DNA from: a virus
Reading direction: 5' to 3' (one strand)
DNA length: 64,000 nt
Virus record (IMG/VR): IMGVR_UViG_3300045971_000356
Span: 64,001 to 128,000 of that record
Shown: piece after piece, positions 1 through 64,000 of the stretch
How positions within the stretch are numbered: the first letter of the stretch is position 1
Layout of the letters: every line of letters begins with the position of its first letter
The notes under the pieces: generated by a model
Database searches by the model: none
Told to the model about the DNA's origin: nothing
Seen by the model: only the letters and a program-made list of their open reading frames with translations
Made by a program: the position numbers and the translations under genes

Positions 1-1506
1 ATTTTAGAAATGGAAGTTATGCCTTCCATGCGTTCGATGATGACTGCTGGTCCAGCGTTAGAGCGCGACAATATTTCTGGTTACAACTGCTCGTATATCG
101 CAGTGGACAATATCAAATCATTCAGCGAAGCATTATACATTTTGATGAATGGCACGGGCTTAGGTTTTTCCGTTGAGCGTCAATATGTCAACATGTTGCC
201 AGCAGTGGCAGAAGATTTTTATGATACAGATACGACAATTTTTGTTAAGGACAGTAAATTAGGTTGGGCTACTTCGTTACATGAATTGATTACGCTACTG
301 TATCAAGGTAAAGTTCCAAAATGGGATCTAACTAAGTTACGTCCAGCCGGTGCACGATTAAAGACCTTCGGCGGCCGTAGCTCAGGTCCAGAGCCATTGA
401 AGGATTTGTTCTTGTTTGTAGTAGCAGCATTTAAGAAAGCAGCAGGACGCAAACTTAACAGCATTGAGTGCCATGATATCATGTGCAAGATTGGTGCTAT
501 TGTGGTTGTTGGCGGCGTTCGCCGCTCTGCGTTGATCTCATTGTCCAACTTGTCTGATGAGCGTATGCGAGCTGCTAAAAACGGTCAGTGGTGGGAAGAT
601 TATGTTCACCGTGCACTGGCTAACAACTCAGTGGCATACACTGAGAAACCAGACATTGGCGTGTTTATGAAAGAGTGGGTATCACTATATGAAAGCAAGT
701 CTGGTGAGCGTGGTATTTTTAATCGCGTATCAGCAGTTAAGCAAGCTAAGGTAACGGGCCGTCGTGAATACGAAGGCATTGATTTTGGAACTAACCCATG
801 TGGCGAGATTTTGCTCCGTCCAAATGAGTTTTGTAACTTGAGTGAGATTGTTGCTCGCTCTGGTGACACATTAGACAGGCTTAAAGAGAAGGTCAAGTAT
901 GCAACTATACTGGGCACATTCCAAGCAACACTGGTTGACTTTAAATACATCCGCAATATTTGGAAAAAGAACTGCGAAGAAGAACGTTTGCTTGGCGTGT
1001 CGCTAACTGGTATTATGGATCACCAAGTGTTAAGTGGTCGCGAAGGTCATGCTAAGTTAGCAGAGTGGTTACTACAGTTGAAACAAGTTGCTATCGACAC
1101 TAACAAAGAGTGGTCAGCAAAACTTGGCATTAACCAGTCAGTGGCTATTACTACTATCAAGCCAAGCGGTTGTCGAACTATCGAATCAAGTATAAAAACC
1201 ACCGCCGGTAATCAGACAATGGTTGAATTAATGGCATTAGCAGGGTATGATATTGATGATTATTTAGATCAAGAGCATGTATGGATTGTACCAAATGATT
1301 TAACTGCTATGCCTCAAGTGTATGACGAAAACAACGAGCTCCAAAACATTACAAAGTTATACATTAACGGATTGTCACCTGTGATAGAAATAGAATTTGA
1401 CGACGGGGCAACTCATAAGTTTACTCCGAATCATAAACTGCTTACACATACTGGCTGGAAACGAGTAGATGAATTGACAGTAGATGATGAGATTGTTTCG
1501 TTCTAA
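1..1506 (+). CDS. nrdJ: Class II (B12-dependent) ribonucleotide reductase, N-terminal fragment fused to split-intein N half (5' end lies upstream of the window)
   Basis: Motifs SGYNC, VVGGVRRSALISLS, TNPCGEI and TTIKPSG; frame is open from base 1; sequence after KPSG switches to intein-like CRT...TPNH. Confidence 0.93.
   Translation: MLEMEVMPSMRSMMTAGPALERDNISGYNCSYIAVDNIKSFSEALYILMNGTGLGFSVERQYVNMLPAVAEDFYDTDTTIFVKDSKLGWATSLHELITLLYQGKVPKWDLTKLRPAGARLKTFGGRSSGPEPLKDLFLFVVAAFKKAAGRKLNSIECHDIMCKIGAIVVVGGVRRSALISLSNLSDERMRAAKNGQWWEDYVHRALANNSVAYTEKPDIGVFMKEWVSLYESKSGERGIFNRVSAVKQAKVTGRREYEGIDFGTNPCGEILLRPNEFCNLSEIVARSGDTLDRLKEKVKYATILGTFQATLVDFKYIRNIWKKNCEEERLLGVSLTGIMDHQVLSGREGHAKLAEWLLQLKQVAIDTNKEWSAKLGINQSVAITTIKPSGCRTIESSIKTTAGNQTMVELMALAGYDIDDYLDQEHVWIVPNDLTAMPQVYDENNELQNITKLYINGLSPVIEIEFDDGATHKFTPNHKLLTHTGWKRVDELTVDDEIVSF
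1171..1503 (+). mobile_element. Split intein, N-terminal half
   Basis: Begins with Cys directly after KPSG; block B motif FTPNHKLL and typical GWKRVDEL...DEI end, then stop. Confidence 0.9.
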
Positions 1507-1556
1507 TAGATAATCACTGCTATAAGCTAACTGGCATAAATAATATAGTAGGCTTA

Positions 1557-2627
1557 ATGGAGGTGAATAAAATGGCAGGGATAGGCAGAGATGAATATAT
1601 CCGAAGACACGGAGTTCAAGCTTGGGAAGAATATAAGGAGAGCAAACGGTCTACATTAGAGAAGAGCATAGCCAAATATGGAGTTGAAGAAGGAACATTA
1701 CGTTATAATGAATCAACCGCAAAGAAAGCAGTAACCCTTAAGAATCAAATAGCAAAGTATGGTATTGAAGAAGGATCGCTGCGGTATAAACAACGCATTG
1801 AAAAAGATAAAACAAAAGGTACGCTGAAAGGATATATCGATAGATATGGAGAAGAGTTAGGCCCCCAAAAATACCTGGAGAAAAATTCAAAATTGTCAGT
1901 CGGGATAGATTCATTGAAGAGCAAAGGATTTAGCGATGAAGAGATAGTTCGAATTAAGGAAATCCACGTAAGAAAAAGCACTATGACTCTTGAAAATCAA
2001 ATTGAACGGTACGGAGTTGAAGATGGAACTATACGCTATCAAAAATGGTTATCTAATAGCAGAATACGATCGCACAGAACAGTTGACTTCTGGATTGCAC
2101 GTGGCTACACTGAACAAGAAGCTAACCAAGCAATAAGTGAATTACAAGATAATACATCGCTTAAAAAGTTTATTGCTCGGTATGGACAAGAAGTTGGATT
2201 ATTAGAATATTTGGCACTTAATGCTAAAAGGACGGAATATTTACGGATAACTAAAAATTCTGTGTCAAAATTAGAGAATCGGTTCTTTGAGGAGTTAGCA
2301 AAAATAACTACATTAGATTTGGAAAAAGGCAAAACAAGTAGAATAGTAATAAATCATAAAGTTTATTTTTGTGATTATATTGATGTTAAAAAAAATAGAG
2401 TTATTGAAGTGAATGGCGTGTTTTGGCATATGAAGCCAGGCAAGTTCAAAAGTATAGAGGTTAACCCTGTTACAAAAAGATTGGCATCAGATATTTGGGA
2501 ATATGATCAGACAAAGATAGAGAAATTAAAAATTGCTGGATTTGAAACATTAGTAGTATGGGAAGATGATATTAACCGGAATTTAGAGGAACAGCTTTTA
2601 GTAGCAAAGAAATTTTTAGAGGAATGA
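1557..2627 (+). CDS. Free-standing homing endonuclease (IxKYGxEEG repeats plus C-terminal Vsr/DUF559-like nuclease) between the intein halves
   Basis: Repeated KYGxEEGxxRY units; IEVNGVFWH...GFETLVVWEDD; ATAAATA upstream. Confidence 0.8.
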   Translation: MEVNKMAGIGRDEYIRRHGVQAWEEYKESKRSTLEKSIAKYGVEEGTLRYNESTAKKAVTLKNQIAKYGIEEGSLRYKQRIEKDKTKGTLKGYIDRYGEELGPQKYLEKNSKLSVGIDSLKSKGFSDEEIVRIKEIHVRKSTMTLENQIERYGVEDGTIRYQKWLSNSRIRSHRTVDFWIARGYTEQEANQAISELQDNTSLKKFIARYGQEVGLLEYLALNAKRTEYLRITKNSVSKLENRFFEELAKITTLDLEKGKTSRIVINHKVYFCDYIDVKKNRVIEVNGVFWHMKPGKFKSIEVNPVTKRLASDIWEYDQTKIEKLKIAGFETLVVWEDDINRNLEEQLLVAKKFLEE

Positions 2628-2734
2628 AAATGAAAATTAAGAAAATAACAAAGTTAGCACCAGAAATCACAGTGGATATTGAGGTAGCAAACACTCACTC
2701 ATATCAACTAGACAATGGTGTAGTATCACATAAC
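2624..2734 (+). mobile_element. Split intein, C-terminal half (ends His-Asn; +1 residue Thr)
   Basis: Blocks F/G VDIEVANTHSY...SHN|T. Confidence 0.9.
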
Positions 2735-3283
2735 ACAGTTTCACAGTTAGTCGATTCAGCGTCTGGCATCCACGCACGTTACTCGCAATACTACATTCGC
2801 ACAGTGCGTCAAGACAAGAAAGATCCGTTGGGACAGTTTTTGAAAGACGCAGGTATTCCATGTGAAGATGACGTTACTAAGCCCGAGGCAACATGGGTGT
2901 TTAGTTTCCCACAAAAAGCGCCTGAAACAGCAGTTTTCCGTAACGATATGACAGCAATCGAGCAATTAGAACACTATATGGTGTTTAAAAAGAACTGGTG
3001 TGAACACAACCCATCTATTACAGTGTATGTGAGAGAAAACGAATGGTTAGAAGTTGGTTCATGGGTTTACAAAAACTTTGATGACATTGGTGGTGTTTCG
3101 TTCTTGCCACACAGCGACCACTCATACCGTCAAGCACCGTATCAAGAAGTGGACAAGGCAACATACGAGGCATTGCTTGCCAAGATGCCTAATATCGATT
3201 GGGACTCATTTGCAGAAGTCACCGACAATGTCGAAGGTGCACAAACTCTTGCTTGCTCCGCTGGCGGCTGCGAAATTTTATAA
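2624..3283 (+). CDS. nrdJ: Split-intein C half fused to NrdJ C-terminal fragment
   Basis: MKIKKI...TVDIEV...NGVVSHN followed by TVSQLVDSASGIH; EHNPSITV, GVSFLP and C-terminal CSAGGCEI. Confidence 0.92.
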   Translation: MKMKIKKITKLAPEITVDIEVANTHSYQLDNGVVSHNTVSQLVDSASGIHARYSQYYIRTVRQDKKDPLGQFLKDAGIPCEDDVTKPEATWVFSFPQKAPETAVFRNDMTAIEQLEHYMVFKKNWCEHNPSITVYVRENEWLEVGSWVYKNFDDIGGVSFLPHSDHSYRQAPYQEVDKATYEALLAKMPNIDWDSFAEVTDNVEGAQTLACSAGGCEIL

Positions 3284-3357
3284 AGGGCAAGGTATGATCA
3301 ACATTTACTTGATTTGGCAGACCCTGACTATGAATGTTAACGTAGAGCGTAGCAAAT

Positions 3358-3951
3358 ATGAAGATTAACGAAATTGAATTAGTTGGTGATCAAGATTTTC
3401 CGCTTGCAACAGCCGAACATTATTTGTCACTTGCTAGGCCAAACGGTACATTTGGTGATTTCGTTGTTTACTATGCTGAATTTGACGATGCTAGGGTAGT
3501 AATTTTTGTTGACGATAAAAAACAAGTAGCTGCATACGCTGGGTTCTACTCTAGGTTAAATGGAAAAGTTTGGATGGCTAGGCATGCGCAAACGTATGAC
3601 CCGCATAAAGGTAAAAATTTAATGGGGCAACTTTATAAATATGTCAAGGAAACGCTAAGAAAATCAATTCAAAGCGACATATTTCAGACTTATGCCGGTA
3701 AAAAAATGTGGACAGTAACGTTGCCAGCACTGGGATTAAAACCAATGATTTTTGACACTCAAACTGAACATATTATTGATCCTATAACATCCAGCATCAA
3801 CGTTTATCCGGGAGATAAAGATCCAGACGTTCATCGATATTGTTGGATATTAGAAAAATATGATCATTACCCGGATCAGAACATATTACGAGAGAATTCA
3901 ATATTGACACCATATACTGGAATATGGTATACTAACAACAAAGGAAAATAA
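3358..3951 (+). CDS. GNAT-like hypothetical protein with MKINEI N-terminal tag
   Basis: KGKNLMGQLY and QSD..QT..GKKMW resemble acetyltransferase motifs. Confidence 0.45.
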   Translation: MKINEIELVGDQDFPLATAEHYLSLARPNGTFGDFVVYYAEFDDARVVIFVDDKKQVAAYAGFYSRLNGKVWMARHAQTYDPHKGKNLMGQLYKYVKETLRKSIQSDIFQTYAGKKMWTVTLPALGLKPMIFDTQTEHIIDPITSSINVYPGDKDPDVHRYCWILEKYDHYPDQNILRENSILTPYTGIWYTNNKGK

Positions 3952-3952
3952 A

Positions 3953-4234
3953 ATGTTAACAATCTACTCTAAAAACAACTGCTCTTACTGTGTTCAAGCA
4001 AAAGACTTTCTTACAAGTCGTGGTGTTGCGTTCACTGAGGTAAAAATTGATGAAGATGCGGAAGCAAAAAACTTTATTATTAGCGAGGGGCATCGCACGG
4101 TGCCACAGATTTACAATGGTAAGACATTGTTTGCACCAGGTGGGTTTATGGGATTGTTAAGCGTAACGCCAGAAGCATTTGCTGCGTTACAAGCAGAAAA
4201 ATATTCTGTGTTGAGCGAAGAGTTTAGTCATTAA
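3953..4234 (+). CDS. Glutaredoxin
   Basis: CSYC active site and RTVPQI motif; next to the RNR. Confidence 0.9.
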   Translation: MLTIYSKNNCSYCVQAKDFLTSRGVAFTEVKIDEDAEAKNFIISEGHRTVPQIYNGKTLFAPGGFMGLLSVTPEAFAALQAEKYSVLSEEFSH

Positions 4235-4235
4235 T

Positions 4236-4859
4236 ATGGAATGGACTACTGACCCAAGGTTAAATTTTGCAAATACATTTCTGGCAGAAATGCCAGAAGG
4301 TATAGGGAAGACTGAGTTAGTAGATAAAATTGAATATTTTATTAAAGATTATAAAAAAGAATATCCTGTAATTACATTACCAAATGGATTAAAAAAAATC
4401 GACGGGCAGCAAGTAATGTTTTATTGGTTTGAAGATAACTATGGCAAGATGTCTATAGGTGTGGAACTAGAAAAATCACCATTTGCTGCTATTGTTCGAT
4501 CGATTGGTAAATTTAATAAAGGCAGGCCACCGTTTGCTTCAGATTTGTATGCTGCTATAATATCTGATCTGCATGGATCATTGAGACTAACAAGCGATGT
4601 TCAATTGTCTGATGAGGGACTAGGAATATGGAAGCGATTACTTGGAAATGGGTTTAAGGTTGGCGTGTATGATTCTCAAGAACCGGGCAAAACATTTACC
4701 CAAGTTTCAACACCTGAGGAACTAGAAAAATTTTATAAATTTGACAATACGTCATATAGACGATATCAATATGTTATATCTGAAAGTTTCCACGGCATTG
4801 AGGTAAAACACTTATTTGAATTTAGACGATTCAGAGAATTAACTCCAAAATTATTATAA
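4236..4859 (+). CDS. GNAT-like hypothetical protein
   Basis: KGRPPFASDLY and TSD.QLSDEGLGIWKRL, similar to 3358..3951. Confidence 0.4.
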   Translation: MEWTTDPRLNFANTFLAEMPEGIGKTELVDKIEYFIKDYKKEYPVITLPNGLKKIDGQQVMFYWFEDNYGKMSIGVELEKSPFAAIVRSIGKFNKGRPPFASDLYAAIISDLHGSLRLTSDVQLSDEGLGIWKRLLGNGFKVGVYDSQEPGKTFTQVSTPEELEKFYKFDNTSYRRYQYVISESFHGIEVKHLFEFRRFRELTPKLL

Positions 4860-4868
4860 AGGAACAAA

Positions 4869-5195
4869 ATGTTAGTAAGTAAAAAATTCGAGTCAGGCAC
4901 TGAACCAGGCACTGTACTGTCGTTGAAATTAGTAAACGGCGATGAATTAGTCGTTAAGTTGAGTAATGAGACAACAAGTAGTTATGAAGTTACTGGGCCA
5001 ATGACAGTGTTGCCAACACAAACTGGTGTTAAGTTAATTAACGCTATGTTTACAGTAGAGCCTGGCAAAGATTTTTCAATATCAAAAGATCATGTCATGA
5101 TGGCTCACCCGGCAGCAGAGCCTGTTGCGGATCACTATCGTGAAATTACCACAGGAATTAAAACTGTGCGTAATGAGAGTCGGATTATCGTATAA
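4869..5195 (+). CDS. Conserved phage hypothetical protein (Sm-like fold)
   Basis: LKLVNGDELV start and HYREITTGI end; SD AAGGA. Confidence 0.5.
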   Translation: MLVSKKFESGTEPGTVLSLKLVNGDELVVKLSNETTSSYEVTGPMTVLPTQTGVKLINAMFTVEPGKDFSISKDHVMMAHPAAEPVADHYREITTGIKTVRNESRIIV

Positions 5196-5458
5196 TGCCA
5201 GCAGTAGTTCGCGTCGGTGACACCGACAGCGATTCACCACCCAACACGAAAACATCTGGGTCTCCAGATGTTTTCGTCAACGGGCAACCTGTAGTTCGTG
5301 TTGGCGATACTGACAGTGATTCCCCGCCAGATTCGATGACAACGGGCTCAGCTACTGTATTCGTCAACGGCAAAGGTATTGTTAGGGTGGGTGACACAGA
5401 CAGCGATTCCCCTCCAGATTCGTGTGTTTCAGGCTCTCCTGATGTGTTCGCAGGCTAA
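5195..5458 (+). CDS. PAAR-repeat spike tip protein
   Basis: Three VRVGD...GSxxVFVNG repeats. Confidence 0.88.
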   Translation: MPAVVRVGDTDSDSPPNTKTSGSPDVFVNGQPVVRVGDTDSDSPPDSMTTGSATVFVNGKGIVRVGDTDSDSPPDSCVSGSPDVFAG

Positions 5459-5573
5459 AGAACCATAATTCTAGGCACTTCTCCTACTTTGTGTTATTAT
5501 TACTACATTAACGATAGTGATAAATAACATACAGGGTGAAAACTCTGTAAATTGCAAACAAGGAGACCCAGAT

Positions 5574-6203
5574 ATGGAAAGAAATTTCTTCCTAAATAAG
5601 TTATCATTTGCAGTTTTTTTAGTCTTGGCAGCAATACTGTATACGACAGTCTTCACTACCACGAGCAAGGCATTTAAAAACTTTGATACAAATAGTACGC
5701 CGCTAACGACGTTTAAGCTGATGGGCTTACTCGATGTTTACCGTGACGTAAAACAACAAGCTATAGGCATAATTGCACCTGATAAAAAAGTTGCTGTGCC
5801 CGCCAACGACCTTCAGTGTATGGCTGAAAACATTTACCACGAAGCAAATAACCAAAGCTATGCTGGTAAGATCGCCGTTGGACAAGTAGTGTTAAACAGG
5901 GTTGCAAAGCCCGATTATCCACGCACAATTTGCGGTGTTATCTACGAAGGTAGTCAGAACACGCAAACCTCACAATGTCAGTTTAGTTGGAGTTGCGGCC
6001 CACATAATCCTGTTGACAAAAATAGTGATGGCTGGCGCGAGAGCGTGAAAGCAGCCACTGAACTTTTGTCAAACAAAGGGCACATGATTGATATCACCGA
6101 GGGGGCCACTAACTACCACGCTGAATATGTTTCGCCGCCATGGGCGAAGAAATTAAAGTTTGTCGTTAAAATTGACCAACATTTATTTTATTCACGTAGT
6201 TAG
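5574..6203 (+). CDS. SleB-like cell wall hydrolase (Hydrolase_2)
   Basis: CMAENIYHEA, VVLNRV, CQFSW, GATNYHA and HLFY motifs; N-terminal hydrophobic helix; SD AGGAG. Confidence 0.9.
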   Translation: MERNFFLNKLSFAVFLVLAAILYTTVFTTTSKAFKNFDTNSTPLTTFKLMGLLDVYRDVKQQAIGIIAPDKKVAVPANDLQCMAENIYHEANNQSYAGKIAVGQVVLNRVAKPDYPRTICGVIYEGSQNTQTSQCQFSWSCGPHNPVDKNSDGWRESVKAATELLSNKGHMIDITEGATNYHAEYVSPPWAKKLKFVVKIDQHLFYSRS

Positions 6204-6794
6204 TATCTTGCATGTAAAATGTTTATGGTGAGATCTTATTCCGTTAGAAACTGAACACATTGATCCAGTGTCTAAATTGAAATCTCTGCATATTTGCGCT
6301 AAATTTTTAGTTACAATAACTTCCCCGCTTGGGGTTGTTACCTCATAATATCGTGCTTTACGCAATAAAAATTCAGGATCATTCCATTTATGTTTATTAC
6401 ATTGAACCATTTTATTTCGATATTCAGGATTTTGCCATTGCCTCTTACTTGCTTCGGATATCAACAATTTAGTTTGGGCAGCATGTGATGTATCTTTATG
6501 CGACCCACCTCGCGTGAGATTATATCCAGCAGTATGATGAGAATCAACAAACGTATTATACTCAGATATAAAATGTGGTTCCATTATGTTTAATGTGTGC
6601 CATTTATCGAGTGATTGATATAGGATGTCAAATTGAAAATTATTTATTCCATATTTTTGGATGGCTTGATATATTGCTTGCTTTCTCTTAGATCTTTTGT
6701 GATACAACATCCTCTTGGTATAGTTGCTGGTAAAACCAATGTAACTCTTATTGTTTAATAAGTTAGTTATCTTATAGATAGTATAAATATTCAT
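6192..6794 (-). CDS. GIY-YIG homing endonuclease
   Basis: TIYKITNLLNNKSYIG, GYNLTRGG and C-terminal HTH-like region. Confidence 0.88.
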   Translation of the reverse strand: MNIYTIYKITNLLNNKSYIGFTSNYTKRMLYHKRSKRKQAIYQAIQKYGINNFQFDILYQSLDKWHTLNIMEPHFISEYNTFVDSHHTAGYNLTRGGSHKDTSHAAQTKLLISEASKRQWQNPEYRNKMVQCNKHKWNDPEFLLRKARYYEVTTPSGEVIVTKNLAQICRDFNLDTGSMCSVSNGIRSHHKHFTCKILTT

Positions 6795-6849
6795 GCTGAT
6801 TGTCCTTCACGACGTTAGAGTAGTTGGAACCGCCAAGTTCGCGAACTAC
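6795..6849 (-). ncRNA. Candidate structured leader RNA of GIY-YIG gene (copy 1)
   Basis: GUAGUU-cgc-GAAC-loop-GUUC-c-AACUAC-UCUAAC-GUC-gugaag-GAC-aaucagc-AUG; covaries with the copy at 49564-49617. Confidence 0.7.
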
Positions 6850-6863
6850 ATAAATATATTTAT

Positions 6864-7538
6864 GTGTATCAATTATTTGGGAAAATTATAGTGGAAGTTT
6901 CCATTGGTGCCTTATACAAGGAAATGCTACGGCTGGCGGTAATAACGCCAGTTGGAGTTGAGTTTACTGTGGCAGAATTTACTAAGATTTTGCGGAATTA
7001 TTCCGCAACGTCTGAAGTAAGAGTAGTATCTGCCCGGCACTCCGAGGTTGATTTTAACCAAATCGTAATCACAGGCGAGTATGATCCGTTTGACGACGAG
7101 TCAGGCTTACCTGCAATTACAATTACAGTACATTACTCGCCAAAACAAAAAACTATCAAGTTTGCTGACATAGACTGGCCGCAAGTTTGTATAGATTTAA
7201 TTGAGTGTACTGGTCACGAGGTCATCCATCGTCAGCAGTACAGGAATCGTAATTTTGAAATTCCTGAGTTGATTTTTGCAAGTAGGAGCAAAGAGGGCAA
7301 AGCAAAAGAGATTCAAGAGTATCTCGGTAACGTTGACGAAATTGAAGCACACGGCTACAGCATAGCAGCAGAGGTATTTTTAAAGTACCAGCCTAAACGA
7401 CTCAATGTCACCAACGTAAAAGACAATCTTATCTTTAAAGCATACGTGGCTGCGTTTGGTAGAAATCACCACATAGTTAAAAAACTTATAAAATATTCAC
7501 TGACTTATTTTGAATTTCTACACGAGGGGAAAGTATAA
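6864..7538 (+). CDS. Putative zinc metallopeptidase-like protein
   Basis: GHEVIH (HExxH) and YLGNVDEIEAHG. Confidence 0.55.
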   Translation: MYQLFGKIIVEVSIGALYKEMLRLAVITPVGVEFTVAEFTKILRNYSATSEVRVVSARHSEVDFNQIVITGEYDPFDDESGLPAITITVHYSPKQKTIKFADIDWPQVCIDLIECTGHEVIHRQQYRNRNFEIPELIFASRSKEGKAKEIQEYLGNVDEIEAHGYSIAAEVFLKYQPKRLNVTNVKDNLIFKAYVAAFGRNHHIVKKLIKYSLTYFEFLHEGKV

Positions 7539-7801
7539 TGGGCAAGAACAAAAAAAGCAAAAAAGTGTTAGACAAAGTCGAAGAAGAGATTGAACAAATC
7601 ACTGACGCGATGGAAGAAGCAGACGGTGAGGGTTTTGATATTGGCGACGATGATTATGGCTTTATTTTGTCTAATGACGGAACCATTAAGGCGCTTATAC
7701 TGCCTCGTGAGTATTGCATAACACCTGAGTCGGTGTTAAAAATTTGCAAAGTGTTGGGAATTAAAGGGTTGGATGAACTGCAACCACAGTACATGCACTA
7801 A
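7538..7801 (+). CDS. Hypothetical acidic protein
   Basis: ORF coupled to the upstream stop (TAATG). Confidence 0.6.
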   Translation: MGKNKKSKKVLDKVEEEIEQITDAMEEADGEGFDIGDDDYGFILSNDGTIKALILPREYCITPESVLKICKVLGIKGLDELQPQYMH

Positions 7802-8253
7802 ACGATTTGCGCCTGGTCAACTAACGGCGCAAGTAAGTTGAAATTAGTTCTTGCTTGCTCGTTGGACGACACAATTTTGTCCAGCCCAACATCGTGCCCA
7901 CCACCAGCGACACGATTCCTTACGTTACCAGCAGCAATGTGGGCATCTGTGCTTTTAAGGTACAGCAGCACATTGTAACCGTTTGCTTTGGCGGCAGCGA
8001 TTTTATTCTTCTGTGCTTGCAAGTTGGACGCAGTGGTTGGATGAGCCACGTTTTCTTTGTTTTTAAACGCAGTAAGCAGCATTGGCTTTATTGCGGAAAT
8101 CGCAGCAGACACACCAAGTTGACCTTTGATAGCGTCAACATCAACTAACTGATACGTTGAAAATTCTGGGTGGTGCTCGATAAAATAGTTCTTGCCTGAG
8201 CCAGCGCCACCGATTACGATTACAAATGTGGGATTTAAGTCTGTTGCTTGCAT
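7798..8253 (-). CDS. Zeta-toxin-like P-loop kinase
   Basis: GGAGSGK Walker A, VDVD and RVAGGGHDV; ATAAATA just upstream. Confidence 0.7.
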   Translation of the reverse strand: MQATDLNPTFVIVIGGAGSGKNYFIEHHPEFSTYQLVDVDAIKGQLGVSAAISAIKPMLLTAFKNKENVAHPTTASNLQAQKNKIAAAKANGYNVLLYLKSTDAHIAAGNVRNRVAGGGHDVGLDKIVSSNEQARTNFNLLAPLVDQAQIV

Positions 8254-8260
8254 GCTGTAT

Positions 8261-8467
8261 TTATGCCCACTTTAGCATAAACATCATCATGTCTTGCTCA
8301 CGGTCCCACGACAAAATAAAGAAGTCGCCCTTTTTGCGTATTTTTGGCAAATTGTATGGCCACGGCTCTGCTTTATCAATGGTATCTATTATTCGTTGCT
8401 GAATGGTAATCCACTCGTCTTTAGTTTTGAGACAACCATAGTTAAGTGTTTGCGGACTTCTACTCAT
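8261..8467 (-). CDS. Small hypothetical protein (D..MF.LKW C-terminal family)
   Basis: Ends REQDMMMFMLKWA. Confidence 0.55.
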   Translation of the reverse strand: MSRSPQTLNYGCLKTKDEWITIQQRIIDTIDKAEPWPYNLPKIRKKGDFFILSWDREQDMMMFMLKWA

Positions 8468-8628
8468 GAATATTTCAACGTAAAAAATACTGCGTCACGC
8501 GCATCTTCAAACAAAACGTCGCACGTATCATCAAACCCGCTCCAATCCAGTCTGAATGAGCCACGAGCATACATACGCAACTGTGGACGAATTACTTCGT
8601 AGCGGTAAGGAAAAGTGACTTTAATCAT
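8464..8628 (-). CDS. Small hypothetical protein, not in the ORF track
   Basis: Manual translation MIKVTFPYRY...FEDARDAVFFTLKYS; ATGA coupling at both ends. Confidence 0.55.
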   Translation of the reverse strand: MIKVTFPYRYEVIRPQLRMYARGSFRLDWSGFDDTCDVLFEDARDAVFFTLKYS

Positions 8629-8788
8629 TTGCGTACAGAATAAAAATCACAATAGCCAACTTTAGTCTCAGTTTGCTTTCTGTGCATTGCGGTGATACAC
8701 TGTGCTTCAGTCGCGAAGGAGTAAGTCTCAATCTTGGACGGAGACTCCCCACCGTTTACTAAAATGACAAGTGTAAGCAGCCACATAT

Positions 8789-9127
8789 TTAGATGTAAAG
8801 TGCAGTGTTCAACGCTGGGACATAAGCGCGGATAATGTCGTTTTCACGAGCGTGGGCAGCAAGTTTACCGCGCACAATTTCCAGCAAGCCGTATGTAAAG
8901 TTTTCAGCGCCGTGTGTACGCAAAGCATCGCACAGGCCCCAAGCCTTGTTTTCGTTGCGAGCACGTTCAGCATGTTTTTGCATACGCACTTTAAGACGTT
9001 GTTTAACACTGCCAGAAGCAACAGTAAGGCCAACGTATTGCTCGCCAGTCACAACGCATGTAATCACGTAGATTGCATGACGACGGTCTGAGCGGGCTTT
9101 GCGTTTTGCTGTAATGTTTTGTTCCAT
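8789..9127 (-). CDS. Small GIY-YIG nuclease domain protein
   Basis: AIYVITCVVTGEQYVG, R..KH, E and LN residues; own sigma70 promoter 6 nt before the ATG. Confidence 0.75.
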   Translation of the reverse strand: MEQNITAKRKARSDRRHAIYVITCVVTGEQYVGLTVASGSVKQRLKVRMQKHAERARNENKAWGLCDALRTHGAENFTYGLLEIVRGKLAAHARENDIIRAYVPALNTALYI

Positions 9128-9133
9128 GTGTAT

Positions 9134-9296
9134 ATTATAGCGCAGTTTCACACCGAAGTCAACAGATTTCACCACATAAATGCGTGGTAACCCGTTGATT
9201 TCATTGATTATTTTAACGATTTTGCCTTATTTTAAGGCAGATTTGCTGTATTCTTGTGAAATAATGGTTGACAGTCAAGCATTTTGGTGTTATAAT
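9134..9296. promoter_or_regulatory. Divergent pair of sigma70-type early promoters
   Basis: Minus strand TTGACT-17-TATAAT (9162-9134); plus strand TTGACA-17-TATAAT (9268-9296). Confidence 0.85.
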
Positions 9297-9321
9297 AACA
9301 GCATACGCAAAAGGAACTGAC

Positions 9322-9594
9322 ATGTTTTTAATCAAAGCCGGAACTGTTATTCAAGTTGAAATCCCCAAATCAGAACGTGGCCACTTTAACTGGGTGGGCT
9401 GGAGGCCGTACACCACCAAAGAGGACAAGATTTACGACAAAGAAGAAGTTTGGGACGCAGTTTCAGTCCACAACGACGGCTGGGAAATCCCTGCTTGGAT
9501 TGTCCGCAATGTCACAGAACACGGCAACGTGGTGATCAAACGTGCTGGCAAGTATGCGATGTGTAAGCCCGCACAAATCGAGTTTTTGGACTAA
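9322..9594 (+). CDS. Hypothetical early protein
   Basis: SD AAGGA behind the early promoter. Confidence 0.65.
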   Translation: MFLIKAGTVIQVEIPKSERGHFNWVGWRPYTTKEDKIYDKEEVWDAVSVHNDGWEIPAWIVRNVTEHGNVVIKRAGKYAMCKPAQIEFLD

Positions 9595-9607
9595 CAAAGG
9601 AAGAATA

Positions 9608-9778
9608 ATGGCACAAGTATTGCCGCAAGTATATGGAAAATGGGACTTGCCAGAGACCGTTGAAAACGCCTTCGCCAAAGTAGTGGCAGGCGAATGGTCA
9701 CTTGCCCGCTTTGCTGCTTGGGTCTCTCAAGTTGAATTGGAAGAGTATCGCCGCGCCACCGCTGACGAGAGCATGTAA
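9608..9778 (+). CDS. Hypothetical early protein
   Basis: SD AAGGA; GEWSL..F..W also seen in 40169..40411. Confidence 0.55.
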   Translation: MAQVLPQVYGKWDLPETVENAFAKVVAGEWSLARFAAWVSQVELEEYRRATADESM

Positions 9779-9891
9779 GGCTTGACAATAACCAAAGGTG
9801 AGTGTACAATATGCTTCACTTAACATTAATCGTGACCATTGAGTTGGCACTTATCGCGTTAACACTTTTAACAGCAGCAATAGAGTAAACT

Positions 9892-12126
9892 ATGATTTTA
9901 AACAACAAACCGCAAAACGAAGCAATCTTGTCCAACGTAAACGAGATTGGCGAGTTCCGCATTCGCAACTCTGCTAAAGCATTTAGCATCCTGAGTTCCA
10001 GTTTGTACGCAAACAAAATCCGCGCCATCGTGCGTGAGTTGAGCTGCAACGCAGTTGACTCGCATAAAGCAGCAGGCAAGGAAGCAACGCCTTTTGATGT
10101 TCATCTGCCAAACCAACTTGAACCTTGGTTTAGCATTCGCGACTACGGCGTGGGCTTGTCACATAAGCAAGTGACGGAAATCTACACCACCTACTTTGAG
10201 TCCACTAAGACTGGCAGCAACGATTTCATCGGCGCACTTGGCCTTGGCAGCAAGACTCCATTCGCTTACACGGATAACTTTACTGTGACTGCGGTTAAAG
10301 ACGGCATCCGCGGCGTGTACTCTGCGTTTATCAATGAGCAAGGCGTTCCAAGCATTGCGTTGATGATGAGCGAAGAAAGCACTGATCCAAACGGCGTTGA
10401 AGTCAAGTTTTCCGTCAACGGGTACAGCGACTTTGACCGCTTCATTACTGAAGCCCGCAACGTTTACTCACACTTTAGTCTGCGCCCTGTAGTTAGCGGC
10501 GGCCTGCGCACATTTTCTTTCCTTGACGTCAAGTACAAGGAAAAAGACATTGTGCCTGGCGTACATTACATTTCAAGCGAAAATCGGTACGATAATAATT
10601 CGTATGCTGTAATGGGCAATATCGCTTACCCAATCGCTATCCCTGACGCTGACAAAGAACTTGGCACATTGTCTGAGTTGCTGAAATGCGGTCTTGAAAT
10701 CCACTTTGGCATTGGCGAACTGGACTTCCAAGCGTCACGTGAAGGCTTGTCCTACATTCCAATCACGGTGAAGAACATCAAGACAAAACTTCAACAACTG
10801 AATGCTCAACTTGCTGTACACATTGCTGAAGCAGCAGACAAGATTCCAAACTTGTGGGAACGGCTGTACTATTTGCAAAAGATGGACAACGAGCGTTTGT
10901 TTAAGGCTGCGGTTGGAAAGTATGTCGCTGACACAAAGTTTCCGCTGATCCCAAAAGTAAACGCCCACATGAACACGTTAAAGTTCACGTTGATGGTAAG
11001 CGAACTTGAGAAAAAGTACAACATCAAGATGAGCGGGTTCAATAAAAACCGCCACACCGTTAGCCTTAAACAGATCAAAGAAACGTCTGTCTCCACCGGC
11101 AAAAAGCAAACAAACGGGACGCCTGAATATAAGCCAGCGTTTGAGATTCATCCTCAATCACACATTCGCTTTGTGTTGGGTGATACCAATGGTTGTATTT
11201 CGCGGACTAAGCACCACTTTTCAACAAGCATGAAAAACAGTGGCACAGACGACCAAGTGTCTGTGTTTGTTATTAGTGCAGTTGACAAGAAGAAACCTGT
11301 CAAGTTTGCTGCACTGATGAAAGACTTGCTGAGCCCGCCTAAAAAGCAGATTCTCAAGACGTCAGACATGGCAGAAAAGCCTCGTGCTGGTTCTAAAGTT
11401 AGCGGCAAAAATGTGACAATCATGAAGGCAGCACGCCGCAATGAAAACGGTGGTTACTACAACCGCCGTAATGCGTACGACATGGTTTGGCGCGATGCTG
11501 GCACTGCTGACAAGTTGGACGCAAAGCAACAATATTACTACATTGAGATGAGCGGCTTCAAAATGTTGTCCGCCAAAATGAACTCAATGGGCCTTGACAA
11601 CTTTGTGGAAGCAGTAGGTAACAGCGGCATTAAATCGCTGCAAAATCTGAAACTGTACGGCGTTCGCAAAACTGACATCGAATACATCAAAGCGCAGAAA
11701 AACTGGGTGAACGCTGAAACGTTTGTTACACAGGTTTTGGAGAATCTGAGCGATGAGATTTTGATGGGATTGGCTGCAAAAACACTTGACAATTACGCAT
11801 CGTTCAAGTACACTGAAAAAGTAGCAAGTAACATCATTGATCCCGCAAGCCCATATTTGGTGTTTGCTAACAAGATCAAGGATGTGACCGCAGTTCAGTA
11901 TCACGACAATTACTTTGAACGGTTGGTTGCTCACTGGGCACCAAACATGAAGAACACGCCAAAGTCAATGGCGGCGAAATTGGAAAGCGAATGCAAAGCG
12001 TTGAACAGAGTGTATCCGTTGATGTCGCAGATGAACAATTGGCGCGGTAGGATGGATAAAGAAATAGCGCAGTACATCAATTTGATTGATGCTGCCAAGA
12101 GTGTAGATGAAGAAACGAGAATTTAA
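9892..12126 (+). CDS. rIIA: RIIA protein (GHKL/HATPase domain)
   Basis: LSSSLYANKIRAIVRELSCNAVDSH, RDYGVGL, GALGLGSKTPFAY and ASREGLSY. Confidence 0.9.
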   Translation: MILNNKPQNEAILSNVNEIGEFRIRNSAKAFSILSSSLYANKIRAIVRELSCNAVDSHKAAGKEATPFDVHLPNQLEPWFSIRDYGVGLSHKQVTEIYTTYFESTKTGSNDFIGALGLGSKTPFAYTDNFTVTAVKDGIRGVYSAFINEQGVPSIALMMSEESTDPNGVEVKFSVNGYSDFDRFITEARNVYSHFSLRPVVSGGLRTFSFLDVKYKEKDIVPGVHYISSENRYDNNSYAVMGNIAYPIAIPDADKELGTLSELLKCGLEIHFGIGELDFQASREGLSYIPITVKNIKTKLQQLNAQLAVHIAEAADKIPNLWERLYYLQKMDNERLFKAAVGKYVADTKFPLIPKVNAHMNTLKFTLMVSELEKKYNIKMSGFNKNRHTVSLKQIKETSVSTGKKQTNGTPEYKPAFEIHPQSHIRFVLGDTNGCISRTKHHFSTSMKNSGTDDQVSVFVISAVDKKKPVKFAALMKDLLSPPKKQILKTSDMAEKPRAGSKVSGKNVTIMKAARRNENGGYYNRRNAYDMVWRDAGTADKLDAKQQYYYIEMSGFKMLSAKMNSMGLDNFVEAVGNSGIKSLQNLKLYGVRKTDIEYIKAQKNWVNAETFVTQVLENLSDEILMGLAAKTLDNYASFKYTEKVASNIIDPASPYLVFANKIKDVTAVQYHDNYFERLVAHWAPNMKNTPKSMAAKLESECKALNRVYPLMSQMNNWRGRMDKEIAQYINLIDAAKSVDEETRI

Positions 12127-12297
12127 TGAAAAAAGTAAATGAATTGGACACAAAGTCAACTGATCCAGTTGATGATGGCATAATTGAGTCTGATCTGCCA
12201 ATTGAAGAACAGATTGCACTGATGCAAGATGCACTTGCTGCTCTTGAGCGGATGCGAATCCGGCACGAAAAAAGGGACGCAGAAAGGGCACGAAAAA

Positions 12298-12576
12298 ATG
12301 GTTAAATTGGCAGAGATCAACATAGATCCAGTGCAACGAACATTGGATTATTTGATTAGCAATTTAGCAGTATTTGTTGAGCAAGAATATGATCGCTTTT
12401 ATCAAGAGTCCAAAGGATTTAGCCTCACTGTTGAGGATATTCTCAGTACAGATGAAATTGCAGATGAAATCAATGACTTAAATAACACATTTGCTGCTGT
12501 AAAAGTGAGATTTTCGCCGCATCACCAAACATACAGATTAGTAGTTTACATGCTCAACTACTTGAAAAATTCTTAG
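12298..12576 (+). CDS. Hypothetical protein
   Basis: ORF between rIIA and rIIB; start uncertain. Confidence 0.45.
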   Translation: MVKLAEINIDPVQRTLDYLISNLAVFVEQEYDRFYQESKGFSLTVEDILSTDEIADEINDLNNTFAAVKVRFSPHHQTYRLVVYMLNYLKNS

Positions 12577-12603
12577 AGCAGTTTATTTTTAAAGGAAAAA
12601 ATC

Positions 12604-13509
12604 ATGTCATATCCGTACATTATCCAAGGTGGCAATCTTGTTGTCGTTATCGGCAACGTGCCACACACTGTGAGCAAAACGCACATCACATACGACAAAT
12701 TGGTTGCGGCTATCAAAGCAAGCGACTGGGACGCGGTTAAAGATTTGATCGAGCCCAAGAAAGTTGTGCTGAAGTTTGCTGAAGGCAACGTTAGCATCGA
12801 AGGCGATGAGTTCTTGTGGCGCGGTCAGCCAATGGACAATTCCTTGTCACGGCGTATGATTGAAATGCTAAAAGAAGGTTTCCCGATCACTCCGATGGTT
12901 AACTTTATGCATAACTTGATGGCCAACCCAAGCAAGCGGGCAGTAACTGAACTGTATGGTTTCTTGGAAAAGAGCAATTTGCCAATCACGCCAGATGGAC
13001 ACTTCCTTGCTTACAAGAAAGTCCGTGCTGATTACCTTGACTGCCACAGCCGCACGATGGACAATAGTGTTGGACAAGTTGTGTCAATGGAGCGTAATGC
13101 GGTAGATGACGACAAAGATCGCACTTGCTCAGCAGGCCTGCACTTTTGCAGCATTAGCTACTTGTCAAGTTTTGGCGGCGAGCGCACAATGATCTTGAAG
13201 ATCAATCCGCGTGACGTTGTTAGCATCCCGAGTGATTACAACGACGCGAAGGGTCGTGCATGCTCTTACACTGTTATTGGTGAACTTGATGCTGCACCTG
13301 ACACTGCGTTTGACAAGCCAGTGCAAAGTAACGCAAAGGTTGTGAAGCCTGGTGCTTGGCCGTTCCCTAAGGGCGGTGATGAGCCTCAAGTTTCAACGGC
13401 AAGTGGTCACCCGCTGTCAATGACGCCAAATGCGATCCGTAAACGTGCTGCCCGTGCTGCTAAAAAGGCGGCGGCATCACAGTATAACGCACAGTTCCGC
13501 AGTTTTTAA
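12604..13509 (+). CDS. rIIB: RIIB protein
   Basis: NPSKRAVTELYGFL, ITPDGHFLAYKKV, CSAGLHFC and PRDVVSIPSDY. Confidence 0.9.
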   Translation: MSYPYIIQGGNLVVVIGNVPHTVSKTHITYDKLVAAIKASDWDAVKDLIEPKKVVLKFAEGNVSIEGDEFLWRGQPMDNSLSRRMIEMLKEGFPITPMVNFMHNLMANPSKRAVTELYGFLEKSNLPITPDGHFLAYKKVRADYLDCHSRTMDNSVGQVVSMERNAVDDDKDRTCSAGLHFCSISYLSSFGGERTMILKINPRDVVSIPSDYNDAKGRACSYTVIGELDAAPDTAFDKPVQSNAKVVKPGAWPFPKGGDEPQVSTASGHPLSMTPNAIRKRAARAAKKAAASQYNAQFRSF

Positions 13510-13533
13510 CGCGAAATCGTAAGAAAACAACAC

Positions 13534-13562
13534 AGAAACCTCAGAAAACCTGGGGTTTCTTC
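13534..13562 (+). terminator. Hairpin, probable terminator after rIIB
   Basis: AGAAACCTCAG-aaaac-CTGGGGTTTCT followed by T. Confidence 0.55.
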
Positions 13563-13573
13563 ACGATTTCTTG

Positions 13574-13602
13574 TTGACAATCGTGCGTTTCTACGCTATA
13601 AT
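13574..13602 (+). promoter_or_regulatory. Sigma70-type early promoter
   Basis: TTGACA-17-TATAAT. Confidence 0.85.
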
Positions 13603-13632
13603 ACAGCATACACAGAAACACTGGAGTTTTAC

Positions 13633-14001
13633 ATGTTTACAGTTAAAGTTGGCGACGAAGTTGGTACAGTTTGGTCCAGCTCGCATAGCTATTTCACTGC
13701 CAGCATTTACACGGTTACCAAGATTAACGGCCACGGCCACATTTACTTGTCCAACGGCGACGTTTACGACAAGCATGGTGACAAGCGTAGCCTGAAGTCA
13801 ACACACGGTAGCTGCATGCGTTTGGTTGAAGCCAAACTTGTTCGCGAAGAAAAAGTGCGCCACGAAGAAAATCAACGCCTGCGTGGCATTGTGTCGTCCA
13901 TTACTGCCAAACTGTCTGGCATGGGTAATAGCTACTCAGGTTATATTCGTGTTACTGCTGAAGACAAAGCAGAACTGATTGCGCTGGTGAATACACTGTA
14001 A
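13633..14001 (+). CDS. Hypothetical early protein
   Basis: SD GGAG after the promoter. Confidence 0.65.
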   Translation: MFTVKVGDEVGTVWSSSHSYFTASIYTVTKINGHGHIYLSNGDVYDKHGDKRSLKSTHGSCMRLVEAKLVREEKVRHEENQRLRGIVSSITAKLSGMGNSYSGYIRVTAEDKAELIALVNTL

Positions 14002-14017
14002 TTTAAAGGAAAGCAAA

Positions 14018-14230
14018 ATGAACGAACGAATTTGGGATCTTTTTAAACAATCTGGCATCGACATCGGTGAAGATCAGGAAAGTAATATTGAAAAGTTCGC
14101 CGAACTGATTGTGCGCGAATGTAAAGCATCTATTGAGAAAACAATCGACCTCTCTTGCACAACAGATGATGAGAAAATGGGTTGCGAATTTGCCATTACT
14201 AATCTATTGGAACATTTCGGAGTTGAATGA
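14018..14230 (+). CDS. MNERI-family small protein
   Basis: MNERI...EKFAELIVREC...EHFGVE. Confidence 0.75.
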   Translation: MNERIWDLFKQSGIDIGEDQESNIEKFAELIVRECKASIEKTIDLSCTTDDEKMGCEFAITNLLEHFGVE

Positions 14231-14415
14231 TGAACACAGTTTTAGTTTGGATTTTGGTTTCTATCGGTGGGTATAACACCAACACTATCACATATTCGCC
14301 GCCGATGGCAGATTTGGAATCTTGCCAACGCATGCAAAAATCTATCAATGATTTGTATCCAGGTGGCCAACCACGGGCGCGGGTGCAGTGCATCCAAGTT
14401 AAGGTTTTGAAATGA
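14227..14415 (+). CDS. Small exported or membrane hypothetical protein
   Basis: Hydrophobic N-terminus, two Cys, ATGA coupling. Confidence 0.55.
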   Translation: MMNTVLVWILVSIGGYNTNTITYSPPMADLESCQRMQKSINDLYPGGQPRARVQCIQVKVLK

Positions 14416-14581
14416 AAAAAGTTGTGTACAAAAATCTCACACTTGCCAAAGGCTCCAAAGCACTTGAGCTCTGGGAAGACTGGCAGCGTGACACCAAAGA
14501 TCGCAATGCTGCACAAAAGAAATTGGACCAGCATATGAAAGATGTTGAGAACCGTTACCGCGAATTGCTGGAGAAAGCAAA

Positions 14582-14827
14582 ATGAACGAACGAATTAAAG
14601 AACTTATTGAGCAAGCAACTACTAAAGAAGATTTTTATCCTGCTGGGTGCAATGGCTATCCTGAATATCGCATCTATTTTGACAAGGAAAAGTTCGCCGA
14701 GCTTATTATCAAGGAATGTCTTGATATGGCCATCAACATTGTTATGGAAAACAACTGCAAGGAAATTTTTACAAGTAGGACCCAGATTCAGTGGCCTATA
14801 GAAGAACATTTTGGAGTTGAAGAATGA
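14582..14827 (+). CDS. MNERI-family small protein
   Basis: Same three conserved blocks. Confidence 0.75.
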   Translation: MNERIKELIEQATTKEDFYPAGCNGYPEYRIYFDKEKFAELIIKECLDMAINIVMENNCKEIFTSRTQIQWPIEEHFGVEE

Positions 14828-15087
14828 ACGAACGAATTCTAAAACTTTGCCTACAAGCCGCAGATGGCACTGTTGACCCAAATAGCCCGTTTACACCGGA
14901 AGAGGTTATCAACCTCCAAGTAAAGCTGGCCGAACTGATTGTGCGGGAATGTTTGCGTATTGTGGAAAGCAACATTCATGGTCCTGCTGGACCACATGAT
15001 TACAGTTACACAGATGAAAATTATGCCGCAGATGAACGAGCTGAAACCATTTACAATGAAGTTGGCGACTATTTCGGAGTGAAATGA
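14824..15087 (+). CDS. MNERI-family small protein
   Basis: MNERI...KLAELIVREC...DYFGVK. Confidence 0.75.
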   Translation: MNERILKLCLQAADGTVDPNSPFTPEEVINLQVKLAELIVRECLRIVESNIHGPAGPHDYSYTDENYAADERAETIYNEVGDYFGVK

Positions 15088-15427
15088 TGTTACTAAAATT
15101 GTTACTATATGTAATTGCAGCGGTTGCATACTTGACTATTCCGCCAGCTCTTGCTATACTTGCGGAGAAGATTTTTTACCCTAAAAAGGATTATCATGGT
15201 TGAATGTAAACACTGCAAATTTTGTGACACCAAATGGGCCAACGACGGCTATGGCTTCTGTAAAATCCGATTTCCAAATTGGATGATTCAAAGCTCTAAC
15301 TCAATGTTTGGCACAGACAAAATGGTCTGTATCAAACCAGATTGTGACGATGGTTGCGACATTGGGCAACTGTTAGCACCAGGTGAAACAGCAGATTTTC
15401 CTCCAACAGTAGCAGGATATTTGTAAC

Positions 15428-15643
15428 ATGGCACACGAAGCAGGTAAAGGCAGTAAGCCACGCAAAGGCGCAGATCTCGAAGCGTATGCGCAAGGCTGGG
15501 AACGGGTTTTTGGCTCACATAGCAAAGACGCAAACGCACACAAAAAGCACACTTGCCCTTACCGCGAAGCAGTCAACGGAGATTTCAAAACTCTTTGTGA
15601 CTGTGACCACGACGCCACCCACCAATGCAAAATGGACATTTAA
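15428..15643 (+). CDS. Hypothetical Cys-rich protein
   Basis: GKGSKPR start; HTCPY...CDC...C. Confidence 0.6.
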   Translation: MAHEAGKGSKPRKGADLEAYAQGWERVFGSHSKDANAHKKHTCPYREAVNGDFKTLCDCDHDATHQCKMDI

Positions 15644-16039
15644 CAAGTAACCTAAGGTAGTTCATGTTTTATTTTACGCCAAAAAATCCAGCCCCCAGCA
15701 TTGCTGAACTTGCCGCTGCTACTCAACGTGCGGCACAAAATCATGCTGAACTCATGCGAAAAATTGGTAATTATCAGCCGCGGTTTTCTCAACCTGGGCG
15801 GGCAAAATAATGCGTAAATGTAAAATTCCACAAGGTCGTGGTATGCTGTCGTCATATGAACGCACGGCAGACAAATTGCTGAAGGGTATCCCGAAGCCAG
15901 AGACTATTGGCTTCTTTTACGAAGGTCACTTTTTAACAGGTGTGGCATCGTCACACAAAACAAAGCAAGCATGTGTTTGGCGTCTATTTTGGCGCTTGAA
16001 ATATAACCACGATGTTAAATCGTTTACAAGGAACTTAAA

Positions 16040-16426
16040 ATGAAAAAGTCAAAATTGATTGAAATGCTGAATGCAATCCCGGGTAATCCAGACATCAAAC
16101 TCTGGAACGGCATGGTTGGCGATTGGATGGAAATTGATCCAAAGTTGATTGAACAAGTTCTTGTGAAACAAACACTCGAGCACTGGTTGGAAATGTGCCG
16201 TTATCAAGACCGGCGCGATAAGAAAGATCCAGATTATCAGATGCCACCCGAGGAAATTGCTGAATTGACAAAACGTTACTCCAAGTTGCATCAGTGGGAA
16301 ATGAATCCATTTGTAACATTGGAAGATGTGGAAAATAAACGTTACCGGGCCAAGAATGTTTTGATCATGCAGGCTAAATCTCGTGGGGTAAAAACATTTG
16401 ATCGCATGGGTGATATCTCTTACTAA
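16040..16426 (+). CDS. Hypothetical protein
   Basis: Coupled ORF with SD. Confidence 0.65.
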   Translation: MKKSKLIEMLNAIPGNPDIKLWNGMVGDWMEIDPKLIEQVLVKQTLEHWLEMCRYQDRRDKKDPDYQMPPEEIAELTKRYSKLHQWEMNPFVTLEDVENKRYRAKNVLIMQAKSRGVKTFDRMGDISY

Positions 16427-16436
16427 GGAACTTGAA

Positions 16437-16850
16437 ATGAAAACACTTAAACAACGCATTGTGACTCTTCTCAAGGTTGAGTTTATTTTAGCTGCAACCG
16501 TAGTAGCAGCAATTGCCGGATGCTCGGATGCTGATGTTGCGTCACGTAACCTGTCCAAAGCGGCTGACCAGTTTGAAGTCAATCGGAGGATTGTATTCTA
16601 CAATGGCATCACAAACGATTACATTTTGACAATTGAAGGTCTTTGTTCACTGGGTAACAATGACAAATCCAAACAAATTACTGTTACGTGCAAGACTGGT
16701 GCAAGCTCATTCAAGAAACACTTTCTCGGATTGTCTGACAATGTGACATTCTTCGCGGAACAACTTGAACCAATGCCTGTGTCCGTTTATCGGTATCGCG
16801 TGATTTTCAAACCGGCAACCATTGTTCCTGACATTGAGGCGAAACTGTGA
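16437..16850 (+). CDS. Conserved phage lipoprotein-like protein
   Basis: Lipobox IAGC; ADVASRNLSKAADQFEVNRRIVFYNGIT. Confidence 0.7.
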   Translation: MKTLKQRIVTLLKVEFILAATVVAAIAGCSDADVASRNLSKAADQFEVNRRIVFYNGITNDYILTIEGLCSLGNNDKSKQITVTCKTGASSFKKHFLGLSDNVTFFAEQLEPMPVSVYRYRVIFKPATIVPDIEAKL

Positions 16851-17260
16851 ATGATGTAACAGGAAAAGAATTAGCAGTCGGCGATAAGATTGTGCTTATC
16901 CCACAGAACGGATATACAATGTCACTATCAATGGGCATCATTACTGGATTCACACCAAAGAAGGTGCAAATCAAATTAACAAATAAATGTTGGGATTATT
17001 CGGCAGATGAATGTCTCAAATTTCCTGAACAAGTAGCAAAGGTTTAAAATGTTTGAAATCACAATGCATCTGCCAGATGGTACAGCTAAGGTTGTCGCTG
17101 TAAATGCAGTTCCACAGCGAGGTGATTATTGCTATGTCCCAGATGATAAAACATTCTTTCCGCATGATGCTATGTACCGGGTAATGGGAGTTGAGCATCA
17201 AATTGGAACTTGGGATGGTTCTAGGCGATCATCATTGATTGTAGTTTATTTGGAGTTAAA

Positions 17261-17839
17261 ATGACTTGGTTTACTTGGTCACCGCTCGAACTTTGGGCAA
17301 ACATCTTCACTATCGCTTGCATCGTGCTCGCAGGACGAAATTCCATTCACACTTGGTGGACTGGACTAGTCGGCTGTGTGCTTTTTATATTCCTGTTTTG
17401 CAATGTGCAACTGTATGCTGATGCGACACTACAAATATTCTTCTTTGCCACTGGGGTTATTGGCTGGATTGCTTGGAGAAACAAGAAAGAAGTAAAAGAA
17501 CTACCTATTGGAGTAGCGAATAAAGAATATATGGTTGTCGCGGTAGGAACAGCCGTAGCAGTCGCTCTGGCATACGGTTGGTTGCTACATACCTTCACAA
17601 ATGCTTATGCGCCCTGGATCGATTCTACTGTATTGGCGTTCTCTGTAGTCGCACAATTGCTACTAATGAGCCGAAGTATTCAAACTTGGAAAGTTTGGCT
17701 GATTGTGAACACTCTATCCGTCCCACTGTTCTGGAGTCGTGAACTATACCTGACATCTGTGCTATATGGATTCTTTTGGGTCAATGCAGCAGTGTCATAT
17801 TTCAACTGGAAGAAACTAATGGAGAAGCAAAATGCTTAA
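17261..17839 (+). CDS. pnuC: Nicotinamide riboside transporter PnuC
   Basis: Multi-pass membrane protein; LYADATLQ, PWIDS and W..W..VN motifs. Confidence 0.88.
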   Translation: MTWFTWSPLELWANIFTIACIVLAGRNSIHTWWTGLVGCVLFIFLFCNVQLYADATLQIFFFATGVIGWIAWRNKKEVKELPIGVANKEYMVVAVGTAVAVALAYGWLLHTFTNAYAPWIDSTVLAFSVVAQLLLMSRSIQTWKVWLIVNTLSVPLFWSRELYLTSVLYGFFWVNAAVSYFNWKKLMEKQNA

Positions 17840-18335
17840 AAATCGTGTAGAACTAATTGAGCACGACATTCGTAAACTTACGGACAGATGTGGTGCTGCA
17901 TATTTGCAAGCAATCAAATCTGGTGTACCTGATGTTGGTCCAGATTATTTTGTAGATTTAGAGCTCATTGTACACCTTAAAGGGCAACTTGAGATTATCA
18001 AGGATTTAATCAACAAGGGGCACGAATAATGTGTGAATCTCTTTTTGGAAATAGGTTTTCAAATTTTGACATCTTTGTAATTGCAATACTAGCTAGTATG
18101 GCAGGTGCTGGTGCGCTTACATTTATTCAAGTAGTTGGACTTGGTGCGGCCGGCGCATTAGTGAGTGTCCTTCTTACTAACATGTTTGCTAGGAAATCAT
18201 GAAAAACTTATCTACATATCTTATTGCAGCATTTTTGATTGCACTGATATCAATGTTGGTCTACCTTGAAGTTGATATGTGGCAAGAATGCCGCGCAACT
18301 AACTCTTGGTTTTACTGTATGCGGGTGTTGTCAAA

Positions 18336-18554
18336 ATGAACGAACGAATTAAAGAACTTGCTGAGCAAGCCGGTTTTGATGTCTATAGTTGGAATGAAAA
18401 TGAATTGGAAAAGTTTGCGAATTTGATTGTTGCCGACTGTATTGAAATTGTACAACCTTGTAAGTGTGGGTGCAATGAAGGCGGTAACCAAATCAGTGTT
18501 ACTTTAGGCACCACAGTAGAAATGATTAAAGAACATTTTGGAGTTGAAAAATGA
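18336..18554 (+). CDS. MNERI-family small protein
   Basis: MNERIKELAEQAG...EKFANLIV...IKEHFGVE. Confidence 0.75.
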   Translation: MNERIKELAEQAGFDVYSWNENELEKFANLIVADCIEIVQPCKCGCNEGGNQISVTLGTTVEMIKEHFGVEK

Positions 18555-18763
18555 ACGAACAAATTGCTAAATTAGCATCACAGGCAGGATTTGATGTCGG
18601 AATGCACGACGGAATGATACTTGGCAACTTTTCTGATATGCATAAATGTCAGAAACTTGCAGAGTTGATTATCAATGAATGTATTTCTACTTGTGCTACG
18701 GATAAGTTAGGAAAAACTGCGTCGGCTGAAGATTTAATCAAAGAACACTTTGGAGTAAAATAA
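18551..18763 (+). CDS. MNERI-family small protein
   Basis: MNEQIAKLASQAG...KLAELIINEC...IKEHFGVK. Confidence 0.75.
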   Translation: MNEQIAKLASQAGFDVGMHDGMILGNFSDMHKCQKLAELIINECISTCATDKLGKTASAEDLIKEHFGVK

Positions 18764-19003
18764 TGTTAGGAATGTCAGCATACCAACTTGATCTAATGTT
18801 TGAGTACATTGAATGTAAAAGCGAGCGATTTCCTACGCCAGGCACCTATAAAAGAATATCGGAAATCAGAAAAACACTGCTTGACGAGGCACGAGCGTCA
18901 GAAGAAAATCGTCAGCGAATTGTTAAGAGTCTGAAGCATCTTGGCAAGCCAGAATAGTTTACACATAATCTAAATTGTGTTACACTGTGTTAAAGGAAAT
19001 TAA

Positions 19004-19192
19004 ATGAGCGAATATACTTGTCCAGAATGTGGCAGCACTGAAGTTACACTTACACACGAACAATCGTTCATGGCAAACTCGGGTGAGCATTATTGCCACT
19101 CTGTAAAAATTCAAGACTCGGATTCACAAGCACGGTGTATTGATTGTGGTTGGACTGGCATACATGAACAGCTTGTAGGTTATAAAAAATGA
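19004..19192 (+). CDS. Small zinc-ribbon protein
   Basis: CPECG...CIDCG. Confidence 0.6.
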   Translation: MSEYTCPECGSTEVTLTHEQSFMANSGEHYCHSVKIQDSDSQARCIDCGWTGIHEQLVGYKK

Positions 19193-19530
19193 GTACATAT
19201 ACCCCAGACGAATGGGTGCTGGTAGAATTTGACTCTCCTGCGCACGGCAAAATTACTAAAGTATTAGCATCTTGGTACGGTGGTTACTTAGGATCTGATT
19301 CTTGGAAGTTGTCATCTGGTGTAAACAAGATTACCAAGACAAAAGCAGGATATGAATTCTTAAATGATTCTGGGTCAGTTTACTTCTGTTACATAAATGG
19401 GTATGGCATGTCAGGTTACACGAGTTCAATTTACAACAATTTTGTCAAACAAATTAAAGAATTAAATGACGGATCAACTATCCGAATCTTGGATGAAGAT
19501 AAAGTTGAAGAAGCGGTACTGATAGTATGA
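19189..19530 (+). CDS. Conserved phage hypothetical protein
   Basis: YTPDEW...WYGGYLGSDSWKLSSG. Confidence 0.7.
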   Translation: MSTYTPDEWVLVEFDSPAHGKITKVLASWYGGYLGSDSWKLSSGVNKITKTKAGYEFLNDSGSVYFCYINGYGMSGYTSSIYNNFVKQIKELNDGSTIRILDEDKVEEAVLIV

Positions 19531-19714
19531 ACACACGGCTTAATGAATTAAAAGAGATTTCGGAGAATATAAAACTGATTAGAGCGTTAACTGATGAAGA
19601 ACAGTACCAATGGTACTTGCGAATTAAAGAATCGTTGCCTGACCTTAAATTATTATTTTCTATAGAAGATATTGAACTTGCTATTGCTGATTATGAGCAA
19701 AGGCATAACGTAAT

Positions 19715-19927
19715 ATGAAAATTACGGAAATTACTTCACGTGCAGGCAAACAGATAAAGAAACTACAAAGGTTATATTCATCGTATATATTTAATCCGTT
19801 AGCATATTCTACATTGTATAAGGCACTTATTGCTGCAATGAATACTAACGATGTAGACGTTAAAAGAGAAGCAGAAATATTAACAGAAAAATTGCATATT
19901 GAAATATTGGAAGCATTGAAGAAATGA
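19715..19927 (+). CDS. Hypothetical protein with MKITEI tag
   Basis: Coupled ORF. Confidence 0.5.
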   Translation: MKITEITSRAGKQIKKLQRLYSSYIFNPLAYSTLYKALIAAMNTNDVDVKREAEILTEKLHIEILEALKK

Positions 19928-20148
19928 ACACACGACTTAGAGAACTATCAATTTACGCGGGCTATTTACCGCATTACTCAACAAAAGCTGATCGCATGGA
20001 AAAATTTGACGAAGATACTTATGCTGAGTTGATTATTCAAGAAGTTTTGAGGGTAATAGAAGCGGCAGAACCCGGTGTCACTGGATTGCCAATGGATGCG
20101 GCGTTGCGCCAAGTCCGTAAGAACATTATCGATTATTTTGGAGAGTAA
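19924..20148 (+). CDS. Divergent MNERI-family protein
   Basis: MNTRLRELS..AG...YAELIIQE...DYFGE. Confidence 0.65.
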   Translation: MNTRLRELSIYAGYLPHYSTKADRMEKFDEDTYAELIIQEVLRVIEAAEPGVTGLPMDAALRQVRKNIIDYFGE

Positions 20149-20150
20149 TC

Positions 20151-20381
20151 TTGGACGGTAAACTTTTGCCATGTCCGATGTGCGGCTCCCCCGCTAAGTT
20201 GGATTCAACTGGAGTTGTAGAATGCTACAGTAAAGATTGGCAAACATTGTACATCGAATGCTCTAAAGAAAAAGATGAGCAATGTGGGATGGAATTATCA
20301 TTAAATGCCGATTTTTGGTACTCAAGAAATGCTCAAGCAATACTTATTGAGGCATGGAATAAATTGGAAAGAAAAGAATGA
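20151..20381 (+). CDS. Lar-like (restriction alleviation) zinc-finger protein
   Basis: LLPCPMCG...C...CG...IEAWN. Confidence 0.6.
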   Translation: MDGKLLPCPMCGSPAKLDSTGVVECYSKDWQTLYIECSKEKDEQCGMELSLNADFWYSRNAQAILIEAWNKLERKE

Positions 20382-21175
20382 ACAAAATTCACAATTTAGA
20401 TTGCCTTGAATCAAATAAACATATTACCCCGAAAAGTGTTGATCTTTTCTTTGTTGACCCACCATACTTTACAACCGGAATTGACTGGGATAACCAGTGG
20501 AAGACAGATGCAGAATATTATGAGTGGTGTAGGAAGTGGATCAAGAATATGTTTGGCCAACTGTCTGATACTGGGTCAGCGTATGTGTGTTGCCAGTGGC
20601 TCCACTCTGGAAAATACCAAGAACTACTCAGTGAAGCCGGATTTAATATATTAAACAGAATTACTTGGAAGCGAGATAAAGGTCGTGGGAGTTCCGTAAA
20701 TTGGAAACAAATGCACGAAGATATTTGGTTTGTGTCTAAAAGTAAAACATACACCTTTAATGTTGATGATGTAAAAGTTATCAAGAAGGTTATTGCACCA
20801 TATAAAGATGAAAACGGTAATGCAAAAGATTGGTGGGTTGATCCAGAGACAGGTGATAAAGTAAGGTTAACTCACCCTGGTAATCTTTGGGATTCGTTTT
20901 GCATCCCATTTTGGAGCAGTAAAGAGGTTCGGAGTTATGCTAAGACTAAACGAACACCAGAAAATATTTTTCAAAAGCATAGCACACAGAAACCAAAAGA
21001 TCTCGTAAAGACTTGCATCCAAGCAAGTTCAAATGTTGGCGATTTGGTTGTTGATTACTTTGGTGGATCTGGAACAACTCTTATCGCTTGCAAAGAGTTG
21101 GGCAGAAAGTGTATAATTTTTGAAACAAATAAAGAGTACTGTGATATAACTAAGACACGAATGGAGAAAGAATGA
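20378..21175 (+). CDS. DNA N6-adenine/N4-cytosine methyltransferase (beta class)
   Basis: DPPY, HSTQKP and DYFGGSGTT. Confidence 0.92.
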   Translation: MNKIHNLDCLESNKHITPKSVDLFFVDPPYFTTGIDWDNQWKTDAEYYEWCRKWIKNMFGQLSDTGSAYVCCQWLHSGKYQELLSEAGFNILNRITWKRDKGRGSSVNWKQMHEDIWFVSKSKTYTFNVDDVKVIKKVIAPYKDENGNAKDWWVDPETGDKVRLTHPGNLWDSFCIPFWSSKEVRSYAKTKRTPENIFQKHSTQKPKDLVKTCIQASSNVGDLVVDYFGGSGTTLIACKELGRKCIIFETNKEYCDITKTRMEKE

Positions 21176-21348
21176 ACGACGATTTAAAGAAAGATATTAG
21201 AATTGAACAATAATGTGACGGTTGGACAGTGCTAATAGATAATAAACGGTTCAGCTGGGATCACAACGATGAAGACATGGGAACCGATGGCATCAAAAAA
21301 CTGTTGAAATATCTTGGGCATAAAGTCACAGTTGAGGAGTGTTACTAA
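21172..21348 (+). pseudogene. Small gene interrupted by an in-frame TAA at 21211-21213
   Basis: MNDDLKKDIRIEQ*CDGWTV...VEECY*; ATGA and TAATG coupling with both neighbours. Confidence 0.6.
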
Positions 21349-21552
21349 TGAACGATCCAATCCGCGAAGCATTTGAGAGAATCACTGCACAAAATTTTGA
21401 TATTCGTAGAGTAGATCCTCTTAAAAGAAATGACAAGGGCGAATATATTATGGCAGTGTTAGAAGATCACTGGCAGACATTCCAAGAAGGTTGGGAAGCG
21501 GCAACTGAATCAGCAGTTAAAGTTTTAGACGCACTTGATAAGGTGAACAATA

Positions 21553-22008
21553 ATGGATGAACAAGATTTAGTTTACCGGCTGCGCAAACGAGCAGAGATT
21601 CGGAGGCAGATTTCTTCACGGAAGTCTGTACAAGAAGGCAAACCCGACAGAATTTCTGATCTCCTTGAAGAAGCGGCAGCAGAGATTCTTCGGTTAAAGA
21701 CAGTTCTAAACTTGAACTATAGTCCTTATGTACTTGAGGATAAGTTTAAATCTGCTCAAGAATGGGCAAACAGTTTAACTAAAGAACAGGCCATTGCGTT
21801 TGTTGATAAAATTACTGGTGGTTGGGTAGATCTTGAACCAGAACTTTGGCAAGAAATTATTGCTACGACTAAAGATGTATGGCCACTTGAATCCGGGCAT
21901 GGTACGCATTGCCACAATCATGTTTATCAAGTTGGCAAAAACCTATATGATCTGACTTATGAGCATAGTAGTGACACGCCAATCGACATCAAATTTAAGA
22001 GGGTGTGA
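21553..22008 (+). CDS. Hypothetical protein
   Basis: LVYRLRKRAEIRRQI...DRISDLLEEAA N-terminal module. Confidence 0.65.
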   Translation: MDEQDLVYRLRKRAEIRRQISSRKSVQEGKPDRISDLLEEAAAEILRLKTVLNLNYSPYVLEDKFKSAQEWANSLTKEQAIAFVDKITGGWVDLEPELWQEIIATTKDVWPLESGHGTHCHNHVYQVGKNLYDLTYEHSSDTPIDIKFKRV

Positions 22009-22043
22009 GTACATATACCTAAACAATTTGAACCCAAGAAAGA

Positions 22044-23084
22044 ATGGTGGAAGATATGAACAAGAAATTCGTTACTGGCCTTGTTGTTGGTAAGTTCTGC
22101 CCGCTACACAAAGGTCACCTTAAAGTTATCAACACTGCCCTTGACCAATGTGAAAGGGTGGTGATCCTGTCGTATACCTCGGAAAACTTTCCTAAGTGTA
22201 GTAGCGAAAAACGGCAAAAATGGTTAGAACAAGCAGTTATTAAATCTGCTGATCGTGCTACTGTGCGAGTCATTGACGGTAGGGCATTCGCAGCACAACT
22301 TAAAGATGACTCACCGGAAGATAAACACCGTGAATTTTGTGCCGATTACTTGCTGAATAATTTAGACACAACTGTACAAGCGGTATTTACTTCGGAAGAC
22401 TACGGCGACGGATTTGCTGATTTCTTGAGTCTCTACTTTACTGCTAACTTGCTGAATCCAATGTCAGTAAAGCATGTCATGGTAGACAGGGAGCGAAAAG
22501 AGTTCCCAATCTCTGGCACTCAACTTCGTGAATCAGTGATGTACATAGACAAATTTGTGCCGTGGTTTGTCTCAAAAGATTTTGTGCGTAAGGTACTTTT
22601 CCTTGGTGGTGAATCAACTGGCAAGACTACTCTTGTAAATGCGTTAGGCGATTCCCGACACAATGTACTGGAATTTGGTCGTTGGTTATTTGACAAGAGA
22701 GAAGGTAAACTTCAGTATGAAGATATGGCATACATTGCTAAATGTCAACTTGAAGCAGAACATTACAAAGCAGCAAGCCTACTTATGTCAGAGTTTCTGT
22801 ATTGCGATACATCACCGTTGACGACGAAGTTTTACTCAGAGGAATGGTTTGGACGCACCGCCCCAGAACTTGAAGATATGGTGCACGAGAGCGAAAGCGC
22901 ATACTACAAAGTATTTCTGTGTGCGCCAGACTTTCCAATGGTGCAGGACGGTACACGACAAGACGAAAAGTTTCGCAGTAAAGGTCACGAATATTACTTG
23001 AATGCTCTCAACGGCAAACCGTATACTCTGCTCACTGACAGTATCGAAGAACGAATCGCAAAAGTAAAGGCTGAACTGTTTTGA
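22044..23084 (+). CDS. nadR: NadR-type NMN adenylyltransferase / ribosylnicotinamide kinase (no HTH domain)
   Basis: GKFCPLHKGH, ISGT, GGESTGKTT, CDT and QDGTR. Confidence 0.88.
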   Translation: MVEDMNKKFVTGLVVGKFCPLHKGHLKVINTALDQCERVVILSYTSENFPKCSSEKRQKWLEQAVIKSADRATVRVIDGRAFAAQLKDDSPEDKHREFCADYLLNNLDTTVQAVFTSEDYGDGFADFLSLYFTANLLNPMSVKHVMVDRERKEFPISGTQLRESVMYIDKFVPWFVSKDFVRKVLFLGGESTGKTTLVNALGDSRHNVLEFGRWLFDKREGKLQYEDMAYIAKCQLEAEHYKAASLLMSEFLYCDTSPLTTKFYSEEWFGRTAPELEDMVHESESAYYKVFLCAPDFPMVQDGTRQDEKFRSKGHEYYLNALNGKPYTLLTDSIEERIAKVKAELF

Positions 23085-23209
23085 GTATCCGTGACTATTT
23101 TGTACTTGGTGGAACTTTAGTAGTTTCGTTGATGCTGGTCGCACCTATTGCGATTTTGCTGTATTGCGACTATAAACAGTGTTACAGAAAAAAATAATAA
23201 ATACTTATT

Positions 23210-23539
23210 ATGGCAACCAAGCGTAAAAAATCTCTCGCAGGCCGTGTTATGTCAGTGTTTCAACTGGCATCGCGTAAACCTGGGGCGAAAGACGCTGCCA
23301 TGGAAGTAGTTAAAGAAGCATTCCCTCGCATTCACAAGATGATTGAAGTATGCTGGGGCTCAGAAGAACTACAGCAAAAACTTACAAACTTGTTACAGAT
23401 GGACGATCCAAATCGTGAAGGGTTTCCCACGCATGTAACTGAGGCATTGATGATCATTCAAGAACTCCACATGGAAGAATTTGAATTTGATCCATTTGCC
23501 AATTCCTTTATGAACAGCACCCAAACAGACAAGTGGTAG
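23210..23539 (+). CDS. Hypothetical protein
   Basis: FPRI...WG...DPNREGFP; ATAAATA 6 nt before the ATG. Confidence 0.6.
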   Translation: MATKRKKSLAGRVMSVFQLASRKPGAKDAAMEVVKEAFPRIHKMIEVCWGSEELQQKLTNLLQMDDPNREGFPTHVTEALMIIQELHMEEFEFDPFANSFMNSTQTDKW

Positions 23540-23542
23540 CGC

Positions 23543-25116
23543 ATGAACTTAGTAGAAACGATAGTGAATCTTGCCAAAGAGATTGAGGCAGAAGACCCAA
23601 TTGACTTCGGAATGCTTGACATTGATGAAGATGCAGCATATAATTTAGTGGCAACCAAATTTATTGAAGTTTACTTGTCCAATGACAACGACGACAGAGA
23701 TACAATTTTGCTTGCTACAGCAGTGAAATTAGCAGTAGAAAATTTTGCTTTACAACGTGAGAAAATCTTGAAAGGTAATATATGAGCATCGTATTAGTTG
23801 AATGTGTTTCCATGTTTCGCATGCGCTATGCAGTTGAGACGCCAGATGATCATCCTGAGTGGGCATTGGACACAGTAACATTAGAGGAAGTGGAAGAATT
23901 TTCACAAGAGCATCTTGGTGAAACCATCGTGTCTCATCGTGTTATTTCACGTGAGGATTTGCTGGCACTTCACAACATTGACCACGCTTATCTCACAACG
24001 GCTTGGACTGAAGAACAAAAATTACAATCTGTTTACAAAATTACGGACGCAGAATGAGTTACACACCTATTCCTGAAACGACGTTTGGCAACACGCCAGC
24101 AGCAATGTATTTGGCTCGCAAGTTGAACGAAACGCAAGACGTTGCCTTGTTGCGGTCAACGGGCCGTCGTATCACTGCCACGTTTCATCAGGCCAAACAG
24201 TTAGTGACATCGTATGAACTCGGTGTTGGCGCTGGCGGCATTGATGCAAAGACGTTGGCAAACTGTTTGCGATTGATGCGTGAGGAAATCGCGAATGAGG
24301 CAATACAGTATTGGCACGATGACTTGATTATTCACCAACTGCGCCGCAACGTGCAAATCGGTCACATCAAACGTGCCATCCGTTTGGCAACCATCGCACG
24401 TAAAGCAGAGCGGGTCATGACAAGCCCAGAATCCAAAGCGTCTGATGTGTCTGGAAAAGCGTTGAGTGGTGTAATAGAACTCAGCTATTATTTTACTGAC
24501 AGCCAGTCCAATAAAAAATACTTAGCAGGCCTTGTTATAAATGACGAGACAAATGAAAACTTTGTACTGATACACAAGTTTAAACTCAATGATGTTGAAA
24601 CCATCACACCAGAGTTGCTACACGAACGGTCTGAACGCCGTTGTATTAGGCTGAAAAAGCCTCACACTATTTTACATGGTAATACACCCTAAAAAATTCT
24701 TAGCCTACTTAAAGGTTAAATCAGAAAATTCCCACCAGATGGGGAAGATGTTAGCGTTATCGCAAAAGCGGATTTTAGAGCAAGGCCCAGCCATACTCGA
24801 AGATTATGGTCCGGTTTACGTGCATCCCAAGACACAAAATCGTGACCCAATCGCAATTTTGCTTCCACACGCTAAACCATCCAAGTGGCATTTCAGCGTA
24901 ATCTCAAGCGAGATAAATCGTCGTGTCGTGCGCTATGCTGCGCGAACATACCTGGTTAACATTGAGCTTGACAACGAGAAGGATCGCTTTACAAGTTTCT
25001 TACAAGCGTTACAAGACGCCCACGATTATGCGTTTTGCTATGATAAAAACGTGGCGGATAGGAAGAAACTATTTGCTGAAAAGTGCGAAATCATTAAAAA
25101 AGAGTTCAAATTGTAG
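23543..25116 (+). other. Four coupled hypothetical CDSs (23543-23785, 23782-24057, 24054-24692, 24676-25116)
   Basis: Overlapping start and stop codons on the same strand. Confidence 0.6.
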
Positions 25117-25145
25117 TTGACAGTCAAGCATTTTGGTGCTATAAT
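25117..25145 (+). promoter_or_regulatory. Early promoter of the TTGACAGTCAAGC repeat type
   Basis: TTGACA-17-TATAAT, near-identical to 9268, 36069 and 37222. Confidence 0.85.
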
Positions 25146-25177
25146 AGTCACATACAGCAACAAAACGGAGTTACAAA

Positions 25178-25585
25178 ATGGCATATGTTTCTGCAGAACT
25201 TAAAGCAAAATTGGCCCCAGCTGTCAAGGCAGTGCTGAAAAAGTACAAAATGAAGGGCTCGTTGGCTGTGCGTAACCACTCCACCTTAGTGTGTAACGTC
25301 AAGTCCGGTCCCATTGACATCATCGGCAACATGTTTGACAAAGCAGTCAATGAGCCCGGCACCCACTACAACCGCAACCCGGTTAAACCCACTTACATTG
25401 ACGTAAACCCGTACCACATTGCTAACAGCTACAGCGGCAAAGCGCAAAAGTTTTTGCTTGAACTGAAGGCTGCGATGGACAACGGCAACCACGATAACAG
25501 CGACATCCAAACTGACTACTTCGACGTTGGTTGGTTTCTAGATATAAATATCGGAAGTTGGGACCGCCCATATATGGTGGTTTAA
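25178..25585 (+). CDS. Conserved phage early protein
   Basis: DNSDIQTDYFDVGW...IG.WDRPY; SD GGAG. Confidence 0.75.
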   Translation: MAYVSAELKAKLAPAVKAVLKKYKMKGSLAVRNHSTLVCNVKSGPIDIIGNMFDKAVNEPGTHYNRNPVKPTYIDVNPYHIANSYSGKAQKFLLELKAAMDNGNHDNSDIQTDYFDVGWFLDINIGSWDRPYMVV

Positions 25586-26232
25586 CTTTTAAATTTGCAG
25601 TTGTCGCCATGATATCGATTTATCATATTATGCGACACTTCCTTTTTACAATGGATGCAACATACACGCATTTTAGGAACTCCTGAAAATACTGTCGTAT
25701 TTTTTGCAGATAATTTTTTGCTAACTTCAACGCTATGTTTTTTGTCGTAAAATGGATTATTGCTGCCAGCACACATTCCCTTTCTATTTGCAGATATTTT
25801 TTCTTTAGTCGCTGCTGAATGGCGTTTGCCAAACATGTTGTTTTTGCTGCCTTGTGCCCGGATACTCATATTTTGCTTCCATGTGTCAGTAAATGGATTT
25901 CTTTTGCGGCCAGTGTATGTTTTTGACAATTCTGCCCGCAAATAAGCGTATACTCTGCTAGTAACTTTGCCAGAAAATTTAAATGATCTCGACTGTTGCC
26001 ATGCCGCGTATACCATTTTATGTTTAACCGTAGCATCAACAAATCGGATTAGCAGTAAATGGCAAATAAAATGTTCGCGGAGAGTCAACGCAACCAGATT
26101 GCTGCTACTGTTTTTGCCGCCAAGGCTTTTAGGAATTATGTGGTGCCTATCGTATGGTTTTTCAAGGGTTCGCTCTTTGGCACGAGCAATAATATTTTCG
26201 TACCATTTTAGATATTTGTTTTGGGTAAACAT
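25582..26232 (-). CDS. HNH homing endonuclease with NUMOD3 motifs
   Basis: RHHIIPKSLGG, LTLREHFICH and MFGKRHS. Confidence 0.88.
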   Translation of the reverse strand: MFTQNKYLKWYENIIARAKERTLEKPYDRHHIIPKSLGGKNSSSNLVALTLREHFICHLLLIRFVDATVKHKMVYAAWQQSRSFKFSGKVTSRVYAYLRAELSKTYTGRKRNPFTDTWKQNMSIRAQGSKNNMFGKRHSAATKEKISANRKGMCAGSNNPFYDKKHSVEVSKKLSAKNTTVFSGVPKMRVCCIHCKKEVSHNMINRYHGDNCKFKS

Positions 26233-26330
26233 TGTATTTTATTTGGAGGTTGGCTGGTACAGTATTTATCCGCTTGACTTCACAGTTAAAATATGTTATA
26301 ATGATTCTATCAACGTAAAGGGGAAGCAAC

Positions 26331-26600
26331 ATGGGTGATCACGATAAACTACCGCCGCAATTTGCAATTGGTATTCCACTGGACTTGCTGCTTGAGCTCG
26401 TCATTAAAATGAACGAGGCATACCAAGACGACGAATACGCTGACGAACTTGCGGGACGGCTTGAAGAAATCATGCCCAAGTCACTGCATCCCGGCACTGA
26501 TGCGTTGATTGCAGATGCGAACGACGACGTTATTTGGGACGCTGATATGGATGTGTCCAAGGCAGCAGATTACATTAAAACAGTTATGGCAATGAAATAA
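26331..26600 (+). CDS. Hypothetical protein
   Basis: Follows promoter TTGACT-17-TATAAT at 26274-26302. Confidence 0.6.
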   Translation: MGDHDKLPPQFAIGIPLDLLLELVIKMNEAYQDDEYADELAGRLEEIMPKSLHPGTDALIADANDDVIWDADMDVSKAADYIKTVMAMK

Positions 26601-26601
26601 A

Positions 26602-26925
26602 ATGGATACTGAATTCATTTTCATCGGCTGGTGTAACAAAGTTGATTCAGACGGTTCCAAACACGACAAGGTTTGGACTGCGTTTGTAGCAGGCAACACC
26701 TATTACGCAGGCTGGTGTGCCCGTGGTAAAAAAGTTTCATTTAAAAATCACGGCTCAGGCTGGAGTGGTCTTAGTTCGATTGATGATGTGAAACGCAAAA
26801 AAGCAAAACCAAAAGGCGAGTACGAAGAAGTTGATGCGTTCCGTCTCTTTGTACTATTCCCAACGTTCAAAGAAGACGTTGAAAAATGGCTAACCTTTGA
26901 TACACTTGCTAACAAAGTACGGTAG
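26602..26925 (+). CDS. WGR-like domain protein
   Basis: HDKVW...W.ARG...KK.K..GEY. Confidence 0.5.
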   Translation: MDTEFIFIGWCNKVDSDGSKHDKVWTAFVAGNTYYAGWCARGKKVSFKNHGSGWSGLSSIDDVKRKKAKPKGEYEEVDAFRLFVLFPTFKEDVEKWLTFDTLANKVR

Positions 26926-27188
26926 AATTGCTAAATACATTAAAGGATTTTATTTTGTCCCAAAACGGCATTTCTACTCTTCCAACCAAAGCAGCACGAG
27001 CCGCAGCTAAATTAGCGTTGGCTCAAGCAAAACGTGCGACACCAGCCACGCCTGGCTATCGTCCACTCCACACATTAGACACCACGCTGAAATCGCCTGT
27101 TCCAGGCCGTCCTTGGAAGTAGTCATTCTGCTTGATAGTAGGATAGTATTACTGTTACACTGGTGGGGAACAGGATAAATACTACACT

Positions 27189-28967
27189 ATGTTTCTAGGC
27201 TTAATCACACTACTCACCGCTCTTGCCATTTCTGGCATATCCGCGTATTACTCCATTATTGGTTTAACCGCCATTTTCTCCGCCGCTGGTATCCCCATCA
27301 TTATCATGGGCACAGTGTTAGAGGTTGGCAAAGTTGTCACCACACTGTGGCTACATTACAACTGGGACCAAGCAGCATGGAAAATCAAAAGCTATCTTGT
27401 AGCTGCCGTTGTTATTCTCATGCTCATTACCAGCATGGGAACGTTCGGATATCTGTCAAAAGCACACTTGGACCAAGCAGTGCCTTCTGGGGACATTCAA
27501 GCAAAAGTGTCACTATTTGACGAGAAAATTAAATCTCAACGTGATAACATTGACGCCGCACGTAAAGCACTTACACAAATGGATGGGTCAGTAGATCAAA
27601 CATTGTCCCGTTCCACAGATGAAAATGGCGCTACTAAGGCAGCAAACTTACGTAGGTCACAAGCAAAAGAACGAACACGATTACAAGAAGATATTGGCAA
27701 AGCGCAAACTGAAATAACAAAATTACAAGAAGCACGAGCGCCAGTGGCAGCGACATTTAGAAAAGTAGAAGCCGAAGTTGGTCCAATTCGGTATATCGCA
27801 GCATTGATTTACGGCGACAATCCAGCACAGAACTTACTTGAGTCAGCAGTGCGTTGGGTGATTATTGTCATTGTGTTTGTGTTTGACCCGTTGGCAATTG
27901 TGTTATTGTTAGCAGCAACGACGTCGATTGACTGGGCACGAGGCAAAAAGGAAAAAGCTAAAGTTGACGCAGTAGGCAATGACACAACTTTCCCGCCAAC
28001 TACTGCTATTGACATGGATGCGCAAATTCAAGCAGCAATGGATGAAGTGACACGCAGACTATCAAAAGAATACGAAGAAAAAGAAGAAAAGTATATAAGC
28101 AAATTTGAAGAACAATCATCTGAATATTCCTCACTGATTGATAAACTTGCTTTAGCACATGACGAGAAAATTCAAGAGCTACAGCAAAGCTTATCCACTG
28201 CATCAAATAAAGTTGAAGATTTGTCCGTAGAACTCGCACAGCTACATGCTAACACGCAAAATTTAACAAATAAATATGCAAAATTAGACAATATTCGCGA
28301 GACTCACATTACATTATTTGATAATGATGAAAACTTAGCCACACAACTATCGTCAGTGACTGACAGAATTAAAGACCTTGACAGTTTACAAAAGCAAGTC
28401 AATGACTTAACCGCTAATGTATATGCGTCAACATCAACATTGTCCTCGATGACAGAGGAAGTAGTTGAAGCAGTCACTGGGCCGGCACCATTTGATGAAC
28501 CTGCTGTTGAAGAGCCAATATTTGTTGATACGCTACCTCACGATTATCGTGAGGTCGACAGTGAAATAGAAGTTATAGTGGCACCTACACTGGTGCCAGA
28601 TATTGACTTTACTGCGCCTTACGCGCCACTACCTGTTGATCCAAATTTAGTAGCGTTACCAGTAAAACATCCAATTGAGCCACAGTTATTAAATGCTTCA
28701 TTACCAGCATCTAATTTTGGTATGTCATTCCCACCTAAACCAAACAAAGGTGATTTGTTTTTGCGGGTTGACATGATGCCATCTAAATTATACAAATGGG
28801 TTGAACCTAAATGGATCGAAGTAAGCAAAGACGCATATGATGTTTTCTCGTACGATCAAGAATATATCAAATTTTTAATCAGCCAAATTAGTGCTGGTGA
28901 ACTCGACATTGATGCTTGCTCAACTTCAGAGCAAGATAAAATTTCTGAATATTTAAGAAATCTATGA
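27189..28967 (+). CDS. Membrane-anchored coiled-coil protein
   Basis: N-terminal transmembrane helices, GYLSKAH, EAEVGPIRYIA, FVFDPLA and C-terminal FP..P.KGDLFLRVD. Confidence 0.75.
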   Translation: MFLGLITLLTALAISGISAYYSIIGLTAIFSAAGIPIIIMGTVLEVGKVVTTLWLHYNWDQAAWKIKSYLVAAVVILMLITSMGTFGYLSKAHLDQAVPSGDIQAKVSLFDEKIKSQRDNIDAARKALTQMDGSVDQTLSRSTDENGATKAANLRRSQAKERTRLQEDIGKAQTEITKLQEARAPVAATFRKVEAEVGPIRYIAALIYGDNPAQNLLESAVRWVIIVIVFVFDPLAIVLLLAATTSIDWARGKKEKAKVDAVGNDTTFPPTTAIDMDAQIQAAMDEVTRRLSKEYEEKEEKYISKFEEQSSEYSSLIDKLALAHDEKIQELQQSLSTASNKVEDLSVELAQLHANTQNLTNKYAKLDNIRETHITLFDNDENLATQLSSVTDRIKDLDSLQKQVNDLTANVYASTSTLSSMTEEVVEAVTGPAPFDEPAVEEPIFVDTLPHDYREVDSEIEVIVAPTLVPDIDFTAPYAPLPVDPNLVALPVKHPIEPQLLNASLPASNFGMSFPPKPNKGDLFLRVDMMPSKLYKWVEPKWIEVSKDAYDVFSYDQEYIKFLISQISAGELDIDACSTSEQDKISEYLRNL

Positions 28968-29356
28968 CAACTGTAAATTCTGAAGCTGTGTGCAGCAATA
29001 TCGTAACCCCACCTGATTTTTTAGAGGACGCAGATCTAAACAAAACAGTGCTTATCATTGATCCGTTGTGGTCAGACATCGAGGATTTAGCACTGTATCT
29101 CAAATCTTCCACTCTTGCATACACCGTCTACATTTACCGCAGCGACATGAATAGTGATGAATGGTTAGCGCAAGCAGCACCACGATGCGGAATTATGATT
29201 GTAAATACAGAGCAAACACCACTAAGTCCACGCAAAGATAGAATGGTCCTTCAACCAAATGCCTTCCATTATGGTCCGAAAAACTTTCTCATGAGCTCGC
29301 TCAAAGTTGGCAAACCAATAGATTGGTTCATTCAGCACGAGCAACTCACTCAATAA
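28964..29356 (+). CDS. Hypothetical protein
   Basis: Coupled ORF. Confidence 0.6.
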   Translation: MTTVNSEAVCSNIVTPPDFLEDADLNKTVLIIDPLWSDIEDLALYLKSSTLAYTVYIYRSDMNSDEWLAQAAPRCGIMIVNTEQTPLSPRKDRMVLQPNAFHYGPKNFLMSSLKVGKPIDWFIQHEQLTQ

Positions 29357-29395
29357 TATTTTATTATAATTCCAAGTCCTGTATAATAAATAAAG

Positions 29396-29449
29396 TACAA
29401 GGTGCCGATGGTCGGGCCTTGTATACGATTCAAACTTGCTTAAAAGGAG
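29396..29449 (+). promoter_or_regulatory. Structured leader with ROSE-like CUUGCU/AGGAG hairpin upstream of hsp20
   Basis: TACAAGG-tg-CCGA-tgg-TCGG-g-CCTTGTA, then CTTGCT-taaa-AGGAG. Confidence 0.6.
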
Positions 29450-29455
29450 ATTATT

Positions 29456-29929
29456 ATGAATCAATCTACACGTCTTACGACTCTTGACTTGCCAGCTTTA
29501 ATGGCACAAATTAGCCGCGCATCTATCGGGTTCGATAGCATGTTTAACAGGCTAAACGACACAGTGTCTGGGTTACCAGCAGTAACTAATTATCCACCAC
29601 ACGATATCATCAAACTTAGCGATACTAAGTACTCAATTGAAGTTGCGGCTGCGGGCTTCAAAGAGAATGAACTATCTGTTGCGTTGGACAACAATGTGTT
29701 AACCATCGAAGGGCAAAAAGTGACGGAGTCTGAGCGTGATTACATCTATCATGGCATCAGCAACCGTTCGTTCAAGAAAGTGTTAACGTTGGCAGAGCAT
29801 GTCGTTGTCAATGATGCCAAATTTGAAAACGGCATGTTGACTGTCAACGTGGAAATTGTCATTCCTGAGGAATTGAAGCCCAGGAAGATTGCTATTAACA
29901 GTAGCAATACTGTACAATTAACACAGTAA
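29456..29929 (+). CDS. Small heat shock protein (Hsp20/IbpA-like)
   Basis: IGFD, NYPPHDI, YHGISNRSF, ENGML and PEELKPRKIAI. Confidence 0.93.
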   Translation: MNQSTRLTTLDLPALMAQISRASIGFDSMFNRLNDTVSGLPAVTNYPPHDIIKLSDTKYSIEVAAAGFKENELSVALDNNVLTIEGQKVTESERDYIYHGISNRSFKKVLTLAEHVVVNDAKFENGMLTVNVEIVIPEELKPRKIAINSSNTVQLTQ

Positions 29930-29948
29930 TATAGGTTCACGTAACAGT

Positions 29949-29971
29949 GGCGGGGTAGGTAATACCCCGCC
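29949..29971. terminator. GC-rich hairpin between hsp20 and clpS
   Basis: GGCGGGGTA-ggtaa-TACCCCGCC; no U-tract. Confidence 0.4.
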
Positions 29972-29988
29972 CATAACTAAGGTAGCAA

Positions 29989-30300
29989 ATGGCAAATACA
30001 TCCGTAGATATTAAAGAAAAAGTAGCAATTAATACAAAAATTTTGCCACCTCCGTTATTCAAAGTCATTTACATGAATGACAACGTAACTACGATGGAGT
30101 TTGTGATTGAAAGCTTAATGGCAATTTTTAACCACTCGCGCGAAGTGTCATTAGAATTAACAACAAAAATACACGAAGATGGTGGCGCCGTTGTGGCAGT
30201 ATTACCATCAGAGTTAGCAGAGCAAAAGGGCATCGAAGCCACAATGATGGCTCGCCAGCAAGGGTTCCCTCTTTTGGTGAGATTGGAACCTACGGAGTAA
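29989..30300 (+). CDS. clpS: Clp protease adaptor ClpS
   Basis: PPLFKVIYMNDNVTTMEFV, IHEDG, AEQK and GFPL. Confidence 0.9.
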   Translation: MANTSVDIKEKVAINTKILPPPLFKVIYMNDNVTTMEFVIESLMAIFNHSREVSLELTTKIHEDGGAVVAVLPSELAEQKGIEATMMARQQGFPLLVRLEPTE

Positions 30301-30301
30301 T

Positions 30302-30928
30302 TTATGGGGCAAAGGTGAAAACTGTGGGCCCTTTATTGTACATTTCAACTTCTATTTTAATAGATTGTTTAGCGTTGGCAATTTTATTGGCTATCATCTG
30401 GCATTCGTCGGCATTTCCGCCTATTTGAGATATAAAATTAAGACCTGACTCGAGTAGTCCCTCAAAACTTTTGTATTCAGCATTATCGCTATGTGATAAT
30501 AGCACACCGTCAATTTTCACTCTAACATATACAGATGGGAATGACCCAGCATAGTGACTGTCTGCTATACCAGGAAGTTGAAGTTTTATGCCAAATGTCC
30601 CGTTAGTCCGATCCATAAGATATAGTTTTGCTCCGTTCCCAGACAAACTTCTGTAAGTAAATGATGTATCATCCATTTCATTTCGCTGGGTATGAGATTC
30701 CCAGTTACTTTTTTTAACGGGTGGGGGTTTAATTGCCGGACTAGCTTGTGACAATTTTTGCGTCTGCGACTGGACTGTTTGGGCAGCAGGATCTGTATTA
30801 GGAAATAATGCTTTACCACCAAGAACACCACCTATTAGGGCTGATCCCGCTAAAAGCCCAGTCCCAATAGCCTTACCTATGCCTTCGTCTAAGTTATCGG
30901 TTGATATAATAAATTCTGATGATTTCAT
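30302..30928 (-). CDS. Tagged protein with hydrophobic segment after LDE|G
   Basis: MKSSEFI...LDEG then GLLAGSALIGG; ATAAATA 5 nt before the ATG. Confidence 0.6.
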   Translation of the reverse strand: MKSSEFIISTDNLDEGIGKAIGTGLLAGSALIGGVLGGKALFPNTDPAAQTVQSQTQKLSQASPAIKPPPVKKSNWESHTQRNEMDDTSFTYRSLSGNGAKLYLMDRTNGTFGIKLQLPGIADSHYAGSFPSVYVRVKIDGVLLSHSDNAEYKSFEGLLESGLNFISQIGGNADECQMIANKIANAKQSIKIEVEMYNKGPTVFTFAP

Positions 30929-30994
30929 GTAATTATTTATGCCATACTTATTGCTTTTTCATTTTTCGTTGCGTTATCATTGATAAATAAAAAT

Positions 30995-31207
30995 ATGAAT
31001 ATTTCTGATTTAATAATAAAAGAAGGTACTCCCGAGCATACAGCATACTTGCTATCTAGAAATGCTGATGAAGAAGCTGCGGCTTGGGCAAAAATGGAAG
31101 GCGAGTCTTTTTGGAACCCAGCTCGAATCAAATTGGTTAGACAAATGCGAAAAGCCAACAATAAAATCAATAAAATTAAGAAAAGATTATTTAAAGGTAT
31201 ACTATAA
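30995..31207 (+). CDS. Small basic protein with MNISDLIIKE tag
   Basis: ATAAATA 5 nt before the ATG. Confidence 0.5.
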   Translation: MNISDLIIKEGTPEHTAYLLSRNADEEAAAWAKMEGESFWNPARIKLVRQMRKANNKINKIKKRLFKGIL

Positions 31208-31951
31208 TTATTTCATACCTCGCAACCAGCCCAATGAAATAAGTTGGTTAGCGTCTGCTTTTGGCAGTAGTTTGTTTTCTAAATGATTGTGAACCCATAA
31301 TTTCTCTTGCTTGGCAACAGTAGGGCCAGCCCCGAATTTCCAACCACCAGCCAAATATGGCGAACACTCAGTGAAATGAATATATTTTCTATCGCCAGTG
31401 GCAGGATTATGAACCCAACGTTTTGTAATATTCGCGAGACTGTGTTTTTTAGATTTTTCTGGGCTGCACGGTGAGCGAACATTGTATAAAGGATTGTTTT
31501 CAGATGCCCGCAATTTTCTAGTAGCGGACATTTTAGCTTTTTCAACAGCAGTTCGCGGGATTCCTTTATTCCAAACAATTTGATTTTTTCGTATTTCACG
31601 CATTGCGATATAGTCGCGCGACGATATTTTATACCGCTGTTGATTTTTGTTTACTATAGATAACGCAGTGAATGCTATTTTCATTTTTGCTTTCGCAGTT
31701 CCCTCGACCATTTTGGGTAATAATTTATGGCAAACATAATGCTCGTGGGCAGTCAACTTAACTATATTGTTTTTGTCATTTGCGTTTCCCTCGACCCATC
31801 CCGCTGGCCCTTTTCTTTTACGATGTTTGAAGAAAGATTCAGGAATAATATGATGCCTTTCGTAATACGTAGTCTTGTCAATTACCCTTGACTTTGCGGT
31901 AAGCATAATGTTATTATACCAGTTAGAATATTTGTTGTTATTGAAGATCAT
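31208..31951 (-). CDS. HNH homing endonuclease
   Basis: YERHHIIPESF, LTAHEHYVCH, WNKG and WVHN...GW..G repeats. Confidence 0.85.
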   Translation of the reverse strand: MIFNNNKYSNWYNNIMLTAKSRVIDKTTYYERHHIIPESFFKHRKRKGPAGWVEGNANDKNNIVKLTAHEHYVCHKLLPKMVEGTAKAKMKIAFTALSIVNKNQQRYKISSRDYIAMREIRKNQIVWNKGIPRTAVEKAKMSATRKLRASENNPLYNVRSPCSPEKSKKHSLANITKRWVHNPATGDRKYIHFTECSPYLAGGWKFGAGPTVAKQEKLWVHNHLENKLLPKADANQLISLGWLRGMK

Positions 31952-31976
31952 ATATTATATTTATAAAAGGAATAAA

Positions 31977-32510
31977 ATGGCTGTATGTTTAGATATCGAA
32001 ACCATGGGGTTTCAACATAATTGTGTCGTCTTAACTTTAGGAGCCGTTAAATTTGATCCGTACACGCTCCAAGATCCATACGAACCGCTGTACCTTCGCT
32101 TCAACGTAGATGAGCAAACTGCGCTCGGCCGCGTCATTGACGACTCGACGATGGAGTGGTGGGCAAAGCAACCACAATCCGCACAGGACGAAGCGTTTGG
32201 CGACGACGGTGATCGTATCAGCATGGAAGAAGTTACAACACAACTCAACAAGTACCTTGTCGGTGTAGACAAGATTTGGGCTCAAGGACCGTTGTTTGAC
32301 ATAGACATTATGGCAAACTTTTACAAGATGATTGGCAAGCCAGTGCCATGGCAGTATTGGCAAATCCGTGACTCACGCACAATTGGTGACATGGGTGATT
32401 ACTCTGCTAAGACAGGCAACAAAGACGCACACAATGCGTTAGCTGATGCTTATAGCCAAGCAGTAGGCGTACAGCAAATTTATCGCCAATGCGGCGTTAA
32501 GAAAAAATGA
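31977..32510 (+). CDS. DEDDh 3'-5' exonuclease (RNase AS / Exo VIII-like)
   Basis: LDIET, T.EWW..Q, FD, RDSRT and HNALADA. Confidence 0.85.
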   Translation: MAVCLDIETMGFQHNCVVLTLGAVKFDPYTLQDPYEPLYLRFNVDEQTALGRVIDDSTMEWWAKQPQSAQDEAFGDDGDRISMEEVTTQLNKYLVGVDKIWAQGPLFDIDIMANFYKMIGKPVPWQYWQIRDSRTIGDMGDYSAKTGNKDAHNALADAYSQAVGVQQIYRQCGVKKK

Positions 32511-32887
32511 CATCTGATTTAAGAAAATATATAAACTTAGTTGAATCCGAGGAACAGGCTGGGTTACTACATGAGATGGCCAATGTCGGTCCACAGCGAC
32601 ATGGTATTGAGAATGTTTACATTTACGTTGGCTCCGTAGAAAAAGCACCACATTGGTTGCGAGTAAAAGTGTCAAATGTTCCTGGACGCTATGACAGAAA
32701 TGATAGTTTTGTCATTAAAATGCCAAGCCTTGATTATGATCCACATCAAGTTGCAAGCTGGATTACTCCAAAGATTATGAATAAAATTTTAGAGTGGATA
32801 AAATTAAACCAAAAAATTCTATATGATTATGAAACTGGCGTAGTGACGGACACTGATGAATTTTTGGGCAGTTTATCGAAGGTATGA
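32507..32887 (+). CDS. Hypothetical protein with DLRKYINLVE...LHE|MAN leader
   Basis: Coupled ORF; possible LxE processing sites. Confidence 0.55.
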   Translation: MTSDLRKYINLVESEEQAGLLHEMANVGPQRHGIENVYIYVGSVEKAPHWLRVKVSNVPGRYDRNDSFVIKMPSLDYDPHQVASWITPKIMNKILEWIKLNQKILYDYETGVVTDTDEFLGSLSKV

Positions 32888-32888
32888 C

Positions 32889-33467
32889 ATGACAGTAACA
32901 TTAGAGACAGTAACAGGCAGGTTTGTTGATGTAACAAATCCTGATCCAGATACGATTAGTATTGAGGACATTGGCTGGGGATTGTCTCGTATGTCGCGAT
33001 TTTGCGGCCATACTATTACAGTTATCCCATACTCTGTGGCACAGCATTCTGTCTTTGTTGCTAATGAGGTTGAAGTAGCTACACGTGGTGACACAAGGAT
33101 GACTATGCTCGCGTTATTACACGATGCTGCTGAAGTCTACACTGGTGACTGGCCAAGCCCAGTCAAGAGAATCCCAGAGTTGCGTCCACATATTAAGGCG
33201 TTAGAAGCAAAGTTGATGAACGCAATTTATGTTGCGTTGGGCATTGAGCCACCAACAGACTATGACGAGCATATCATCAAGCAAGCAGACAGAGTAGCAC
33301 AAAAAATTGAAGCGCATGCGTTTATGCCATCGCGTGGAAAAGACTGGCCAGATCTTCCTGAAGTCTCGCTGGAGAAGTTACAGCAATTTAACGATCCTGT
33401 GGACTCACTTACCGCATACAAAATGTTTATGAAGAAATTTAATGAACTCAACATTGAGTTAGAGTAA
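32889..33467 (+). CDS. HD-domain 5'-deoxynucleotidase-like phosphohydrolase
   Basis: RFCGHT, YSVAQHS, LLHDAAE...GD...P.K and IKQAD. Confidence 0.85.
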   Translation: MTVTLETVTGRFVDVTNPDPDTISIEDIGWGLSRMSRFCGHTITVIPYSVAQHSVFVANEVEVATRGDTRMTMLALLHDAAEVYTGDWPSPVKRIPELRPHIKALEAKLMNAIYVALGIEPPTDYDEHIIKQADRVAQKIEAHAFMPSRGKDWPDLPEVSLEKLQQFNDPVDSLTAYKMFMKKFNELNIELE

Positions 33468-33474
33468 ATATACG

Positions 33475-33783
33475 ATGCAAATCATTTTCGGACAAGAAAT
33501 CGCTGAAGAAGTTCGTATGCGGCACATCGTGCTGGAACTCGAAACGTTTACGGTAAAAGACAGCGAGAAGACTGCGTACTGTGTTGTGCGTCCCGAAAGT
33601 ATCAACTTAACCGAAATGCCAGACATTCAACGTCTATGCCGGTTACATGAGGCGACAATAGAAGCATTAAAGCGCAACGACACAGAAACAGTGCTTGATG
33701 GAATTAGCCACCTTCGCGGGCATTTCAACGGCGAGTTGGATAGTTTTTATGATGTCATACAAAAAAGAATTACGGAAAAATAA
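33475..33783 (+). CDS. Hypothetical protein
   Basis: IVLELETF...L.GHFNGELDSFY. Confidence 0.65.
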   Translation: MQIIFGQEIAEEVRMRHIVLELETFTVKDSEKTAYCVVRPESINLTEMPDIQRLCRLHEATIEALKRNDTETVLDGISHLRGHFNGELDSFYDVIQKRITEK

Positions 33784-34853
33784 TGTCAACAAATATAAAA
33801 ACAGTAGCAGCAGATTTAACTGATTCATTTTTTAAAGATTTACAAAAGCAAATTGCTAAACAAGTCAATGATGACATCGCACACAAGTTAGCACACATTG
33901 ATATTAATCAAACAGTTCGTGAATGTGTTGACTATACAATTAAAAAGCAATTAACAGAGTTACGGTTCCCACCAAGCAGTATCCCTGGTGACGCTATTAA
34001 AATTGACACACTGCGTATTGTTGGTGAGAATGTTTATGGCGGGACACATAAATTATTCATGAGTACTGGTATTCAAGACACCGCGTCTGAGTGCCAGATT
34101 ACAATCTTAGATTCCGCTACTGTTATAGAGAATACGCTCATTGCTAAAGACGCAGAGATTAAAGGCGACCTAACAGTGGATGGAGTGTTGAACGTCACTG
34201 GAGAAATATCTCCTGACTCACCCTTTTACAAAGAGTTAGTTGAGCACTCAGCTGGGTTAGTTCGCTTGTCGTTAAACGACGATTTTTTTAAACAGTTTTC
34301 TAAAACAGTTTTTGAACAAATTAAAGAGCAAGGCATTGATTTAACTAAATTAACGCTCAACGGTTCTCCTATTATTACTGGAAGCGAGCTAAATCGTTCT
34401 ATTGTTGAATCAAGTTTACGCACTGTAGGTAACTTGAAAACTTTAGTTGTTGATGGTGACACAACCATCAACCAAGAAACACTTAACATTGGTATTCGCC
34501 GTGTTGGTATCAACACAACAGAGCCACAGGGTGCGTTTGAAGTTTGGGATGATGAGTGCGAGTTTTTAGTTAAGAAACAGAAGAAAGACACTATGATGTG
34601 GGGCACAACGCGACCTCACGATGTAGTGTTAAGCAGCAACAATAAAGACAACCTTGTGTTAAACTCTGACGGCAGCGTCACAGTGGCAAAAATTGCTGTG
34701 GGTAATACTACAATGTCAAGCAGCGATGCGCGGCCAGCGTATGCTGCAAAGCGTGGCACAATTGTCTGGAACACAAATGCTGATGTCGGACAACCCATCG
34801 GCTATGTTTGCGTTGGTGGAGCAAACTGGGGTTCTTTTGGTGAAATTAGTTAG
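33783..34853 (+). CDS. Putative virion structural protein
   Basis: SSLRTVGNL, RVGINTTEP and C-terminal GTIVWN...GYVC...W..FG. Confidence 0.6.
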   Translation: MSTNIKTVAADLTDSFFKDLQKQIAKQVNDDIAHKLAHIDINQTVRECVDYTIKKQLTELRFPPSSIPGDAIKIDTLRIVGENVYGGTHKLFMSTGIQDTASECQITILDSATVIENTLIAKDAEIKGDLTVDGVLNVTGEISPDSPFYKELVEHSAGLVRLSLNDDFFKQFSKTVFEQIKEQGIDLTKLTLNGSPIITGSELNRSIVESSLRTVGNLKTLVVDGDTTINQETLNIGIRRVGINTTEPQGAFEVWDDECEFLVKKQKKDTMMWGTTRPHDVVLSSNNKDNLVLNSDGSVTVAKIAVGNTTMSSSDARPAYAAKRGTIVWNTNADVGQPIGYVCVGGANWGSFGEIS

Positions 34854-35407
34854 TCTATAGTAAATTTATTGTTCTTTTGCCTATTGTCAGTTCGAGGGAT
34901 TACTTGTAAGTTAAATTCACAATGCAATCCACACACTAACTTGTGGTTTGATGGAACAATGTGGTCTACTTCGTGTGGCACACCAGTCTCAATAGATAAT
35001 TGACGAGCTTTGGTGTAAAACTCTAGTATTTTCTCTTTACTCGCCCACGGTGGCATAGATTTATCACGCTTTTTCCTTCGATTTACTATATAAGCACTCC
35101 ACTCAGCTTTACGCTGAAACACTGATTTACTGGGTGGCCGTTGGAATTTAGTGACGTTATATTTTCGCTTAGGTTTACTTATTTTTTCTGGCAATGGCCC
35201 GACAAAAGTTTTCAAAAATTCTCGTCTATTCTTGCCATATTCAATAAAATCTTCTTTAGTTTTATTTGGCTGATCTAATGTGCCGTGCCGCAATTTTGCT
35301 GAATATATCCCTTGGTGGCTTTTACAGCAGCAAGACATTCTCCATCCAGCAACGGGCCTATCGCATCCAGGTAGCTTGCAAAACTTAGGTTCAAATATAG
35401 TAGTCAT
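34850..35407 (-). CDS. HNH endonuclease
   Basis: EVDHIVP...VCGLH...NLQVI...N..K.N. Confidence 0.88.
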   Translation of the reverse strand: MTTIFEPKFCKLPGCDRPVAGWRMSCCCKSHQGIYSAKLRHGTLDQPNKTKEDFIEYGKNRREFLKTFVGPLPEKISKPKRKYNVTKFQRPPSKSVFQRKAEWSAYIVNRRKKRDKSMPPWASKEKILEFYTKARQLSIETGVPHEVDHIVPSNHKLVCGLHCEFNLQVIPRTDNRQKNNKFTID

Positions 35408-35475
35408 ATTATTATTTATGACGAACGGTGTAATATAATAATATATTGCACCGCCACATGAAAGCTAAATAATAG

Positions 35476-35529
35476 TGTAGGTGCTGCATAATGCGGGCTT
35501 ACATATTAAACACTTGCTTATCAAAGGAG
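35476..35529 (+). promoter_or_regulatory. Second copy of the hsp20-type structured leader
   Basis: TGTAGG-tg-CTGCA-taa-TGCGG-g-CTTACA, then CTTGCT...AGGAG. Confidence 0.55.
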
Positions 35530-35535
35530 AAAACT

Positions 35536-35772
35536 ATGTTTAAAAATTTCACACCAACTTTCCCAGAACTCATTATGCCTACCGCTATCGAAGTCGTTGA
35601 AGCTAACCGCAGCATCACAACCGCAATCGTTAATTTAGTGCCACATACGCAAACTAAAGACGCATTGGCTCGCGTAACCAGCGCAGCATTGTCGTCAGCA
35701 ACATTGTTCGCTGATCAAATTGATAAAGCTGCAAAAACGTTCAAAGAGTTCACTGAGAAGAAAAAGGCGTAA
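35536..35772 (+). CDS. Small helical protein, possibly phasin-like
   Basis: Ala/Thr-rich amphipathic helix with strong SD; family call tentative. Confidence 0.4.
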   Translation: MFKNFTPTFPELIMPTAIEVVEANRSITTAIVNLVPHTQTKDALARVTSAALSSATLFADQIDKAAKTFKEFTEKKKA

Positions 35773-35773
35773 T

Positions 35774-35941
35774 ATGATGATGTTATTCTTTATGTCCAAA
35801 ATAGCTGGACTAATATCCCCTGTTTCAAGACAGACAGAATTAGACAGGTATATTAGCTCAAAAAATCCGCAAACTGCCGCTGATGTAGAATATTACATCA
35901 AGCAGTATGATGAAGAACAACGAAGGAAATTTATATGGTAA
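35774..35941 (+). CDS. DUF3563-like small protein
   Basis: ELDRYI...ADVEYYIKQYD pattern. Confidence 0.45.
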   Translation: MMMLFFMSKIAGLISPVSRQTELDRYISSKNPQTAADVEYYIKQYDEEQRRKFIW

Positions 35942-36037
35942 TGATTGCACTACGCTCAATTTGGCGCTTCTTAGCGAAAGCTGGAGAAGCGCGATACGAA
36001 AAATACAAACGTAATCCACAGGCATACTGGTACTAAG

Positions 36038-36062
36038 AAAAGGGACTTTACGGTCCCTTTTT
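36038..36062 (+). terminator. Intrinsic terminator
   Basis: AAAAGGGAC-tttacg-GTCCCTTTTT. Confidence 0.8.
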
Positions 36063-36068
36063 CATGGC

Positions 36069-36097
36069 TTGACAGTCAAGCAATTTGGTGCTATAAT
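36069..36097 (+). promoter_or_regulatory. Early promoter of the TTGACAGTCAAGC type
   Basis: TTGACA-17-TATAAT. Confidence 0.85.
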
Positions 36098-36123
36098 ACT
36101 CGCATAGCAACAAGGAGTTTGTC

Positions 36124-36333
36124 ATGGGTTACAAAGCAGTTCGTGAAGTGGATAACATGCGTGACACTTACGGCTTCCGTCAGGGACTTGAAGGCCCGTT
36201 TTCATTCTCTGGGCGAGTGCTGTATTACGATACTCGCGAAGGAAAATATTATGACCCGCGGACTGATTGGTATATTGAACAGGACGAGATGAACGCGATC
36301 AACCAGCGTTTGACTGATTTACTTGCTTCTTAG
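36124..36333 (+). CDS. Conserved small early protein
   Basis: GLEGPF...GRVLYYD..EGKYYDP.TD.Y. Confidence 0.75.
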   Translation: MGYKAVREVDNMRDTYGFRQGLEGPFSFSGRVLYYDTREGKYYDPRTDWYIEQDEMNAINQRLTDLLAS

Positions 36334-36889
36334 CAGCCATGGTGGCGCGGAAAGATTCTAATTTTTTCTGCTTTTGCTCTTCAGATTGTGTATAACCTTT
36401 CTTTTTTGGTTTACCCAAATGCGCTGCGGCTATTTTGGCTTTAGTTTCTTCCGTATGGAACTCTGGGCACCCAGCAGGTTTCTTCCTTCCTTTGAATTTC
36501 TCACTGAGGAACAGTTTTTGCTCGGCAGAGCATGGTTTCATAATTTGGGTAGCCCTTGCTGCTTTAATTTTTTCCCTTGTCTCAGGTGTGTGCGTCCGGC
36601 CATACATTCCGTTTTTTGCCCCTTTAAGGCAATTGCCGTCCCCGCCGTCAGTTTGGTTTTGTAAAATTCCAGTGCCTAAATCTTTTCTACCATATTTTGC
36701 GATAAGTTCCTTTTCCATGGACTTAGCAGTATCGTCACTTAGTCCTTCAGCTAAAATTACAATTCTGGCTGTATCCGCAGGCAAATGTATGCGGTGTCTG
36801 CCAGACCAGGCTCGACGGCCTTTGCCTTTTCCAATATAATACGGTGATCCGTCTTCGCGTAAATAAGCGTAAGTGTAATAGTTGTCCAT
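36299..36889 (-). CDS. GIY-YIG homing endonuclease with NUMOD3
   Basis: YTYAYLREDGSPYYIGKG, NQTDGGDG and MYGRTHTPET. Confidence 0.88.
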   Translation of the reverse strand: MDNYYTYAYLREDGSPYYIGKGKGRRAWSGRHRIHLPADTARIVILAEGLSDDTAKSMEKELIAKYGRKDLGTGILQNQTDGGDGNCLKGAKNGMYGRTHTPETREKIKAARATQIMKPCSAEQKLFLSEKFKGRKKPAGCPEFHTEETKAKIAAAHLGKPKKKGYTQSEEQKQKKLESFRATMAAKKQVNQSNAG

Positions 36890-36900
36890 ACTTTATTTAT

Positions 36901-36967
36901 CCGAGCACTGACTTTTATGTTTTTATTTGCCGTTCACCAGCAATTAGCTGATATTCTTGCGAAATAG
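36901..36967 (+). pseudogene. Displaced original 3' end of gene 36124
   Basis: Translates PSTDFYV...AVHQQLADILAK*, matching PRTDWYI...AINQRLTDLLAS*. Confidence 0.75.
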
Positions 36968-37221
36968 TCAAGGATTTTGAGCAGATTCGCTTGACTTCGC
37001 CACGATTCTGCGCTATAATACTCGCATAGCACAAAGGAGTTCACCATGTTCCCACACTTTATTGCCTCGAAAAATGTCAATAATCAGCATGTAGTTCTGT
37101 GGCAACTTGGTGATTATCACTACGAAATCGAGCATACTGCTCACGCAAAACCCACAGTGGATTTGCCCAATACGCCGAGTGAAGATGCGGTGAAACTGTT
37201 TAACGAAACTGAAGTTTTTGC

Positions 37222-37250
37222 TTGACAGTCAAGCATTTTGGCTGTATAAT
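37222..37250 (+). promoter_or_regulatory. Early promoter of the TTGACAGTCAAGC type
   Basis: TTGACA-17-TATAAT. Confidence 0.85.
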
Positions 37251-37280
37251 ACATACATAGCAAAGCAAATAGGAGTTTTT

Positions 37281-37571
37281 ATGTCGTACGTTATTATGAA
37301 TGTTGGTACAGAAACTTTGTATTATGTGCGTGGCCAATACGGTTACAAGCACTACCGTACAGAGCAAGGTGCGAAGGCAATGGCCACCCGTCTCAACAAG
37401 CAATACGGCGACACAAAACAGTGGGTGACAATGTCAGCAGCTGAGTTCGACGAAAAGCACAACCCAATGGTTGAAACGACGAACATCATGAGTGGCAAGA
37501 CTGTGATGATCCGCAAGTCCGAAAAAGGCGGTTGCTGCGATCCAGGAACTGAGCGTTATTGGTCTTGCTGA
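37281..37571 (+). CDS. Conserved small early protein
   Basis: NIMSGK...CCDP.TE.YWS; SD AGGAG. Confidence 0.75.
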   Translation: MSYVIMNVGTETLYYVRGQYGYKHYRTEQGAKAMATRLNKQYGDTKQWVTMSAAEFDEKHNPMVETTNIMSGKTVMIRKSEKGGCCDPGTERYWSC

Positions 37572-38155
37572 TTTTTAACCATAATGAAAGTGCCATCTGG
37601 CAGATATTTTCGTTTAGCACCGCGTTTAGATGCTTTCATTTTAGCAACCATTTCAGGAGTTCGCGGAATGCCACGCTTTGCATCAGCCCTACGTTTAACA
37701 TCGTCGGCGGGCATTTTCCATCCAGACAATCGTTTCTTTTCCTCACGTGCAAGTGCGGTACGACTTTGCTTTTGTTTCCATTCCTTACTTTTAGGTTGTG
37801 ACGCATGCCACCGCAGCAAATCTAATACTTTTTGCGATGGATTTTTTGGTGCTAAAAAGTGTGAGCCTCCGCCATTATGCCGATTAATCCAATCTGTTCT
37901 TGACGCAGCATTTAACCGTCGAAGAACTTTATTTTCCCAACGCAGCGCGGCTGCTCCGTCAGTAAATATTTTTCGAACTTCAGCAGTAAATGAGTTGACA
38001 CCATAGTTGTCAATGAGTGCTTTTACTATGGGAGATGAGGAAAAATAAGTGGTCCATAAATCAGTTGGGGAACAATGTTTTGCAAACCGAACTCCATAAT
38101 AATGCATTTTGGTAGGTTTATGAAACAGGTGATAACTAAAAGGAATAGTTGACAT
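37556..38155 (-). CDS. GIY-YIG-type homing endonuclease
   Basis: PFSYHL...YYGVR, YFSSS, WE.KVL and WIN motifs. Confidence 0.8.
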   Translation of the reverse strand: MSTIPFSYHLFHKPTKMHYYGVRFAKHCSPTDLWTTYFSSSPIVKALIDNYGVNSFTAEVRKIFTDGAAALRWENKVLRRLNAASRTDWINRHNGGGSHFLAPKNPSQKVLDLLRWHASQPKSKEWKQKQSRTALAREEKKRLSGWKMPADDVKRRADAKRGIPRTPEMVAKMKASKRGAKRKYLPDGTFIMVKNQQDQ

Positions 38156-38188
38156 TATGCTGTAAATAGTGTATAATGTATTTATTCA

Positions 38189-38206
38189 ACTTATTGGTCA
38201 ATGTAA
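38189..38206 (+). pseudogene. Displaced original 3' end of gene 37281
   Basis: ACT TAT TGG TCA ATG TAA = TYWSM*, versus current RYWSC*. Confidence 0.65.
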
Positions 38207-38397
38207 CTATTTTTGTAAAAAGGAAAAATCATGTTTAAAGTTTTAGTTATTGTCGCTGGTTCCGTTATCGACTCTGAAGTGTTTACAAAAGAGTCGCAAG
38301 CGGTTGACTACGCTTCTGAACAACAAGATATGGGCCGTAAGGTGCGCATTGTTGAAGTGGCTGACGCTGATGACATCCTCGACACGGACGCAGCATA

Positions 38398-38814
38398 ATG
38401 CAGCACACTGAGTTCGCATTATTGCCAGACACCACGCAGAACGATCTGCTTGAGTCTGGCATGATGTTTATGAAGTCCATCACAGAAGCATACGGTGCTG
38501 ACACTGGCATGCAACTGTGGGACACAATCGCATCTACGCTTGACCCAGAGATCAAAGGTCAAATCTTTTTCCGCATGCTCACTGGCGATGGACCTAACCA
38601 CATCACACTAATGTCATCGCGAGCAAGGTCACTTGGCCAGTTTGTGGCTCTTATTAGGTGTATTCGCGGAGCAACTGGACTTGGACTTAAGGAAGCAAAA
38701 GACCTTTGCGACCTCGTTGAAGCAGGGTCAAAACAAAAAATTAAAATTCTTTCTACCGCAGACAAAAACGCATTTAAGCGTGAGTTGGCGGGAATGCAGG
38801 TGTCGTTTTTATGA
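38398..38814 (+). CDS. Protein with ribosomal L7/L12 C-terminal-like domain
   Basis: LIRCIRGATGLGLKEAKDL. Confidence 0.7.
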   Translation: MQHTEFALLPDTTQNDLLESGMMFMKSITEAYGADTGMQLWDTIASTLDPEIKGQIFFRMLTGDGPNHITLMSSRARSLGQFVALIRCIRGATGLGLKEAKDLCDLVEAGSKQKIKILSTADKNAFKRELAGMQVSFL

Positions 38815-39081
38815 TTTCGCTTATATTTCACTTGCACAATCCGTGGAGAAAAGAAGAGTTCTCAAATTTGTATTGCAAGTCTGGTTTGATTTCAAAACAT
38901 AAAGCATGGGAATTTGAAATTTACAATCATACGCCCATTGTGTTAAGTGCCCAACTTGTTCTGAATTTCAGAACAGATCATGCTGGACTGACTATTGATT
39001 TTGGAATGTTTGGTTACGAGGCAAGTTTTAAAATTTATGACACTCGTCATTGGGATCGCGACTTAAACAAATGGGAAGATC

Positions 39082-39321
39082 ATGACGCTCCCATATGAAC
39101 GAACTCGTGCCGTAATTCAAACGGAAGCATTTTTGATTGAGATTGCTAACGGCACAAAATATAAACGTGTGCCACGAGATCTAAAATATATGGCGTTAAG
39201 TTTACTGCGACATTATCCCGGCACATCTGACTTGAAGATGACTCACAACGGATGGGGAAGTAAGTTACATGAGTTTATGTTTGAATGTCCGTTTGGAGAC
39301 CCAGATGAGCCGTTCGCATGA
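39082..39321 (+). CDS. BPSL0761-like protein
   Basis: MTLPYERTRAV...FL...LLRHYP. Confidence 0.65.
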   Translation: MTLPYERTRAVIQTEAFLIEIANGTKYKRVPRDLKYMALSLLRHYPGTSDLKMTHNGWGSKLHEFMFECPFGDPDEPFA

Positions 39322-39596
39322 ATACCAAAAAACTGATAGTCATTGAAATCACCAGCATAACGCAATACATTGACGGGGCAAGATGGTTGCGTGAAAATGT
39401 TGGCCATGGAAAAATTTGGACTGCGCCACCTGAAAATCCGTTTAAGTCACGCATGCATTGGTGGGCGAAAGGGTACCCAGACAAATACATTTTCTGGTTT
39501 AAAGACCCAAAAGTGGCAACAATGTTTCGCTTATCATTGCCAGTCCGTGATAAATCTCCACTTGACATACGGGGGCTTTAGTGCTATACTGATGTT

Positions 39597-40181
39597 ATGA
39601 TAAGCAACAACATCATTTTTTTAGATCTGGATGGGCCAGCGTTTCCATACGCTACGATACGCTATCATCCAGACAACGGAACACCATACCCAGGCGATTT
39701 TGAAATGGGTGAGACTGTAACATACTGGCGGATGTGTGAACGGTTTAGACACTTATGGCAGCACCTTAGTGATACTCGCAATTTTAAGGTTGTTATCTCG
39801 TCCTCGTGGCGCAAATATTACAACAAAGAGTCTTGCTTTCATGATTTGTTTACAGTGAATGGGCTACCACTTAACTTACACGAAGATTGGAAAACACTTA
39901 ATCTCAAAACAAGTGGGTATGGACCTTACTCGTCAGGCTATGATTCCAACTGCTATCGTGCAGCAGAAATCAGTGAATGGATTGTGCGGCACAAAGAGGT
40001 TAACGACTTTTTAATCTTAGATGACACAGAGTCTGGTTTTAGTTTGTATAGTAATGGTGCTGGGTGGGACAAGGTGCACGATTACATGAAAAACAGCATC
40101 ATAATGGTTGACGTTGACACTGGGTTGTCAAGCGGCAATATTGCGAAAATTTTGTCTAATACTTCAAGGTGGATATCATGA
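39597..40181 (+). CDS. HAD-family phosphatase-like protein (Swiss Army Knife RNA repair type)
   Basis: IFLDLDG, VISSSWR, R..EI.EW and ILDD. Confidence 0.8.
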   Translation: MISNNIIFLDLDGPAFPYATIRYHPDNGTPYPGDFEMGETVTYWRMCERFRHLWQHLSDTRNFKVVISSSWRKYYNKESCFHDLFTVNGLPLNLHEDWKTLNLKTSGYGPYSSGYDSNCYRAAEISEWIVRHKEVNDFLILDDTESGFSLYSNGAGWDKVHDYMKNSIIMVDVDTGLSSGNIAKILSNTSRWIS

Positions 40182-40417
40182 AAAACATTTCTGAAATGTC
40201 AACAACTGAACTTATCAAACTGCCGTATTCAGATGTTGTTCAAAGAGTTCGCAGTGGTGAATGGGGAGTAGAACATTTCACACAATGGGCTGAAGATCGC
40301 CTTAACTACGCATTTGGCGACGGGTATGACGAAGGTTATGAGACTGGTGAAGAACAAGAAAGAACCAAAAAGCTTGAAAATAAAAGCATGTATGTTATAA
40401 TGCAGGCATAAATACTA

Positions 40418-40440
40418 TTGCAAGGGATAGACCCGCGCAA
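40418..40440 (+). promoter_or_regulatory. G-AUAGA-C hairpin, copy 1 (before the vestigial nadV start)
   Basis: TTGC-aa-GGG-ataga-CCC-gc-GCAA upstream of AAGGAG. Confidence 0.6.
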
Positions 40441-40467
40441 CATTTTATATTTTAAAGGAGCTTTAAA

Positions 40468-40590
40468 ATGTCTTGTAAACTTCATTCATTCATTCATTCA
40501 TTCATTCATTCATTCATTCATTCATTCATTCATTCATTCATTCATTCATTCATTCATTCATTCATTCAATCAATCATCACCGCAGTCTCT
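40468..40590 (+). pseudogene. Vestigial original 5' end of nadV containing the microsatellite
   Basis: Without the repeat it reads MSCKL-QSIITAV, versus NadV MSKLDSIILNV; same hairpin and SD. Confidence 0.6.
40481..40568 (+). repeat. (TTCA)22 perfect microsatellite followed by (ATCA)2
   Basis: Directly visible. Confidence 0.97.
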
Positions 40591-41495
40591 AATTTAGAGA
40601 TAATGTCCTCATTGAACCGAATTCGCAATAACTTAAATCCGTTTGTTGCAGCATATTCTGCTTTTATGTTGTCTCTTATCTGGGTCAACGCCAATTGATC
40701 AACTCCCGAAATAAGTTTCGAAAAGGATATTGGTCTAAAATGATATTCACCGTCAAACTCTATCAAGAGATTCTGATTTGGAATAAAGAAATCGTATTTA
40801 AGACGGCCTTTTTTAGATTTGTAATATAAGTTATTAAATGTTTTTTGATATTCGAAGTGTATATTATGTTTAACCAACCAGTTTTTAACAATAACTTCTC
40901 CCTTAGACGGATTAGAATTAGAGCAAGATGGGCAACCCACTCCGTTAGACCAATGATTTACCGGAGTTACAGAAAAATCACCATGTATGCTGCAAGTCAC
41001 ATTAACTTTTTTATGAGCATTTACATAAATTACATTATTGTAGGAATATTGACCATTATGAGTTTTGTTGGCCTTCTCTATAAATCTGCTATTTCCAAGT
41101 TGAGTTTTATTAGCAGCAATATCTTTACCACAAAGAGGACATCCGGATTTATTTGTAATGTGTCCAATTTTGGTCTGGGTAAATTCGCCATGTATAGGAC
41201 ATATGATTATTAATTTCTTAGCTGATATATCAACGAGAGAATAATCATATTTGTTATTATGGATTTTATGGCCGTTGTTTATAAATCTACTAAGATTTTC
41301 CTCTTTAGTAAAACCGCGGCCGCTACATTTTAGACAACCATAACCGGAAAGATGGTTGTTCGGAGTAATCAAGAAGTCGCCATGCTCATTGCATGTAACG
41401 ATTACCTTGGTTTTAGCTGTGCTATACAATACTTTTGAATAATCAAACTTATTGCCATGCACTTTTTGAAATTTTGATATGACTGCTTGACACAT
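40566..41495 (-). CDS. Homing endonuclease (DUF723-like CxxHG/CxxC repeats plus Vsr/PD-(D/E)XK-like domain)
   Basis: Three C..HG.F...GC..C repeats; YDFFIP...IEFDGEYH. Confidence 0.85.
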   Translation of the reverse strand: MCQAVISKFQKVHGNKFDYSKVLYSTAKTKVIVTCNEHGDFLITPNNHLSGYGCLKCSGRGFTKEENLSRFINNGHKIHNNKYDYSLVDISAKKLIIICPIHGEFTQTKIGHITNKSGCPLCGKDIAANKTQLGNSRFIEKANKTHNGQYSYNNVIYVNAHKKVNVTCSIHGDFSVTPVNHWSNGVGCPSCSNSNPSKGEVIVKNWLVKHNIHFEYQKTFNNLYYKSKKGRLKYDFFIPNQNLLIEFDGEYHFRPISFSKLISGVDQLALTQIRDNIKAEYAATNGFKLLRIRFNEDIISKLETAVMID

Positions 41496-41515
41496 ATTTA
41501 CTCCTATTGTATAAT
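41487..41515 (+). promoter_or_regulatory. Sigma70 promoter for nadV overlapping the endonuclease start codon
   Basis: TTGACA-17-TATAAT. Confidence 0.8.
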
Positions 41516-41558
41516 GTATTTATGTATTTACAGTAGCTATATCAATTTTTATAGAAGA

Positions 41559-41577
41559 CCATGAGATAGACTTGTGG
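41559..41577 (+). promoter_or_regulatory. G-AUAGA-C hairpin, copy 2 (nadV leader)
   Basis: CCATGAG-ataga-CTTGTGG. Confidence 0.6.
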
Positions 41578-41602
41578 CAATTTTTAATAAAGGAGATTTA
41601 TT

Positions 41603-43045
41603 ATGAGCAAGTTAGATAGTATTATATTAAATGTTGATAGTTATAAAGTAAGCATGAGCAGGCAGTATCCACCAGGAACTGAGTATGTGTACTCTTACAT
41701 CGAATCACGCGGAGGCAAATATGACCGCACAGAATTTCTCGGGGTACAAGCACTTGCCAAGTATTTGGCCGAGCCAATCACGCAAGCGCAAATCGACTAC
41801 GCAGATCGAATCTGGACACTCCATGGAGAACCTTTCAACCGAGAAGGTTGGCAGTACATTCTCGATAAACATGCTGGAAGACTTCCGTTGCGTATCAGAG
41901 CCGCTAAAGAAGGACTTATCATCCCTACGAAAAATGTGCTATGTACCATCGAAAACACAGACCCAAAATGCTTCTGGCTTACAACATGGGTCGAAACTGC
42001 CGCGTTACGTGCTATCTGGTACCCAACTACTGTGGGAACCACCAGCTGGCACATCAAGCAAGAAATTCTAAACTACTTGGAGATATCAGGTGATCCCACT
42101 ACTATTGCTTTTAAGCTTCATGATTTTGGTGCTCGCGGGGTTAGCTCTTGCGAGTCTGCTAAAATTGGGGGTGCGGCGCACCTTGTCAACTTCATGGGGA
42201 CGGACACTATGTCTGGCATTCTGCACGTCAGTGATACCTACGGTAGCGATGTGTGTGGATTTAGTATCCCAGCCGCAGAACACAGTACCATCACAAGTTG
42301 GGGTCGTGCAAACGAAGTAGATGCTTACCGCAACATGGTCAAGCAGTTCGGTAAGCCTGGTGCCATCCTTGCCGTGGTATCTGACTCGTATGATATTTAC
42401 AAAGCCTGCGAAATGTGGGGAACGGAGTTAAAAGATGACGTTATTGCAAGTGGTGCTACTGTTGTTATTCGTCCTGACTCTGGTGACCCTACTATTGTTC
42501 TTCCGAAAATGTTCAACATTCTTGGCAGCAGATTTGGATTTGTTAAAAATTCCAAAGGCTATAAAGTACTCAATAATGTTCGTGTTATTTGGGGCGATGG
42601 CATTGATTCTATTAGCCTATCTGAAATACTTCGGACTGTTGTTGATGTAGGCGGTTGGTCTGCTGACAACATAGCATTCGGCATGGGTGGCGGACTCTTG
42701 CAACAATGCAACCGTGACACCCAAGAGTTTGCTATGAAGGCTTCGGCTGTTGGTATTCGTGAATGGATACATGATGCTGCTGGTCTTTTGGAAAACAAGA
42801 TTGTTTGGCGTGATGTATTCAAAGATCCAGTTACTGCTTCAAACAAAGCATCTAAGAAGGGTCGTGTGCAACTGTGGACAAATGGTGCTCCTCAAGGCAC
42901 TGAATACGAAACCGCTGTAAATGCTCCTACTCGCTGGACTGACAAAGGCTTTGGCTGGGAAGATGCAATGCATACATACTTTGAAAATGGCAAGGTAGTA
43001 TTCACACAAACGTTTGACGAAGTTCGTGCTAACTCAATGATGTAA
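41603..43045 (+). CDS. nadV: Nicotinamide phosphoribosyltransferase
   Basis: DSYK, LHDFGARG, AAEHST, VSDSYD, IRPDSGDP and FGMGGGLLQ. Confidence 0.95.
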   Translation: MSKLDSIILNVDSYKVSMSRQYPPGTEYVYSYIESRGGKYDRTEFLGVQALAKYLAEPITQAQIDYADRIWTLHGEPFNREGWQYILDKHAGRLPLRIRAAKEGLIIPTKNVLCTIENTDPKCFWLTTWVETAALRAIWYPTTVGTTSWHIKQEILNYLEISGDPTTIAFKLHDFGARGVSSCESAKIGGAAHLVNFMGTDTMSGILHVSDTYGSDVCGFSIPAAEHSTITSWGRANEVDAYRNMVKQFGKPGAILAVVSDSYDIYKACEMWGTELKDDVIASGATVVIRPDSGDPTIVLPKMFNILGSRFGFVKNSKGYKVLNNVRVIWGDGIDSISLSEILRTVVDVGGWSADNIAFGMGGGLLQQCNRDTQEFAMKASAVGIREWIHDAAGLLENKIVWRDVFKDPVTASNKASKKGRVQLWTNGAPQGTEYETAVNAPTRWTDKGFGWEDAMHTYFENGKVVFTQTFDEVRANSMM

Positions 43046-43574
43046 AGGAGTTAAGCATGACTAAACACCGCCTGATGAAAGATGAAGATGACTTTGCTGA
43101 TAGTGTCGCAGTAGACGATGCGTCTTGGCAAGAGTTCATGGCCGCAGGCGGTGTTTATCCTAAACATGTAGATCCACCCACAGTGCCTGGCTCATTAGAT
43201 GACATTGAATTCAGTGAAGCATCAAAAGCAGAAGCAGAGTTCAATGCCACAGTGTTTAAAGATGCAGCAGTAAGCGCGACAGCATTTGACGATCTCAAAG
43301 ATAACGATTTAAGGAAATAACATGGTATCAATGTCTGAAGAATTTGCTGCATCACGCCACAAGCCTAAGTACGAGTTTATGGCTCGTGTTGAAGGCAAGT
43401 ACAAAAACATTCCCTTCGTCGGCAGCATCGGAAACGATACTGTGATTAGCGAAGCAGAAGGTCCAATATTTACCATCCATCTTGACTTGCCAATAAAAGT
43501 AGACGGTGCTTACATCTGTTATCTAAAGTGTAAACAATCAGAGATTAAAAATCTCAAACGTCGTTAGTAAAACC

Positions 43575-43599
43575 ATTCGCAAAGATAGACTACGCGAAT
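43575..43599 (+). promoter_or_regulatory. G-AUAGA-C hairpin, copy 3 (nadM leader)
   Basis: ATTCGC-aa-AG-ataga-CT-ac-GCGAAT. Confidence 0.6.
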
Positions 43600-43621
43600 C
43601 TAAAATTTTAAGGATCTTAAA

Positions 43622-44638
43622 ATGAAAAAATATCACTCTCTCGTAATGATCGGGCGCTTTCAGCCCGTACATAGTGCACACGCCGCAATTATTCGCCGTG
43701 CCGCCACACTTGCCCAACAGGTAATCATTATCGTTGGTTCAGCAAAGCAACCACGCACATACAAAAATCCCTGGTCGTCACACGAACGCAGGCTAATGCT
43801 TCAAAATGTGGTTGACTCCATTCAAACCGACGCAGTGGTGCGCATCGAGGAAAACATTGACACAATTTACAACGATCAAGCATGGGCTGGTCGCATACAG
43901 CAAATCGTTAGCAAGCACACCACCGCTGATGACAAAATCGGGATCATTGGGCACAAGAAAGACGAGTCCAGTTTTTACCTTGACATGTTCCCACAGTGGG
44001 AGTTTGAGAATGTGCCACTGCTTGAGCCGCTGCATGCGTCCAATGTGCGTGACCTTTACTTCCAAGAAAATGCCAACTTAAAGTTTTTACAAGGTGTGCT
44101 GCCACAACCTGTAATGCGTATGTTGGAGGGTTGGATTGGTACACCAGAGTACACCCAGGTAGTTCGTGAACGATTGTTCGTTGAAAAGTATCGCCAACAG
44201 TATGCCTCACTGCCATACGAGCCAACCTTTGTCACCGCTGATGCTCTTGTGGTGTGTGCTGGCCATGTGCTTGTCGTTAAACGCAAGTCAGAGCCAGGCC
44301 GTGGATTGCTCGCGTTGCCAGGCGGATACTTGAACGCAAAGACTGACAAGTCGATGAAAGACTGTATGCTGCGTGAGTTGCGTGAGGAGACTGGTATCAA
44401 AGTGCCTGCTCCTGTGTTGCGTGGCTCCATTGTGTCGTCCCGTGTGTTTGACGGATTGGAACGTTCCGCACGTGGACGCATTATAACGCATGCGTTCCGC
44501 ATTGATCTCGCTGACACGGAACTGCCGCGGGTAAAGGGCGCTGATGACGCTTTCTCTGCTAAATTTATACCAATATCTGAACTTAAACCCGATAATATGT
44601 TTGAAGATCATTGGGAGATAATAAACGAAATGTTATAA
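43622..44638 (+). CDS. nadM: Bifunctional NMN adenylyltransferase / Nudix ADP-ribose pyrophosphatase
   Basis: GRFQPVH..H, GS, KNPW; Nudix box PGG...RELREETG; GADDA and FEDH. Confidence 0.93.
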   Translation: MKKYHSLVMIGRFQPVHSAHAAIIRRAATLAQQVIIIVGSAKQPRTYKNPWSSHERRLMLQNVVDSIQTDAVVRIEENIDTIYNDQAWAGRIQQIVSKHTTADDKIGIIGHKKDESSFYLDMFPQWEFENVPLLEPLHASNVRDLYFQENANLKFLQGVLPQPVMRMLEGWIGTPEYTQVVRERLFVEKYRQQYASLPYEPTFVTADALVVCAGHVLVVKRKSEPGRGLLALPGGYLNAKTDKSMKDCMLRELREETGIKVPAPVLRGSIVSSRVFDGLERSARGRIITHAFRIDLADTELPRVKGADDAFSAKFIPISELKPDNMFEDHWEIINEML

Positions 44639-44670
44639 TCATTTGCTCCTTTGACTAGTGGTATAAATAC

Positions 44671-45579
44671 ATGATGAGAACTTACAGAACTACCGAAACT
44701 GCATTAGCAGACATTGCCGCCAAACACGGTAACAAAATAACAGCATTACCCACGTTTTCGTTCACAAACGTTGACAAGAAAGAAACGTTTGTTTGCAAAG
44801 AACACGGGGAGTTCGAATCAACTGTTTATAGATTACTTAAATCGAAAGGTTATGGGTGTAATAAATGCTCCCCGTTTGGGCCAAAGGGGTGGGAGTATAT
44901 GAAGCAGAAGATTTTCAACAAGCACGGTGATAGATATGAATACTATCTAAATGATGACACATACACCGCCGGTAGTAAATTAAAAATAATATGCCGTAAG
45001 CATGGGGTATTTTATCAAAATTACGGAGATCATGTTACTGGTACTGGGTGCCCGACGTGTAGTAAAGAAGAAAAAGAAGTTTCAGTGAATGACTTTTTAC
45101 TAAATGCAATAACTCACCACGGAAATTCTTACGGATATGATTACGTATTTGAGGATTATACAAAAGCCGCGTCAAAAGTTAGAATTATTTGTCCTAAGCA
45201 CGGTATTTTCTTGCAGCAAGCAAACGATCACGGACGTGGTAGTGGATGCCCAAGTTGCAGTAATGCATCACGTGGTGAAAATTTAATTCGAAATTTTTTA
45301 ATTCGAAACAAAATAGAATATACCACACAAAAAACATTTCCTGATTGTGTTCGTAATAAAGGAAAATTAAAATATGACTTTTATTTGCCTGCACATAACA
45401 TACTAATCGAGTACGATGGAAAACAACACTTTGAAACAGGATTTTTGTGTCAGGACCTCGATGACATAAAGGCCACAGATGAATTTAAAACAAAATATGC
45501 TGCTGATAACGGATTTGTTTTATTACGCCTGCGATATGACGATAATTCTTTACAAATTTTACAGACAATGCTTGCATAA
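44671..45579 (+). CDS. Homing endonuclease (DUF723-like repeats plus nuclease domain), paralogue of 40566..41495
   Basis: C..HG.F repeats; YDFYLP...IEYDGKQHF. Confidence 0.85.
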   Translation: MMRTYRTTETALADIAAKHGNKITALPTFSFTNVDKKETFVCKEHGEFESTVYRLLKSKGYGCNKCSPFGPKGWEYMKQKIFNKHGDRYEYYLNDDTYTAGSKLKIICRKHGVFYQNYGDHVTGTGCPTCSKEEKEVSVNDFLLNAITHHGNSYGYDYVFEDYTKAASKVRIICPKHGIFLQQANDHGRGSGCPSCSNASRGENLIRNFLIRNKIEYTTQKTFPDCVRNKGKLKYDFYLPAHNILIEYDGKQHFETGFLCQDLDDIKATDEFKTKYAADNGFVLLRLRYDDNSLQILQTMLA

Positions 45580-45607
45580 TGTTGCTTTTTTACAACAAAA
45601 ATAATTG

Positions 45608-45636
45608 TTGACAATCAAGCATTTTGACTGTATAAT
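45608..45636 (+). promoter_or_regulatory. Early promoter, ATG 6 nt downstream
   Basis: TTGACA-17-TATAAT. Confidence 0.8.
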
Positions 45637-45642
45637 AAGCGC

Positions 45643-45927
45643 ATGATACAAAAAACTGAATACGCTGTCTTTTGGGTAGACAGCACAAACACTGGCCCAG
45701 CCCATGTCAATCGTTTTGCCGCAATGGGCGAAGCGTTGGCGCTGATGCAAATACTGCGAGACAACGGACACCGTTTCGTGACTATGGCGTCTGAAAACAT
45801 TGACAACGTGGGGCTGATGGGCGTATCATCCATAGTGGACGGTAAGTGCCCAGACGGTTCTGAATTTCAAGGCCGTACAAGCCGCTATGGTGTGGCACTT
45901 GCACGGAGCAAAAAGGAAGTATCATGA
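45643..45927 (+). CDS. Hypothetical early protein
   Basis: FVTMASEN...VG..GV..I.DG..PDG. Confidence 0.65.
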   Translation: MIQKTEYAVFWVDSTNTGPAHVNRFAAMGEALALMQILRDNGHRFVTMASENIDNVGLMGVSSIVDGKCPDGSEFQGRTSRYGVALARSKKEVS

Positions 45928-46171
45928 CTAACGACGAATTTAAGATTTACAAAGCAAAAGTAGCCCGCAAGCATGCGTCATTGACACGCATTAAAAAAGA
46001 GTTCTTGGAACTGGTCGCACAGTGTACGCATAACGAACTGCGGCACAAAAAAGAGCATGAGGTTGGAGGCTACTTAAATACTGGCACAAACACAGAGTAC
46101 GACGAGTGCATCTTGTGCGGCAAAAAGTTTAATGTGGTTGAAACCTCAACAGGCATTTACGGGTAAACATC

Positions 46172-46627
46172 ATGAAAATCGTAAAGGGCAATCTGCTTGA
46201 CCTCGCAGAACAAGGGCACTTTCATGTTATTGTGCAAGGCTGCAACTGCTTTAACACGATGGGGTCTGGGCTTGCCAACGAGATCCGTGAACGTTATCCA
46301 GACGCATGGCAGGTTGATCAAGAAACTCTGTCAGGTGACTACAATAAGCTCGGTAATTTTACTGTAATGCTTGGAAAACGTTTTAACATTGTCAACGCAT
46401 ATACACAATATGACTTTAGTCGTGGCAGCGATGTTTTTGAGTATACTGCGTTCCAACTTATCCTGCAGAAACTTGCTCACCAATATCCTGCCTGCAACTT
46501 TGGTTTTCCGAAGATTGGATGCGGGCTTGCTGGCGGTAATGAAAAAATAATTATGGACATGTTGCAACAGTTCAGCGACAACTTGCTACTAACTGGCGGC
46601 ACCGTAACAGTAGTTGAATTTGCATGA
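46172..46627 (+). CDS. Macro domain (ADP-ribose processing) protein
   Basis: KGNLL, GCNCFNTMGSGLA, NAYTQ and PKIGCGLAGG. Confidence 0.88.
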   Translation: MKIVKGNLLDLAEQGHFHVIVQGCNCFNTMGSGLANEIRERYPDAWQVDQETLSGDYNKLGNFTVMLGKRFNIVNAYTQYDFSRGSDVFEYTAFQLILQKLAHQYPACNFGFPKIGCGLAGGNEKIIMDMLQQFSDNLLLTGGTVTVVEFA

Positions 46628-46830
46628 AATATTGGAACAAGGATAAAAAAGTTAGGGTAAAGTGGGCAACGTCTCCTTCCCCAAAAATTAGTTCTGTTCC
46701 TAATGCAAAAAATTGGTGCAAAAACAATGCAAGCACGGGCAAATTTTACTTTCACTATACAAATACGAGATGGTGGTTTGAACACGAGCACGATGCAACA
46801 TTATTCGCACTTGCTTGGTCAAATCGTTAA
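46624..46830 (+). CDS. Small hypothetical protein (DA..F.L.W family)
   Basis: Ends FEHEHDATLFALAWS. Confidence 0.6.
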   Translation: MKYWNKDKKVRVKWATSPSPKISSVPNAKNWCKNNASTGKFYFHYTNTRWWFEHEHDATLFALAWSNR

Positions 46831-47051
46831 AAACACTTGACTTTGGCACATTTTAATGCTATACTAACCGCAAGTTACAAACAAAGATAGGTTAAATGAA
46901 ATGAATACAGAATCTAAGAGTATGCTTTGGCGAGGGGCATACCGACTTGGCTATGAAGTGGGATTTGCTATCGCAGCGATTGCGACGCTTGTCAACTTTG
47001 TGATGTTCCCTTTCCCTCGCTATTAAACAACTTTTTAAAGGATTTTATATC

Positions 47052-47393
47052 ATGGCATACGCGACAGTGTTAATGACAAACGGTGTTGAAATTAAAAAGG
47101 CACCAATTGGCTTTTCGTGGACTACGTTTTTCTTTGGCGGGTGGGTTGGTTTACTGCGCCAAGACTGGCTCAAAGGCAGTATCATCCTTGTTGGTGGGCT
47201 TTGCACCTATGGCATTGTGGGTATGGTGGCTGCTTTCTTCTACAATAAACTCTACATCAAAGGCTTGTTTGATCAAGGATATCGCGTTCACGCATTGCCA
47301 CCAAATGTCTCAGAAGAAACACTACGCATCTACTGCGAGTATGTCGCGCTCCCTGGCGCTAAGGTACCTGCTGACAAGTCAGTAGCAGTTTAA
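47052..47393 (+). CDS. Small membrane protein
   Basis: GFSWTTFFFG...R.DW...YNKLYI...GY. Confidence 0.7.
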   Translation: MAYATVLMTNGVEIKKAPIGFSWTTFFFGGWVGLLRQDWLKGSIILVGGLCTYGIVGMVAAFFYNKLYIKGLFDQGYRVHALPPNVSEETLRIYCEYVALPGAKVPADKSVAV

Positions 47394-47692
47394 TTTTGAT
47401 TGGACCTGTGTAAATTTTACACGGGTTCAATAGAAATATAAGTTGGAGTATGTTAAGTGTCGTATATAAGAATTGATGGATTTAGCGATAACCAAATGAA
47501 GCACGCCGACATTTTGTGGCAACTACAATCTCAAGAAGAAGTTGAATTTTACTTGTCGGGGTTATTTAATAAAGATTGGGCGGACGCACAGATTGCTCTT
47601 CACATGATTGCGGCTGAGGCTATTGACGGTATCAATCAAATTGAACCAGAGGTTGAAGAAATTATTAACAATATGAAGTAAAAGGCTTAATT

Positions 47693-48120
47693 ATGTTTTC
47701 AGAATCAAGATTCAAGCATTATCAAACAGGAGATGCAATCATTGATGCTCACCATCGTAATATTTTATCGTTAGCTGATGATACAATGGAACATTTGATT
47801 AAATGGAAAGAATGCTTTACTGCTAACTGTCAATGCCAAGTTAACAATGTAATTCAAAATTTTATTGATGCACTAACTGATCATATCAATGAAGAAAATA
47901 AATTCATGGATGACAATTTGTTTCAATATAGGGACATACATAAGAAAATTCATGAGCATTTTCTTATAGACGTTAAAAAGCAGTAGAATTTTATCAAAAC
48001 TCAAGAGAGTCTGCCACACATGTTCAACATAAGTTGTATAAGTTAGTAGAACTATATTACTACCATATTGATAATTATGACTTGCAAATGGTACAGTGGA
48101 TTAAGGAAAATAAAAAATGA
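47693..48120 (+). pseudogene. Hemerythrin-like gene with a frameshift near 47975-47980
   Basis: TG...ID.HH, H...E..FM and H...H; the -1 frame supplies HIDNYD and ends in an ATGA overlap with the next gene. Confidence 0.7.
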
Positions 48121-48809
48121 TGACAGAAGTATATGTTCGTAAAATGGCATCTATTCAAAAGATTGCCGAAGTAAAGGCTATTCCTGATGCAGATAAAATC
48201 TGTGCCTACCGTGTCAACGGGTGGTGGATTGTTGACCAAGTCGGCAAGTACGTCGTGGGCGATCTCGTTGTGTACGCAGAACCAGATTCATTCATCCCGG
48301 CCACACTTGCACCTTTCTTGACAAAGCCAGGGCATTTTCCCAAGACGTATCTTAGTGTTGAAGGTGAAAAACTTCGAACTATCCGTCTGCGCAAGCAATT
48401 GTCTCAGGGACTGTTGCTGCCGCTAAATGTTGTGTTTGATGCCATGACGATGGAGCAGCGTTTGATTGCTGGCTCTGACGAGCTGATTGAAGGTACTGAT
48501 GTATCTGAAACACTGAATATCGTAAAGTGGGAAGCACCACCTGAGTTTACCTCTGCTGATGCTCGTGGATCATTTCCATCGTTCATCATCAAGACTGACC
48601 AAGAACGTGTGCAAAATTGTTTCGCCGATATGGAAGAACATTTTGAGCACCAAACATGGGAAGTTACAGAGAAGTGCGAAGGCTCTTCAATGACTGTGTA
48701 TTTCCGAGATGGTGATTTTGGTGTCTGCAGCAGAAATTTAAATTTACTTGGAACTAAGTTTTTGCCATTTTCTTTTGATGATGAGCAAGTTGAAGATAAG
48801 ACTGTCTAG
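48117..48809 (+). CDS. RNA ligase (DRB0094/Rnl5-like), N-terminal fragment
   Basis: RKMASIQ, IPDADKI, SQGLL, KTDQERVQN, motif I TEKCEGSS and GVCSRN. Confidence 0.85.
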   Translation: MMTEVYVRKMASIQKIAEVKAIPDADKICAYRVNGWWIVDQVGKYVVGDLVVYAEPDSFIPATLAPFLTKPGHFPKTYLSVEGEKLRTIRLRKQLSQGLLLPLNVVFDAMTMEQRLIAGSDELIEGTDVSETLNIVKWEAPPEFTSADARGSFPSFIIKTDQERVQNCFADMEEHFEHQTWEVTEKCEGSSMTVYFRDGDFGVCSRNLNLLGTKFLPFSFDDEQVEDKTV

Positions 48810-49563
48810 TCCGATTTAAATGATTGACTGTCATTACCTTTCGGTCGGATAGTCTACTACACAATAATTTGGCTGGGACGTTGGTTTTCTTATTGTTAAC
48901 CCAACGATTGAACTCCATAAGTCTCATCACCTTTTTATCTATTAGTCTAGAAACATAAGTGATGTGCTTAGTTACACAGGCAAGTTTAGCGGATTTTGAT
49001 TGAAGCTTTTTAGTTTCTGTTGATCTTTTACTACCATAATTTATACCCACATAGTTAGAAAGAGTTGGGTCATCTTTATGAATTCTAAAACAAATACCTG
49101 TTTTATTATCCTTTACTGTAATCCAATTCTTTTGACTATTTGATATATTTTTCTTGTGAGATTCACTAATGCATTTTCCAGTTTGGAAAGATACTAACTC
49201 TCCAGAAATATAACGAGGATCATTAACAGATACCCTAAACATAACACCAGTAGAATCTTTTACTACAACTAGATTTTTATTTGTGGGAGGATTTCCACCA
49301 AAAGATTTATTTAGTAATAATGGATGTCCCCAATGTTCTTTAATAAGATTTTGTTCAAAGTCGTTTGCATCTTGTGATTCATAAAATACCGCTAAAATTT
49401 CATAATTATAATTGTCAAAATTTGGTTTTACAATTTTAGATGATGTCTTGTAAACAATTCCCAAATCAAATTCTGCTGGTACTTTATTTGCTTTCCTAAA
49501 ACCAAAATAAAATTCCGATGTTGTTTTATGAGTACACTTGTATACGTAGGGATAAATATTCAT
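48754..49563 (-). CDS. GIY-YIG-type homing endonuclease inserted within the RNA ligase gene
   Basis: MNIYPYVY...FYFGFR, YKTSS, FEQNLI and LLN; start reassigned to 49563 from SD and leader motif. Confidence 0.82.
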   Translation of the reverse strand: MNIYPYVYKCTHKTTSEFYFGFRKANKVPAEFDLGIVYKTSSKIVKPNFDNYNYEILAVFYESQDANDFEQNLIKEHWGHPLLLNKSFGGNPPTNKNLVVVKDSTGVMFRVSVNDPRYISGELVSFQTGKCISESHKKNISNSQKNWITVKDNKTGICFRIHKDDPTLSNYVGINYGSKRSTETKKLQSKSAKLACVTKHITYVSRLIDKKVMRLMEFNRWVNNKKTNVPAKLLCSRLSDRKVMTVNHLNRTRQSYLQLAHHQKKMAKT

Positions 49564-49617
49564 GCTGGCATTCCTTTCAATGTTAGAGTTCATGGGTGTT
49601 CCACCACCGCGATGAAC
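49564..49617 (-). ncRNA. Candidate structured leader RNA of GIY-YIG gene (copy 2)
   Basis: GUUCAU-cgc-GGUG-loop-CACC-c-AUGAAC-UCUAAC-AUU-gaaagg-AAU-gccagc-AUG. Confidence 0.7.
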
Positions 49618-49624
49618 ATTTTTA

Positions 49625-49653
49625 TTGACACATATTAAACAATGTGTTATAAT
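49625..49653 (+). promoter_or_regulatory. Sigma70 promoter for the RNA ligase C-terminal fragment
   Basis: TTGACA-17-TATAAT. Confidence 0.8.
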
Positions 49654-49686
49654 ATATTTATCATATTTAATGGAAGTTTGGAAATT

Positions 49687-50244
49687 ATGATTGAAATTAT
49701 TTCAAAAGATCAATTAGCAACATTACACATTGGTGACAAATTCATATATCGAGGAGCTGAGTATGTTGCTCAGTCGGAACCATACGAAAAGAATGGTCAA
49801 ATTGGTGTAGATGTAGATACAGACAATACGTTCTGGAAGATGGCACTTGAACTTGGTTTGAGGGAAAAGTTGACTAATGAAGGGTTAAACATTGCTATTC
49901 AAGGTGAACTATGTGGCCCTGGTATTCAAGGTAACATTTATAACTTGAGCAAGCACATGTTCTTTGTGTTTGATATTTTTGATATTGATCGTTTTGAATA
50001 TATTGTACCAAAATTGCGTAGAGATATCACTAAGGCTTTTGGGTTAACTGATGCACCTGTGCTTGAATGTGAAGCAACATTGTCTGGTCAAACATGCGCG
50101 TCACTGCTAAATAAGGCAGATGGGCACTCTGTGCTTGGGCTAATTGGGTGTGCTCGTGAAGGTCTTGTCTTCAAGGCAAATTCTGACAGGCGAATTTCAT
50201 TCAAAGCAGTTAGCAACAAATATTTAGAAAATATCAAAGATTAA
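49687..50244 (+). CDS. RNA ligase C-terminal fragment with an extra N-terminal segment of about 45 aa
   Basis: DNTFW, motif III QGELCGPGIQGN, FVFDI, motif IV REGLVFK and motif V SFKAVSNKYL. Confidence 0.85.
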   Translation: MIEIISKDQLATLHIGDKFIYRGAEYVAQSEPYEKNGQIGVDVDTDNTFWKMALELGLREKLTNEGLNIAIQGELCGPGIQGNIYNLSKHMFFVFDIFDIDRFEYIVPKLRRDITKAFGLTDAPVLECEATLSGQTCASLLNKADGHSVLGLIGCAREGLVFKANSDRRISFKAVSNKYLENIKD

Positions 50245-50741
50245 ATTAAGGAAATTAAATGAAAGAAAAATTTGTTAAACTTGTGATAATATGCGCTGTC
50301 GCCAGCGTCGGTGTTATTTTAGCTGACTTAGTATTGGTACTGAGTAGGGTATGAGTCTATTAGACTGGTTTTCAACGTACCGGCCGTTTGAGATGCCACT
50401 GGTTCCGCCAATGGCGGAACGATCTATGGTATATTATATACCACCTCCCAATACAACTTATACAACCATAGTATCAAAATATAAACCATTTTACTACTGT
50501 TCGAAGCCGTCTGTTAAACGGTGGAAACGATGAAACAATATAATGATGACGATGAAAAATTGCTAAGGACCGCAGTAAAGGCATTCATAATGTTTGCTTT
50601 TGTAGTTCTTTTTGCTATAATGTCAGTATGGATCATTGTGTTTGCTTTTGCTGTAAAAACAAGTGAGACCATTGAAAAAGACGGGTTAAAAGCCGTAGTT
50701 GAATCAGTTTGGTGTGGTAAAAATAAACAGTGCCTTAAATA

Positions 50742-51578
50742 ATGAAAAATCTTGTCCCATTTGAAGAAGTTGATGAATTAGAAAAGCTATTAGCCGATGC
50801 CGCCGCTCTGGACGAAGTCGAAACACCATCTTTGGTTTTATCTAAAGGCGGGTTCCTTACTTTTCATAATTGGGTATACGATGAAGCAGTAGGAAAAGGT
50901 GAGTATGTTGACGTTGATATAACTAACGACTGGCTACATAAGCGCGATAAAGACATTGTACTTGCTCCTGGTGTTACGCTCAATGACGTATTTTTATTCG
51001 TCTCTCGAGACGCAGAAATTTGGGACATTATCCTTACTAACTGCTATGTTAAAAAGTTTGTCGAGACTTGGAAAAAAATTGATCAAGCATCAATTAAATT
51101 TACACACGAGTACGATCCAGAAGCAATCGAATACTTAGAAGTTTATTGGGCGCCAGATTTGTTTACGTGGGCAGGCAAAACTAAAATTTCAGGTGTATCA
51201 CGTGCTGACTTGCATGGCAAAGGATTTGTGCTGCAAGATGACAAATACGAAGACGAAGAAAAAACTTACAAACTTTACTCCAAAGGCACCCGGATTCAAT
51301 GGGGTGTTGATTTTACACCACTGATAGATTTGCTTGGCTTGCCTATTCAACTTGACACACAATTTAAAATCCAGCAAGAATGGCAAAAATACATGAAGCT
51401 GGATGAAATTGCAACACTGCTTGATGCACATCGTGATTATAGTTTGCAAGAAGTGCTTGAAGGTATCTTTTGGGAACTAAGTTTTTACGGTGGTGAAGTT
51501 GAAAAACTTGAAAAACGCGATGAAGTGATGGCGATTAAAGATTCTATTGATTTTAAAAATTTAAGTATTGAGCCATGA
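50742..51578 (+). CDS. Hypothetical protein
   Basis: Long coupled ORF. Confidence 0.7.
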   Translation: MKNLVPFEEVDELEKLLADAAALDEVETPSLVLSKGGFLTFHNWVYDEAVGKGEYVDVDITNDWLHKRDKDIVLAPGVTLNDVFLFVSRDAEIWDIILTNCYVKKFVETWKKIDQASIKFTHEYDPEAIEYLEVYWAPDLFTWAGKTKISGVSRADLHGKGFVLQDDKYEDEEKTYKLYSKGTRIQWGVDFTPLIDLLGLPIQLDTQFKIQQEWQKYMKLDEIATLLDAHRDYSLQEVLEGIFWELSFYGGEVEKLEKRDEVMAIKDSIDFKNLSIEP

Positions 51579-52057
51579 AAGTTGGATTACGCCTTGGTAA
51601 ATGTGTTCTTGACATTGTCAAGGGTGACGTGTTAATTACAGACGTTCTTGTAATTGTCGCTAATTCACGGATAAATCCAAAAAATGATGAACAGTGGGCC
51701 AAGGTTTGGAACGTTTACAAAAATGAATCTAAAATTTGGGACGTTGGGATTCACGAAGAAGTTTTCAAGTACACTTTGCGCAGATTATTTGAACTTGGTA
51801 AACTGCATCAGCCAAAAACGTATGGTGGCAGAACTCATTCTTTTAAAGAACCTTGGGTTGATATAGTCCCAACTCTTAGAGATACAGCAATTCCAGAAAA
51901 TTTCAATATTCCAGGAAAACCGACGCCGAAACCGCTACCTAAATTAGGGTCAACAAGGCCTGCCACTCTTGCGGCAGAACAGCCAACGACAATGGCACCC
52001 ACAGTAATAGCATCGTTTCCAGAAATTGCAACAATAATGCCTGACATTATCTTGTGA
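51575..52057 (+). CDS. Hypothetical protein
   Basis: Coupled ORF; GKLHQP. Confidence 0.6.
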   Translation: MKVGLRLGKCVLDIVKGDVLITDVLVIVANSRINPKNDEQWAKVWNVYKNESKIWDVGIHEEVFKYTLRRLFELGKLHQPKTYGGRTHSFKEPWVDIVPTLRDTAIPENFNIPGKPTPKPLPKLGSTRPATLAAEQPTTMAPTVIASFPEIATIMPDIIL

Positions 52058-52120
52058 TTGTTACACAATAACAACATAAAAATACTTGACTTTTGGTCCA
52101 AATGCCGTTATAATAGCAGC

Positions 52121-52471
52121 ATGAAGACAAAAATGTTAGCACTTTCAGCAATTATTGTACTGTCCGGTTGCGCCACAAAGCAACGTATGGACATTAAAAT
52201 GCTGGAGAGATTGCCAGTCGATTGCGACCAAGCAGCAGCAGCACAACGATTTTTTGAACATCATTTGACGACGTCAGATGAGCGGATAACTGCCGTTTTT
52301 GACCGTAACTGGTACAATGCAGCATTTAGTCCTGAAAAATTGAGTCAGGGTAATCAAATACTCTCAAGGGAATACGATGCAGTGGCAAGAAATAAACTCG
52401 ATCAATTGCGCAACTGCCCAAGCGCATTGCCATACAATAATCCAGAACATCAATATTTGAAATCGCAATGA
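52121..52471 (+). CDS. Lipoprotein
   Basis: Lipobox LSGC; promoter TTGACT-17-TATAAT 6 nt upstream. Confidence 0.7.
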   Translation: MKTKMLALSAIIVLSGCATKQRMDIKMLERLPVDCDQAAAAQRFFEHHLTTSDERITAVFDRNWYNAAFSPEKLSQGNQILSREYDAVARNKLDQLRNCPSALPYNNPEHQYLKSQ

Positions 52472-53076
52472 AACTCTTTACATTAACTGCGATGGCAATG
52501 TTGGTTGGGTGCTCAAGCACACCTCCGGTGGTACATCGCCCAGTCGTAGAACGTGAACAAGTTTGCACTATGCGCTCTACTGCGCACACACAAATAACAC
52601 AAACTCTTGAAGATGTGGCAGACATTCGTCCCATGATAACAAGCGTTGGTAACAATGCATATAAATGCTCGATAACTGCTCGTGTACAATATAAGCAGGC
52701 GTGGTATAATGTGTACGGTGAAAACACAGATTCGTTGTCAGTATCACAAAATGATGTATGTCTTGCCGCCGTTAAAGATGCAATGGTTACATTTTTAGCA
52801 GGCAAAGAATCAACCACAGTCACAGCAGAGCAGCAGATGGTGTGTACTGATGAACCCGCTATTAAAACTCGCCCAGTTGAAAAGGGTGAGAGGATTAGGA
52901 TTAGTGAAGTTAAGCCGCATCCTGCAAAACCAACCTCGTTCCCATACAATGGAACTGAGTGCAAGATGTTTATTGAGCAAGGCGTTCGTAATAGCATGCT
53001 TTACGAATGGCAGGGTGTTGCATGTAAAACAGGTAGGAACGGTGGCGATGAATGGACCGTCCTTGATAAATTTTAA
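52468..53076 (+). CDS. Cys-rich lipoprotein
   Basis: Lipobox LVGC. Confidence 0.7.
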   Translation: MKLFTLTAMAMLVGCSSTPPVVHRPVVEREQVCTMRSTAHTQITQTLEDVADIRPMITSVGNNAYKCSITARVQYKQAWYNVYGENTDSLSVSQNDVCLAAVKDAMVTFLAGKESTTVTAEQQMVCTDEPAIKTRPVEKGERIRISEVKPHPAKPTSFPYNGTECKMFIEQGVRNSMLYEWQGVACKTGRNGGDEWTVLDKF

Positions 53077-53099
53077 CTTAAGAAAGTGTAGGCAGTAAA

Positions 53100-53609
53100 A
53101 TGAAACGCAGTATGACAGCCCTTGTGGCAGTAACTTTGATGGTAATCGCAGGCTGCTCGTCAGCCCCTAAAGCACCTGAACCAGTAATGGCAGCACCCAA
53201 AACGGTGATGTCAAACGTGCCTGATTGGTACGTCACGGTGCCCCCAGCACCTGCTGGCTATGTATTTGCAGCCGGAACAGCAGTAAGCCGCGATTTGTCC
53301 ATGAGCAAGGCAAAAGCACATTTGGACGCTGAAATTCAGCTTGCCAACAGGATTGCTGCGGAGGTAAGTACGATGATGAAAGATTATCGTCGTGACGCAG
53401 GCGATGATTTTGCCCAAGTAACTGAAATGGTTACAAATAAGGTGGCTTCCCGTGTTAAACTTGCTGCCAAAACGGACAAGACTATTATTATTTCCGAAGG
53501 CGGCGGGTTTCGCACGTATGTTTTGCTGCTTTCGTCAGATTTGAACGTAGCTGCACTACAGGCAGATAAGAATGCCGCAGAACGCGAGCTAGCAATGCGT
53601 ACGAACTAG
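53100..53609 (+). CDS. LPP20-like lipoprotein
   Basis: Lipobox IAGC; VPDWY and AAGTAVS...KA..DA...LA. Confidence 0.7.
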   Translation: MKRSMTALVAVTLMVIAGCSSAPKAPEPVMAAPKTVMSNVPDWYVTVPPAPAGYVFAAGTAVSRDLSMSKAKAHLDAEIQLANRIAAEVSTMMKDYRRDAGDDFAQVTEMVTNKVASRVKLAAKTDKTIIISEGGGFRTYVLLLSSDLNVAALQADKNAAERELAMRTN

Positions 53610-53626
53610 CATCCAGCCAAAATGAC

Positions 53627-53652
53627 AGAAAAGGGGCGAAAGCCCCTTTTCT
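53627..53652 (+). terminator. Intrinsic terminator (bidirectional form)
   Basis: AGAAAAGGGGC-gaaa-GCCCCTTTTCT. Confidence 0.85.
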
Positions 53653-53676
53653 TACGAGCTCGTATTCATAAATAAG

Positions 53677-54153
53677 TTGGTGCATGACAAAGAAACGCTA
53701 GTTAAACTGCTAAATACTCCGCTGCCAAGTAAACGGGTTCAACGCCGTGCCAATTATCGCCCAACAAAAGAGCAAATGGGGCTGATTTACGATATACTCA
53801 ATGATGTACTATTTGAGGGTAAACTCAAAAAACCCACGATTTACATGCGATCAATGAAATTTTGGGGGCTATGCTCTGTATACGATGCACCAAAAATCTT
53901 CTCCATTATTAGAATTAATAACGAATGTTTTTGCTTACATTGGTTTATCCTAATTTTAGCGCACGAAATGGTGCATCAGCATCAATGGGAGATAGATGGC
54001 CCAGAGATTACAAAGGCTGGCGGTGAAATAATGGTTGATCATAATGAGTCCTTTTTTAAGTTCACTGATAAGTTTATCGAGAATGGGCTTTCGTTAAAAG
54101 AAGCATACAGTAAACACGAGTGGATAAAGCACCAAGATCTTACTAAATTATAA
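53677..54153 (+). CDS. SprT-like metalloprotease
   Basis: N..LFEG.L, LAHEMVH and H...F. Confidence 0.75.
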   Translation: MVHDKETLVKLLNTPLPSKRVQRRANYRPTKEQMGLIYDILNDVLFEGKLKKPTIYMRSMKFWGLCSVYDAPKIFSIIRINNECFCLHWFILILAHEMVHQHQWEIDGPEITKAGGEIMVDHNESFFKFTDKFIENGLSLKEAYSKHEWIKHQDLTKL

Positions 54154-54195
54154 AGAAAACTGTGCAGCATAAATACTATAACAGGATTTTGAAAA

Positions 54196-54563
54196 TGCCA
54201 AACGACACTTCATTTATACGAGAACTGATCAATTTCATTGATCAACGGCTAGCTGCCCAAGAGCAAACTACTGCGGTTGGGAGTAACCCGGAAGACCAAA
54301 GTACCGACGTTGGCAATGCTAACCAATCTGGCGTGAACCCAATGGATCGCGACGATATTTTTGTCCCACCGTTGCAAGCTAAGTTAGAAATCATGAAGAA
54401 GCTGTCTGGCATCCCGCTTAAAGATGAAACGTTAAAACAATCACAAGAACAAGGCGGGCCAACACTCAGTGATGAGCAAGTCGTCGCGCCGTCTCAAGCA
54501 CAAGAGCTTAAAAAACATCTAACTATAGCAGATTTGTTCGGTAACGATGTAACAGGGGAATAG
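54196..54563 (+). CDS. Hypothetical late protein
   Basis: FVPPLQAKLEIMKK motif; start approximate. Confidence 0.55.
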
Positions 54564-54564
54564 C

Positions 54565-55296
54565 ATGGCGGGTGAAGGCTTTAACAACCCGAATACTACA
54601 CACGAGATTTTTAGTAGTCGTGTAAAAGTCCCAGCTACTGAATATGTTGGCCAGCAAGGTCGCTTATTTTATCACGAAGATACAGGTGAGTTGCGTATTA
54701 GTGACGGTGTAACACCACATGGTCACCCAATCTTCACACAAACTACATCCACTGGCAGCGTAACGCTATCATTATATGCTTCCAATGGAACACCAGCCAA
54801 CACTCCAATGGCAGTGGGAAATAACTCAACTGCGATGGGTGACGGTGCTATATCGTATGCTACTGGTAGTGTAACCCAATCGTCAGGCATATTTACTTCA
54901 TACGGTGATGCGCAAACTGGTAGTTATGTTTTTAGAACAGTCACAGTCAATAACTCATGGATGGAGATGTTTTTAGATGGCGTAACACAGAGGCTGATTA
55001 TTCCAGCAAATGCGACGGTATCGTTTACTGCTAAAATCATTGCTCGTAGAACAGATTCAGGTAATGAAGGCGGAATTTACGAGATTAAAGGTGGAGTTGA
55101 TAAAGGGCAATTCAACTCAAGCATTGCTCTTATTGGTAAAATCAACAAAACAGTAGTTTCAGAAGACAATCCAATCTGGGATGTCAATATAGATGTAGAC
55201 ACTACGACCGGAGCACTTCGAATCTGGGTTAAAGGTGAGAACGGCAAAACAATACGCTGGGTCGCACATTTAGAAACAGTCGAAGTTCGTGACTAA
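54565..55296 (+). CDS. Putative virion/fibre-associated protein
   Basis: YVG..GRLFY...LRISDGVT.HG N-terminal motif; beta-rich C-terminus. Confidence 0.6.
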   Translation: MAGEGFNNPNTTHEIFSSRVKVPATEYVGQQGRLFYHEDTGELRISDGVTPHGHPIFTQTTSTGSVTLSLYASNGTPANTPMAVGNNSTAMGDGAISYATGSVTQSSGIFTSYGDAQTGSYVFRTVTVNNSWMEMFLDGVTQRLIIPANATVSFTAKIIARRTDSGNEGGIYEIKGGVDKGQFNSSIALIGKINKTVVSEDNPIWDVNIDVDTTTGALRIWVKGENGKTIRWVAHLETVEVRD

Positions 55297-55314
55297 ACCG
55301 CACTATTTAAGTTT

Positions 55315-55340
55315 AAAGCCCTGGAATCGCAGGGCTTTTT
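55315..55340 (+). terminator. Intrinsic terminator
   Basis: AAAGCCCTG-gaatcg-CAGGGCTTTTT. Confidence 0.8.
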
Positions 55341-55381
55341 CATGATTATCTATATGTAAAGCGTTCACGATAAATAAGAAC

Positions 55382-57571
55382 ATGAGAGTAAAACACTTTA
55401 TCGCAGAACAGCAATTAGACGAGTTGGCAATGAACCCAACCTCCCTCCGCAGTGTCGCCGCAAAAATAGATGCCCGCGTTGGCATGGAGTTTGAAATGTA
55501 TGTGCCCGACACAAATGGCGGAGAAGGCGATAGTGATTACGATGAATGGGAACCAGATTACGAAATGGATGAGTCAGTGTCTGATTTTGCCGACATTATA
55601 GCATTCTTTAACAGCGGTGAATTTGCGGGCTCTTCTGGCCGTGCTTTAGGATTGTTTAAAGAGAAAATGGAGGAAGAATTTTTCGAATGGGTAGAAGAAC
55701 AAATACACGATAGTTGGCGCAAAGAAGGTCGTGATGCTATACGCGACTACATGGTAAACAACGATCTGTGGGACGAGGACGAGGCAATCACACTTGCGTT
55801 TGAGGAAATGGATCTCACAGACGACGAGAAAAATCGTGCTGAAAAAGTTGGAGCCCAGTTAAATGCCCGGAAATATAATCGCGTAAAAGGTGAAGTAAGT
55901 TATCGCGGTGATGATGAAAAAAATTGGGATGAAGCAGCCAAAAGAGCAGAAGATGCGTTTGAAGAACGGGTTGGTGAAGAGTGGCAAGGGGAAGGTGAAA
56001 TATCCGACGCTGCTTTTGAAGAATACCAAAGTGAGGAACGCGAGAACTATTCAGAGCAAGATTTTTTGCGTGACAAAGGAATAAGAACAGCACTTAACGC
56101 TTTTGAAGAATTTGAACCGCGTGATGTCAACTGGCCACACATGGTCAATGTTGGCGGTGGCGGAAATGGGTCGCAGAGCGCAGATGATGTGGCACGAGAT
56201 TTTGAAGAAATGATAGGTCGCCCAGTAATGTCAAGCGATAACTATCATGGAGTAAAGCGTAACGGTGTATCATACATTGTGGAGCCAGACTCAAGTTTAG
56301 ATGAGGCTAATAGCGGCGAGGATGCTGGGTTAGAGTTTGTATCCCCACCACTGCCTGTCAATGACATGCTGTCCGATTTAAAGAAAGTTAAAACATGGTG
56401 TGACGATAAGGGATGCTACACTAACAGCAGCACTGGGTTACATATAAACATTAGTGTGCCAGGGATGGATGAAGAAGGTAAGTTAGATTATGTGAAGTTA
56501 GCATTGCTCATGGGTGACAAGCATGTCATTGACCAGTTTGGTAGAGCAGGTAACACTTACGCAAAGTCCGCAATGGACATGATTAAAACTGCGGTTAGAA
56601 CTCGCCCTGAGTCCGCCGCAGCAATGCTTGACAAAATGAAGGGCGGACTTGACAAGTTAGCAAGTAAAATAATTCACACCGGTAAAACAGAAAAATACAC
56701 CAGCATCAACAACAAAGGAAACTACATAGAGTTTCGTAGTCCAGGCGATGACTGGCTTGGGAAATATTACAATCAGATTGAACCCACAGTGTTGCGTTTA
56801 GTTGTGGCGCTGGACGCAGCATGCGATCCAGAAAAATCTCGCCAAGAGTATCTTAAAAAGTTATACACTTTGCTAACACCATCGTCAAGCGCAGATCCAC
56901 TCGCATATTTCGCACAGTATGCGGCAGGGGAGATTCCTAAGGCTGCGTTACGCTCGTTCATCAAACAGGTTCAGTTGACACGAAAAACTAAGCGTGAAGA
57001 TGAAAAATTTGGCCCAGTGACAACTTGGACTGTCACTGACAATGTTTATGGGTATGTCAAGGGGGTCAAAGCACGGTCAGCAGCAGAGGCAATATCTGCT
57101 ACTAAACTTCTTTTAGGTGGAGATAGTGTGAATGCTCCGGATAGTCAGTTTACTGCGGTACAAAAAACACCGCAGCAAGCACCAGTGGACAATCTTGAAG
57201 GTAGGCCGTGGGCAAGATGGCGTATAAATGCTACTGCTGGCCGCACTATCCCAGTTTCTGCCAGGTCACATGCTGAGGCTATTCAACGGTGCGGTATACC
57301 AGAAGAACAAATAGTCAGTGTTGTCATTGACGATGGAAATTTAAGACCACCGCAGCAGGAACCTCAACGTAGAGAAGAGACCGACTTTGGCGAAGATGTT
57401 CCATGGGAAATATACGATAGAGCATCAGGTGAGCGAAGATTTGTATCGTTTATGTCACAAGCAAATAATGGTCAGTTGGCGGCAGCAAACGCAGTAGCAA
57501 TGTTAAACAACATAGCCACACCTGATGATCAGCGTCGTGGATTAGGTGTGCGTATGGTAGGTGGTGTGTAA
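55382..57571 (+). CDS. Putative amidoligase (COOH-NH2 ligase) with N-terminal tag and acidic insertion
   Basis: GMEFE, DSSL, LEFVSPPL, TNSSTGLHINIS, KY.SIN and IEFR. Confidence 0.8.
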   Translation: MRVKHFIAEQQLDELAMNPTSLRSVAAKIDARVGMEFEMYVPDTNGGEGDSDYDEWEPDYEMDESVSDFADIIAFFNSGEFAGSSGRALGLFKEKMEEEFFEWVEEQIHDSWRKEGRDAIRDYMVNNDLWDEDEAITLAFEEMDLTDDEKNRAEKVGAQLNARKYNRVKGEVSYRGDDEKNWDEAAKRAEDAFEERVGEEWQGEGEISDAAFEEYQSEERENYSEQDFLRDKGIRTALNAFEEFEPRDVNWPHMVNVGGGGNGSQSADDVARDFEEMIGRPVMSSDNYHGVKRNGVSYIVEPDSSLDEANSGEDAGLEFVSPPLPVNDMLSDLKKVKTWCDDKGCYTNSSTGLHINISVPGMDEEGKLDYVKLALLMGDKHVIDQFGRAGNTYAKSAMDMIKTAVRTRPESAAAMLDKMKGGLDKLASKIIHTGKTEKYTSINNKGNYIEFRSPGDDWLGKYYNQIEPTVLRLVVALDAACDPEKSRQEYLKKLYTLLTPSSSADPLAYFAQYAAGEIPKAALRSFIKQVQLTRKTKREDEKFGPVTTWTVTDNVYGYVKGVKARSAAEAISATKLLLGGDSVNAPDSQFTAVQKTPQQAPVDNLEGRPWARWRINATAGRTIPVSARSHAEAIQRCGIPEEQIVSVVIDDGNLRPPQQEPQRREETDFGEDVPWEIYDRASGERRFVSFMSQANNGQLAAANAVAMLNNIATPDDQRRGLGVRMVGGV

Positions 57572-58932
57572 TGTTTTTAACCGAATTTTTTAAAGATGAT
57601 GAGCGTGCTCAGATTGAAAGATTACGCGGCACTATTCCACTTGAAACCTGGTGTTCTATTCTCGAACATCACTTAGTCAATGACAGCATACCACTATTGG
57701 AATCACTTGATCAGAATTTAGTTGATAAAATTAGAAATACCCAATCGTTATCCGCAAGCGTGTCAGTGGGTGACGAATGTATAATTATGCCAATTATTAT
57801 TATCAATAATACGTTACAAATATATGACACTCAAGGAAATTACCCAGCAAAGTCTCAAGTGGAATTTAGTTTAGTAACAGCGAAAGACGGACAGGTTATA
57901 ACAGTTAAATTTAATGATGGCACAGTGTCAACCTTTCCAAATGAGAGATTGTCAAAGCTAACTTATATGACGGTGATTTTATCCAAAAGTAAACAAGACT
58001 ATAACAAATTGCTGACATGGGTAAAATCAATAAGCGATACTGATCTTCCGCCAGTGGCGACCTTGGCAGAATCAAAATTGATGGAATCTGCGACCGCAGA
58101 AATCTACCACTATGCTAACACGAGCCTTGCGGCAAAGATAATGCGTGACGGTATGTTCAAGTTGAGCAACACTACAGGCAACCAATCTGAAGAAAAATAC
58201 GCATTGCCTGGCTATCCATATTTTTTAAGCACTACTCGAAGTAAAGTGGGTGACTACCATCGCTATGCTGGCTCATCAGCCTGTATGTTTGTTCTTGATG
58301 GCAACTGGTTTAACCAGCATTATAAATCACGCCCAATAGATTACTGGGATCGCTCGTGGAACTATCCTGATTCCCCACGTACTCGTGAAAGTGAAGATCG
58401 TATTTACAGCAAGTCCCCGTCTATTCCGTTAAACGGCGTTAAAGCAGTTCATGTGTACATTCAAGAACAAAGCGAGTATAGAAGTCCAGAAGTTCGCGGT
58501 ATTTTAATCCAAGCTAAGAAGATGGGCATACAAGCTTATCTATACACTGATGAAACTGCGTGGAGATTACAAAATATTCGCCGTGCTGTAACACCAGGAC
58601 AAGCCGCAGCGGTGCTAAAAGGTCCACAACAGCCTGGTTATTCACGCCAACCGTATGACGCAGTTGAGCCATGGTTAGAACTAATCATGAAAAAGAACAA
58701 GGCAGAGTTGTCACCCAAGGCAGAGAAATTGCGTTATAATTTAGTGTACTATGGATCACGATACGAAAACGAGGACAGTGGATTGTCGAATGACATGGCA
58801 AACTCCCGCAAGCCAGACTCTGGCGGCTACGACATCGCAGTGAAGATAACGGACTACATGCGTAGAAATAGAATACCAGATTTGCTTACATTGAAAAACA
58901 TGCTGGTTAAAAAGTGGGATAACATCAAATGA
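57571..58932 (+). CDS. Two-domain tagged protein; second domain ADP-ribosyltransferase-like
   Basis: After LME|S: IYHY, FLSTTRS and ESEDR pattern. Confidence 0.5.
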   Translation: MFLTEFFKDDERAQIERLRGTIPLETWCSILEHHLVNDSIPLLESLDQNLVDKIRNTQSLSASVSVGDECIIMPIIIINNTLQIYDTQGNYPAKSQVEFSLVTAKDGQVITVKFNDGTVSTFPNERLSKLTYMTVILSKSKQDYNKLLTWVKSISDTDLPPVATLAESKLMESATAEIYHYANTSLAAKIMRDGMFKLSNTTGNQSEEKYALPGYPYFLSTTRSKVGDYHRYAGSSACMFVLDGNWFNQHYKSRPIDYWDRSWNYPDSPRTRESEDRIYSKSPSIPLNGVKAVHVYIQEQSEYRSPEVRGILIQAKKMGIQAYLYTDETAWRLQNIRRAVTPGQAAAVLKGPQQPGYSRQPYDAVEPWLELIMKKNKAELSPKAEKLRYNLVYYGSRYENEDSGLSNDMANSRKPDSGGYDIAVKITDYMRRNRIPDLLTLKNMLVKKWDNIK

Positions 58933-59085
58933 CTAATCAAAATAATACCCCAATTAAAAGACGAAGGTTATATAAAGAGCAATCTGAAAATTCTGTTCTA
59001 AAAAATAATGCTTCGATCGAAAATCAATTGTCGCAAACAGTTATAATAATGCGTCAAATGCATGCTCTTGTTACGAAGTTAGAAC

Positions 59086-59388
59086 ATGAAAATCAAAGAA
59101 ATACTAAGTGAGTCAGCGGATTGGATCCACAATTTTTGGCTACTTCATTCAGTGGACATTAAATCTTTCTTGGACGATACACAAAAATTATATCAATTGT
59201 ATAATGTATCATCGGAAAAAGATTTAATTAAATCTGAATTAGTGAGGACATATAGTTATTTAGATGAATTATTGCGAAATCCAAAATGGGAACACCTTGA
59301 AGAAGATCCAGATTATGACAAGATATATGATGGTTTACTTGATGTTTACGAAGGTATTCAATCTTTTTTACGAGCAAATAGTAAATGA
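59086..59388 (+). CDS. Tagged helical protein
   Basis: MKIKEILSES. Confidence 0.65.
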   Translation: MKIKEILSESADWIHNFWLLHSVDIKSFLDDTQKLYQLYNVSSEKDLIKSELVRTYSYLDELLRNPKWEHLEEDPDYDKIYDGLLDVYEGIQSFLRANSK

Positions 59389-59792
59389 AATCCACAGAGT
59401 TTATTGACGAGCATAGTAACTATGCTATCAACCCAGCATACACACCAGAGGTAATGCGTGAGCTAACTCTTATGTGCCGCGCGGCTGAAGGTTACTTTGA
59501 AAAGCATGGGTTCAAACTACACTTCACTGACCACTTTTTCGATCAGATGAAATTAAAGCGTGGCAATCGCGACATTTACACTACACAGGATTTAATGGCA
59601 ACGCTGGTGAAGATTTTACAACGCGGCATGCAGTTTTTCAAAGGCAAAGTGCCAGGCACAAATTTTGTTTTTTACGATCAGCACACTAATATTCACATCG
59701 CAATAAAGCGTGATAATGTAGATTTTTATGTTGCTACTACCACTGTTCGCGACTACAAATGGACTGGTGAAGGACAGGTGATAAGACTATGA
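59385..59792 (+). CDS. Tagged protein, possible BECR-type RNase fold
   Basis: MKSTEFIDE; FTDHFFDQ...ATTTVR. Confidence 0.5.
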   Translation: MKSTEFIDEHSNYAINPAYTPEVMRELTLMCRAAEGYFEKHGFKLHFTDHFFDQMKLKRGNRDIYTTQDLMATLVKILQRGMQFFKGKVPGTNFVFYDQHTNIHIAIKRDNVDFYVATTTVRDYKWTGEGQVIRL

Positions 59793-60097
59793 GAGCAAAA
59801 GAATTTATTACTGAGTCGGCTGAGACTATTGAAACGTATTTGGCACTTATGGGATTTTCATACACAAAGTTAGAGCAGCAGTCTTCTTTAGTAAAACAAT
59901 ATTATGATGCCCACAAAATAAGTCATGAAAAAATGAAGAGTTATCTAATAGATATCAATATAGCAATACACTCAGTCACTGACGACCCAAATGTATGGAA
60001 TAAATTCAGTGATGATCCGGAAGTTAGTGTTATATACAACAAGATAGCAACCTTGGCAAATAGCAACTATGAATATTTAGAGAGGAATACAGCATAA
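59789..60097 (+). CDS. Tagged helical protein, similar to 59086..59388
   Basis: MRAKEFITES; W....DP....IY shared with 59086. Confidence 0.65.
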   Translation: MRAKEFITESAETIETYLALMGFSYTKLEQQSSLVKQYYDAHKISHEKMKSYLIDINIAIHSVTDDPNVWNKFSDDPEVSVIYNKIATLANSNYEYLERNTA

Positions 60098-60690
60098 TGT
60101 TTAACAGAATACCACTGTGGAATGAGCGGCAAATTTTAATTAGCGAATCAACATATCTTGCTGATACCCATTGGGAAAAAAACCTTGCTTTGCGCGGAAA
60201 AAAAGTTGAGGTAATGCTTGAACAAATAAGTAGTGAATTAAACGAGGTAAACATAGACAACAGCAAGGGTGCTGGTGCTGTACCATACAATGCTGACGTT
60301 GATTACTTTGGTGTTCGTGTGTTGATGGAACCGTCTACATTTTTAGCGTTAGCAGCACCACTGACAGAGCCAGTGAGCAAAGAAGGGCTAATGAAGCATT
60401 TACAAAATGGCGGTTCCATTGGTGCTCCATTCCTTGATATCAATGTGCCGCCAGAGTGGGACGATGGCAACTTCAAGCAGTATGCTAAGATACGCGGGCA
60501 CGAAGGTCGCAACAGGATGATGGCAGTTATGGATCTTGAAGGCGATGCTCCTATTGAGGTGCATTTGTTTTTCAAGCAGTATCGCCGCCGCGAAGTAACA
60601 GATCAGATGATTGCTAAGGCCAATGAGGGTATGATTAGAGAACAAACGACCACATTGATACCTGGACCATTGTTTAAGGTAGTAGCATGA
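60097..60690 (+). CDS. ParB/Srx-like domain protein
   Basis: IGAPFL...GHEGRNRM. Confidence 0.6.
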   Translation: MFNRIPLWNERQILISESTYLADTHWEKNLALRGKKVEVMLEQISSELNEVNIDNSKGAGAVPYNADVDYFGVRVLMEPSTFLALAAPLTEPVSKEGLMKHLQNGGSIGAPFLDINVPPEWDDGNFKQYAKIRGHEGRNRMMAVMDLEGDAPIEVHLFFKQYRRREVTDQMIAKANEGMIREQTTTLIPGPLFKVVA

Positions 60691-61130
60691 GAGCAACTGA
60701 ATTCTTATCTGAAGGTATTATCAACTGGGTATCAAGAAAACTTGGTAGAGCGTGGGGCAAGCCCGGAGACGTAGTACATGGTAATGTGGTGGCAGACTAT
60801 TTAGAAAATTCAACGTACCATACAGAAAGCAAGCTAAAAAAAATTAGAAAAAGTAAATTTCAATTGACTAATTTAGATTTAGCGACAGCCGAGAAATACA
60901 GGCATTTTACTAACTCCCAAAATCACGGGTCCGTTATAGATATTGACAAATTAGATAATGCACGGCAGATGAAGATTACATATGACAGCTTGATTAAATA
61001 TCCCCCAGTGTTAGCACACGATGGATTTATTTGGGATGGCAATCATCGTCTTGAACGAGCAATAGAGTTGCAGTTACCCAGCATTCCTGTATTATTACAA
61101 GTTAGTATGGATAAAAGGAGTAGTATATGA
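60687..61130 (+). CDS. Tagged ParB/Srx-like domain protein
   Basis: MRATEFLSEG; PPVL...IWDGNHRL.RA. Confidence 0.7.
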   Translation: MRATEFLSEGIINWVSRKLGRAWGKPGDVVHGNVVADYLENSTYHTESKLKKIRKSKFQLTNLDLATAEKYRHFTNSQNHGSVIDIDKLDNARQMKITYDSLIKYPPVLAHDGFIWDGNHRLERAIELQLPSIPVLLQVSMDKRSSI

Positions 61131-61268
61131 ATGATCAACCAGAAAAATTACAATTCAATATTGACGGCTCAATTAAAGAAAATAGTCAACCCATTGATGC
61201 CGCACAAGAAAAAAAGTATTTAGACGATCTTGCAGTAGAGATAAATCAATGGTGTGAGGAAATCTTAA

Positions 61269-61748
61269 ATGCGAGCAACTGAATTTTTACTTGAAGCAAC
61301 CGGTGGGATCATGAACATTTTGCGCCGTGAGTTACCGGGCTGGCCTGATTATATTATCAAGGATATGGTCTACACTACTATCAATAATCAGAAAGATTTA
61401 GAAGAGAAGATAGAGCATGTACGGTGGTTAGCAACACAAATTTCATCTTGGAAATTCTATCCTAAAATGCCACTTACATTTGATATGCTAAGTCAAGACA
61501 CACAAAAGAAAATGAAAGTTGATCGTAACTTTGGATCTAAGAATCCGTTTGGAGTCGTTAACGATGAACAGCGAAGTGCTACTGCTGATACTATTGTTGG
61601 CAGTAAGGGGATGGAAAATTTGCCACCAGTGATAATGGTTAAAGAAGCAGACGGGCTCGACTTGTGGGAAGGTTGGCATAGAACCATGGCAGCATTTCGG
61701 TCTCACCCAGAAGGATTTAAAATAAATGCGTGGATAGGACAAAAATGA
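61269..61748 (+). CDS. Tagged ParB/Srx-like domain protein
   Basis: MRATEFLLEA; PPVI...LWEGWHRT.AA. Confidence 0.7.
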   Translation: MRATEFLLEATGGIMNILRRELPGWPDYIIKDMVYTTINNQKDLEEKIEHVRWLATQISSWKFYPKMPLTFDMLSQDTQKKMKVDRNFGSKNPFGVVNDEQRSATADTIVGSKGMENLPPVIMVKEADGLDLWEGWHRTMAAFRSHPEGFKINAWIGQK

Positions 61749-62398
61749 GAGCAAACGAATTTTTACTTGAAGGATTAAATCATCCAATGATTGTAGTGGA
61801 TGTACAGCCAGAGTACGCTTACTATACACCACAGACTGAAAAAATCTGTGCTGACATTATTCGCTTTGTCACTAAGCAAACTGGTCCAGTGTTGATGCTT
61901 GTCAATGCTGAGGATTCTGGCGTATCTGCAGACACAAAAGAGTTTATCACACAATATTGGAACAACATAGATGTTGAAGATTGGGACGACGAAGATCCGT
62001 CTGTCGTAACCAACAACGTTAACTGGTCGCGGTTTACCTTCATTGATAAGGGATATGGCCACCTTAGGTCCTGGATGGATCAAGGTGTTCCGCCCGCCGT
62101 TATAATTAAAGTGATACGAGCAATGTATCAAGAAAAAGTAAACGATAGCAGAGAATTATTTGGCGGCGAAGACTCTGATGAATATGAAGCAGGAATGCAA
62201 ACTCTTATGGGAAATTATGTCAGTCATGCCATAGGCGGTGATTGTATATCCGTTGGTTGGGCGTGTGTTGCTACATTGAAAAAATTTAGTGGTGCTTACT
62301 TAGTTGGTGGCGGAAGGAACGAGTGCTTACGAGAAGTTGAATTATTGATGAATGCGTTTAACATTAAATATAAGAGAATAGACTCATTAGTATACTAA
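61745..62398 (+). CDS. Tagged cysteine hydrolase (isochorismatase/nicotinamidase-like)
   Basis: MRANEFLLEG; IVVDVQPEY, DKGYG and GGGRNECL. Confidence 0.6.
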   Translation: MRANEFLLEGLNHPMIVVDVQPEYAYYTPQTEKICADIIRFVTKQTGPVLMLVNAEDSGVSADTKEFITQYWNNIDVEDWDDEDPSVVTNNVNWSRFTFIDKGYGHLRSWMDQGVPPAVIIKVIRAMYQEKVNDSRELFGGEDSDEYEAGMQTLMGNYVSHAIGGDCISVGWACVATLKKFSGAYLVGGGRNECLREVELLMNAFNIKYKRIDSLVY

Positions 62399-62399
62399 T

Positions 62400-63518
62400 A
62401 TGAAAATAAACGAAATATTACGAGAATTAGCCTACCCAGGCAACATTGGGATTATGGAACTAACTAAGTTCTTTCAGATGGCCACTGATGAGCAAAAAAT
62501 GCATTTTAAGAAATTAAAAGCATCAGGCAAAACAGAAGCAGCATGGAAATTTATGCAGTCTGTCGTTGATGTTAAGCTGCATGAAGGTGGCTGGGCTAAC
62601 CCAGTTACACAAGGAACGCATATTACACCACAGTTAGTTGACATGGTGTTTAAAGTATTGAACATTTTCGTTAAACGATTAAATGTATTTCTACAAAGCA
62701 AGGAAATTCCGCCAGTTGAGTTAGGTAATCCTTGCGGTAGCACAACGTATTATAAACGTGATTTAATGCAAAACCCCACCCGTGAATACGGTGACATAGA
62801 TGTCAACTTGTTCATCCCACGCATTGAGGGAACAACAAATAATGCTAACGCTGATATTATCCGCACTGCGGTTCAAGAGTTTTGCGAAGGTGACCCAGAT
62901 TTCCAAACAAGTAACGGAACAAACGTTATCGTTAGGGTTGGAAAAGACTATATACAAGTTGATTTAATAACGGCGTTTTACCACAACAAAGAATGGACTA
63001 ATGCATTAGCACCTGAATACAATGTCAAAGGTGTGTTATGCAACAGCATTTACTCATCACTTGGCGAAGCGTTAAGCCTTAGCATTGGTGGTGGACATGG
63101 TGTTCAAGGTAAGTTTGATAGCGAAGGAAACTTAGTGCCGTTCAAAACAGTTAAAGGAGTTACTCTTAAAACGATCACAAACAAACCAGACTCGTGGGCG
63201 TTAGACATTGCTAAGTTCTTTGGATGTAAGAAAATACACCCATTGCTTAAACAATATCCAGGCAAGTTAGACGAAGTGAGAGTTGCTGACATGATAAACA
63301 GTATTAAGGGAATTGCACTATCCATGGAGTTAAATGGAGTTGGTAACTCGTCAGAGTTACTGCAAAAAATCAAATCAATATACTTGGGCAAAATAGAGAA
63401 GGCTGCAACGAGCAGCAAGTATGACAAAGCAGCAACGCCCGAAGCAAAAGCAAAAGCAGATCACACTAAAGAAATGTTGATACAAAAGTCAACTGAATTT
63501 GCCAAAATGTTTGATTAA
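62400..63518 (+). CDS. Tagged Pol-beta-superfamily nucleotidyltransferase
   Basis: MKINEILRE; GS...GDIDV...QVDL. Confidence 0.65.
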   Translation: MKINEILRELAYPGNIGIMELTKFFQMATDEQKMHFKKLKASGKTEAAWKFMQSVVDVKLHEGGWANPVTQGTHITPQLVDMVFKVLNIFVKRLNVFLQSKEIPPVELGNPCGSTTYYKRDLMQNPTREYGDIDVNLFIPRIEGTTNNANADIIRTAVQEFCEGDPDFQTSNGTNVIVRVGKDYIQVDLITAFYHNKEWTNALAPEYNVKGVLCNSIYSSLGEALSLSIGGGHGVQGKFDSEGNLVPFKTVKGVTLKTITNKPDSWALDIAKFFGCKKIHPLLKQYPGKLDEVRVADMINSIKGIALSMELNGVGNSSELLQKIKSIYLGKIEKAATSSKYDKAATPEAKAKADHTKEMLIQKSTEFAKMFD

Positions 63519-63544
63519 GTTGTTTTAATACAACAAAATAACCG

Positions 63545-63573
63545 TTGACTTTTGGCTCAAACGGCTATACAAT
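63545..63573 (+). promoter_or_regulatory. Early promoter, ATG 6 nt downstream
   Basis: TTGACT-17-TACAAT. Confidence 0.7.
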
Positions 63574-63579
63574 AGCCGT

Positions 63580-63732
63580 ATGAAGCAATTAATGTACGTT
63601 TACACTTCCACCCGCAAGAATCTGTGTGGTGAACTTACACCAATCGTGATTGAAACCAATCTCACGTATGCTTTGCCTTATTGGCAGGCACGAAAACGCA
63701 GTAATCCCAAAATATTTTGGAAAATTGCTTGA
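63580..63732 (+). CDS. Small hypothetical protein
   Basis: Manual translation MKQLMYVY...IFWKIA*. Confidence 0.5.
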   Translation: MKQLMYVYTSTRKNLCGELTPIVIETNLTYALPYWQARKRSNPKIFWKIA

Positions 63733-63785
63733 CTTTATTGCCTTTTGGCTGTATAATACTCACATACACAAGCAAAGGAAGTAAA

Positions 63786-64000
63786 ATGAGCACACATTCA
63801 GTTATTGGTGTTATGCACGGGGATAAATGTAAAGCAGTTTATTGTCACTGGGATGGGTACCTTGAACATAACGGGAATATGTTGTTAAAACACTACGATT
63901 CCGCCAAAGCAAATCACCTCGTTTCGTTGGGCTCCGTCAGCGCACTAGAACGCTCTGTCGTGCCCGCAACTGAAGCCCACAGCTTCGACACCCCAGAGAC
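63786..64000 (+). CDS. Conserved phage early protein (partial)
   Basis: MST.S.IG...YCHWDGY; promoter near 63729 and SD AAGGA. Confidence 0.7.
   Translation, partial: MSTHSVIGVMHGDKCKAVYCHWDGYLEHNGNMLLKHYDSAKANHLVSLGSVSALERSVVPATEAHSFDTPE

Follow-up and report, generated by a model that had tools for sequence, protein, structure and literature searches.

A structured leader that is real and widespread in uncultured T4-like phages precedes homing endonuclease genes of several unrelated families, and three scans of IMG/VR together recovered at least 261 distinct leaders in at least 249 loci. On the endonuclease strand, A·C oppositions are common in its helices and G·U pairs almost absent, which indicates that selection maintains these helices on the strand complementary to the endonuclease mRNA. 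We think it close to an even chance that the element is bounded by two convergent late promoters, of which the antisense one would give rise to an RNA of about 65 nt complementary to the endonuclease 5′ untranslated region (UTR).

Two copies in the window and their relatives

The window, a stretch of 64,000 nucleotides, comprises bases 64001-128000 of the 166-kb IMG/VR record IMGVR_UViG_3300045971_000356, whose phage encodes rIIA, nrdA and NAMPT genes. It holds two copies of the element, A and B, ahead of endonuclease genes on the minus strand (Table 1), and on re-reading of the sequence both sites match the letters given in a preliminary description of this DNA.

Table 1. Positions, strands and supporting evidence for the parts of the two copies, numbered from the first base of the window.
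Feature	Position	Strand	Basis
Copy A ATAAATA, late-promoter motif for the endonuclease mRNA	6863-6857	-	sequence
Copy A main two-tier hairpin, GTAGTT-CGC-GAAC-TTGGCG-GTTC-C-AACTAC	6849-6820	either	folds, covariation, A·C without G·U on the minus strand
Copy A TCTAAC	6819-6814	-	sequence
Copy A Shine-Dalgarno mini-hairpin, GTC-GTGAAG-GAC	6813-6802	-	sequence
Copy A AATCAGC	6801-6795	-	sequence
Copy A start codon ATG	6794-6792	-	sequence
Copy A second helix	6795..6819	+	fold.(((((.(((......)))))))), family-wide antisense stability
Copy A predicted antisense late promoter, TATAAATA	6782..6789	+	sequence; motif and register as in the sense promoter
Copy A predicted antisense RNA of ~65-69 nt, two adjacent hairpins and tail	6795..6863	+	MFE -14.1 kcal/mol, fits the family structure
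Copy A GIY-YIG homing endonuclease gene, 200 aa	6192..6794	-	PF01541, PHROG homing endonuclease, ORF map
Copy B main two-tier hairpin, GTTCAT-CGC-GGTG-GTGGAA-CACC-C-ATGAAC	49617-49588	either	sequence, folds
Copy B TCTAAC	49587-49582	-	sequence
Copy B Shine-Dalgarno mini-hairpin, ATT-GAAAGG-AAT	49581-49570	-	sequence
Copy B GCCAGC	49569-49564	-	sequence
Copy B start codon ATG	49563-49561	-	sequence
Copy B second helix	49564..49587	+	fold.((((((((......)))))))).
Copy B predicted antisense late promoter, GATAAATA, from endonuclease codons 2-5, predicted +1 at G 49564	49551..49558	+	sequence
Copy B predicted antisense RNA, two hairpins then AUUUUUAUUGAC	49564..49629	+	fold
Copy B sigma-70 promoter (TTGACA, 17 nt, TG-TATAAT; perfect 12/12)	49625..49653	+	promoter match
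Copy B nearest minus-strand ATAAATA	49661-49655	-	sequence
Copy B homing endonuclease gene, 269 aa when counted from MNIY	48754..49563	-	PHROG homing endonuclease

The main hairpin of copy A is composed of a 6-bp outer stem, one central pair set between two invariant bulged bases, and an inner stem of 4-5 bp. The adjoining second-helix segment consists, on the minus strand, of UCUAAC, a 3-bp Shine-Dalgarno mini-hairpin and AAUCAGC; on the plus strand it forms a single longer hairpin (GCUGAU...GUUAGA), the loop of which contains the Shine-Dalgarno complement. The ATAAATA of copy A sits in a perfect 14-bp palindrome, ATAAATATATTTAT (6850-6863), and its bases make up, on the plus strand, the A/U-rich tail behind the main hairpin. 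The main hairpin would be transcribed both ways: late endonuclease mRNA would have it at its 5′ end, and in the plus-strand RNA it would be terminator-like. The endonuclease gene itself runs antisense to both of its plus-strand neighbours.

In copy B, the second-helix segment folds on the plus strand into an unbroken 8-bp hairpin (GCUGGCAUU-CCUUUC-AAUGUUAGA), and only a 4-bp Shine-Dalgarno mini-hairpin is predicted for it on the minus strand; the plus-strand RNA has an MFE of -17.4 kcal/mol (z = -2.2) and the minus-strand leader one of -13.7 (z = -1.0). The associated endonuclease, for which a Pfam search returned no match, is encoded within an RNA ligase gene that is split into halves at 48117-48809 and 49642-50244, and the sigma-70 promoter, directly behind the hairpin and U-tract, is directed at the 3′ half of that gene. 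Both copies had been placed downstream of ATAAATA, which holds for copy A; the sequence abutting the copy B hairpin is CAATAAAAAT, and the nearest ATAAATA lies 37 nt upstream, so that this hairpin would not be the 5′ end of the endonuclease mRNA. The stems differ between the copies at all six outer-stem and three of the four inner-stem positions and nevertheless pair throughout, just as had been claimed.

A covariance-model search of the 166-kb record found six copies, every one on the minus strand, of which five precede an endonuclease-like ORF and one precedes a 9-codon remnant; an orphan leader without an endonuclease gene is located at genome positions 35916-35973. In this genome, the model matches the hairpin at endonuclease cassettes only and never at other gene ends, and in T4-like genomes from metagenomes such a model would flag endonuclease cassettes together with their late promoters and correct start codons. 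Two of the IMG/VR scans were one-sided. The first used the downstream motif alone (TCTAAC..AGG..CAGCATG), and the same two-tier hairpin is found upstream in about 105 of 124 hits among the matches listed; the second used one hairpin sequence alone, and nearly all of the matches listed are preceded by ATAAATA and followed by UCUA..Shine-Dalgarno..CAGC. The two halves of the element therefore predict one another.

Nearly all leaders among the matches listed fold singly into one common architecture. In a structure-blind MAFFT alignment of 94 leaders among the matches listed, which were pre-filtered for five of the six outer-stem pairs and unfiltered for the inner stem, central pair and Shine-Dalgarno stem, 90.9% of cells pair compared with 68% after shuffling, 358 double-sided changes are seen compared with 120 in shuffled and 27-46 in slid controls, and all 15 modelled pairs covary. 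The two bulged C's are invariant in these 94 leaders, which were found without the hairpin as a query. The element is therefore a covarying structured RNA, as first proposed, far beyond what chance would produce.

The comparison with Rfam that had been suggested at the outset gave zero matches (Rfam 15 at gathering thresholds, whole window, both strands), and permissive E-values at both sites yielded noise only, the highest score being 20.9 bits where the gathering score is 80; these null results also argue against known small ribozymes. Megablast and blastn searches of GenBank phages with both loci and a typical leader gave zero matches, the covariance model found no credible match in Synechococcus phage B3 (Kyanoviridae), Vibrio phage 2.275.O or Sinorhizobium phage phiN3, tblastn with the copy A endonuclease returned distant relatives only (at most 40% identity), and a literature search for the stem sequences retrieved unrelated primers only. 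With at least 261 distinct copies and none in Rfam, the element would, if our reading holds, add an abundant structured-RNA family to phage biology. A role as an RNase III site was considered and is in our judgement unlikely, the helices being too short (12 bp).

The leader had been described as a feature of GIY-YIG genes that travels with them. It does behave as a portable unit and stands ahead of unrelated endonuclease families, and the restriction to GIY-YIG has to be dropped: among the matches listed, the ORFs behind the leaders belong to GIY-YIG (PF01541), to HNH (PF01844, PF13392) and to families without a Pfam match, and many carry NUMOD3 motifs.

Mismatch types and the strand of selection

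The strand on which the helices are selected can be read from their mismatches, which were counted in 179 leaders among the matches listed, picked so that neither mismatch type was favoured. On the endonuclease strand of these 179 leaders, the non-pairs of the outer stem are 31 A·C, one G·U and one A·A, and the central pair is G-C in 130, A·C in 30, A-U in 17 and G·U in none. Among the matches listed, A·C exceeds G·U by 61 to 1 in the outer helix and by 28 to 8 in the inner stem. Pairing between UCUAAC and CAGC was scored in 124 units found with a hairpin-only pattern (among the matches listed) and runs, from the outside inward, C-G in 124 of 124, U-A in 123, A·C in 121 of 122 and then Watson-Crick or A·C; on the endonuclease strand, this second helix totals 677 Watson-Crick pairs, 167 A·C and one G·U. 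Since A·C on one strand is G·U wobble on the other, such helices evolve via wobble intermediates on the strand opposite the endonuclease mRNA. More generally, a ‘leader’ that is read on one strand may, by this asymmetry, belong to the other.

UCUAAC and CAGC, which had been taken for invariant single-stranded segments, are instead the arms of one helix that closes only on the opposite strand. There, GCUGAU...GUUAGA forms an 8-bp hairpin with an invariant G·U and a loop containing CUCCUU (anti-Shine-Dalgarno), whereas the endonuclease strand keeps just a Shine-Dalgarno stem of 3-5 bp. In the 124 units among the matches listed, the mean MFE of the second-helix segment is -6.9 kcal/mol as antisense and -2.9 kcal/mol as sense RNA, the antisense form is the stabler one in 122, and RNAalifold gives the same alignment -19.2 as reverse complement and -13.2 as sense. 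An antisense alignment of 146 units among the matches listed, including both window copies, has 94.5% of cells paired (80.1% shuffled) and 430 double changes (111 shuffled, at most 63 slid), with almost no non-pairs left in the outer stem and central pair; counted on this strand, the first antisense helix has 167 G·U-equivalent and one A·C-equivalent oppositions (124 units among the matches listed). An invariant A·C on the sense strand leaves the ribosome-binding region of the mRNA open and the antisense RNA folded, which suggests that both RNAs matter. Cis-regulation, as envisaged in the preliminary description, remains the best reading, but the regulator is probably an antisense RNA and not a folded sense leader.

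Late-promoter motifs on both strands

ATAAATA behaves as a late promoter in this genome, with 46 of its 85 sites in intergenic DNA, which makes up 9% of the genome, and 41 of the 85 at most 60 nt upstream of a same-strand ORF; control heptamers behave otherwise. For T4-like cyanophages, S-PM2 among them, NATAAATA late promoters have been documented (PMC2984593). Many minus-strand genes are leaderless (TAAATA-N4-6-ATG), placing the transcription start about 6 nt past the motif. At the leaders, TAAATA is found at most 30 nt upstream of the hairpin in 169 of 179 units and at most 6 nt upstream in 164, and it ends 3-5 nt before the hairpin in 161 (5 nt in 105, 4 nt in 15 and 3 nt in 41; all among the matches listed). 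With the 5-nt spacer, the predicted start is the first base of the stem; with the 3-nt spacer, it lies inside the stem.

It is on this side that a sense-only structured leader, the kind of reading given in the preliminary description, would find its evidence. A 5′-terminal hairpin could shield the late endonuclease mRNA from 5′-end-dependent decay, the Shine-Dalgarno hairpin could damp translation, and the bulges and linker could form a protein-binding site. The 5-nt spacer in 105 of 179 units (among the matches listed), with the start calibrated by the leaderless genes, fits this reading, as do the independent folding of the sense hairpin and Shine-Dalgarno mini-stem in nearly all copies among the matches listed and the invariance of the bulged C's in the 94 leaders among the matches listed. 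We nevertheless regard it as unlikely. It leaves the tolerance of A·C and near-absence of G·U unexplained (61:1 in the outer helix, 167:1 in the second helix) and gives no role to the frame-independent TATTTA and the A-rich spacer described below. Also against it, the start would fall inside the stem in 41 of 179 units (among the matches listed) and the copy B promoter stands 37 nt upstream; the geometry of an ompA-type stabiliser, in which the hairpin begins 0-2 nt from the transcript 5′ end, is predicted for the 105 units whose start is the first stem base.

Both window proteins do begin MNIY and are otherwise divergent (28% identical over 89 aa), but MNIY, put forward as a shared protein feature, is a by-product of the nucleotide motif T-ATT-TAT. 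Leader-borne ORFs among the matches listed start with MxIY, MYL, MIFI or MLF, the last three being what the motif encodes when read in other frames. Also among the matches listed, the third base of codon 2 is T in 172 of 178 ORFs (34% T at other third positions), codon 3 is ATT, ATA or ATC in a ratio of 139:8:1 (42:42:16 % across the rest of the ORFs), and codon 4 is TAT in 148 and TAC in 17. The TATTTAY motif is kept 4-6 nt after CAGC whatever the reading frame: in 124 units among the matches listed, TATTTA starts 5 nt past CAGC in 94 and 4-6 nt past it in 111, in all three frames. It is found in none of 110 leaderless late genes of the same contigs, including 14 with endonuclease-like N-termini. 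As TATTTAT is the reverse complement of ATAAATA and independent of frame, the shared MNIY follows from it.

Read on the opposite strand, these codons hold a second late-promoter motif. Upstream of GCUG, the antisense base frequencies among the matches listed are A.65, T.83, A.87, A.97, A.86, T.82 and A.81, followed by N4 and T.91, and they mirror, in identical register, those upstream of the hairpin on the sense side. In copy A, TATAAATA on the plus strand corresponds to endonuclease codons 2-5 (AAT ATT TAT A), with a predicted +1 at G 6795. The motif overrides endonuclease codon usage, and an antisense promoter imposed on the codons would explain why unrelated nucleases have their first residues in common.

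The same motif could, however, act within a sense transcript, by the temporal control known from T4. In transcripts reading through from upstream, AUAAAUA would pair with UAUUUAU (codons 2-4) and close a three-way junction over the Shine-Dalgarno and AUG, and transcripts from the late promoter would lack the 5′ arm and hence be translated; such control could co-exist with an antisense RNA. Established examples of such control are I-TevI, segB, mobE, gene e and soc (PMC2988022; PMC3014915), and it accounts equally for the frame-independent TATTTA and its absence from leaderless genes, which reach promoter-only translation by another route. Across 136 units among the matches listed, the pair probability of the closing helix averages 0.47, and in 49% of them it is above 0.5. 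However, seven A-U pairs closing a multiloop make a marginal helix and its two arms show no compensation: no clear covariation links the base that precedes TAAATA with the last base of codon 4 (G/C 3/11 versus A/C 13/125, among the matches listed). The endonuclease gene is antisense to both neighbours in 88 of the 124 units with both called, and co-directional in 36 (among the matches listed), so that sense read-through should be rare, and TATTTA is kept no better in the co-directional units among the matches listed. As the A·C/G·U asymmetry and the A-rich spacer also go unexplained, we consider this account improbable.

The A-rich spacer brings the argument back to an antisense RNA. Among the matches listed, A makes up 58% of the first three spacer bases beside the hairpin, whereas the leaderless late promoters found on the same contigs have 31% (Fisher p = 3e-15), and the opposite strand consequently reads ACUUUUAUUUA straight after the hairpin. 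The tail there is U-rich, of the form A(C/U)UUUUAUUUA, with A-C preceding the U run, and copy B and other units that have no sense promoter next to the hairpin retain AUUUUU(A/G)UUGAC at this place. Because the tail opens with A-C and that of copy A, AUAAAUAUAUUUAU, is a poor U-tract, termination may be weak. A simple terminator scanner reported nothing at either hairpin, for which the single-base bulges may be the reason.

The tail could also belong to a plus-strand structure without a promoter of its own, serving flanking genes as a terminator or 3′-end stabiliser in the manner of a PeSL (see below). The selection of the helices on the plus strand and the U-rich tail next to them agree with such a role, as do the 12/12 sigma-70 promoter directly behind the copy B hairpin, the 88 of 124 units (among the matches listed) that are antisense to both neighbours, and the persistence of the orphan leader at 35916-35973. 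Against it, the A·C bias is identical in the 36 co-directional units among the matches listed, where a terminator would be polar on the genes downstream; the mirrored ATAAATA at a fixed distance from GCUG is left without a role; and the model hits in this genome are confined to endonuclease cassettes. A flanking-gene function of this kind thus appears doubtful. Across the two orientation classes among the matches listed, A·C bias, TATTTA retention and the A-rich tail are alike, so that orientation cannot separate the models. An element acting as DNA (as a cruciform, as a signal for recombination or homing, or as a protein operator, marking the end of a mobile cassette) is very improbable, since the extensive compensatory change and free stem sequence argue for a single-stranded fold and not an operator, and a cruciform would treat the strands alike whereas the mismatch spectrum is strongly one-sided, although the element does sit at the cassette 5′ boundary common to unrelated endonuclease genes and four of the six copies in this genome share an identical outer stem.

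Under the reading with two convergent promoters, the element would serve the free-standing homing endonuclease genes (GIY-YIG and HNH) of uncultured T4-like phages as a portable expression cassette that works on both strands, bounded at either end by a late promoter of the form (N)ATAAATA-N4-T-G. From the endonuclease-strand promoter, the mRNA would begin on or close to the base that opens the main hairpin; from the opposite-strand promoter, which is written in endonuclease codons 2-4, transcription would begin at the G that lies opposite the final C of CAGC. The predicted antisense RNA would begin with an 8-bp hairpin formed by the complements of CAGC/AUCAGC and UCUAAC, the CUCCUU loop of which complements the endonuclease Shine-Dalgarno, and would continue with a single A, the bulged main hairpin and the U-rich tail, together serving as an intrinsic terminator; this tail would come from the opposite strand of the sense promoter and its A-rich spacer. 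As a full complement of the endonuclease 5′ UTR, the RNA would pair with it, probably via complementary loops, and hold translation down. The modest z-scores of single sequences (-1.4 to -2.3) count against this reading, and the folding of the sense hairpin in nearly all copies among the matches listed leaves room for a function on the sense strand. The arrangement would be a compact case of overlapping coding, with a promoter within codons and a terminator tail within the opposing promoter. As both promoters are late-type, a regulatory logic of capping dose rather than setting timing is conjecture. A further pairing, of the C of UCUAAC with the base that lies 2 nt ahead of the stem, was considered and dropped, as it clashes with the better-supported C-G of the second helix.

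Comparison with known regulatory elements

To our knowledge, the tight regulation of T4 homing endonucleases has so far been traced only to sense-strand hairpins and autorepression, and the convergent-promoter reading would, if true, add an antisense-RNA layer to it. In I-TevI, segB and mobE of Aeh1, hairpins mask the ribosome-binding site, and an internal late promoter bypasses them, whereas in seg43(25) of Aeromonas phage 25 a hairpin lies upstream of the ribosome-binding site without sequestering it (PMC2988022). The phage element shares with these genes a late promoter and a structured 5′ region, and its main hairpin is non-sequestering as in seg43(25), ending 6 nt before the Shine-Dalgarno stem. 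In contrast to I-TevI, segB and mobE, the Shine-Dalgarno is held in a stem of 3-5 bp only (segment MFE -2.9 kcal/mol) and the substitution signature is that of the opposite strand. The late promoter also differs in position, lying 3-5 nt upstream of the main hairpin and outside its 5′ arm; it could lie in the 5′ arm of the putative AUAAAUA/UAUUUAU helix, which has a pair probability of 0.47 and no compensatory change.

Hairpins in 15 of 16 endonuclease 5′ UTRs, with TATAAATA in ten of them, have been reported for fractured genes at environmental phage-like loci of the Global Ocean Sampling data (Dassa et al. 2009, PMC2677866). That report describes free-standing GIY-YIG and Vsr-like genes, complementary motifs, and a hairpin kept where the endonuclease gene is lost, and it reads the hairpins as sense translational attenuators (PMC2677866). 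By description, these hairpins may belong to the same family as the phage element; covariation, a second helix, an antisense promoter and strand asymmetry were not reported for them (PMC2677866). Another precedent is CfrI of S-PM2, a T4-like cyanophage, in which this antisense RNA of 225 nt overlaps a homing endonuclease gene (Millard et al. 2010, summarised in PMC2984593). CfrI resembles the proposed RNA in being antisense to such a gene in a phage that also has NATAAATA late promoters; it differs in its length of about 225 nt and in linking the endonuclease gene to psbA, and gave no sequence or model match.

The element also has features of the PeSL (promoter-early stem-loop), reportedly described by Arbiol et al. 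in 2010 as mobile regulatory cassettes of T4-type phages. Like a PeSL, it is a stem-loop beside a promoter that moves with mobile genes, and copy B has on its plus strand a hairpin, a U-tract and a perfect sigma-70 promoter. Unlike in a PeSL, the adjacent promoter motif is late-type and oppositely directed in 169 of 179 units among the matches listed, and, among these matches, a sigma-70-type early promoter directly follows the stem-loop only in copy B and possibly in the few units with GTCAAYAAAAAT upstream of the hairpin.

IS10/Tn10 RNA-OUT, the partner of RNA-IN, and P22 sar are bulged antisense stem-loop RNAs of about 65-70 nt with convergent promoters tens of bases apart, and RNA-OUT caps the translation of IS10 transposase. 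The predicted antisense RNA resembles these, or a type I antitoxin, by analogy: it would be complementary to the mRNA of a selfish or dangerous gene, at the 5′ end and the ribosome-binding site, and a promoter motif on the opposite strand near the target 5′ region, as expected of cis-encoded antisense repressors, is present at the sequence level. In contrast to IS10 and P22, both promoters of the phage element would be of the T4 late type, the antisense one would lie within the opening codons of its target, the terminator tail would double as the promoter of the target, and several unrelated nuclease families are served. That each free-standing endonuclease gene carries its own RNA-OUT-like repressor, with the promoter in the first codons of the nuclease and a tail that is the nuclease promoter, and that these RNAs could act in trans among cassettes, is a tentative proposal that we hold at somewhat short of an even chance. 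The near-identity of the leaders, with the same outer stem in four of the six copies of this genome, means that the antisense RNAs could act in trans, which would amount to copy-number control of selfish nucleases inside one phage genome.

Cassette variant with an upstream start codon

In two further cassettes of the record (see table), the hairpin is unchanged and the start codon lies two codons before CAGC (AUG UCC AGC). The CAGC-N5-TATTTAT arrangement is kept in an IMG/VR unit of the same type (L152), and leader copy C has TACTTAT, a one-mismatch form of TATTTAT, so that the antisense RNA predicted opposite the endonuclease mRNA would span the AUG of the variant too.

Orphan leader and cultured relatives of endonuclease A

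One intact leader stands alone: both the endonuclease gene and the TATTTA motif are absent after it, and a 9-codon ORF comes next. In the cultured phages Synechococcus phage B3 (L330), Vibrio phage 2.275.O (L331) and Sinorhizobium phage phiN3 (L332), the nearest relatives of endonuclease A are antisense to both neighbours, as endonuclease A itself is, and the leader is absent from all three. In phiN3, the relative is located between two ORFs, each annotated as a recombination endonuclease subunit.

Surroundings of copies A and B

The promoter region of copy A (window 6850-6863) is a perfect 14-bp palindrome, ATAAATATATTTAT, and ATAAATA is thus present on both strands; two late promoters may stand back to back here. 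At copy B, the endonuclease gene interrupts an RNA ligase gene, leaving two ligase ORFs, and a perfect sigma-70 promoter is found directly past the hairpin, oriented toward the second half.

Features of the leader loci and of leaderless-type genes
Feature	Position	Strand	Remarks
Orphan leader	genome 35916-35973 (L128:1501-1558)	minus	promoter, hairpin, UCUAAU, Shine-Dalgarno stem and CCAGC all intact
Variant cassettes	genome 40629-40686 (L130), 148759-148819 (L129)	minus	precede YYVYAY..YYIGKG-type GIY-YIG genes
ATAAATA, second copy	window 6850-6856	plus	7 nt before plus-strand ORF 6864-7538
RNA ligase, first ORF	window 48117-48809	plus	carries the OB fold and Pfam profile residues 2-33 of the ligase
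RNA ligase, second ORF	window 49642-50244	plus	residues 40-171 of Pfam profile
Sigma-70 promoter	window 49625-49653	plus	12/12, with extended TG
Leaderless-type genes	window 25582-26232, 31208-31951, 34850-35407, 36299-36889	minus	TAAATA 4-6 nt before start
Leaderless-type gene (MEPFKPTWL...)	genome 131228-132124	minus	TAAATA 4-6 nt before start

Late genes of apparently leaderless type

On the minus strand, many late genes, including several for HNH or GIY-YIG endonucleases, carry TAAATA 4-6 nt before the start codon and have no Shine-Dalgarno sequence. Their transcripts look like leaderless late mRNAs. The MEPFKPTWL... gene is a paralogue of a leader-bearing gene (genome 22411-23079, MSIYKPTWL...), and 110 ORFs of the leaderless type were counted in the leader-bearing IMG/VR contigs among the matches listed.

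Follow-up and report, generated by a model that had tools for sequence, protein, structure and literature searches.

The small gene, the antisense endonuclease gene and the stranded gene end

The window studied here is the whole 64,000-nt stretch of viral DNA that was analyzed. On its plus strand, a small gene (36124-36333) overlaps by 35 nt with an ORF on the opposite strand (36299-36889) that encodes a homing endonuclease, as the first-pass annotation had already stated; both the coordinates and the overlap were borne out. Just past the start codon of the endonuclease, at 36901-36967, a remnant of a gene end could be identified that is read in two frames: P-S-T-D-F-Y-V (36901-36921) is followed, after a +1 frame shift, by 12 codons and a stop codon (36929-36967). 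The remnant comprises 67 nt, compared to 78 nt for the corresponding part of the live gene and for that of an endonuclease-free allele. When it was aligned to this allele (L014), 18 nt were absent from the remnant and were replaced by 7 unrelated nt. The features of the locus are given below, with reference to L014 and to the endonuclease-bearing relative L003.

36069-36097, plus strand: sigma-70-like promoter of the small gene (TTGACA-17-TATAAT, 12/12 matches), common to L014 and L003
36124-36333, plus strand: hybrid small gene of 69 amino acids, KVP40.0154 / phrog_13298 family (ORF list, homologs, PHROG match with E 3.5e-11)
36124-36236, plus strand: recipient-type 5' part of the gene, 95% identical to L014 versus 73% to L003; informative sites 27:2 for L014
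36243-36333, plus strand: cassette-borne replacement gene end with a Trp codon at 36268-36270, closer to L003 than to L014; informative sites 20:6 for L003
36299-36889, minus strand: intact free-standing GIY-YIG / NUMOD3 homing endonuclease gene, 196 amino acids (NUMOD3, phrog_314, motifs, fold)
36890-36900, minus strand: short leader in front of the endonuclease gene, containing a TAAATA that resembles a T4 late promoter (TATTTA on the plus strand in 8/8 lineages, 4-5 nt from the start codon)
36901-36921, plus strand: fossil target head P-S-T-D-F-Y-V, part of the cassette, found in 8/8 endonuclease-bearing lineages
36922-36928, no strand: 7-nt filler in place of 18 nt (six codons) of the normal gene end, from the alignment to L014; the match to L003 stops at 36926 and that to L014 begins at 36933
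36929-36967, plus strand: the recipient's own displaced gene end, 12 codons and stop, matching L014 at 35/39 positions and without a mismatch in the last 25 nt
36968-37045, plus strand: native spacer and promoter of the next gene (36991-37019, 11/12 matches), continuing the 91% match to L014

Protein searches with the small gene product identified distant homologs of the KVP40.0154 type, annotated as hypothetical proteins, in KVP40-like T4-type vibriophages. The family corresponds to phrog_13298, a PHROG entry without assigned function, and comprises 291 clusters; two collections contain over 570 of its loci each. In the alignment of the family the core is invariant, whereas the last ~25 residues are more variable, and all invariant residues are kept by the product of 36124-36333 (family alignment A1). 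In a related contig, a rIIB-like gene is located directly upstream of the small gene. With megablast and blastn, no close DNA relatives of the region were found among deposited phage genomes. Every locus compared here stems from a metagenome assembly, and the small-gene loci compared are the best 160 of ~1,100 metagenomic loci.

Near-identical long early-promoter blocks were observed at 36069-36113, 36991-37035 and 37219-37263, all consisting of TTGACA-17-TATAAT and a conserved leader up to the ribosome-binding site. In the third of these, the -35 box is surrounded by a 7-bp inverted repeat (37219-37235). Such blocks were also found in L003 and L014, and recombination between phages could take place at them.

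The endonuclease matched NUMOD3 in two stretches (E 8.8e-9, 35.6 bits versus a Pfam cut-off of 20.4) and the PHROG 'homing endonuclease' entry phrog_314 (E 2.6e-13). The Pfam GIY-YIG model gave no match at E 0.01, and in a sequence search of solved structures the motif stretch aligned to a solved GIY-YIG protein at E 0.37 only. Residues Y5, Y7, Y17-Y18-I19-G20, R26, E59 and N78, which are the hallmark and catalytic residues of GIY-YIG enzymes, are invariant in 47 relatives. An AlphaFold2 model of the protein had a mean pLDDT of 78.5, and the 13 best Foldseek matches of this model were all GIY-YIG domains (UvrC, PD-T4-3), with E-values of 0.04-0.6 and a probability of up to 0.98. Structural comparison with VIA-align resulted in a Z-score of 7.5 (rmsd 2.7, 69 residues aligned, 35% identity), and of 6.1 to UvrC. 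Since these fold scores are moderate and the Pfam GIY-YIG model did not match, the assignment to the GIY-YIG group rests on the motifs and the fold together. Combining the intact ORF, the invariant catalytic residues and the matches of the predicted fold, the enzyme looks intact.

Comparison with endonuclease-free and endonuclease-bearing alleles

The endonuclease-free allele L014 is represented by six contigs from six samples. The proteins closest to the small gene product (P0004-P0007, 83-84% identity) have a 5' part nearly identical to that of the window, and their endings are like the remnant and unlike the live end. For one of them, P0005, the coding contigs stem from six samples, and in all of these the next gene directly follows the small gene. 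At 36259-36333, identity is 68% to L014 and 83% to the endonuclease-bearing L003. Between 36236 and 36243, the informative sites flip from 27:2 in favor of L014 to 20:6 in favor of L003 (Fisher p 7e-8), and this switch point falls just before the Y-Y-D-P codons.

On the other side of the endonuclease gene, the region 36933-37035, which contains the old end, the spacer and the next promoter, matches L014 at 91% (E 3e-37), and L003 gives no match. The last 39 nt of the remnant are identical to L014 at 35/39 positions, compared to 25/39 for the window's own live end. Between the two flanks that match L014, L014 itself has nothing in place of the cassette. From this identity pattern and the switch of the informative sites it is concluded that a foreign gene end and the endonuclease gene were placed into an L014-like genome; judged by these alignments, the window is a mosaic in which an endonuclease-free genome similar to L014 is combined with a cassette. 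As the 18 nt missing from the window are present in L014, L014 cannot be derived from a state like that of the window.

The alignments place the left junction at 36236-36243 and the right junction at ~36927-36945, and indicate that the recipient's last 39 nt, the native spacer and the promoter survive behind the cassette. An exact right crossover inside the fossil was considered, as the first 15 nt of the 39-nt piece contain 4/15 mismatches to L014 compared to 7/91 (p 0.048); the support for this finer placement is weak, and therefore the right junction is stated as an interval only. No close donor of the cassette was found, the best having 88% protein identity, and at the right junction no clean homology was found with L003, the nearest known donor.

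The first-pass annotation had proposed that the element inserted near the conserved YYDP codons and carried its own version of the gene end, and had named an alignment with endonuclease-free alleles as the check. In this alignment L014 matches both flanks and lacks the cassette. The left switch just before Y-Y-D-P agrees with the proposed place of insertion and, together with the linkage of the end to the endonuclease in eight lineages (see below), with a gene end brought in by the element. That the displaced original end survives downstream could be confirmed for 36929-36967, but not for the head at 36901-36921, which is cassette-borne.

In every context fetched, relatives of the endonuclease (60-88% identity) were antisense and overlapped the 3' end of a homolog of the small gene. 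Endonuclease-bearing loci (14 in total) were obtained from eight lineages, i.e., the window, L003, L020, L021/22, L023-25, L026, L027 and L189/190; the sample is small, and most of the lineages were found by searching with the endonuclease. The antisense endonuclease ORF and the gene end overlap tail to tail by 12-35 nt in 8/8 lineages. As this part of the end lies inside the endonuclease ORF, the endonuclease gene cannot move without the gene end. Among 129 distinct alleles from the best 160 of ~1,100 loci, the allele with the nearest 5' part was endonuclease-free for all eight lineages, and the nearest gene end was, again for all eight, another endonuclease-linked end. Therefore, it is the gene end that moves together with the endonuclease, and not the 5' part. 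The endonuclease-free alleles, the breakpoint and the linkage of the end show that the relatives are polymorphic for the presence of the endonuclease at one site and that its flank is co-converted.

In the motif P-x-x-D-W, Trp was found at 14/14 endonuclease-bearing loci, and 118 endonuclease-free loci with enough flank, from the best 160 of ~1,100, are of the Phe type. When the 17 conserved codons of the eight lineages were compared with those of 97 distinct endonuclease-free alleles from the same best 160 of ~1,100 loci, the only fixed difference was the change from TTY to TGG at 36268-36270. Trp-type alleles with neither endonuclease nor fossil were identified in L188 (1501-1719), L191 (1501-1722) and the P0118 context, which rules out Trp as a marker of the endonuclease alone. 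These alleles are possibly naturally resistant or products of endonuclease loss, and they bear on the life cycle of the element. The Trp codon may also simply hitch-hike from a founder.

The gene end had previously been described as recoded. It indeed differs by a fixed Phe-to-Trp change, but the term is too strong, since the new end is a diverged natural allele. It had also been argued that the same duplication in endonuclease-free relatives would speak against the proposed insertion. A second P..D[FW][YF][VIL] motif was looked for within 1.2 kb downstream and was found at 14/14 endonuclease-bearing loci and at 0/120 endonuclease-free loci (best 160 of ~1,100), so the proposal was not refuted in this way.

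The fossil target head

Beyond the start codon of the endonuclease, a short TAAATA leader and then 21 nt reading P-x-T-D-F-Y-V were found in 8/8 lineages. The head in the window is identical to that of L003 at 18/21 positions, including a rare Ser codon, and to the live codons of L014 at 15/21. The continuous match of the window to L003 extends to 36926. Its closer similarity to L003 and this continuous match indicate that the head came with the cassette. The possibility that the whole remnant is the recipient's old end is ruled out for the head, as it is L003-like and present in all eight lineages.

The head is located outside any conserved ORF, yet it shows coding-like evolution. Its mean pairwise identity is 0.89 at codon positions 1 and 2 and 0.43 at position 3, the latter being equal to that of the third positions of the endonuclease gene itself (0.43). 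All positions that are invariant in the live target are kept in every head.

The gap of six codons after F-Y-V occurs at the same place in L026 and L021, which suggests that it is an old feature of the cassette and makes local decay a doubtful explanation. Thus, of the 'internal deletion' reported in the first-pass annotation, the gap of 18 nt was found, but it probably was built into the cassette and did not arise by later decay at this locus. The most complete fossil was observed in L026 (1-198, reverse strand), where P-Q-T-D-F-Y-V is followed by another 15 in-frame codons and a stop. In the same contig, the -35 box of the next promoter lies inside old fossil codons. By eye, a promoter-like TTGACA facing the next gene could be seen ~5-17 nt after the head in six lineages. 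An origin of this outward -35 box from the R-L-T codons of the old end, considered for the other cassettes, is doubtful because the positions differ between lineages.

Several candidate reasons for the conservation of the head can be named. It might be a putative operator of the I-TevI type, it might be the right homology arm, or it might be refreshed repeatedly from recipients, which was not the case in the window's own event. TAAATA is a putative late promoter, which would give a near-leaderless transcript. In the autorepression of I-TevI, the operator is identical to the homing site at 15/20 positions and overlaps a late promoter (PMC2988022). Like this operator, the target-like head lies directly upstream of the endonuclease ORF and beside a late-promoter-like element, and the rest of the target is absent. 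A head of this kind, with the remainder of the target missing, could allow binding but no cleavage. Unlike I-TevI, which is intron-encoded, the endonuclease described here is free-standing, and the head could equally be a homology arm.

From these sequence features a tentative model can be put forward, which we consider plausible but somewhat more likely to fail than to hold. The head would be an uncleavable copy of the element's own target, kept because the endonuclease reads the same invariant positions in it as in the live target. It would act as an operator, as in I-TevI, as the right homology arm or as both, and the Phe-to-Trp codon would be the whole immunity determinant. If true, this would be a free-standing endonuclease with a self-contained target, immunity and operator module.

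Origin of the arrangement and comparison with known systems

The locus is very probably best described as a homing-derived mosaic, with a free-standing GIY-YIG homing endonuclease cassette located at the 3' end of a small gene that is conserved in phages. This cassette starts with the last ~29 codons of the gene, of the Trp type, whose final codons overlap the 3' end of the endonuclease gene on the other strand. It is completed by the endonuclease gene, the short TAAATA leader and the 21-nt Phe-type target fossil.

In homing of the T4 type, a double-strand break is made and widened by exonucleases, after which a strand invades the donor and the donor is copied; the flanks are co-converted (PMC2988022). 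In the proposed course of events, the enzyme would cut the Phe-type gene of the recipient during a mixed infection, between the Y-Y-D-P codons and the six missing codons. Exonucleases would widen the break, and the donor's cassette would be copied during repair. On the left, the broken end would invade the donor in the conserved Y-Y-D region, which would provide the left homology, and the right end would be captured at the fossil or at adjacent microhomology on the right. With left invasion at Y-Y-D and right capture at or near the fossil, the recipient would lose the first part of its own end and keep the last 39 nt. The Trp codon is predicted from the sequence to protect the live copy from the enzyme, and the fossil copy would be protected by the absence of flanking sequence.

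Ordinary homologous recombination between co-infecting phages via the repeated early promoters, with an endonuclease that made no break and moved along as a passive passenger, is an improbable alternative. The near-identical promoter repeats do flank these genes and are possible crossover points, and nuclease genes are known at the boundaries of genetic exchange in phages (PMC10448857). However, both junctions are located inside the small-gene sequence and outside the promoters, and the tight unit of gene end, endonuclease and fossil target recurs on eight backgrounds. The fixed Phe-to-Trp change and the conserved target-like fossil are moreover what an active site-specific enzyme predicts.

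Still less probable is an artifact in which reads from endonuclease-bearing and endonuclease-free strains were joined at conserved words during assembly. The sequences joined at the right junction (36922-36933) have no word in common in the known parents, so this junction would not result from a chimera of the assembly graph, and the same architecture, with a longer fossil, was found in the independent assemblies L026 and L021. What gives this explanation some weight is that the window is part of a metagenome-assembled, uncultivated viral contig of 166 kb and that the left switch falls in a conserved stretch, but even a chimera on the left side would leave the displaced end in place. The least probable of all is a local tandem duplication of the 3' end of the gene, with insertion of the endonuclease between the copies and divergence in place. 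It would account for the two gene-end copies that flank the endonuclease. It is contradicted by the similarities of these copies, because divergence in place cannot make the live copy resemble the endonuclease-linked copy of another phage: identity of the live end is 68% with the sister allele L014 but 83% with the L003 end, which is on a different background, while the 39 nt of the remnant match L014 at 90%. In addition, a second gene-end motif was present at 0/120 endonuclease-free loci (best 160 of ~1,100).

An arrangement corresponding to that of the homing-derived mosaic is known for the mORFs of fungal mitochondria, described for atp6 of Allomyces macrogynus and for atp6, atp9, cox2 and nad3 of Glomus (PMC3630166). 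As in mORFs, the 3' part of the host gene is the site of an endonuclease ORF that brings along a foreign C-terminal coding segment, with which the gene is completed, and the native C-terminal segment is found downstream, where in mORFs it is not expressed. For mORFs, the identity to an endonuclease-free relative is 91-98% for the native and 64-81% for the inserted segment (PMC3630166); here it is 90% for the native segment, calculated for the last 39 nt only, and 68% for the inserted one. Unlike the mORF systems, the host is a phage, and the endonuclease gene is antisense and tail to tail with the host gene, whereas in mORFs it lies downstream and often in phase. Indeed, co-orientation of the endonuclease ORF with the host gene, a feature of mORFs, was found in none of the eight lineages. 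A further difference is that the stranded piece is a chimera of the cassette fossil and the recipient's last 39 nt, with a fossil head conserved in eight diverged cassettes.

The locus also resembles the intronless homing of SegF, SegG and MobE in T-even phages, with a free-standing GIY-YIG gene in a T4-like genome that is variably present and whose flanks are co-converted (PMC2988022). Like the Seg and Mob genes, the endonuclease gene adjoins or overlaps the gene it presumably targets and overlaps neighboring ORFs (PMC2988022). In the reviewed T4 cases, by contrast, the recipient sequence is replaced without a leftover duplicate, and most T4 seg genes are co-oriented with their neighbors, unlike the antisense gene described here (PMC2988022).

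The mobE element in nrdA of Aeh1 and the T4 gene 60 / mobA element reportedly bring the signals or sequence by which the gene they invade stays functional although no splicing takes place. In these cases the gene is said to be split into two products or ribosomal bypass to be forced. Unlike this, a single product is kept here by means of the new end. In the part of the literature that was covered, no description of a gene-end-replacing architecture in phages was found. Thus, an event that had been described for fungal mitochondria is seen here in clean form in a phage, with the architecture of mORFs and, probably, the process of Seg/Mob intronless homing.

A second gene-end replacement could be identified in the window. 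The gene at 37281-37571 overlaps by 16 nt with an antisense SegE-like GIY-YIG gene (37556-38155). At 38189-38206, a stranded end of 18 nt (T-Y-W-S-M-stop) was found that agrees with the end of the L014 allele. This SegE-like endonuclease is absent from both L014 and L003.

The window is unusually rich in homing-endonuclease genes. An HNH-type gene on the minus strand (34850-35407; phrog_1035 endonuclease VII, E 1.7e-6) is antisense to the 356-amino acid gene 33783-34853 on the plus strand and overlaps its end by 4 nt. The latter gene corresponds in length and position to the rIIB-like gene of L020, where no endonuclease is present. Further antisense nuclease-like genes were observed on the minus strand of this plus-strand genome at 6192-6794, 25582-26232, 31208-31951 and 40566-41495. 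Their types are GIY-YIG (E 1.5e-6), HNH with NUMOD3, a weak AHH match and a CapR/DUF723 zinc-finger protein, the last being typical of T5orf172-type endonucleases. A 151-amino acid ORF at 7798-8253 on the minus strand, with Zeta-toxin / AAA_33 kinase-like Pfam matches (E 3.7e-7), is unrelated to the cassette.

The locus provides matched invaded and naive alleles, with both junctions mapped within about 10 nt, and in addition eight diverged copies of the cassette. The allele pair and the eight cassettes predict, at codon level, that the enzyme targets the D-F-Y-V codons; they further predict that immunity is due to a change of one codon and that a fossil target is conserved at the start of the endonuclease gene. 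Gene-end replacement of the mORF kind also operates in T4-like phages. As at least two cases were found in the window, it is maybe a common route by which endonuclease genes enter phage genes without an intron or intein. It explains local mosaicism, small orphan ORFs and pseudo-ends in the annotation of phage genomes.

Follow-up and report, generated by a model that had tools for sequence, protein, structure and literature searches.

Does an RNA ligase gene that is broken within its catalytic domain by an endonuclease gene on the opposite strand still encode a working enzyme, and what do the additional peptides encoded at the break contribute? The window (the whole stretch of 64,000 nt that was analyzed) is DNA of a T4-like phage in which an Rnl5-type RNA ligase gene is interrupted. 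The interrupting region (48747-49815, 1,069 bp) consists of a tail of 20 codons plus stop, an antisense endonuclease gene, a promoter with Shine-Dalgarno (SD) sequence and ATG, and a head of 43 codons. We consider it probable that this region is a mobile homing cassette that replaced two codons in a surface loop past motif Ia and, jointly, that the two halves form a functional two-chain ligase held by the cassette-encoded peptides. That tail and head are a portable heterodimerization clasp, an integral and co-evolving part of the cassette through which the element carries its own antidote, is a more tentative proposal, to which we give slightly less than an even chance. The features of the locus are as follows.

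48117-48809, plus strand: open reading frame of the ligase N-half, 230 aa
48117..48746, plus strand: ligase N-half proper (aa 1-210), OB module and start of the nucleotidyltransferase domain
48672..48746, plus strand: left co-conversion tract, where identity shifts from the intact alleles to L008
48747..48809, plus strand: tail LGTKFLPFSFDDEQVEDKTV and stop (N-half aa 211-230), cassette-encoded, 20 aa
48754..49563, minus strand: free-standing GIY-YIG homing endonuclease gene (cleavage predicted), 269 aa from MNIYPYVY
49625..49653, plus strand: consensus sigma-70 (phage early-type) promoter TTGACA-17-TGTGTTATAAT, predicted to drive the C-half
49655..49662, minus strand: possible T4-type late promoter GATAAATA, facing the endonuclease gene
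49642-50244, plus strand: open reading frame of the ligase C-half, likeliest start at the ATG at 49687
49687..49815, plus strand: head (MIEIISKDQL...GQIGVDV; C-half aa 1-43), cassette-encoded, 43 aa
49816..49866, plus strand: right co-conversion tract, where identity to L008 exceeds that to L003/L006
49816..50244, plus strand: ligase C-half proper (aa 44-185 counted from 49687), motifs III-V

The N-half carries motif I (TEKCEGSS, with the adenylylated lysine) and motif Ia (CSRN). Its residues 10-103 match PF21189 (OB module of the PHA02142 type, E 4e-22), and it further matches positions 2-33 of PF09414 and positions 7-224 of the 398 positions of phrog_968; residues 3-197 of NgrRnl align with it (E 1e-34). 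The C-half carries motifs III (IQGEL), IIIa (FFVFDIF), IV (EGLVFK) and V (SFKAVSN), matches positions 40-171 of PF09414 and 245-391 of phrog_968, and aligns with residues 200-339 of NgrRnl (E 2e-19). Its start is most likely the ATG at 49687; the homologues P0122 and P0129 start likewise. The structure model of the C-half superposes on NgrRnl with Z 14 and rmsd 2.7 over 140 aligned residues, and identity to NgrRnl is 34-39% across the modelled part. An earlier note on this DNA had placed motif I and GVCSRN in 48117-48809 and motifs III-V in 49687-50244, with both halves open, and this is where we find them (plus-strand frames 48117-48809 and 49642-50244).

The key positions of NgrRnl, taken from the names of PDB mutant entries, are all kept and divided between the two halves (K121, R149, K170, E227, E312 and K326); D172 is replaced by E in the split ligase, as it is in close intact relatives. 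The motif set of Rnl5 (DraRnl/NgrRnl, TIGR02306) is complete, with I and Ia on one chain and III, IIIa, IV and V on the other. In place of the single continuous polypeptide of Rnl5 there are two open reading frames, 877 nt apart, with the antisense gene between them. These features assign the split ligase to the Rnl5 (DraRnl/NgrRnl) type, and membership of this family predicts an ATP-dependent nick-sealing function on nicks in which the strand with the 3'-OH is RNA. Like DraRnl and NgrRnl (PMC1807946, PMC7261155; PDB 5COT), it combines an OB module with an adenylyltransferase domain bearing motifs I-V, but it does so on two chains. A megablast search of the locus against GenBank phages gave no match. 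The host record is estimated to be 47% complete, so a second, intact ligase may exist elsewhere in the phage genome.

We mapped the break with a profile built from 85 intact homologues. The N-half (aa 5-210) spans profile positions 2-200 and the C-half (aa 44-182) spans positions 203-341; the break costs the ligase just two profile positions (K-E). It lies inside the nucleotidyltransferase domain, four residues past motif Ia, in agreement with the claim that the catalytic domain itself is interrupted. Across approximately 190 intact homologues with both motifs matched, CSRN and NTFW are separated by 11, 12 or (once) 15 residues, which bears out the earlier note's statement that SRN..L and NTFW are only a few residues apart. 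In the split ligase, tail and head add 63 residues at this point (the note had put them at about 20 and 45 aa). The presence of the extra segment in unsplit homologues had been named in the earlier note as an observation that would refute its reading: the segment is absent from the approximately 190 intact relatives, and a profile of the head, searched against 1.84 billion representatives, matched split ligase C-halves only. Two weak matches to this profile (P0240 and P0241) were rejected as relatives of the head; they are bacterial repeat proteins that have only the hairpin motif GD..Y.G..Y..S in common with it. Look-alikes of the head in the protein atlas scored 0.79-0.83, under the useful range.

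The antisense open reading frame (48754-49593, minus strand) has an upstream ATG at 49593 and its likeliest start at 49563; its 3' end lies antisense to codons of the tail. It matches phrog_314 and presents a YVY...FYFG motif, and residues Y6, Y8, Y19, G21, R23, E76 and N85 are invariant. Over model residues 1-90, the best structural match is the catalytic domain of I-TevI (Z 6.9 / 6.8, 80 residues aligned, rmsd 3.3), followed by PD-T4-3 (Z 6.2-6.3) and the GIY-YIG domains of UvrC (Z 5.5-6.0), whereas unrelated structures reached Z 3.9 or less. The window's endonuclease itself gave no Pfam match. PF01541 or PF19835 was matched in three of 13 homologues, and precomputed annotations place PF19835 and NUMOD3 (PF07460) on more distant relatives. 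The gene evolves with an omega of 0.12-0.15. As judged from its model, the product has a GIY-YIG fold, as the earlier note had proposed, and it is a Seg-like homing endonuclease whose cleavage is predicted.

The C-half has a promoter of its own, as had been noticed before. This site matches TTGACA-17-TATAAT at 12 of 12 positions, carries a TG extension and is the sole perfect match in the region. The window holds ten perfect sites of this kind, all on the plus strand, where 0.09 would be expected. An SD-like sequence (GGAAG/GGAA at 49672-49683) precedes the head. Promoter, SD and ATG are conserved, and across three loci both promoter hexamers are invariant while the spacer has diverged. On the minus strand, the sequence facing the endonuclease gene deviates by one mismatch from TATAAATA, which is found exactly at this place in L008 and L009, and TATTTAT is invariant. 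Within the window TATAAATA occurs at chance frequency, so only position and conservation speak for the late-promoter reading; it is possible, on weak grounds, that this site is a T4-type late promoter for the endonuclease.

The succession of tail, endonuclease, promoter and head is found in the window and in five other metagenomic lineages. L008 and L009 carry the three-part locus in full, and L023, L032 and L033 carry part of it, with the same tail or head; peptide and DNA pattern searches of viral and metagenome contig collections returned no further cassette loci, and the additional lineages came to light through protein look-ups. A truncated relative of the ligase, P0070 in L022, has no C-half called downstream.

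The four split N-exons fall into four separate, well-supported clades, each beside intact genes: the N-exon of the window is 88% identical to the intact P0002, and that of L008 is 92% identical to the intact P0019. The AU test rejects a single clade of split N-exons (delta lnL 193, p 5e-99). Between the window and L008, the head has a dS of 0.59 and the endonuclease one of 0.56, compared with 2.6 in the N exon and 1.25 in the C exon; in these comparisons the cassette is younger than the surrounding exons. Identity changes along the flanks. Across the left tract, the intact L003/L006 become less similar (identity 0.96 falling to 0.74-0.82) and L008 more similar (0.62 rising to 0.84-0.93). In the right tract, L008 is at 0.93-0.98 and L003/L006 are at 0.83-0.87, and the L008 identity decays further downstream. 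Similarity to L009 in blastn is confined to the cassette and its flanks. Since the cassette is younger than the exons and is bordered by co-conversion gradients, these alignments show it to home as one unit, moving between diverged ligase alleles and co-converting their flanks.

Alternatively, the ligase might simply be inactivated, the halves being recent pseudogene remnants, with the cassette rehoming and tail and head conserved for the element's sake. Most of the divergence behind the low exon omega is older than each invasion; taken alone, that omega is no proof that the halves stay useful after the split, and repeated homing into fresh intact alleles could keep them intact-looking even if invaded copies are dead. 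Moreover, truncated relatives such as P0070 are known, and Rnl5 is described as dispensable for growth of Deinococcus (PMC5397189). The cassette-encoded peptides, however, argue against inactivation. The tail core (L/R)GT(K/R)FL.F.F.D is kept in six lineages and the head in five, and both evolve with an omega of approximately 0.10 in the ligase reading frames (0.10 for the head relative to L008). Relative to L009 the synonymous sites of tail and head are saturated, yet pN is just 0.12-0.28 (pS 0.89 and pN 0.28 for the head; 7.5 synonymous and 3.5 non-synonymous differences in the 12-codon core of the tail), and the L009 tail is conserved although the endonuclease frame does not overlap it. By these measures purifying selection acts on both peptides in the ligase frame. 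In addition, the C-half retains its conserved dedicated promoter, SD and ATG, in none of the three complete loci has either half lost its open frame or a catalytic motif, although the cassettes differ by a dS of at least 0.56, and in L023 the N-half and its tail are still open though the endonuclease gene is broken. We therefore regard inactivation as unlikely.

It is also conceivable that the C-half and its head have acquired another role, for instance as a lysine-less nucleotide- or RNA-binding protein or as a regulator, and that the head serves this role rather than assembly. The independent promoter would fit, and so would the single-chain model, in which head residues 1-30 form a helix and a hairpin at moderate confidence (pLDDT approximately 72, against less than 50 for residues 32-43). 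Yet wherever a lineage shows both peptides, the tail on the N-half is conserved along with the head, the catalytic residues of motifs III-V are all retained, and a fragment without motif I is without the adenylylated lysine. Such a separate role appears very improbable to us.

We give equally little credit to the possibility that tail and head are a tiny or degenerate split intein that splices in trans, or the relic of one that associates without splicing. Crona et al. considered this for the tails of Aeh1 as well (PMC3045599), and at 43 aa the head is about as long as a C-intein. From environmental phage-like DNA, fractured genes were described in which an endonuclease gene separates the parts of a split intein (Dassa et al. 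2009, PMC2677866); our locus resembles them in having two gene halves with an endonuclease gene between, and the same ligase family includes such a version with real split inteins and a reading frame between the halves (L028). Here, in contrast, tail and head together (63 aa) reach only about half the length of a minimal HINT domain, the tail starts with L-G-T and has no Cys or Ser nucleophile, and there is no His-Asn end, the DNT at the junction being native and also found in intact ligases. A Pfam search yielded no intein or Hint match and no PF14890. This negative search has a positive control, since the same model recognizes the split inteins of relatives that are split at another site (P0124, P0128, P0131 and P0132). 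Aligning the head to the C-inteins of these relatives with hhalign gave a probability of 0.2%. Lacking intein motifs, nucleophiles and sufficient length, the halves should not be joinable by protein splicing. The earlier note's view that neither intein nor intron is present thus stands on both counts. Joining at the RNA level, whether through a group I or II intron with an antisense reading frame or through trans-splicing, and likewise ribosomal bypassing of the T4 gene 60 kind, is the least credible alternative even though group I introns with endonuclease reading frames occur in T4-like phages and T4 has a mobA-plus-bypass cassette: an Rfam intron search of 47500-51000 gave no match at E up to 10, only 123 nt between the two ligase frames are non-coding, the sequence on either side of the endonuclease gene is constrained as protein-coding, with tail and head codons constrained at the protein level unlike intron sequence, the C-half has its own promoter and start, and a gap of 877 nt with an antisense gene far exceeds any known bypass.

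Under the two-chain reading that we favor, the endonuclease would cut cassette-free alleles, for which the candidate target is the region around CSRNLDLKESEDNTFW in intact alleles such as L003 or L006, and recombinational repair would copy the cassette in. The two fragments would then be translated separately and would assemble non-covalently into one enzyme with a composite active site, the adenylylated lysine and motif Ia being contributed by one chain and motifs III-V by the other. Tail and head would exit the fold at the same surface point, where they may act as a clasp that stabilizes the assembly, so that the insertion would be near-neutral for the phage. The modelled head lies outside the ligase fold; head and tail are both acidic. 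The earlier note had proposed that the extensions are splicing-free adapters, and comparative evidence supports this proposal, because tail and head are conserved, are under purifying selection, are absent in unsplit homologues and move with the endonuclease. If the clasp is real, an element of this kind is not confined to sites between genes or to splice-competent ones: it can enter the middle of a catalytic domain and pass from one diverged allele to another while the gene survives; the clasp would be a natural splicing-free protein-complementation tag and a compact tool for split-protein assembly.

The split ligase seems to be the second natural case of an element with its own remedy, after the ribonucleotide reductase of phage Aeh1, which is to our knowledge the sole case tested for element-derived tails. 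That reductase is encoded as nrdA-a / mobE / nrdA-b, having been fragmented by a free-standing endonuclease (Friedrich et al. 2007, as cited in PMC3045599). The earlier note had invoked it as a precedent, and the precedent is a direct experimental one: the split NrdA cannot do without the tails that the mobE insertion created, which are essential to its activity (Crona et al. 2011, PMC3045599). The same authors predicted such tails in other fragmented genes, noted tail-like extensions on T4 gp39 and gp60, and suggested tails of this origin as a possible general means of neutralizing gene fragmentation by mobile DNA (PMC3045599). Given that work, the idea of element-derived tails is less new than the note had held. 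In both systems a T4-like phage has an enzyme gene broken within the catalytic fold by a free-standing endonuclease gene, the active-site residues are on two polypeptides without intron or intein, and unique C- and N-terminal extensions that arose with the insertion are absent in unsplit homologues. The two differ in the host gene (NrdA there, an Rnl5 RNA ligase here), in the endonuclease (HNH there, GIY-YIG here) and in expression, with one operon transcript in Aeh1 and an antisense endonuclease plus a separate C-half promoter in our locus. The Aeh1 tails are oppositely charged, whereas both are acidic here. Aeh1 was reported from one phage, whereas here there are six lineages and a cassette that moves as a unit; function was shown for the reductase, while the ligase is known from sequence.

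The ligase adds an independent second case, that of a small monomeric enzyme with crystal structures and simple assays (adenylylation, nick sealing). Beyond Aeh1, it presents tails that are conserved, under selection and transferred horizontally, along with the endonuclease, across six or more phage lineages. Since split-intein and domain-boundary versions of this ligase also exist in the family, three natural remedies can be compared side by side. Other phage enzymes consist of two chains as well, and we know of no link between one of these, the heterodimeric DNA ligase of PR1, and a mobile cassette. The T4 topoisomerase gp39/gp60, split by mobA, and naturally heterodimeric phage ligases such as that of PR1 (PDB 9HU3) resemble the proposed two-chain ligase in being phage enzymes of two chains with one-chain relatives, but they are other enzymes with other break points. 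The PR1 ligase matches our C-half model with Z 4.6, reflecting the shared ligase fold only.

Finally, we considered where the peptides came from. In repeated MAFFT alignments the head was placed against the stretch of ligase that precedes the break, as though it were a degenerate duplicate of that stretch. We nonetheless rejected this origin for residues 1-31, because the intact-ligase profile scores negative and the modelled head superposes on no part of NgrRnl. The tail shows no similarity to ligase sequence, and no signal was obtained for it as a duplicate of the sequence after the break. For the last 10 residues of the head (PYEKNGQIGV), the best offset is the hairpin VYFRDGEFGV just before CSRN (2-5 of 5000 shuffles); as this shuffle test was post hoc, we keep a trace of an old target duplication as a hint only. 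Residues 6-22 of the head weakly resemble the OB strand VVDQVGKYQVGDLVVYA (21-31 of 1000 shuffles reach an equal score).

The ligase gene is divided between two open frames that are separated by an endonuclease gene:

48117-48809, plus strand: N-half, 230 aa, with a PHA02142-type OB module and positions 1-33 of the Pfam RNA_ligase domain
Between the halves, opposite strand: endonuclease ORF, 269-279 aa, matching a homing-endonuclease PHROG
49625-49653, plus strand: promoter TTGACA-17-TATAAT with TG extension
49642-50244, plus strand: C-half ORF, with positions 40-171 of the Pfam RNA_ligase domain

[quoted passage not shown] Residues 6-212 of the N-half align to NgrRnl 3-197 (E 1e-34) and residues 46-185 of the C-half to NgrRnl 200-339 (E 2e-19), and the C-half, as modelled by AlphaFold, can be superposed on residues 194-338 of NgrRnl (Z 14, rmsd 2.7, 140 residues aligned). 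On a family profile built from 85 intact homologues, the N-half covers positions 2-200 and the C-half positions 203-341. The ligase is therefore cut in a loop four residues past motif Ia (CSRN) with the loss of only two residues, which confirms the claim of an earlier note that the break falls inside the catalytic domain. At this point 20 residues were added to the first chain (the tail) and 43 to the second (the head). All six NgrRnl residues mutated in deposited structures are conserved, with K121, R149 and K170 on the N-half and E227, E312 and K326 on the C-half; D172 is replaced by E, as it is in the closest intact relatives. Ser185 and Lys186 of motif Ia are essential in DraRnl (PMC1807946), so that the cut directly adjoins functional residues. 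Another N-half, P0070 (L022:3501-4121), ends ..CCSRNPNISLDS right after motif Ia without a cassette-type tail and with no C-half called downstream; it probably represents what is left of a truncated gene in an unrelated phage.

The locus contains no detectable splicing element, as the same note had stated. Covariance models of intron families gave no match on either strand of 47500-51000 up to E 10, and only 123 nt of non-coding sequence lie between the ORFs. Intein and Hint models matched neither half, a negative result with a positive control, since PF14890 was found on several C-half relatives (P0124, P0128, P0131, P0132 and others), which carry a textbook C-intein ending VHN|C. The tail starts with L-G-T, tail and head together come to 63 aa (roughly half the length of a minimal intein), and the head profile presented no similarity to the split-intein C-inteins of ligase relatives. 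In the relative on L028, a true split intein is placed before CQNC, upstream of motif I, which is a different site:

L028:1718-4184: N-half, 241 aa (PF21189 and PF14890, N-intein); 337-aa ORF; C-half, 227 aa (PF14890 C-intein and PF09414)

Two further metagenomic contigs, L008 and L009, have the complete three-part locus, and parts of it are visible in L023, L032 and L033. The tail core (L/R)GT(K/R)FL.F.F.D directly follows SRNL.L in every cassette locus, and all visible C-halves begin MI(E/K)I.S..Q...L...D.F.Y.G..Y.A.S.PYEK.G..G.D..T(D/E)N. The ligase exons hosting the cassette do not group together: in a tree of 70 N-exons, each of the four split genes has intact genes as neighbours in a supported clade of its own, and a single clade is rejected (delta lnL 193, AU p 5e-99). 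The N-exon of the window is 88% identical to that of intact P0002, and the N-exon of L008 is 92% identical to that of intact P0019. Measured against L008, the exons of the window have diverged more at synonymous sites (N exon 2.6, C exon 1.25) than its head (0.59) and its endonuclease gene (0.56). Most 45-nt windows of the N exon are 87-98% identical to the intact genes of L003 and L006; about 75 nt upstream of the insert this identity falls and identity to L008 rises to 0.84-0.93, with the mirror image downstream. The sole DNA similarity to L009 detectable by blastn is 48708-49990, the cassette and its flanks. Low cassette divergence, identity gradients in the flanks and cassette-limited similarity are the marks expected of homing with co-conversion, and the mobile unit takes in the tail codons, the head codons and the promoter.

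The head presents 12 synonymous and 6 non-synonymous differences from L008 (omega 0.10); relative to L009, pS reaches 0.89, which means saturation at synonymous sites, and pN is 0.28. The 12-codon tail core differs from that of L009 by 7.5 synonymous and 3.5 non-synonymous changes, and antisense overlap cannot account for this constraint because the L009 endonuclease ORF ends short of the tail core. These substitution patterns show protein-level selection on tail and head. The added segments are missing from unsplit homologues: CSRN and NTFW are 11-12 residues apart in ~190 intact homologues (15 in one), none of which has an insert, and a head profile run against 1.84 billion representative proteins retrieved one more split C-half and otherwise just two repeat proteins, which are unrelated. 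In the single-chain model, the head has a short helix (residues 7-12) and a hairpin (18-27), both at pLDDT ~72, and a disordered link (32-43). The head ends in ten residues, PYEKNGQIGV (49786-49815), that resemble the ligase hairpin VYFRDGDFGV (48696-48725) preceding motif Ia, with 2-5 of 5000 shuffles scoring as well in a post hoc test. This likeness may be a trace of target duplication from the first formation of the cassette.

The endonuclease most likely starts at 49563 (MNIYPYVY), matching the start of its homologues. It has no Pfam match itself; PF01541 or PF19835 was matched in 3 of 13 homologues, and PF19835 and NUMOD3 are present in relatives further removed. Residues Y6, Y8, Y19, G21, R23, E76 and N85 are invariant among 14 relatives in the GIY-YIG motif arrangement. 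Structural comparison of the model over its first 90 residues gives the I-TevI catalytic domain as a match (Z 6.9, rmsd 3.3, 80/92 residues), and the top eleven rows are I-TevI, PD-T4-3 and UvrC GIY-YIG domains, unrelated rows starting from Z 3.9. The GIY-YIG label of the earlier note stands on these motif residues, homologue matches and structural matches. At L023:638-1451, the endonuclease gene is broken into pieces of 129 aa (N-terminal) and 57 aa (C-terminal), while the N-half, tail included, remains an open frame.

The second half does possess its own consensus promoter, with hexamers and TG invariant across the three complete loci and a diverged spacer. Ten perfect TTGACA-N17-TATAAT sites are present in the window, all on the plus strand, against 0.09 expected; they look like the early promoters of the phage. 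Three of the ten lie directly beside the point where an antisense endonuclease ORF begins:

38149-38177: GIY-YIG-like remnant, 37994-38152, minus strand
41487-41515: HNH gene, 40569-41495, minus strand
49625-49653: gene between the ligase halves

This suggests a recurring cassette design in which an antisense endonuclease gene is paired with an early promoter that points outward and serves the host gene downstream. Facing the ligase endonuclease gene on the minus strand is TATAAATA in L008 and L009 and GATAAATA in the window, a possible late promoter, but the window as a whole shows no enrichment of the motif. TATAAATA also lies at 44662-44669, directly before an HNH-type endonuclease gene (44671-45576, plus strand; phrog_559, E 5e-59) that, with its paralogue at 40569-41495 (minus strand; phrog_559, E 6e-63), flanks NAD-salvage genes. 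The virus record from which the window comes is 166 kb long and holds several endonuclease genes; its T4-like genes include RIIA and ribonucleotide reductase.

We consider it probable that the ligase works as two chains. These would be translated separately and assemble non-covalently into a composite active site, with tail and head, both leaving the fold at the same surface loop, perhaps acting as a clasp. The main alternative, that the ligase was inactivated and repeated homing keeps its halves looking fresh, is unlikely given that head and tail are under selection, that the promoter is conserved and that the N-half of L023 stays open with its tail although the endonuclease gene is broken.

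The closest known case is phage Aeh1, where mobE splits nrdA and activity requires the C- and N-terminal tails that arose with the insertion (PMC3045599); Crona et al. raised the possibility that tails of this kind are a general feature, with T4 gp39/gp60 as one candidate (PMC3045599). The split ligase belongs to the same kind, but the enzyme is an Rnl5 ligase rather than NrdA, the endonuclease is GIY-YIG rather than HNH, its gene lies antisense, the downstream half has a separate promoter, and both tails are acidic whereas those of Aeh1 are oppositely charged. Unlike Aeh1, comparative evidence here places the tails within the mobile unit. Full-text literature searches found no description of a split Rnl5 ligase, and the locus offers a second, easily assayed test of the idea that the element brings its own antidote. 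A third type of fracture in the same ligase family is seen in L030 and L031 (2422-4238), where an OB module (140 aa) and a nucleotidyltransferase domain (245 aa) are separate ORFs and the gene between them, which overlaps both, encodes a GIY-YIG protein on the sense strand (243 aa, PF01541); this arrangement is found in 13 contigs.

Follow-up and report, generated by a model that had tools for sequence, protein, structure and literature searches.

The non-DNA freight of giant phages is largely unknown, as most of these phages have never been cultured and no more than a handful have had their virion proteomes analysed. Alt and IPI of phage T4 are the precedent for proteins that are ejected together with the DNA. 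The loading of varied proteins by T4-like phages by means of a capsid targeting sequence (CTS) is already in the literature (PMC3012670, PMC9026906), and within the CTS of T4 residues 4 and 7 direct targeting and residues 8 and 10 processing, an Asp at position 10 blocking cleavage (PMC9026906). Alt, a head-packaged ADP-ribosyltransferase (ART), is processed at ITE-6 and LTE-619 (PMC5694885). In the phiKZ-like giant phages (SPN3US, phiKZ) ejection or inner-body proteins are cut by an S80 prohead protease at [A/S/G]-x-E (PMC5694885, PMC7411985), and both phages and conjugative elements carry polyvalent proteins and MuF-fused effectors (Iyer et al. 2017, PMC5512222; PMC9503650).

The window analysed here, a stretch of 64,000 nucleotides of a 166-kb viral contig (IMG/VR record IMGVR_UViG_3300045971_000356, positions 64,001 to 128,000), contains at 55382-63518 an array of genes many of whose products begin with the nine-residue leader M-[KR]-x-x-E-[FI]-[IL]-x-E, referred to below as the tag. 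In our judgement this leader is quite probably the equivalent, in its clade of phages, of the T4 CTS, by means of which enzymes would be packed into the virion and delivered along with the DNA. No description of the tag strings came up in a literature search.

Like the CTS, the tag is a short N-terminal sequence, a predicted propeptide, that is common to otherwise unrelated proteins, with an identical core E-F-I-x-E and an end at a putative [LI]-x-E cleavage site, and like T4 the clade of tagged phages encodes a protease of the gp21 family and a scaffold resembling gp22. The differences lie in the length of the tag (9 residues as opposed to 10), in its number (5-11 in each complete genome, ten or more in the half-genome of the window, as compared to three in T4), in the cargo, which is predicted to consist mostly of enzymes of 100-730 aa and not of small basic internal proteins, and in the phages themselves, which are distantly related RaK2/PA5oct-type jumbo phages. 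The tag system extends the known CTS concept of T4 rather than introducing a new one, and the surprise is limited because that concept is already established. The phiKZ-like phages likewise have many head-internal proteins with N-terminal propeptides, which a gp21-related protease cleaves behind Glu, as is predicted here for the tag, and their paralogues share identical propeptide starts much as the tagged proteins share the tag. They differ in their S80 protease and its motif, in their longer and more varied propeptides and in their lineage, and a common 9-mer tag has not been reported for them.

The array and its predicted products

Direct reading of the ORFs in the window located all nine array N-termini that a first-pass annotation had listed (Table 1), as well as the ATAAATA that it had seen just upstream of the first gene. 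This motif shows a strand bias in the contig (62 occurrences on the plus and 23 on the minus strand) and frequently lies 1-30 nt ahead of starts; the PA5oct paper offers no promoter consensus for comparison. Together with the tight gene spacing, the motif suggests that the array may be a late operon.

Table 1. Features of the array, in window coordinates
Feature	Coordinates	Strand	Basis
ATAAATA, T4-late-promoter-like motif (putative promoter)	55370..55376	+	Direct reading; 5 nt upstream of the first ATG of the array
Predicted amidoligase, 729 aa; degenerate tag MRVKHFIAE, then the conserved L-x-E-L-x-M start of the family	55382..57571	+	Pfam Amidoligase_2
Predicted DarT-like ADP-ribosyltransferase protein, 453 aa	57571..58932	+	AF2 model and Foldseek
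Untagged ORF, 60 aa, overlapping both neighbours, putative coding	58929..59111	+	ORF list
Tagged protein, 100 aa, MKIKEILSE	59086..59388	+	ORF list and motif scan
Tagged protein, 135 aa, MKSTEFIDE	59385..59792	+	ORF list and motif scan
Tagged protein, 102 aa, MRAKEFITE	59789..60097	+	ORF list, motif scan, BLAST
Protein without tag here, 197 aa, GHEGRNR at residue 134	60097..60690	+	ORF list and motif
Tagged protein, 147 aa, MRATEFLSE; ParB/Srx-like (lead), DGNHR at residue 117	60687..61130	+	Motif and ESM Atlas leads
Untagged ORF, 51 aa, between two ParB-like genes	61127..61282	+	ORF list
Tagged protein, 159 aa, MRATEFLLE, EGWHR at residue 134	61269..61748	+	Motif
Tagged protein, 217 aa, MRANEFLLE	61745..62398	+	ORF list and motif scan
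Tagged, predicted Pol-beta-superfamily nucleotidyltransferase, 372 aa, MKINEILRE	62400..63518	+	AF2, Foldseek, VIA

When the strict tag motif, M-x3-[ED]-[FIL]-[ILF]-x-E, was scanned over the 305 ORFs of the whole 166-kb contig, it was found to open ten of them, seven in the array and three upstream of the window (genome positions 48244, 55257 and 60504). There is no internal occurrence in 52,602 residues, and omission of the Met requirement yields 14 internal matches. Three array members are without the full tag, namely ORF 55382, which has a His at position 5, ORF 57571, which has the shorter leader MFLTE, and ORF 60097. Besides these incomplete tags, the points counted against the capsid-targeting reading include the 9 residues of the tag, set against the 10 of the T4 CTS, and a late timing that is taken from a 7-nt motif.

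A near-identity DNA search of the array against GenBank phages gave no match, and sequence searches of Pfam, PHROGs and the PDB left eight of the ten array proteins without a reliable match, the exceptions being ORF 55382 and ORF 60687, the latter with a weak match to a PHROG of unknown function (E 0.0055). ORF 55382 scores 25 bits against PF12224 (Amidoligase_2; cut-off 22, E 2e-5) and a tagged relative reaches E 2.7e-11, so that the amidoligase proposed at first pass is upheld by a match over the curated cut-off. Its homologue in L005 bears the full tag MRAKEFFFE, and that in Atu_ph07 is encoded one gene away from the portal gene.

For ORF 57571, at first described as ART-like, the AF2 model (pLDDT 88.3) and Foldseek agree with this description and point to a DarT-like fold: the top matches in the PDB are DarT (E 3e-5, probability 1.0) and Tpt1, and cholera-toxin-type ARTs appear lower among the matches with far weaker E-values. 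The protein consists of the leader MFLTE, a 165-aa N-terminal insert, an internal KLME (residues 169-172) and an ART domain (residues 165-453) with the motifs YHY 179, STT 220 and ESED 273, and in 43 homologues H16, S56/T57/T58 and E109/E111 are invariant. At the level of the modelled fold, membership of residues 165-453 in the ADP-ribosyltransferase superfamily is confirmed, and the activity is predicted. DarT enzymes modify DNA. Like T4 Alt, ORF 57571 combines an ART fold with a five-residue leader ending in L-T-E and an internal L-M-E that resembles the second cleavage site of Alt. Unlike Alt, which belongs to the Alt/VIP2 R-S-E family, it is closest to DarT/Tpt1 with their H-type NAD pocket, and it has no sequence similarity to Alt. 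Its leader conforms to a second, shorter pattern, M-x-[LI]-[LIT]-E-[MIV]-F, that is also present on a small head-core protein of relatives and that, by analogy with the ITE-6 site of Alt, probably works as the tag does.

The nucleotidyltransferase assignment of ORF 62400 also held at the level of the fold. The AF2 model (pLDDT 89.9; tag residues 1-13 disordered) places behind the tag a 53-aa helical insert and a nucleotidyltransferase with GS at 113 and DID at 132-134, and G113, S114, D132 and D134 are invariant in the family. Foldseek matches include Pol beta/lambda, TUT7, CdnE and OAS with probabilities up to 1.0, and VIA gives Z 9.7-8.5 against Pol beta, ASFV Pol X, Pol mu and TdT over about 170-185 residues, the nearest fold being the palm and thumb of family X polymerases. 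A Pol X-like nucleotidyltransferase is thus confirmed as a modelled fold and predicted as an activity. Pfam gave no sequence match for this protein, nor did tblastn against GenBank phages.

The ParB/Srx identity of ORFs 60687, 61269 and 60097 is a lead. ORF 60687 leads to ParB_N clusters in the ESM Atlas (feature score 0.89; structure TM 0.69 by matched row), its DGNHR aligns with the EGWHR of ORF 61269, and for ORF 60097 the lead consists of the GHEGRNR motif; Pfam and PDB sequence searches matched none of the three. Homologues of ORF 60097 in L005, L006 and L007 begin with MRANEFINE or MRAQEFINE. Among the other ORFs, 59086 is a weak paralogue of 59789 (BLAST, 23% identity, E 0.008) and has no Pfam or PHROG match, 59385, a possible RNase according to the first-pass annotation, has no Pfam match and a weak BLAST match to the tagged L005_9597, and a BLAST search for homologues of 58929 found none. 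The first-pass annotation further names a GNAT-like candidate among the cargo. ORF 61745, a candidate cysteine hydrolase of the isochorismatase type, has tagged homologues in L002, L005 and L015; Pfam and PDB sequence searches gave no support for this family, and a PDB sequence match to triosephosphate isomerase (E 0.0013 over 58 residues) was taken as chance.

The tag across metagenomes

For two cargo proteins, over 100 homologues from metagenomes have the tag directly ahead of their conserved core. The strict tag precedes the AAT..VYHY core in 88 of 120 homologues of ORF 57571, and among the 119 listed homologues of ORF 62400 nearly all have the tag right ahead of the GGWA core. The 136 tagged proteins fall into 35 BLAST clusters, by which measure at least 35 apparently unrelated cargo families bear the tag. 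Tagged relatives match Pfam families for GNAT (four proteins), Kinase-PolyVal, Pol-beta nucleotidyltransferase, NUDIX, GH19 lysozyme and amidoligase, a few fusion proteins carry tags at the joints of their modules, and the tagged families with the widest distribution consist of small proteins, about 125 aa long, whose genes lie in structural modules. The first-pass annotation had suspected a modular signal; the position ahead of conserved domain starts in hundreds of homologues and the spread over 35 clusters establish the leader as an N-terminal module that is conserved on many unrelated proteins and ends in an [LI]-x-E site, the predicted point of cleavage.

IMG/VR searches with single proteins, the nucleotidyltransferase of ORF 62400 and rIIA, gave no match, and an alignment-based search was needed. 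In an unbiased scan of IMG/VR with a DNA pattern of the tag, 90 of 92 matches mark the start of an ORF of 50 aa or more, mostly with a stop a few codons upstream, and the complete relative G002 has 11 tags at ORF starts and none internally. With a gap of 6-9 nt the same pattern finds in T4 exactly ipI (MKTFKEFIKE), ipII and ipIII (MKTYQEFIAE). Of 112 tags, 105 have I or L at position 7 and 110 have Glu at position 9, and the near-invariant positions F/I6, I/L7 and E9 fall on those residues of the T4 CTS that have been mapped for targeting and cleavage. The synonymous codons within the tag vary (AGA/CGA, GAA/GAG, TTT/TTC, ATT/ATA/ATC, ATG/GTG), and therefore selection acts on the tag peptide.

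Head genes, packaging and the alternatives

A head protease of the T4 gp21 type (PF03420, Peptidase_S77) is encoded in all ten long tag-bearing contigs tested, five of which had been found through cargo and five through the tag alone. The gp21-like protease that was to be expected with such a tag is thus present in the relatives and absent, as is a gp23 gene, from the contig of the window, which is a fragment (47% complete, CheckV); the link to the protease therefore runs through relatives. Head protease and MCP are likewise absent from the closest fragmentary relatives, as is to be expected of fragments. The contig of the window shares 83 colinear ORFs with G002, whose MCP shares 62-67% identity with its counterparts in PA5oct, 121Q and other RaK2-type jumbo phages and whose gp22-like scaffold has the top [LI]-x-E density in its genome (4.66 vs 1.02 per 100 aa). 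Judged by these genomes, the tag co-occurs with a gp21-family (Peptidase_S77) protease and with a scaffold of the gp22 type in which [LI]-x-E sites abound.

Tagged genes are moreover found among head genes. One lies within the head operon of G004, three tagged paralogues follow just downstream of the MCP gene of G001, after an HNH endonuclease gene, and a tagged 128-aa gene adjoins the terminase gene of G002. In PA5oct the small protein EST35_0150 (gp150), which starts with MKINDIITE, is encoded between the portal and scaffold genes, and its GenBank record reads 'structural protein, ESI-MS/MS' (PMC7318152), a label that is soft evidence because the mass-spectrometry list also includes clearly non-structural proteins. 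The cultured RaK2-like relatives, in which many tags had been expected, have only 0-3 each, and gp150, the sole tagged protein with proteomic support among them, is a head-core protein and not an enzyme. The phAPEC6 paper gives no cleavage data. The packaging signal resembling a CTS that was proposed at first pass is supported by the modularity of the tag, its [LI]-x-E end, the co-occurrence with gp21, the recovery of the T4 ip genes and the head operons; none of the computational checks able to overturn it went against it.

We infer that the tagged proteins would be physically packaged, cut after the Glu and injected, and that they may have anti-defence roles. The array would be expressed as one unit in late infection, and the leader would bind the scaffolding core of the assembling prohead and in this way enclose the cargo. 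The activated head protease would cut behind Glu9, as well as at further [LI]-x-E joints of which KLME in ORF 57571 is an example, and release mature enzymes within the capsid. At the next infection the cargo would exit with the DNA, like IPI and Alt of T4, and act ahead of any phage gene expression on host DNA, RNA, proteins or defence signals.

But could the tag serve outside the capsid, as a signal for processing, latency or degradation by which the head protease in the cytoplasm, or a ClpP/FtsH-type system, activates or destroys toxic enzymes that are never packaged? It does end in a protease site, many of the cargo proteins are toxin-like enzymes (ART, ParB-like), and the tagged gene EST35_0271 of PA5oct adjoins a ClpP gene. 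We nevertheless consider this improbable, as the near-invariant positions match the needs of capsid targeting in T4 and not those of cleavage alone (PMC9026906), tagged genes occur in head operons, and T4 gp21 is active only within the assembled prohead (PMC9958956).

Alternatively, the tagged proteins might be loaded into the head as structural, DNA-condensing or assembly-helper proteins that are not injected and whose enzyme domains act in the head or never. What IPII and IPIII do in T4 has yet to be established (PMC9026906), and both the small size and structural-module location of the most widespread tagged families and the head-core nature of gp150 would suit such a role. It is unlikely, however, to account for catalytic motifs (ART H..STT..ExE; nucleotidyltransferase GS..DxD) that are kept intact across hundreds of homologues and whose substrates (NAD, NTPs, host macromolecules) are absent from the capsid. 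Against it stands also the ejection precedent of Alt and IPI.

A third reading sees in the common 5' end a handle for recombination, by which gene cassettes are swapped, or a cassette that drives translation of genes with weak ribosome-binding sites, conserved as nucleic acid and without a role at the protein level. In its favour, a Shine-Dalgarno-like sequence lies within 16 nt in only 29 of 79 distinct tagged genes, the tags of the adjacent ORFs 60687, 61269 and 61745 are nearly the same as DNA, and T-even internal-protein genes shuffle at conserved leaders (cited in PMC3012670). We consider it highly improbable, as the residues are preserved in spite of free variation at synonymous sites, and the tag persists in distant phages with unrelated flanks and at the module joints of fusions. 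A role as handle and a role as signal are not mutually exclusive and can coexist.

Predicted cargo of the clade

With the tag taken as a capsid targeting sequence, the cargo encoded in the window would comprise an amidoligase, a DarT-like ADP-ribosyltransferase, two or three ParB/Srx-like proteins and a Pol X-like nucleotidyltransferase, to which tagged relatives would contribute GNAT, kinase, NUDIX and lysozyme domains. By analogy, this repertoire mirrors known virion-delivered effectors (cf. PMC5512222, PMC9503650). Polyvalent and MuF effectors have in common with it ART, Pol-beta nucleotidyltransferase, ParB/Srx, GNAT, kinase (Kinase-PolyVal), NUDIX and lysozyme domains as well as the predicted role of effectors delivered with the DNA. 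Different from these systems, in which the domains are part of a giant polypeptide or a MuF/portal fusion, the domains here are mostly separate small proteins, each with a tag of its own.

Whether the nine-residue label marks the whole head-loaded protein set throughout the very large, mostly uncultured RaK2/PA5oct-type jumbo clade, including tag-separated polyproteins cut by the head protease, seems to us an evenly balanced matter. If so, the injected 'first-strike' proteome of thousands of phages would be readable from their genomes, with dozens of effector families that have not been described before, DarT-like ARTs and Pol X-like nucleotidyltransferases among them. As a true capsid address the tag would amount to a signal peptide for the virion, and packaged proteins would be predictable from sequence alone in a large share of environmental jumbo phages. 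It would also provide a catalogue of pre-made effectors to try against bacterial defence systems, the candidates being DNA- or RNA-directed ARTs, nucleotidyltransferases, ParB-like nucleases, kinases, acetyltransferases, NUDIX hydrolases and amidoligases, and, besides that of T4, a second, naturally diverged CTS for the engineering of protein delivery in phages.

Outside the array, the first-pass annotation had counted scattered genes of the window among the carriers of tag variants. ORFs 3358, 19715 and 30928(-) were dropped as members, since they are without Glu at position 9 and BLAST found no similarity to tagged families. ORF 30995(+) is real, a 69-aa ORF with the 10-residue start MNISDLIIKE.

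A portable nine-residue leader

The first-pass annotation had listed nine proteins encoded between 55382 and 63518 that begin alike and had read their common start as a capsid-targeting signal. All nine N-termini are present in the ORF list as it gave them, within a row of thirteen tightly packed ORFs, all on the plus strand, in many of which the stop codon overlaps the next start. The source record, from IMG/VR, has 166,302 bp, of which the window covers bases 64001-128000, and is rated 47% complete; the window encodes rIIA, rIIB, NrdA, NAD salvage and numerous homing endonucleases, and no near relative of it was found among the GenBank phages searched. The tag, M-[KR]-x-x-E-[FI]-[IL]-x-E, was counted as the strict motif M-x3-[ED]-[FIL]-[ILF]-x-E, which starts 10 of the 305 ORFs of the whole contig, seven of them in the array and the other three at positions upstream of the window. 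At an internal methionine it is absent from the 52,602 residues of the contig's proteins, in which the motif minus its methionine occurs internally 14 times. Two array members have degenerate tags (ORF 55382, MRVKHFIAE; ORF 57571, MFLTE), and ORF 60097 is untagged in this phage, with homologues elsewhere that begin MRANEFINE or MRAQEFINE. Among the scattered variants also claimed, those at 3358, 19715 and 30928(-) did not hold, as their last Glu is missing and no tagged protein is related to them; the one at 30995(+) is present, as a 10-residue version on a 69-aa ORF.

The tag is a conserved, modular N-terminal unit of nine residues ending in [LI]-x-E. Nearly all of the 119 listed metagenomic homologues of the 372-aa protein (ORF 62400; 146 in all) begin MRAKEFIxE or MKINEIIxE, and in most of those listed an invariant core, GGWA..TQ.T.ITP, starts at residue 10; in the window protein a 53-residue helical insert separates tag and core. 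The 453-aa protein (ORF 57571) has 327 homologues of its C-terminal domain; in 88 of the 120 listed the strict tag stands directly before the core AAT..VYHY, and others carry an 8-residue form, e.g. MRLQELLE. ORF 57571 itself keeps KLME directly before this core, after a 165-residue insert. In 74 related loci from IMG/VR the tag is carried by 112 of 1750 ORFs, and the 136 tagged proteins from these loci, the contig itself and G002, a complete related metagenomic genome, form 35 BLAST clusters. A cargo-independent scan of IMG/VR with a DNA pattern for M-R-A-x-E-F-[ILF..]-x-E yielded at least 80 loci; among the matches listed (80 loci), 90 of 92 stand at the beginning of an ORF of 50 aa or more, with a stop codon usually found a few codons ahead of the tag. 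Moreover, fusion proteins of 331-334 aa from three loci contain internal copies at their module joints (KELTE then SLDPE; DMRANEFISE then DEG), and on other contigs the modules that follow the ParB-like one make up a tagged 160-aa protein of their own (MRAREFITE then SLDPE). To judge from these joints, the ParB-like fusions look like a polyprotein for the head protease to cut apart.

Head protease, scaffold and tagged head genes

The tag co-occurs with a T4-type head protease and an [LI]-x-E-rich scaffold. A protease resembling gp21, the T4 prohead protease, had been proposed as a check on the packaging idea. Neither such a protease nor a gp23-type capsid gene was found in the contig itself, an absence to be expected of half a genome. 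The protease family (Peptidase_S77, PF03420) is present in 10 of 10 long related or tag-bearing contigs, namely five of five reached via the nucleotidyltransferase (285-333 kb; one of them a complete sequence bearing terminal repeats) and five of five reached via the tag alone (191-525 kb); the Gp23 capsid family was found in all three of the former that were searched for it. Between the complete G002 and the window contig 83 ORFs are colinear, a syntenic tagged array among them, and the G002 capsid protein has 62-67% identity with its counterparts in PA5oct, 121Q/PBECO4, Vibrio phage 2.275.O and Phosso. The window phage accordingly falls in the RaK2/PA5oct-type jumbo clade, which has a T4-like head core. 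Eleven tags, none of them internal, were counted in G002; five other genomes, 91-100% complete, have 5-11 tags, where a reversed-pattern control gave 0-1. No protein of G002 is denser in [LI]-x-E than its gp22-like scaffold (4.66 versus 1.02 per 100 aa), which contains tag-like repeats such as LAEEINEL and LAEEIKEF.

The tag is also present on genes of the head operon (see table). In G002 a tagged 128-aa gene adjoins the terminase gene; in the related contig G001 an HNH homing-endonuclease gene separates the capsid gene from the tagged kinase-like paralogues. The cultured phage PA5oct has, between its portal and scaffold genes, a gene for a 73-aa protein that begins MKINDIITE; the annotation records this protein as seen in virions by ESI-MS/MS (PMC7318152). 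Among 120 listed metagenomic homologues of this small core protein, 116 have a leader that is shorter (M-x-[LI]-[LIT]-E-[MIV]-F, most often MNLLEMF); the MFLTEFF of ORF 57571 fits it. Beside these head genes, a cytoplasmic processing or degradation signal appears an unlikely function for the tag. A further PA5oct gene, EST35_0271 (L119:3882-4268), divergent from a ClpP gene, is annotated to start 5 codons ahead of a perfect tag of the MKIKEILLE type, MKIKEIILE, the Met of which is probably the true start.

Features of the array and of tag-bearing loci in related contigs
Feature	Location	Strand	Remarks
ATAAATA motif	window 55370-55376	+	ends 5 nt before first ATG of array
Two strong sigma-70-like promoters	window 63545-63573 and 63729-63757		10 and 11 of 12 matches; directly 3' of array
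Tag-bearing fusion proteins	L009:6788-7780, L013:13358-14350, L014:12963-13964		ParB-like module plus two further modules
Small core protein locus with an extra tagged 112-aa gene	G004 (long metagenomic contig) 245523-246102 (L264)		extra gene between small core protein gene and acidic scaffold gene
Three tagged kinase-like paralogues (MRINEIINE, MRITEIITE, MRINELLNE)	G001 174187-177976 (L263)		just downstream of major capsid gene
Small core protein, portal-scaffold interval	L076:242-466 (G002), L105:4072-4293 (PA5oct)		full tag (PA5oct) or short leader

Cargo enzymes and the T4 precedent

Three cargo proteins have enzyme folds. The amidoligase assigned to ORF 55382 is borne out by a Pfam Amidoligase_2 match above cut-off, and its Atu_ph07 homologue lies one gene away from the portal gene. 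The model predicted for residues 165-453 of ORF 57571 (pLDDT 88) best matches DarT, a DNA ADP-ribosyltransferase (E 3e-5, probability 1.0), and Tpt1, with cholera-toxin-type ARTs lower and at much weaker E-values; together with the invariant His, S-T-T and E-x-E residues of the family this supports the earlier ART-like assignment. Some homologues (P0123, P0240) fuse the DarT-like ART to a GH19 lysozyme-type domain (PF00182). Similarly, the nucleotidyltransferase claim for ORF 62400 agrees with a predicted Pol-beta-superfamily model (pLDDT 90), whose nearest counterpart is the palm-and-thumb region of family X polymerases (Z 9.7-8.5 across some 170-185 residues), and with invariant G-S and D-x-D motifs. 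As for the putative ParB-like proteins, ORF 60687 has a DGNHR motif and Atlas leads to ParB_N clusters; for ORFs 61269 and 60097 the evidence consists of the motifs EGWHR and GHEGRNR. Pfam matches on 88 tagged proteins from the window and its relatives comprise GNAT (4), GH19 lysozyme (3) and Amidoligase_2 (2), besides NUDIX, Polbeta, NTP_transf_2, Kinase-PolyVal and LysM.

Applied to T4 with its gap widened for 10 residues, the same DNA pattern hits three gene starts in frame and no more, those of ipI (MKTFKEFIKE), ipII and ipIII (MKTYQEFIAE); a fourth match, MHRRRYSERK, was rejected, as its 8-nt gap puts the last three motif codons out of frame and no tag is encoded. In the T4 capsid targeting sequence (CTS), mutagenesis assigned residues 4 and 7 to capsid targeting and 8 and 10 to processing, and Asp at position 10 retained loading while blocking cleavage (PMC9026906). 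Aligned on E-F-I-x-E, CTS residues 7, 8 and 10 correspond to tag positions 6, 7 and 9, which are Phe or Ile in 100, Ile or Leu in 105 and Glu in 110 of 112 tags. Both the short L-T-E leader of ORF 57571 and its internal L-M-E site have a precedent in T4 Alt, which is cleaved at ITE-6 and LTE-619 (PMC5694885). The CTS is the sole common feature of the T-even internal proteins, which are diverse defence proteins (PMC3012670), and may be a general route by which T4-like phages load varied proteins (PMC9026906). In the literature we found no description of the nine-residue tag or of large enzyme arrays carrying it; in repertoire the cargo essentially matches the virion-delivered polyvalent proteins and MuF fusions (PMC5512222, PMC9503650).

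The shared-tag array is confirmed and its capsid-targeting interpretation supported as far as sequence goes; by that measure the tag system is a T4 CTS variant that belongs to a distant clade of jumbo phages and has a larger, enzyme-rich set of cargo. We consider it likely that the tag serves packaging and cleavage: it would bind the scaffolding core, tagged cargo would be enclosed in the prohead, and cleavage would follow after Glu9 and at internal joints. The cargo may then be ejected with the DNA and act early on host targets or defence systems; that most of it consists of injected counter-defence or takeover effectors has, in our judgement, about an even chance. That the tagged proteins are packaged yet serve as non-effector internal proteins seems improbable, on a par with the cytoplasmic signal. 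A recombination or translation cassette at the nucleic-acid level is a still poorer account of the shared start, since synonymous codons vary at every tag position and selection therefore acts on the peptide, not the RNA.

Transcription signals and small ORFs around the array

Contig-wide, ATAAATA occurs 62 times on the plus and 23 times on the minus strand, often only 1-8 nt ahead of a start codon; if it serves as the late promoter, leaders would be very short or missing on many late mRNAs. The sigma-70-like promoters past the last array gene suggest a switch of transcription class. Wedged among the tagged enzyme genes are two untagged small ORFs, 58929-59111 (60 aa) and 61127-61282 (51 aa), which could encode partners or inhibitors of the adjacent enzymes, or not be genes at all. 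Just upstream of the array, the 243-aa ORF 54565-55296 has a single weak match, to phrog_36222 of unknown function (E 3e-6), and its N-terminus (GELRISDG) resembles, by eye, virion fibre or structural proteins; were it truly structural, the array would adjoin a late structural gene.
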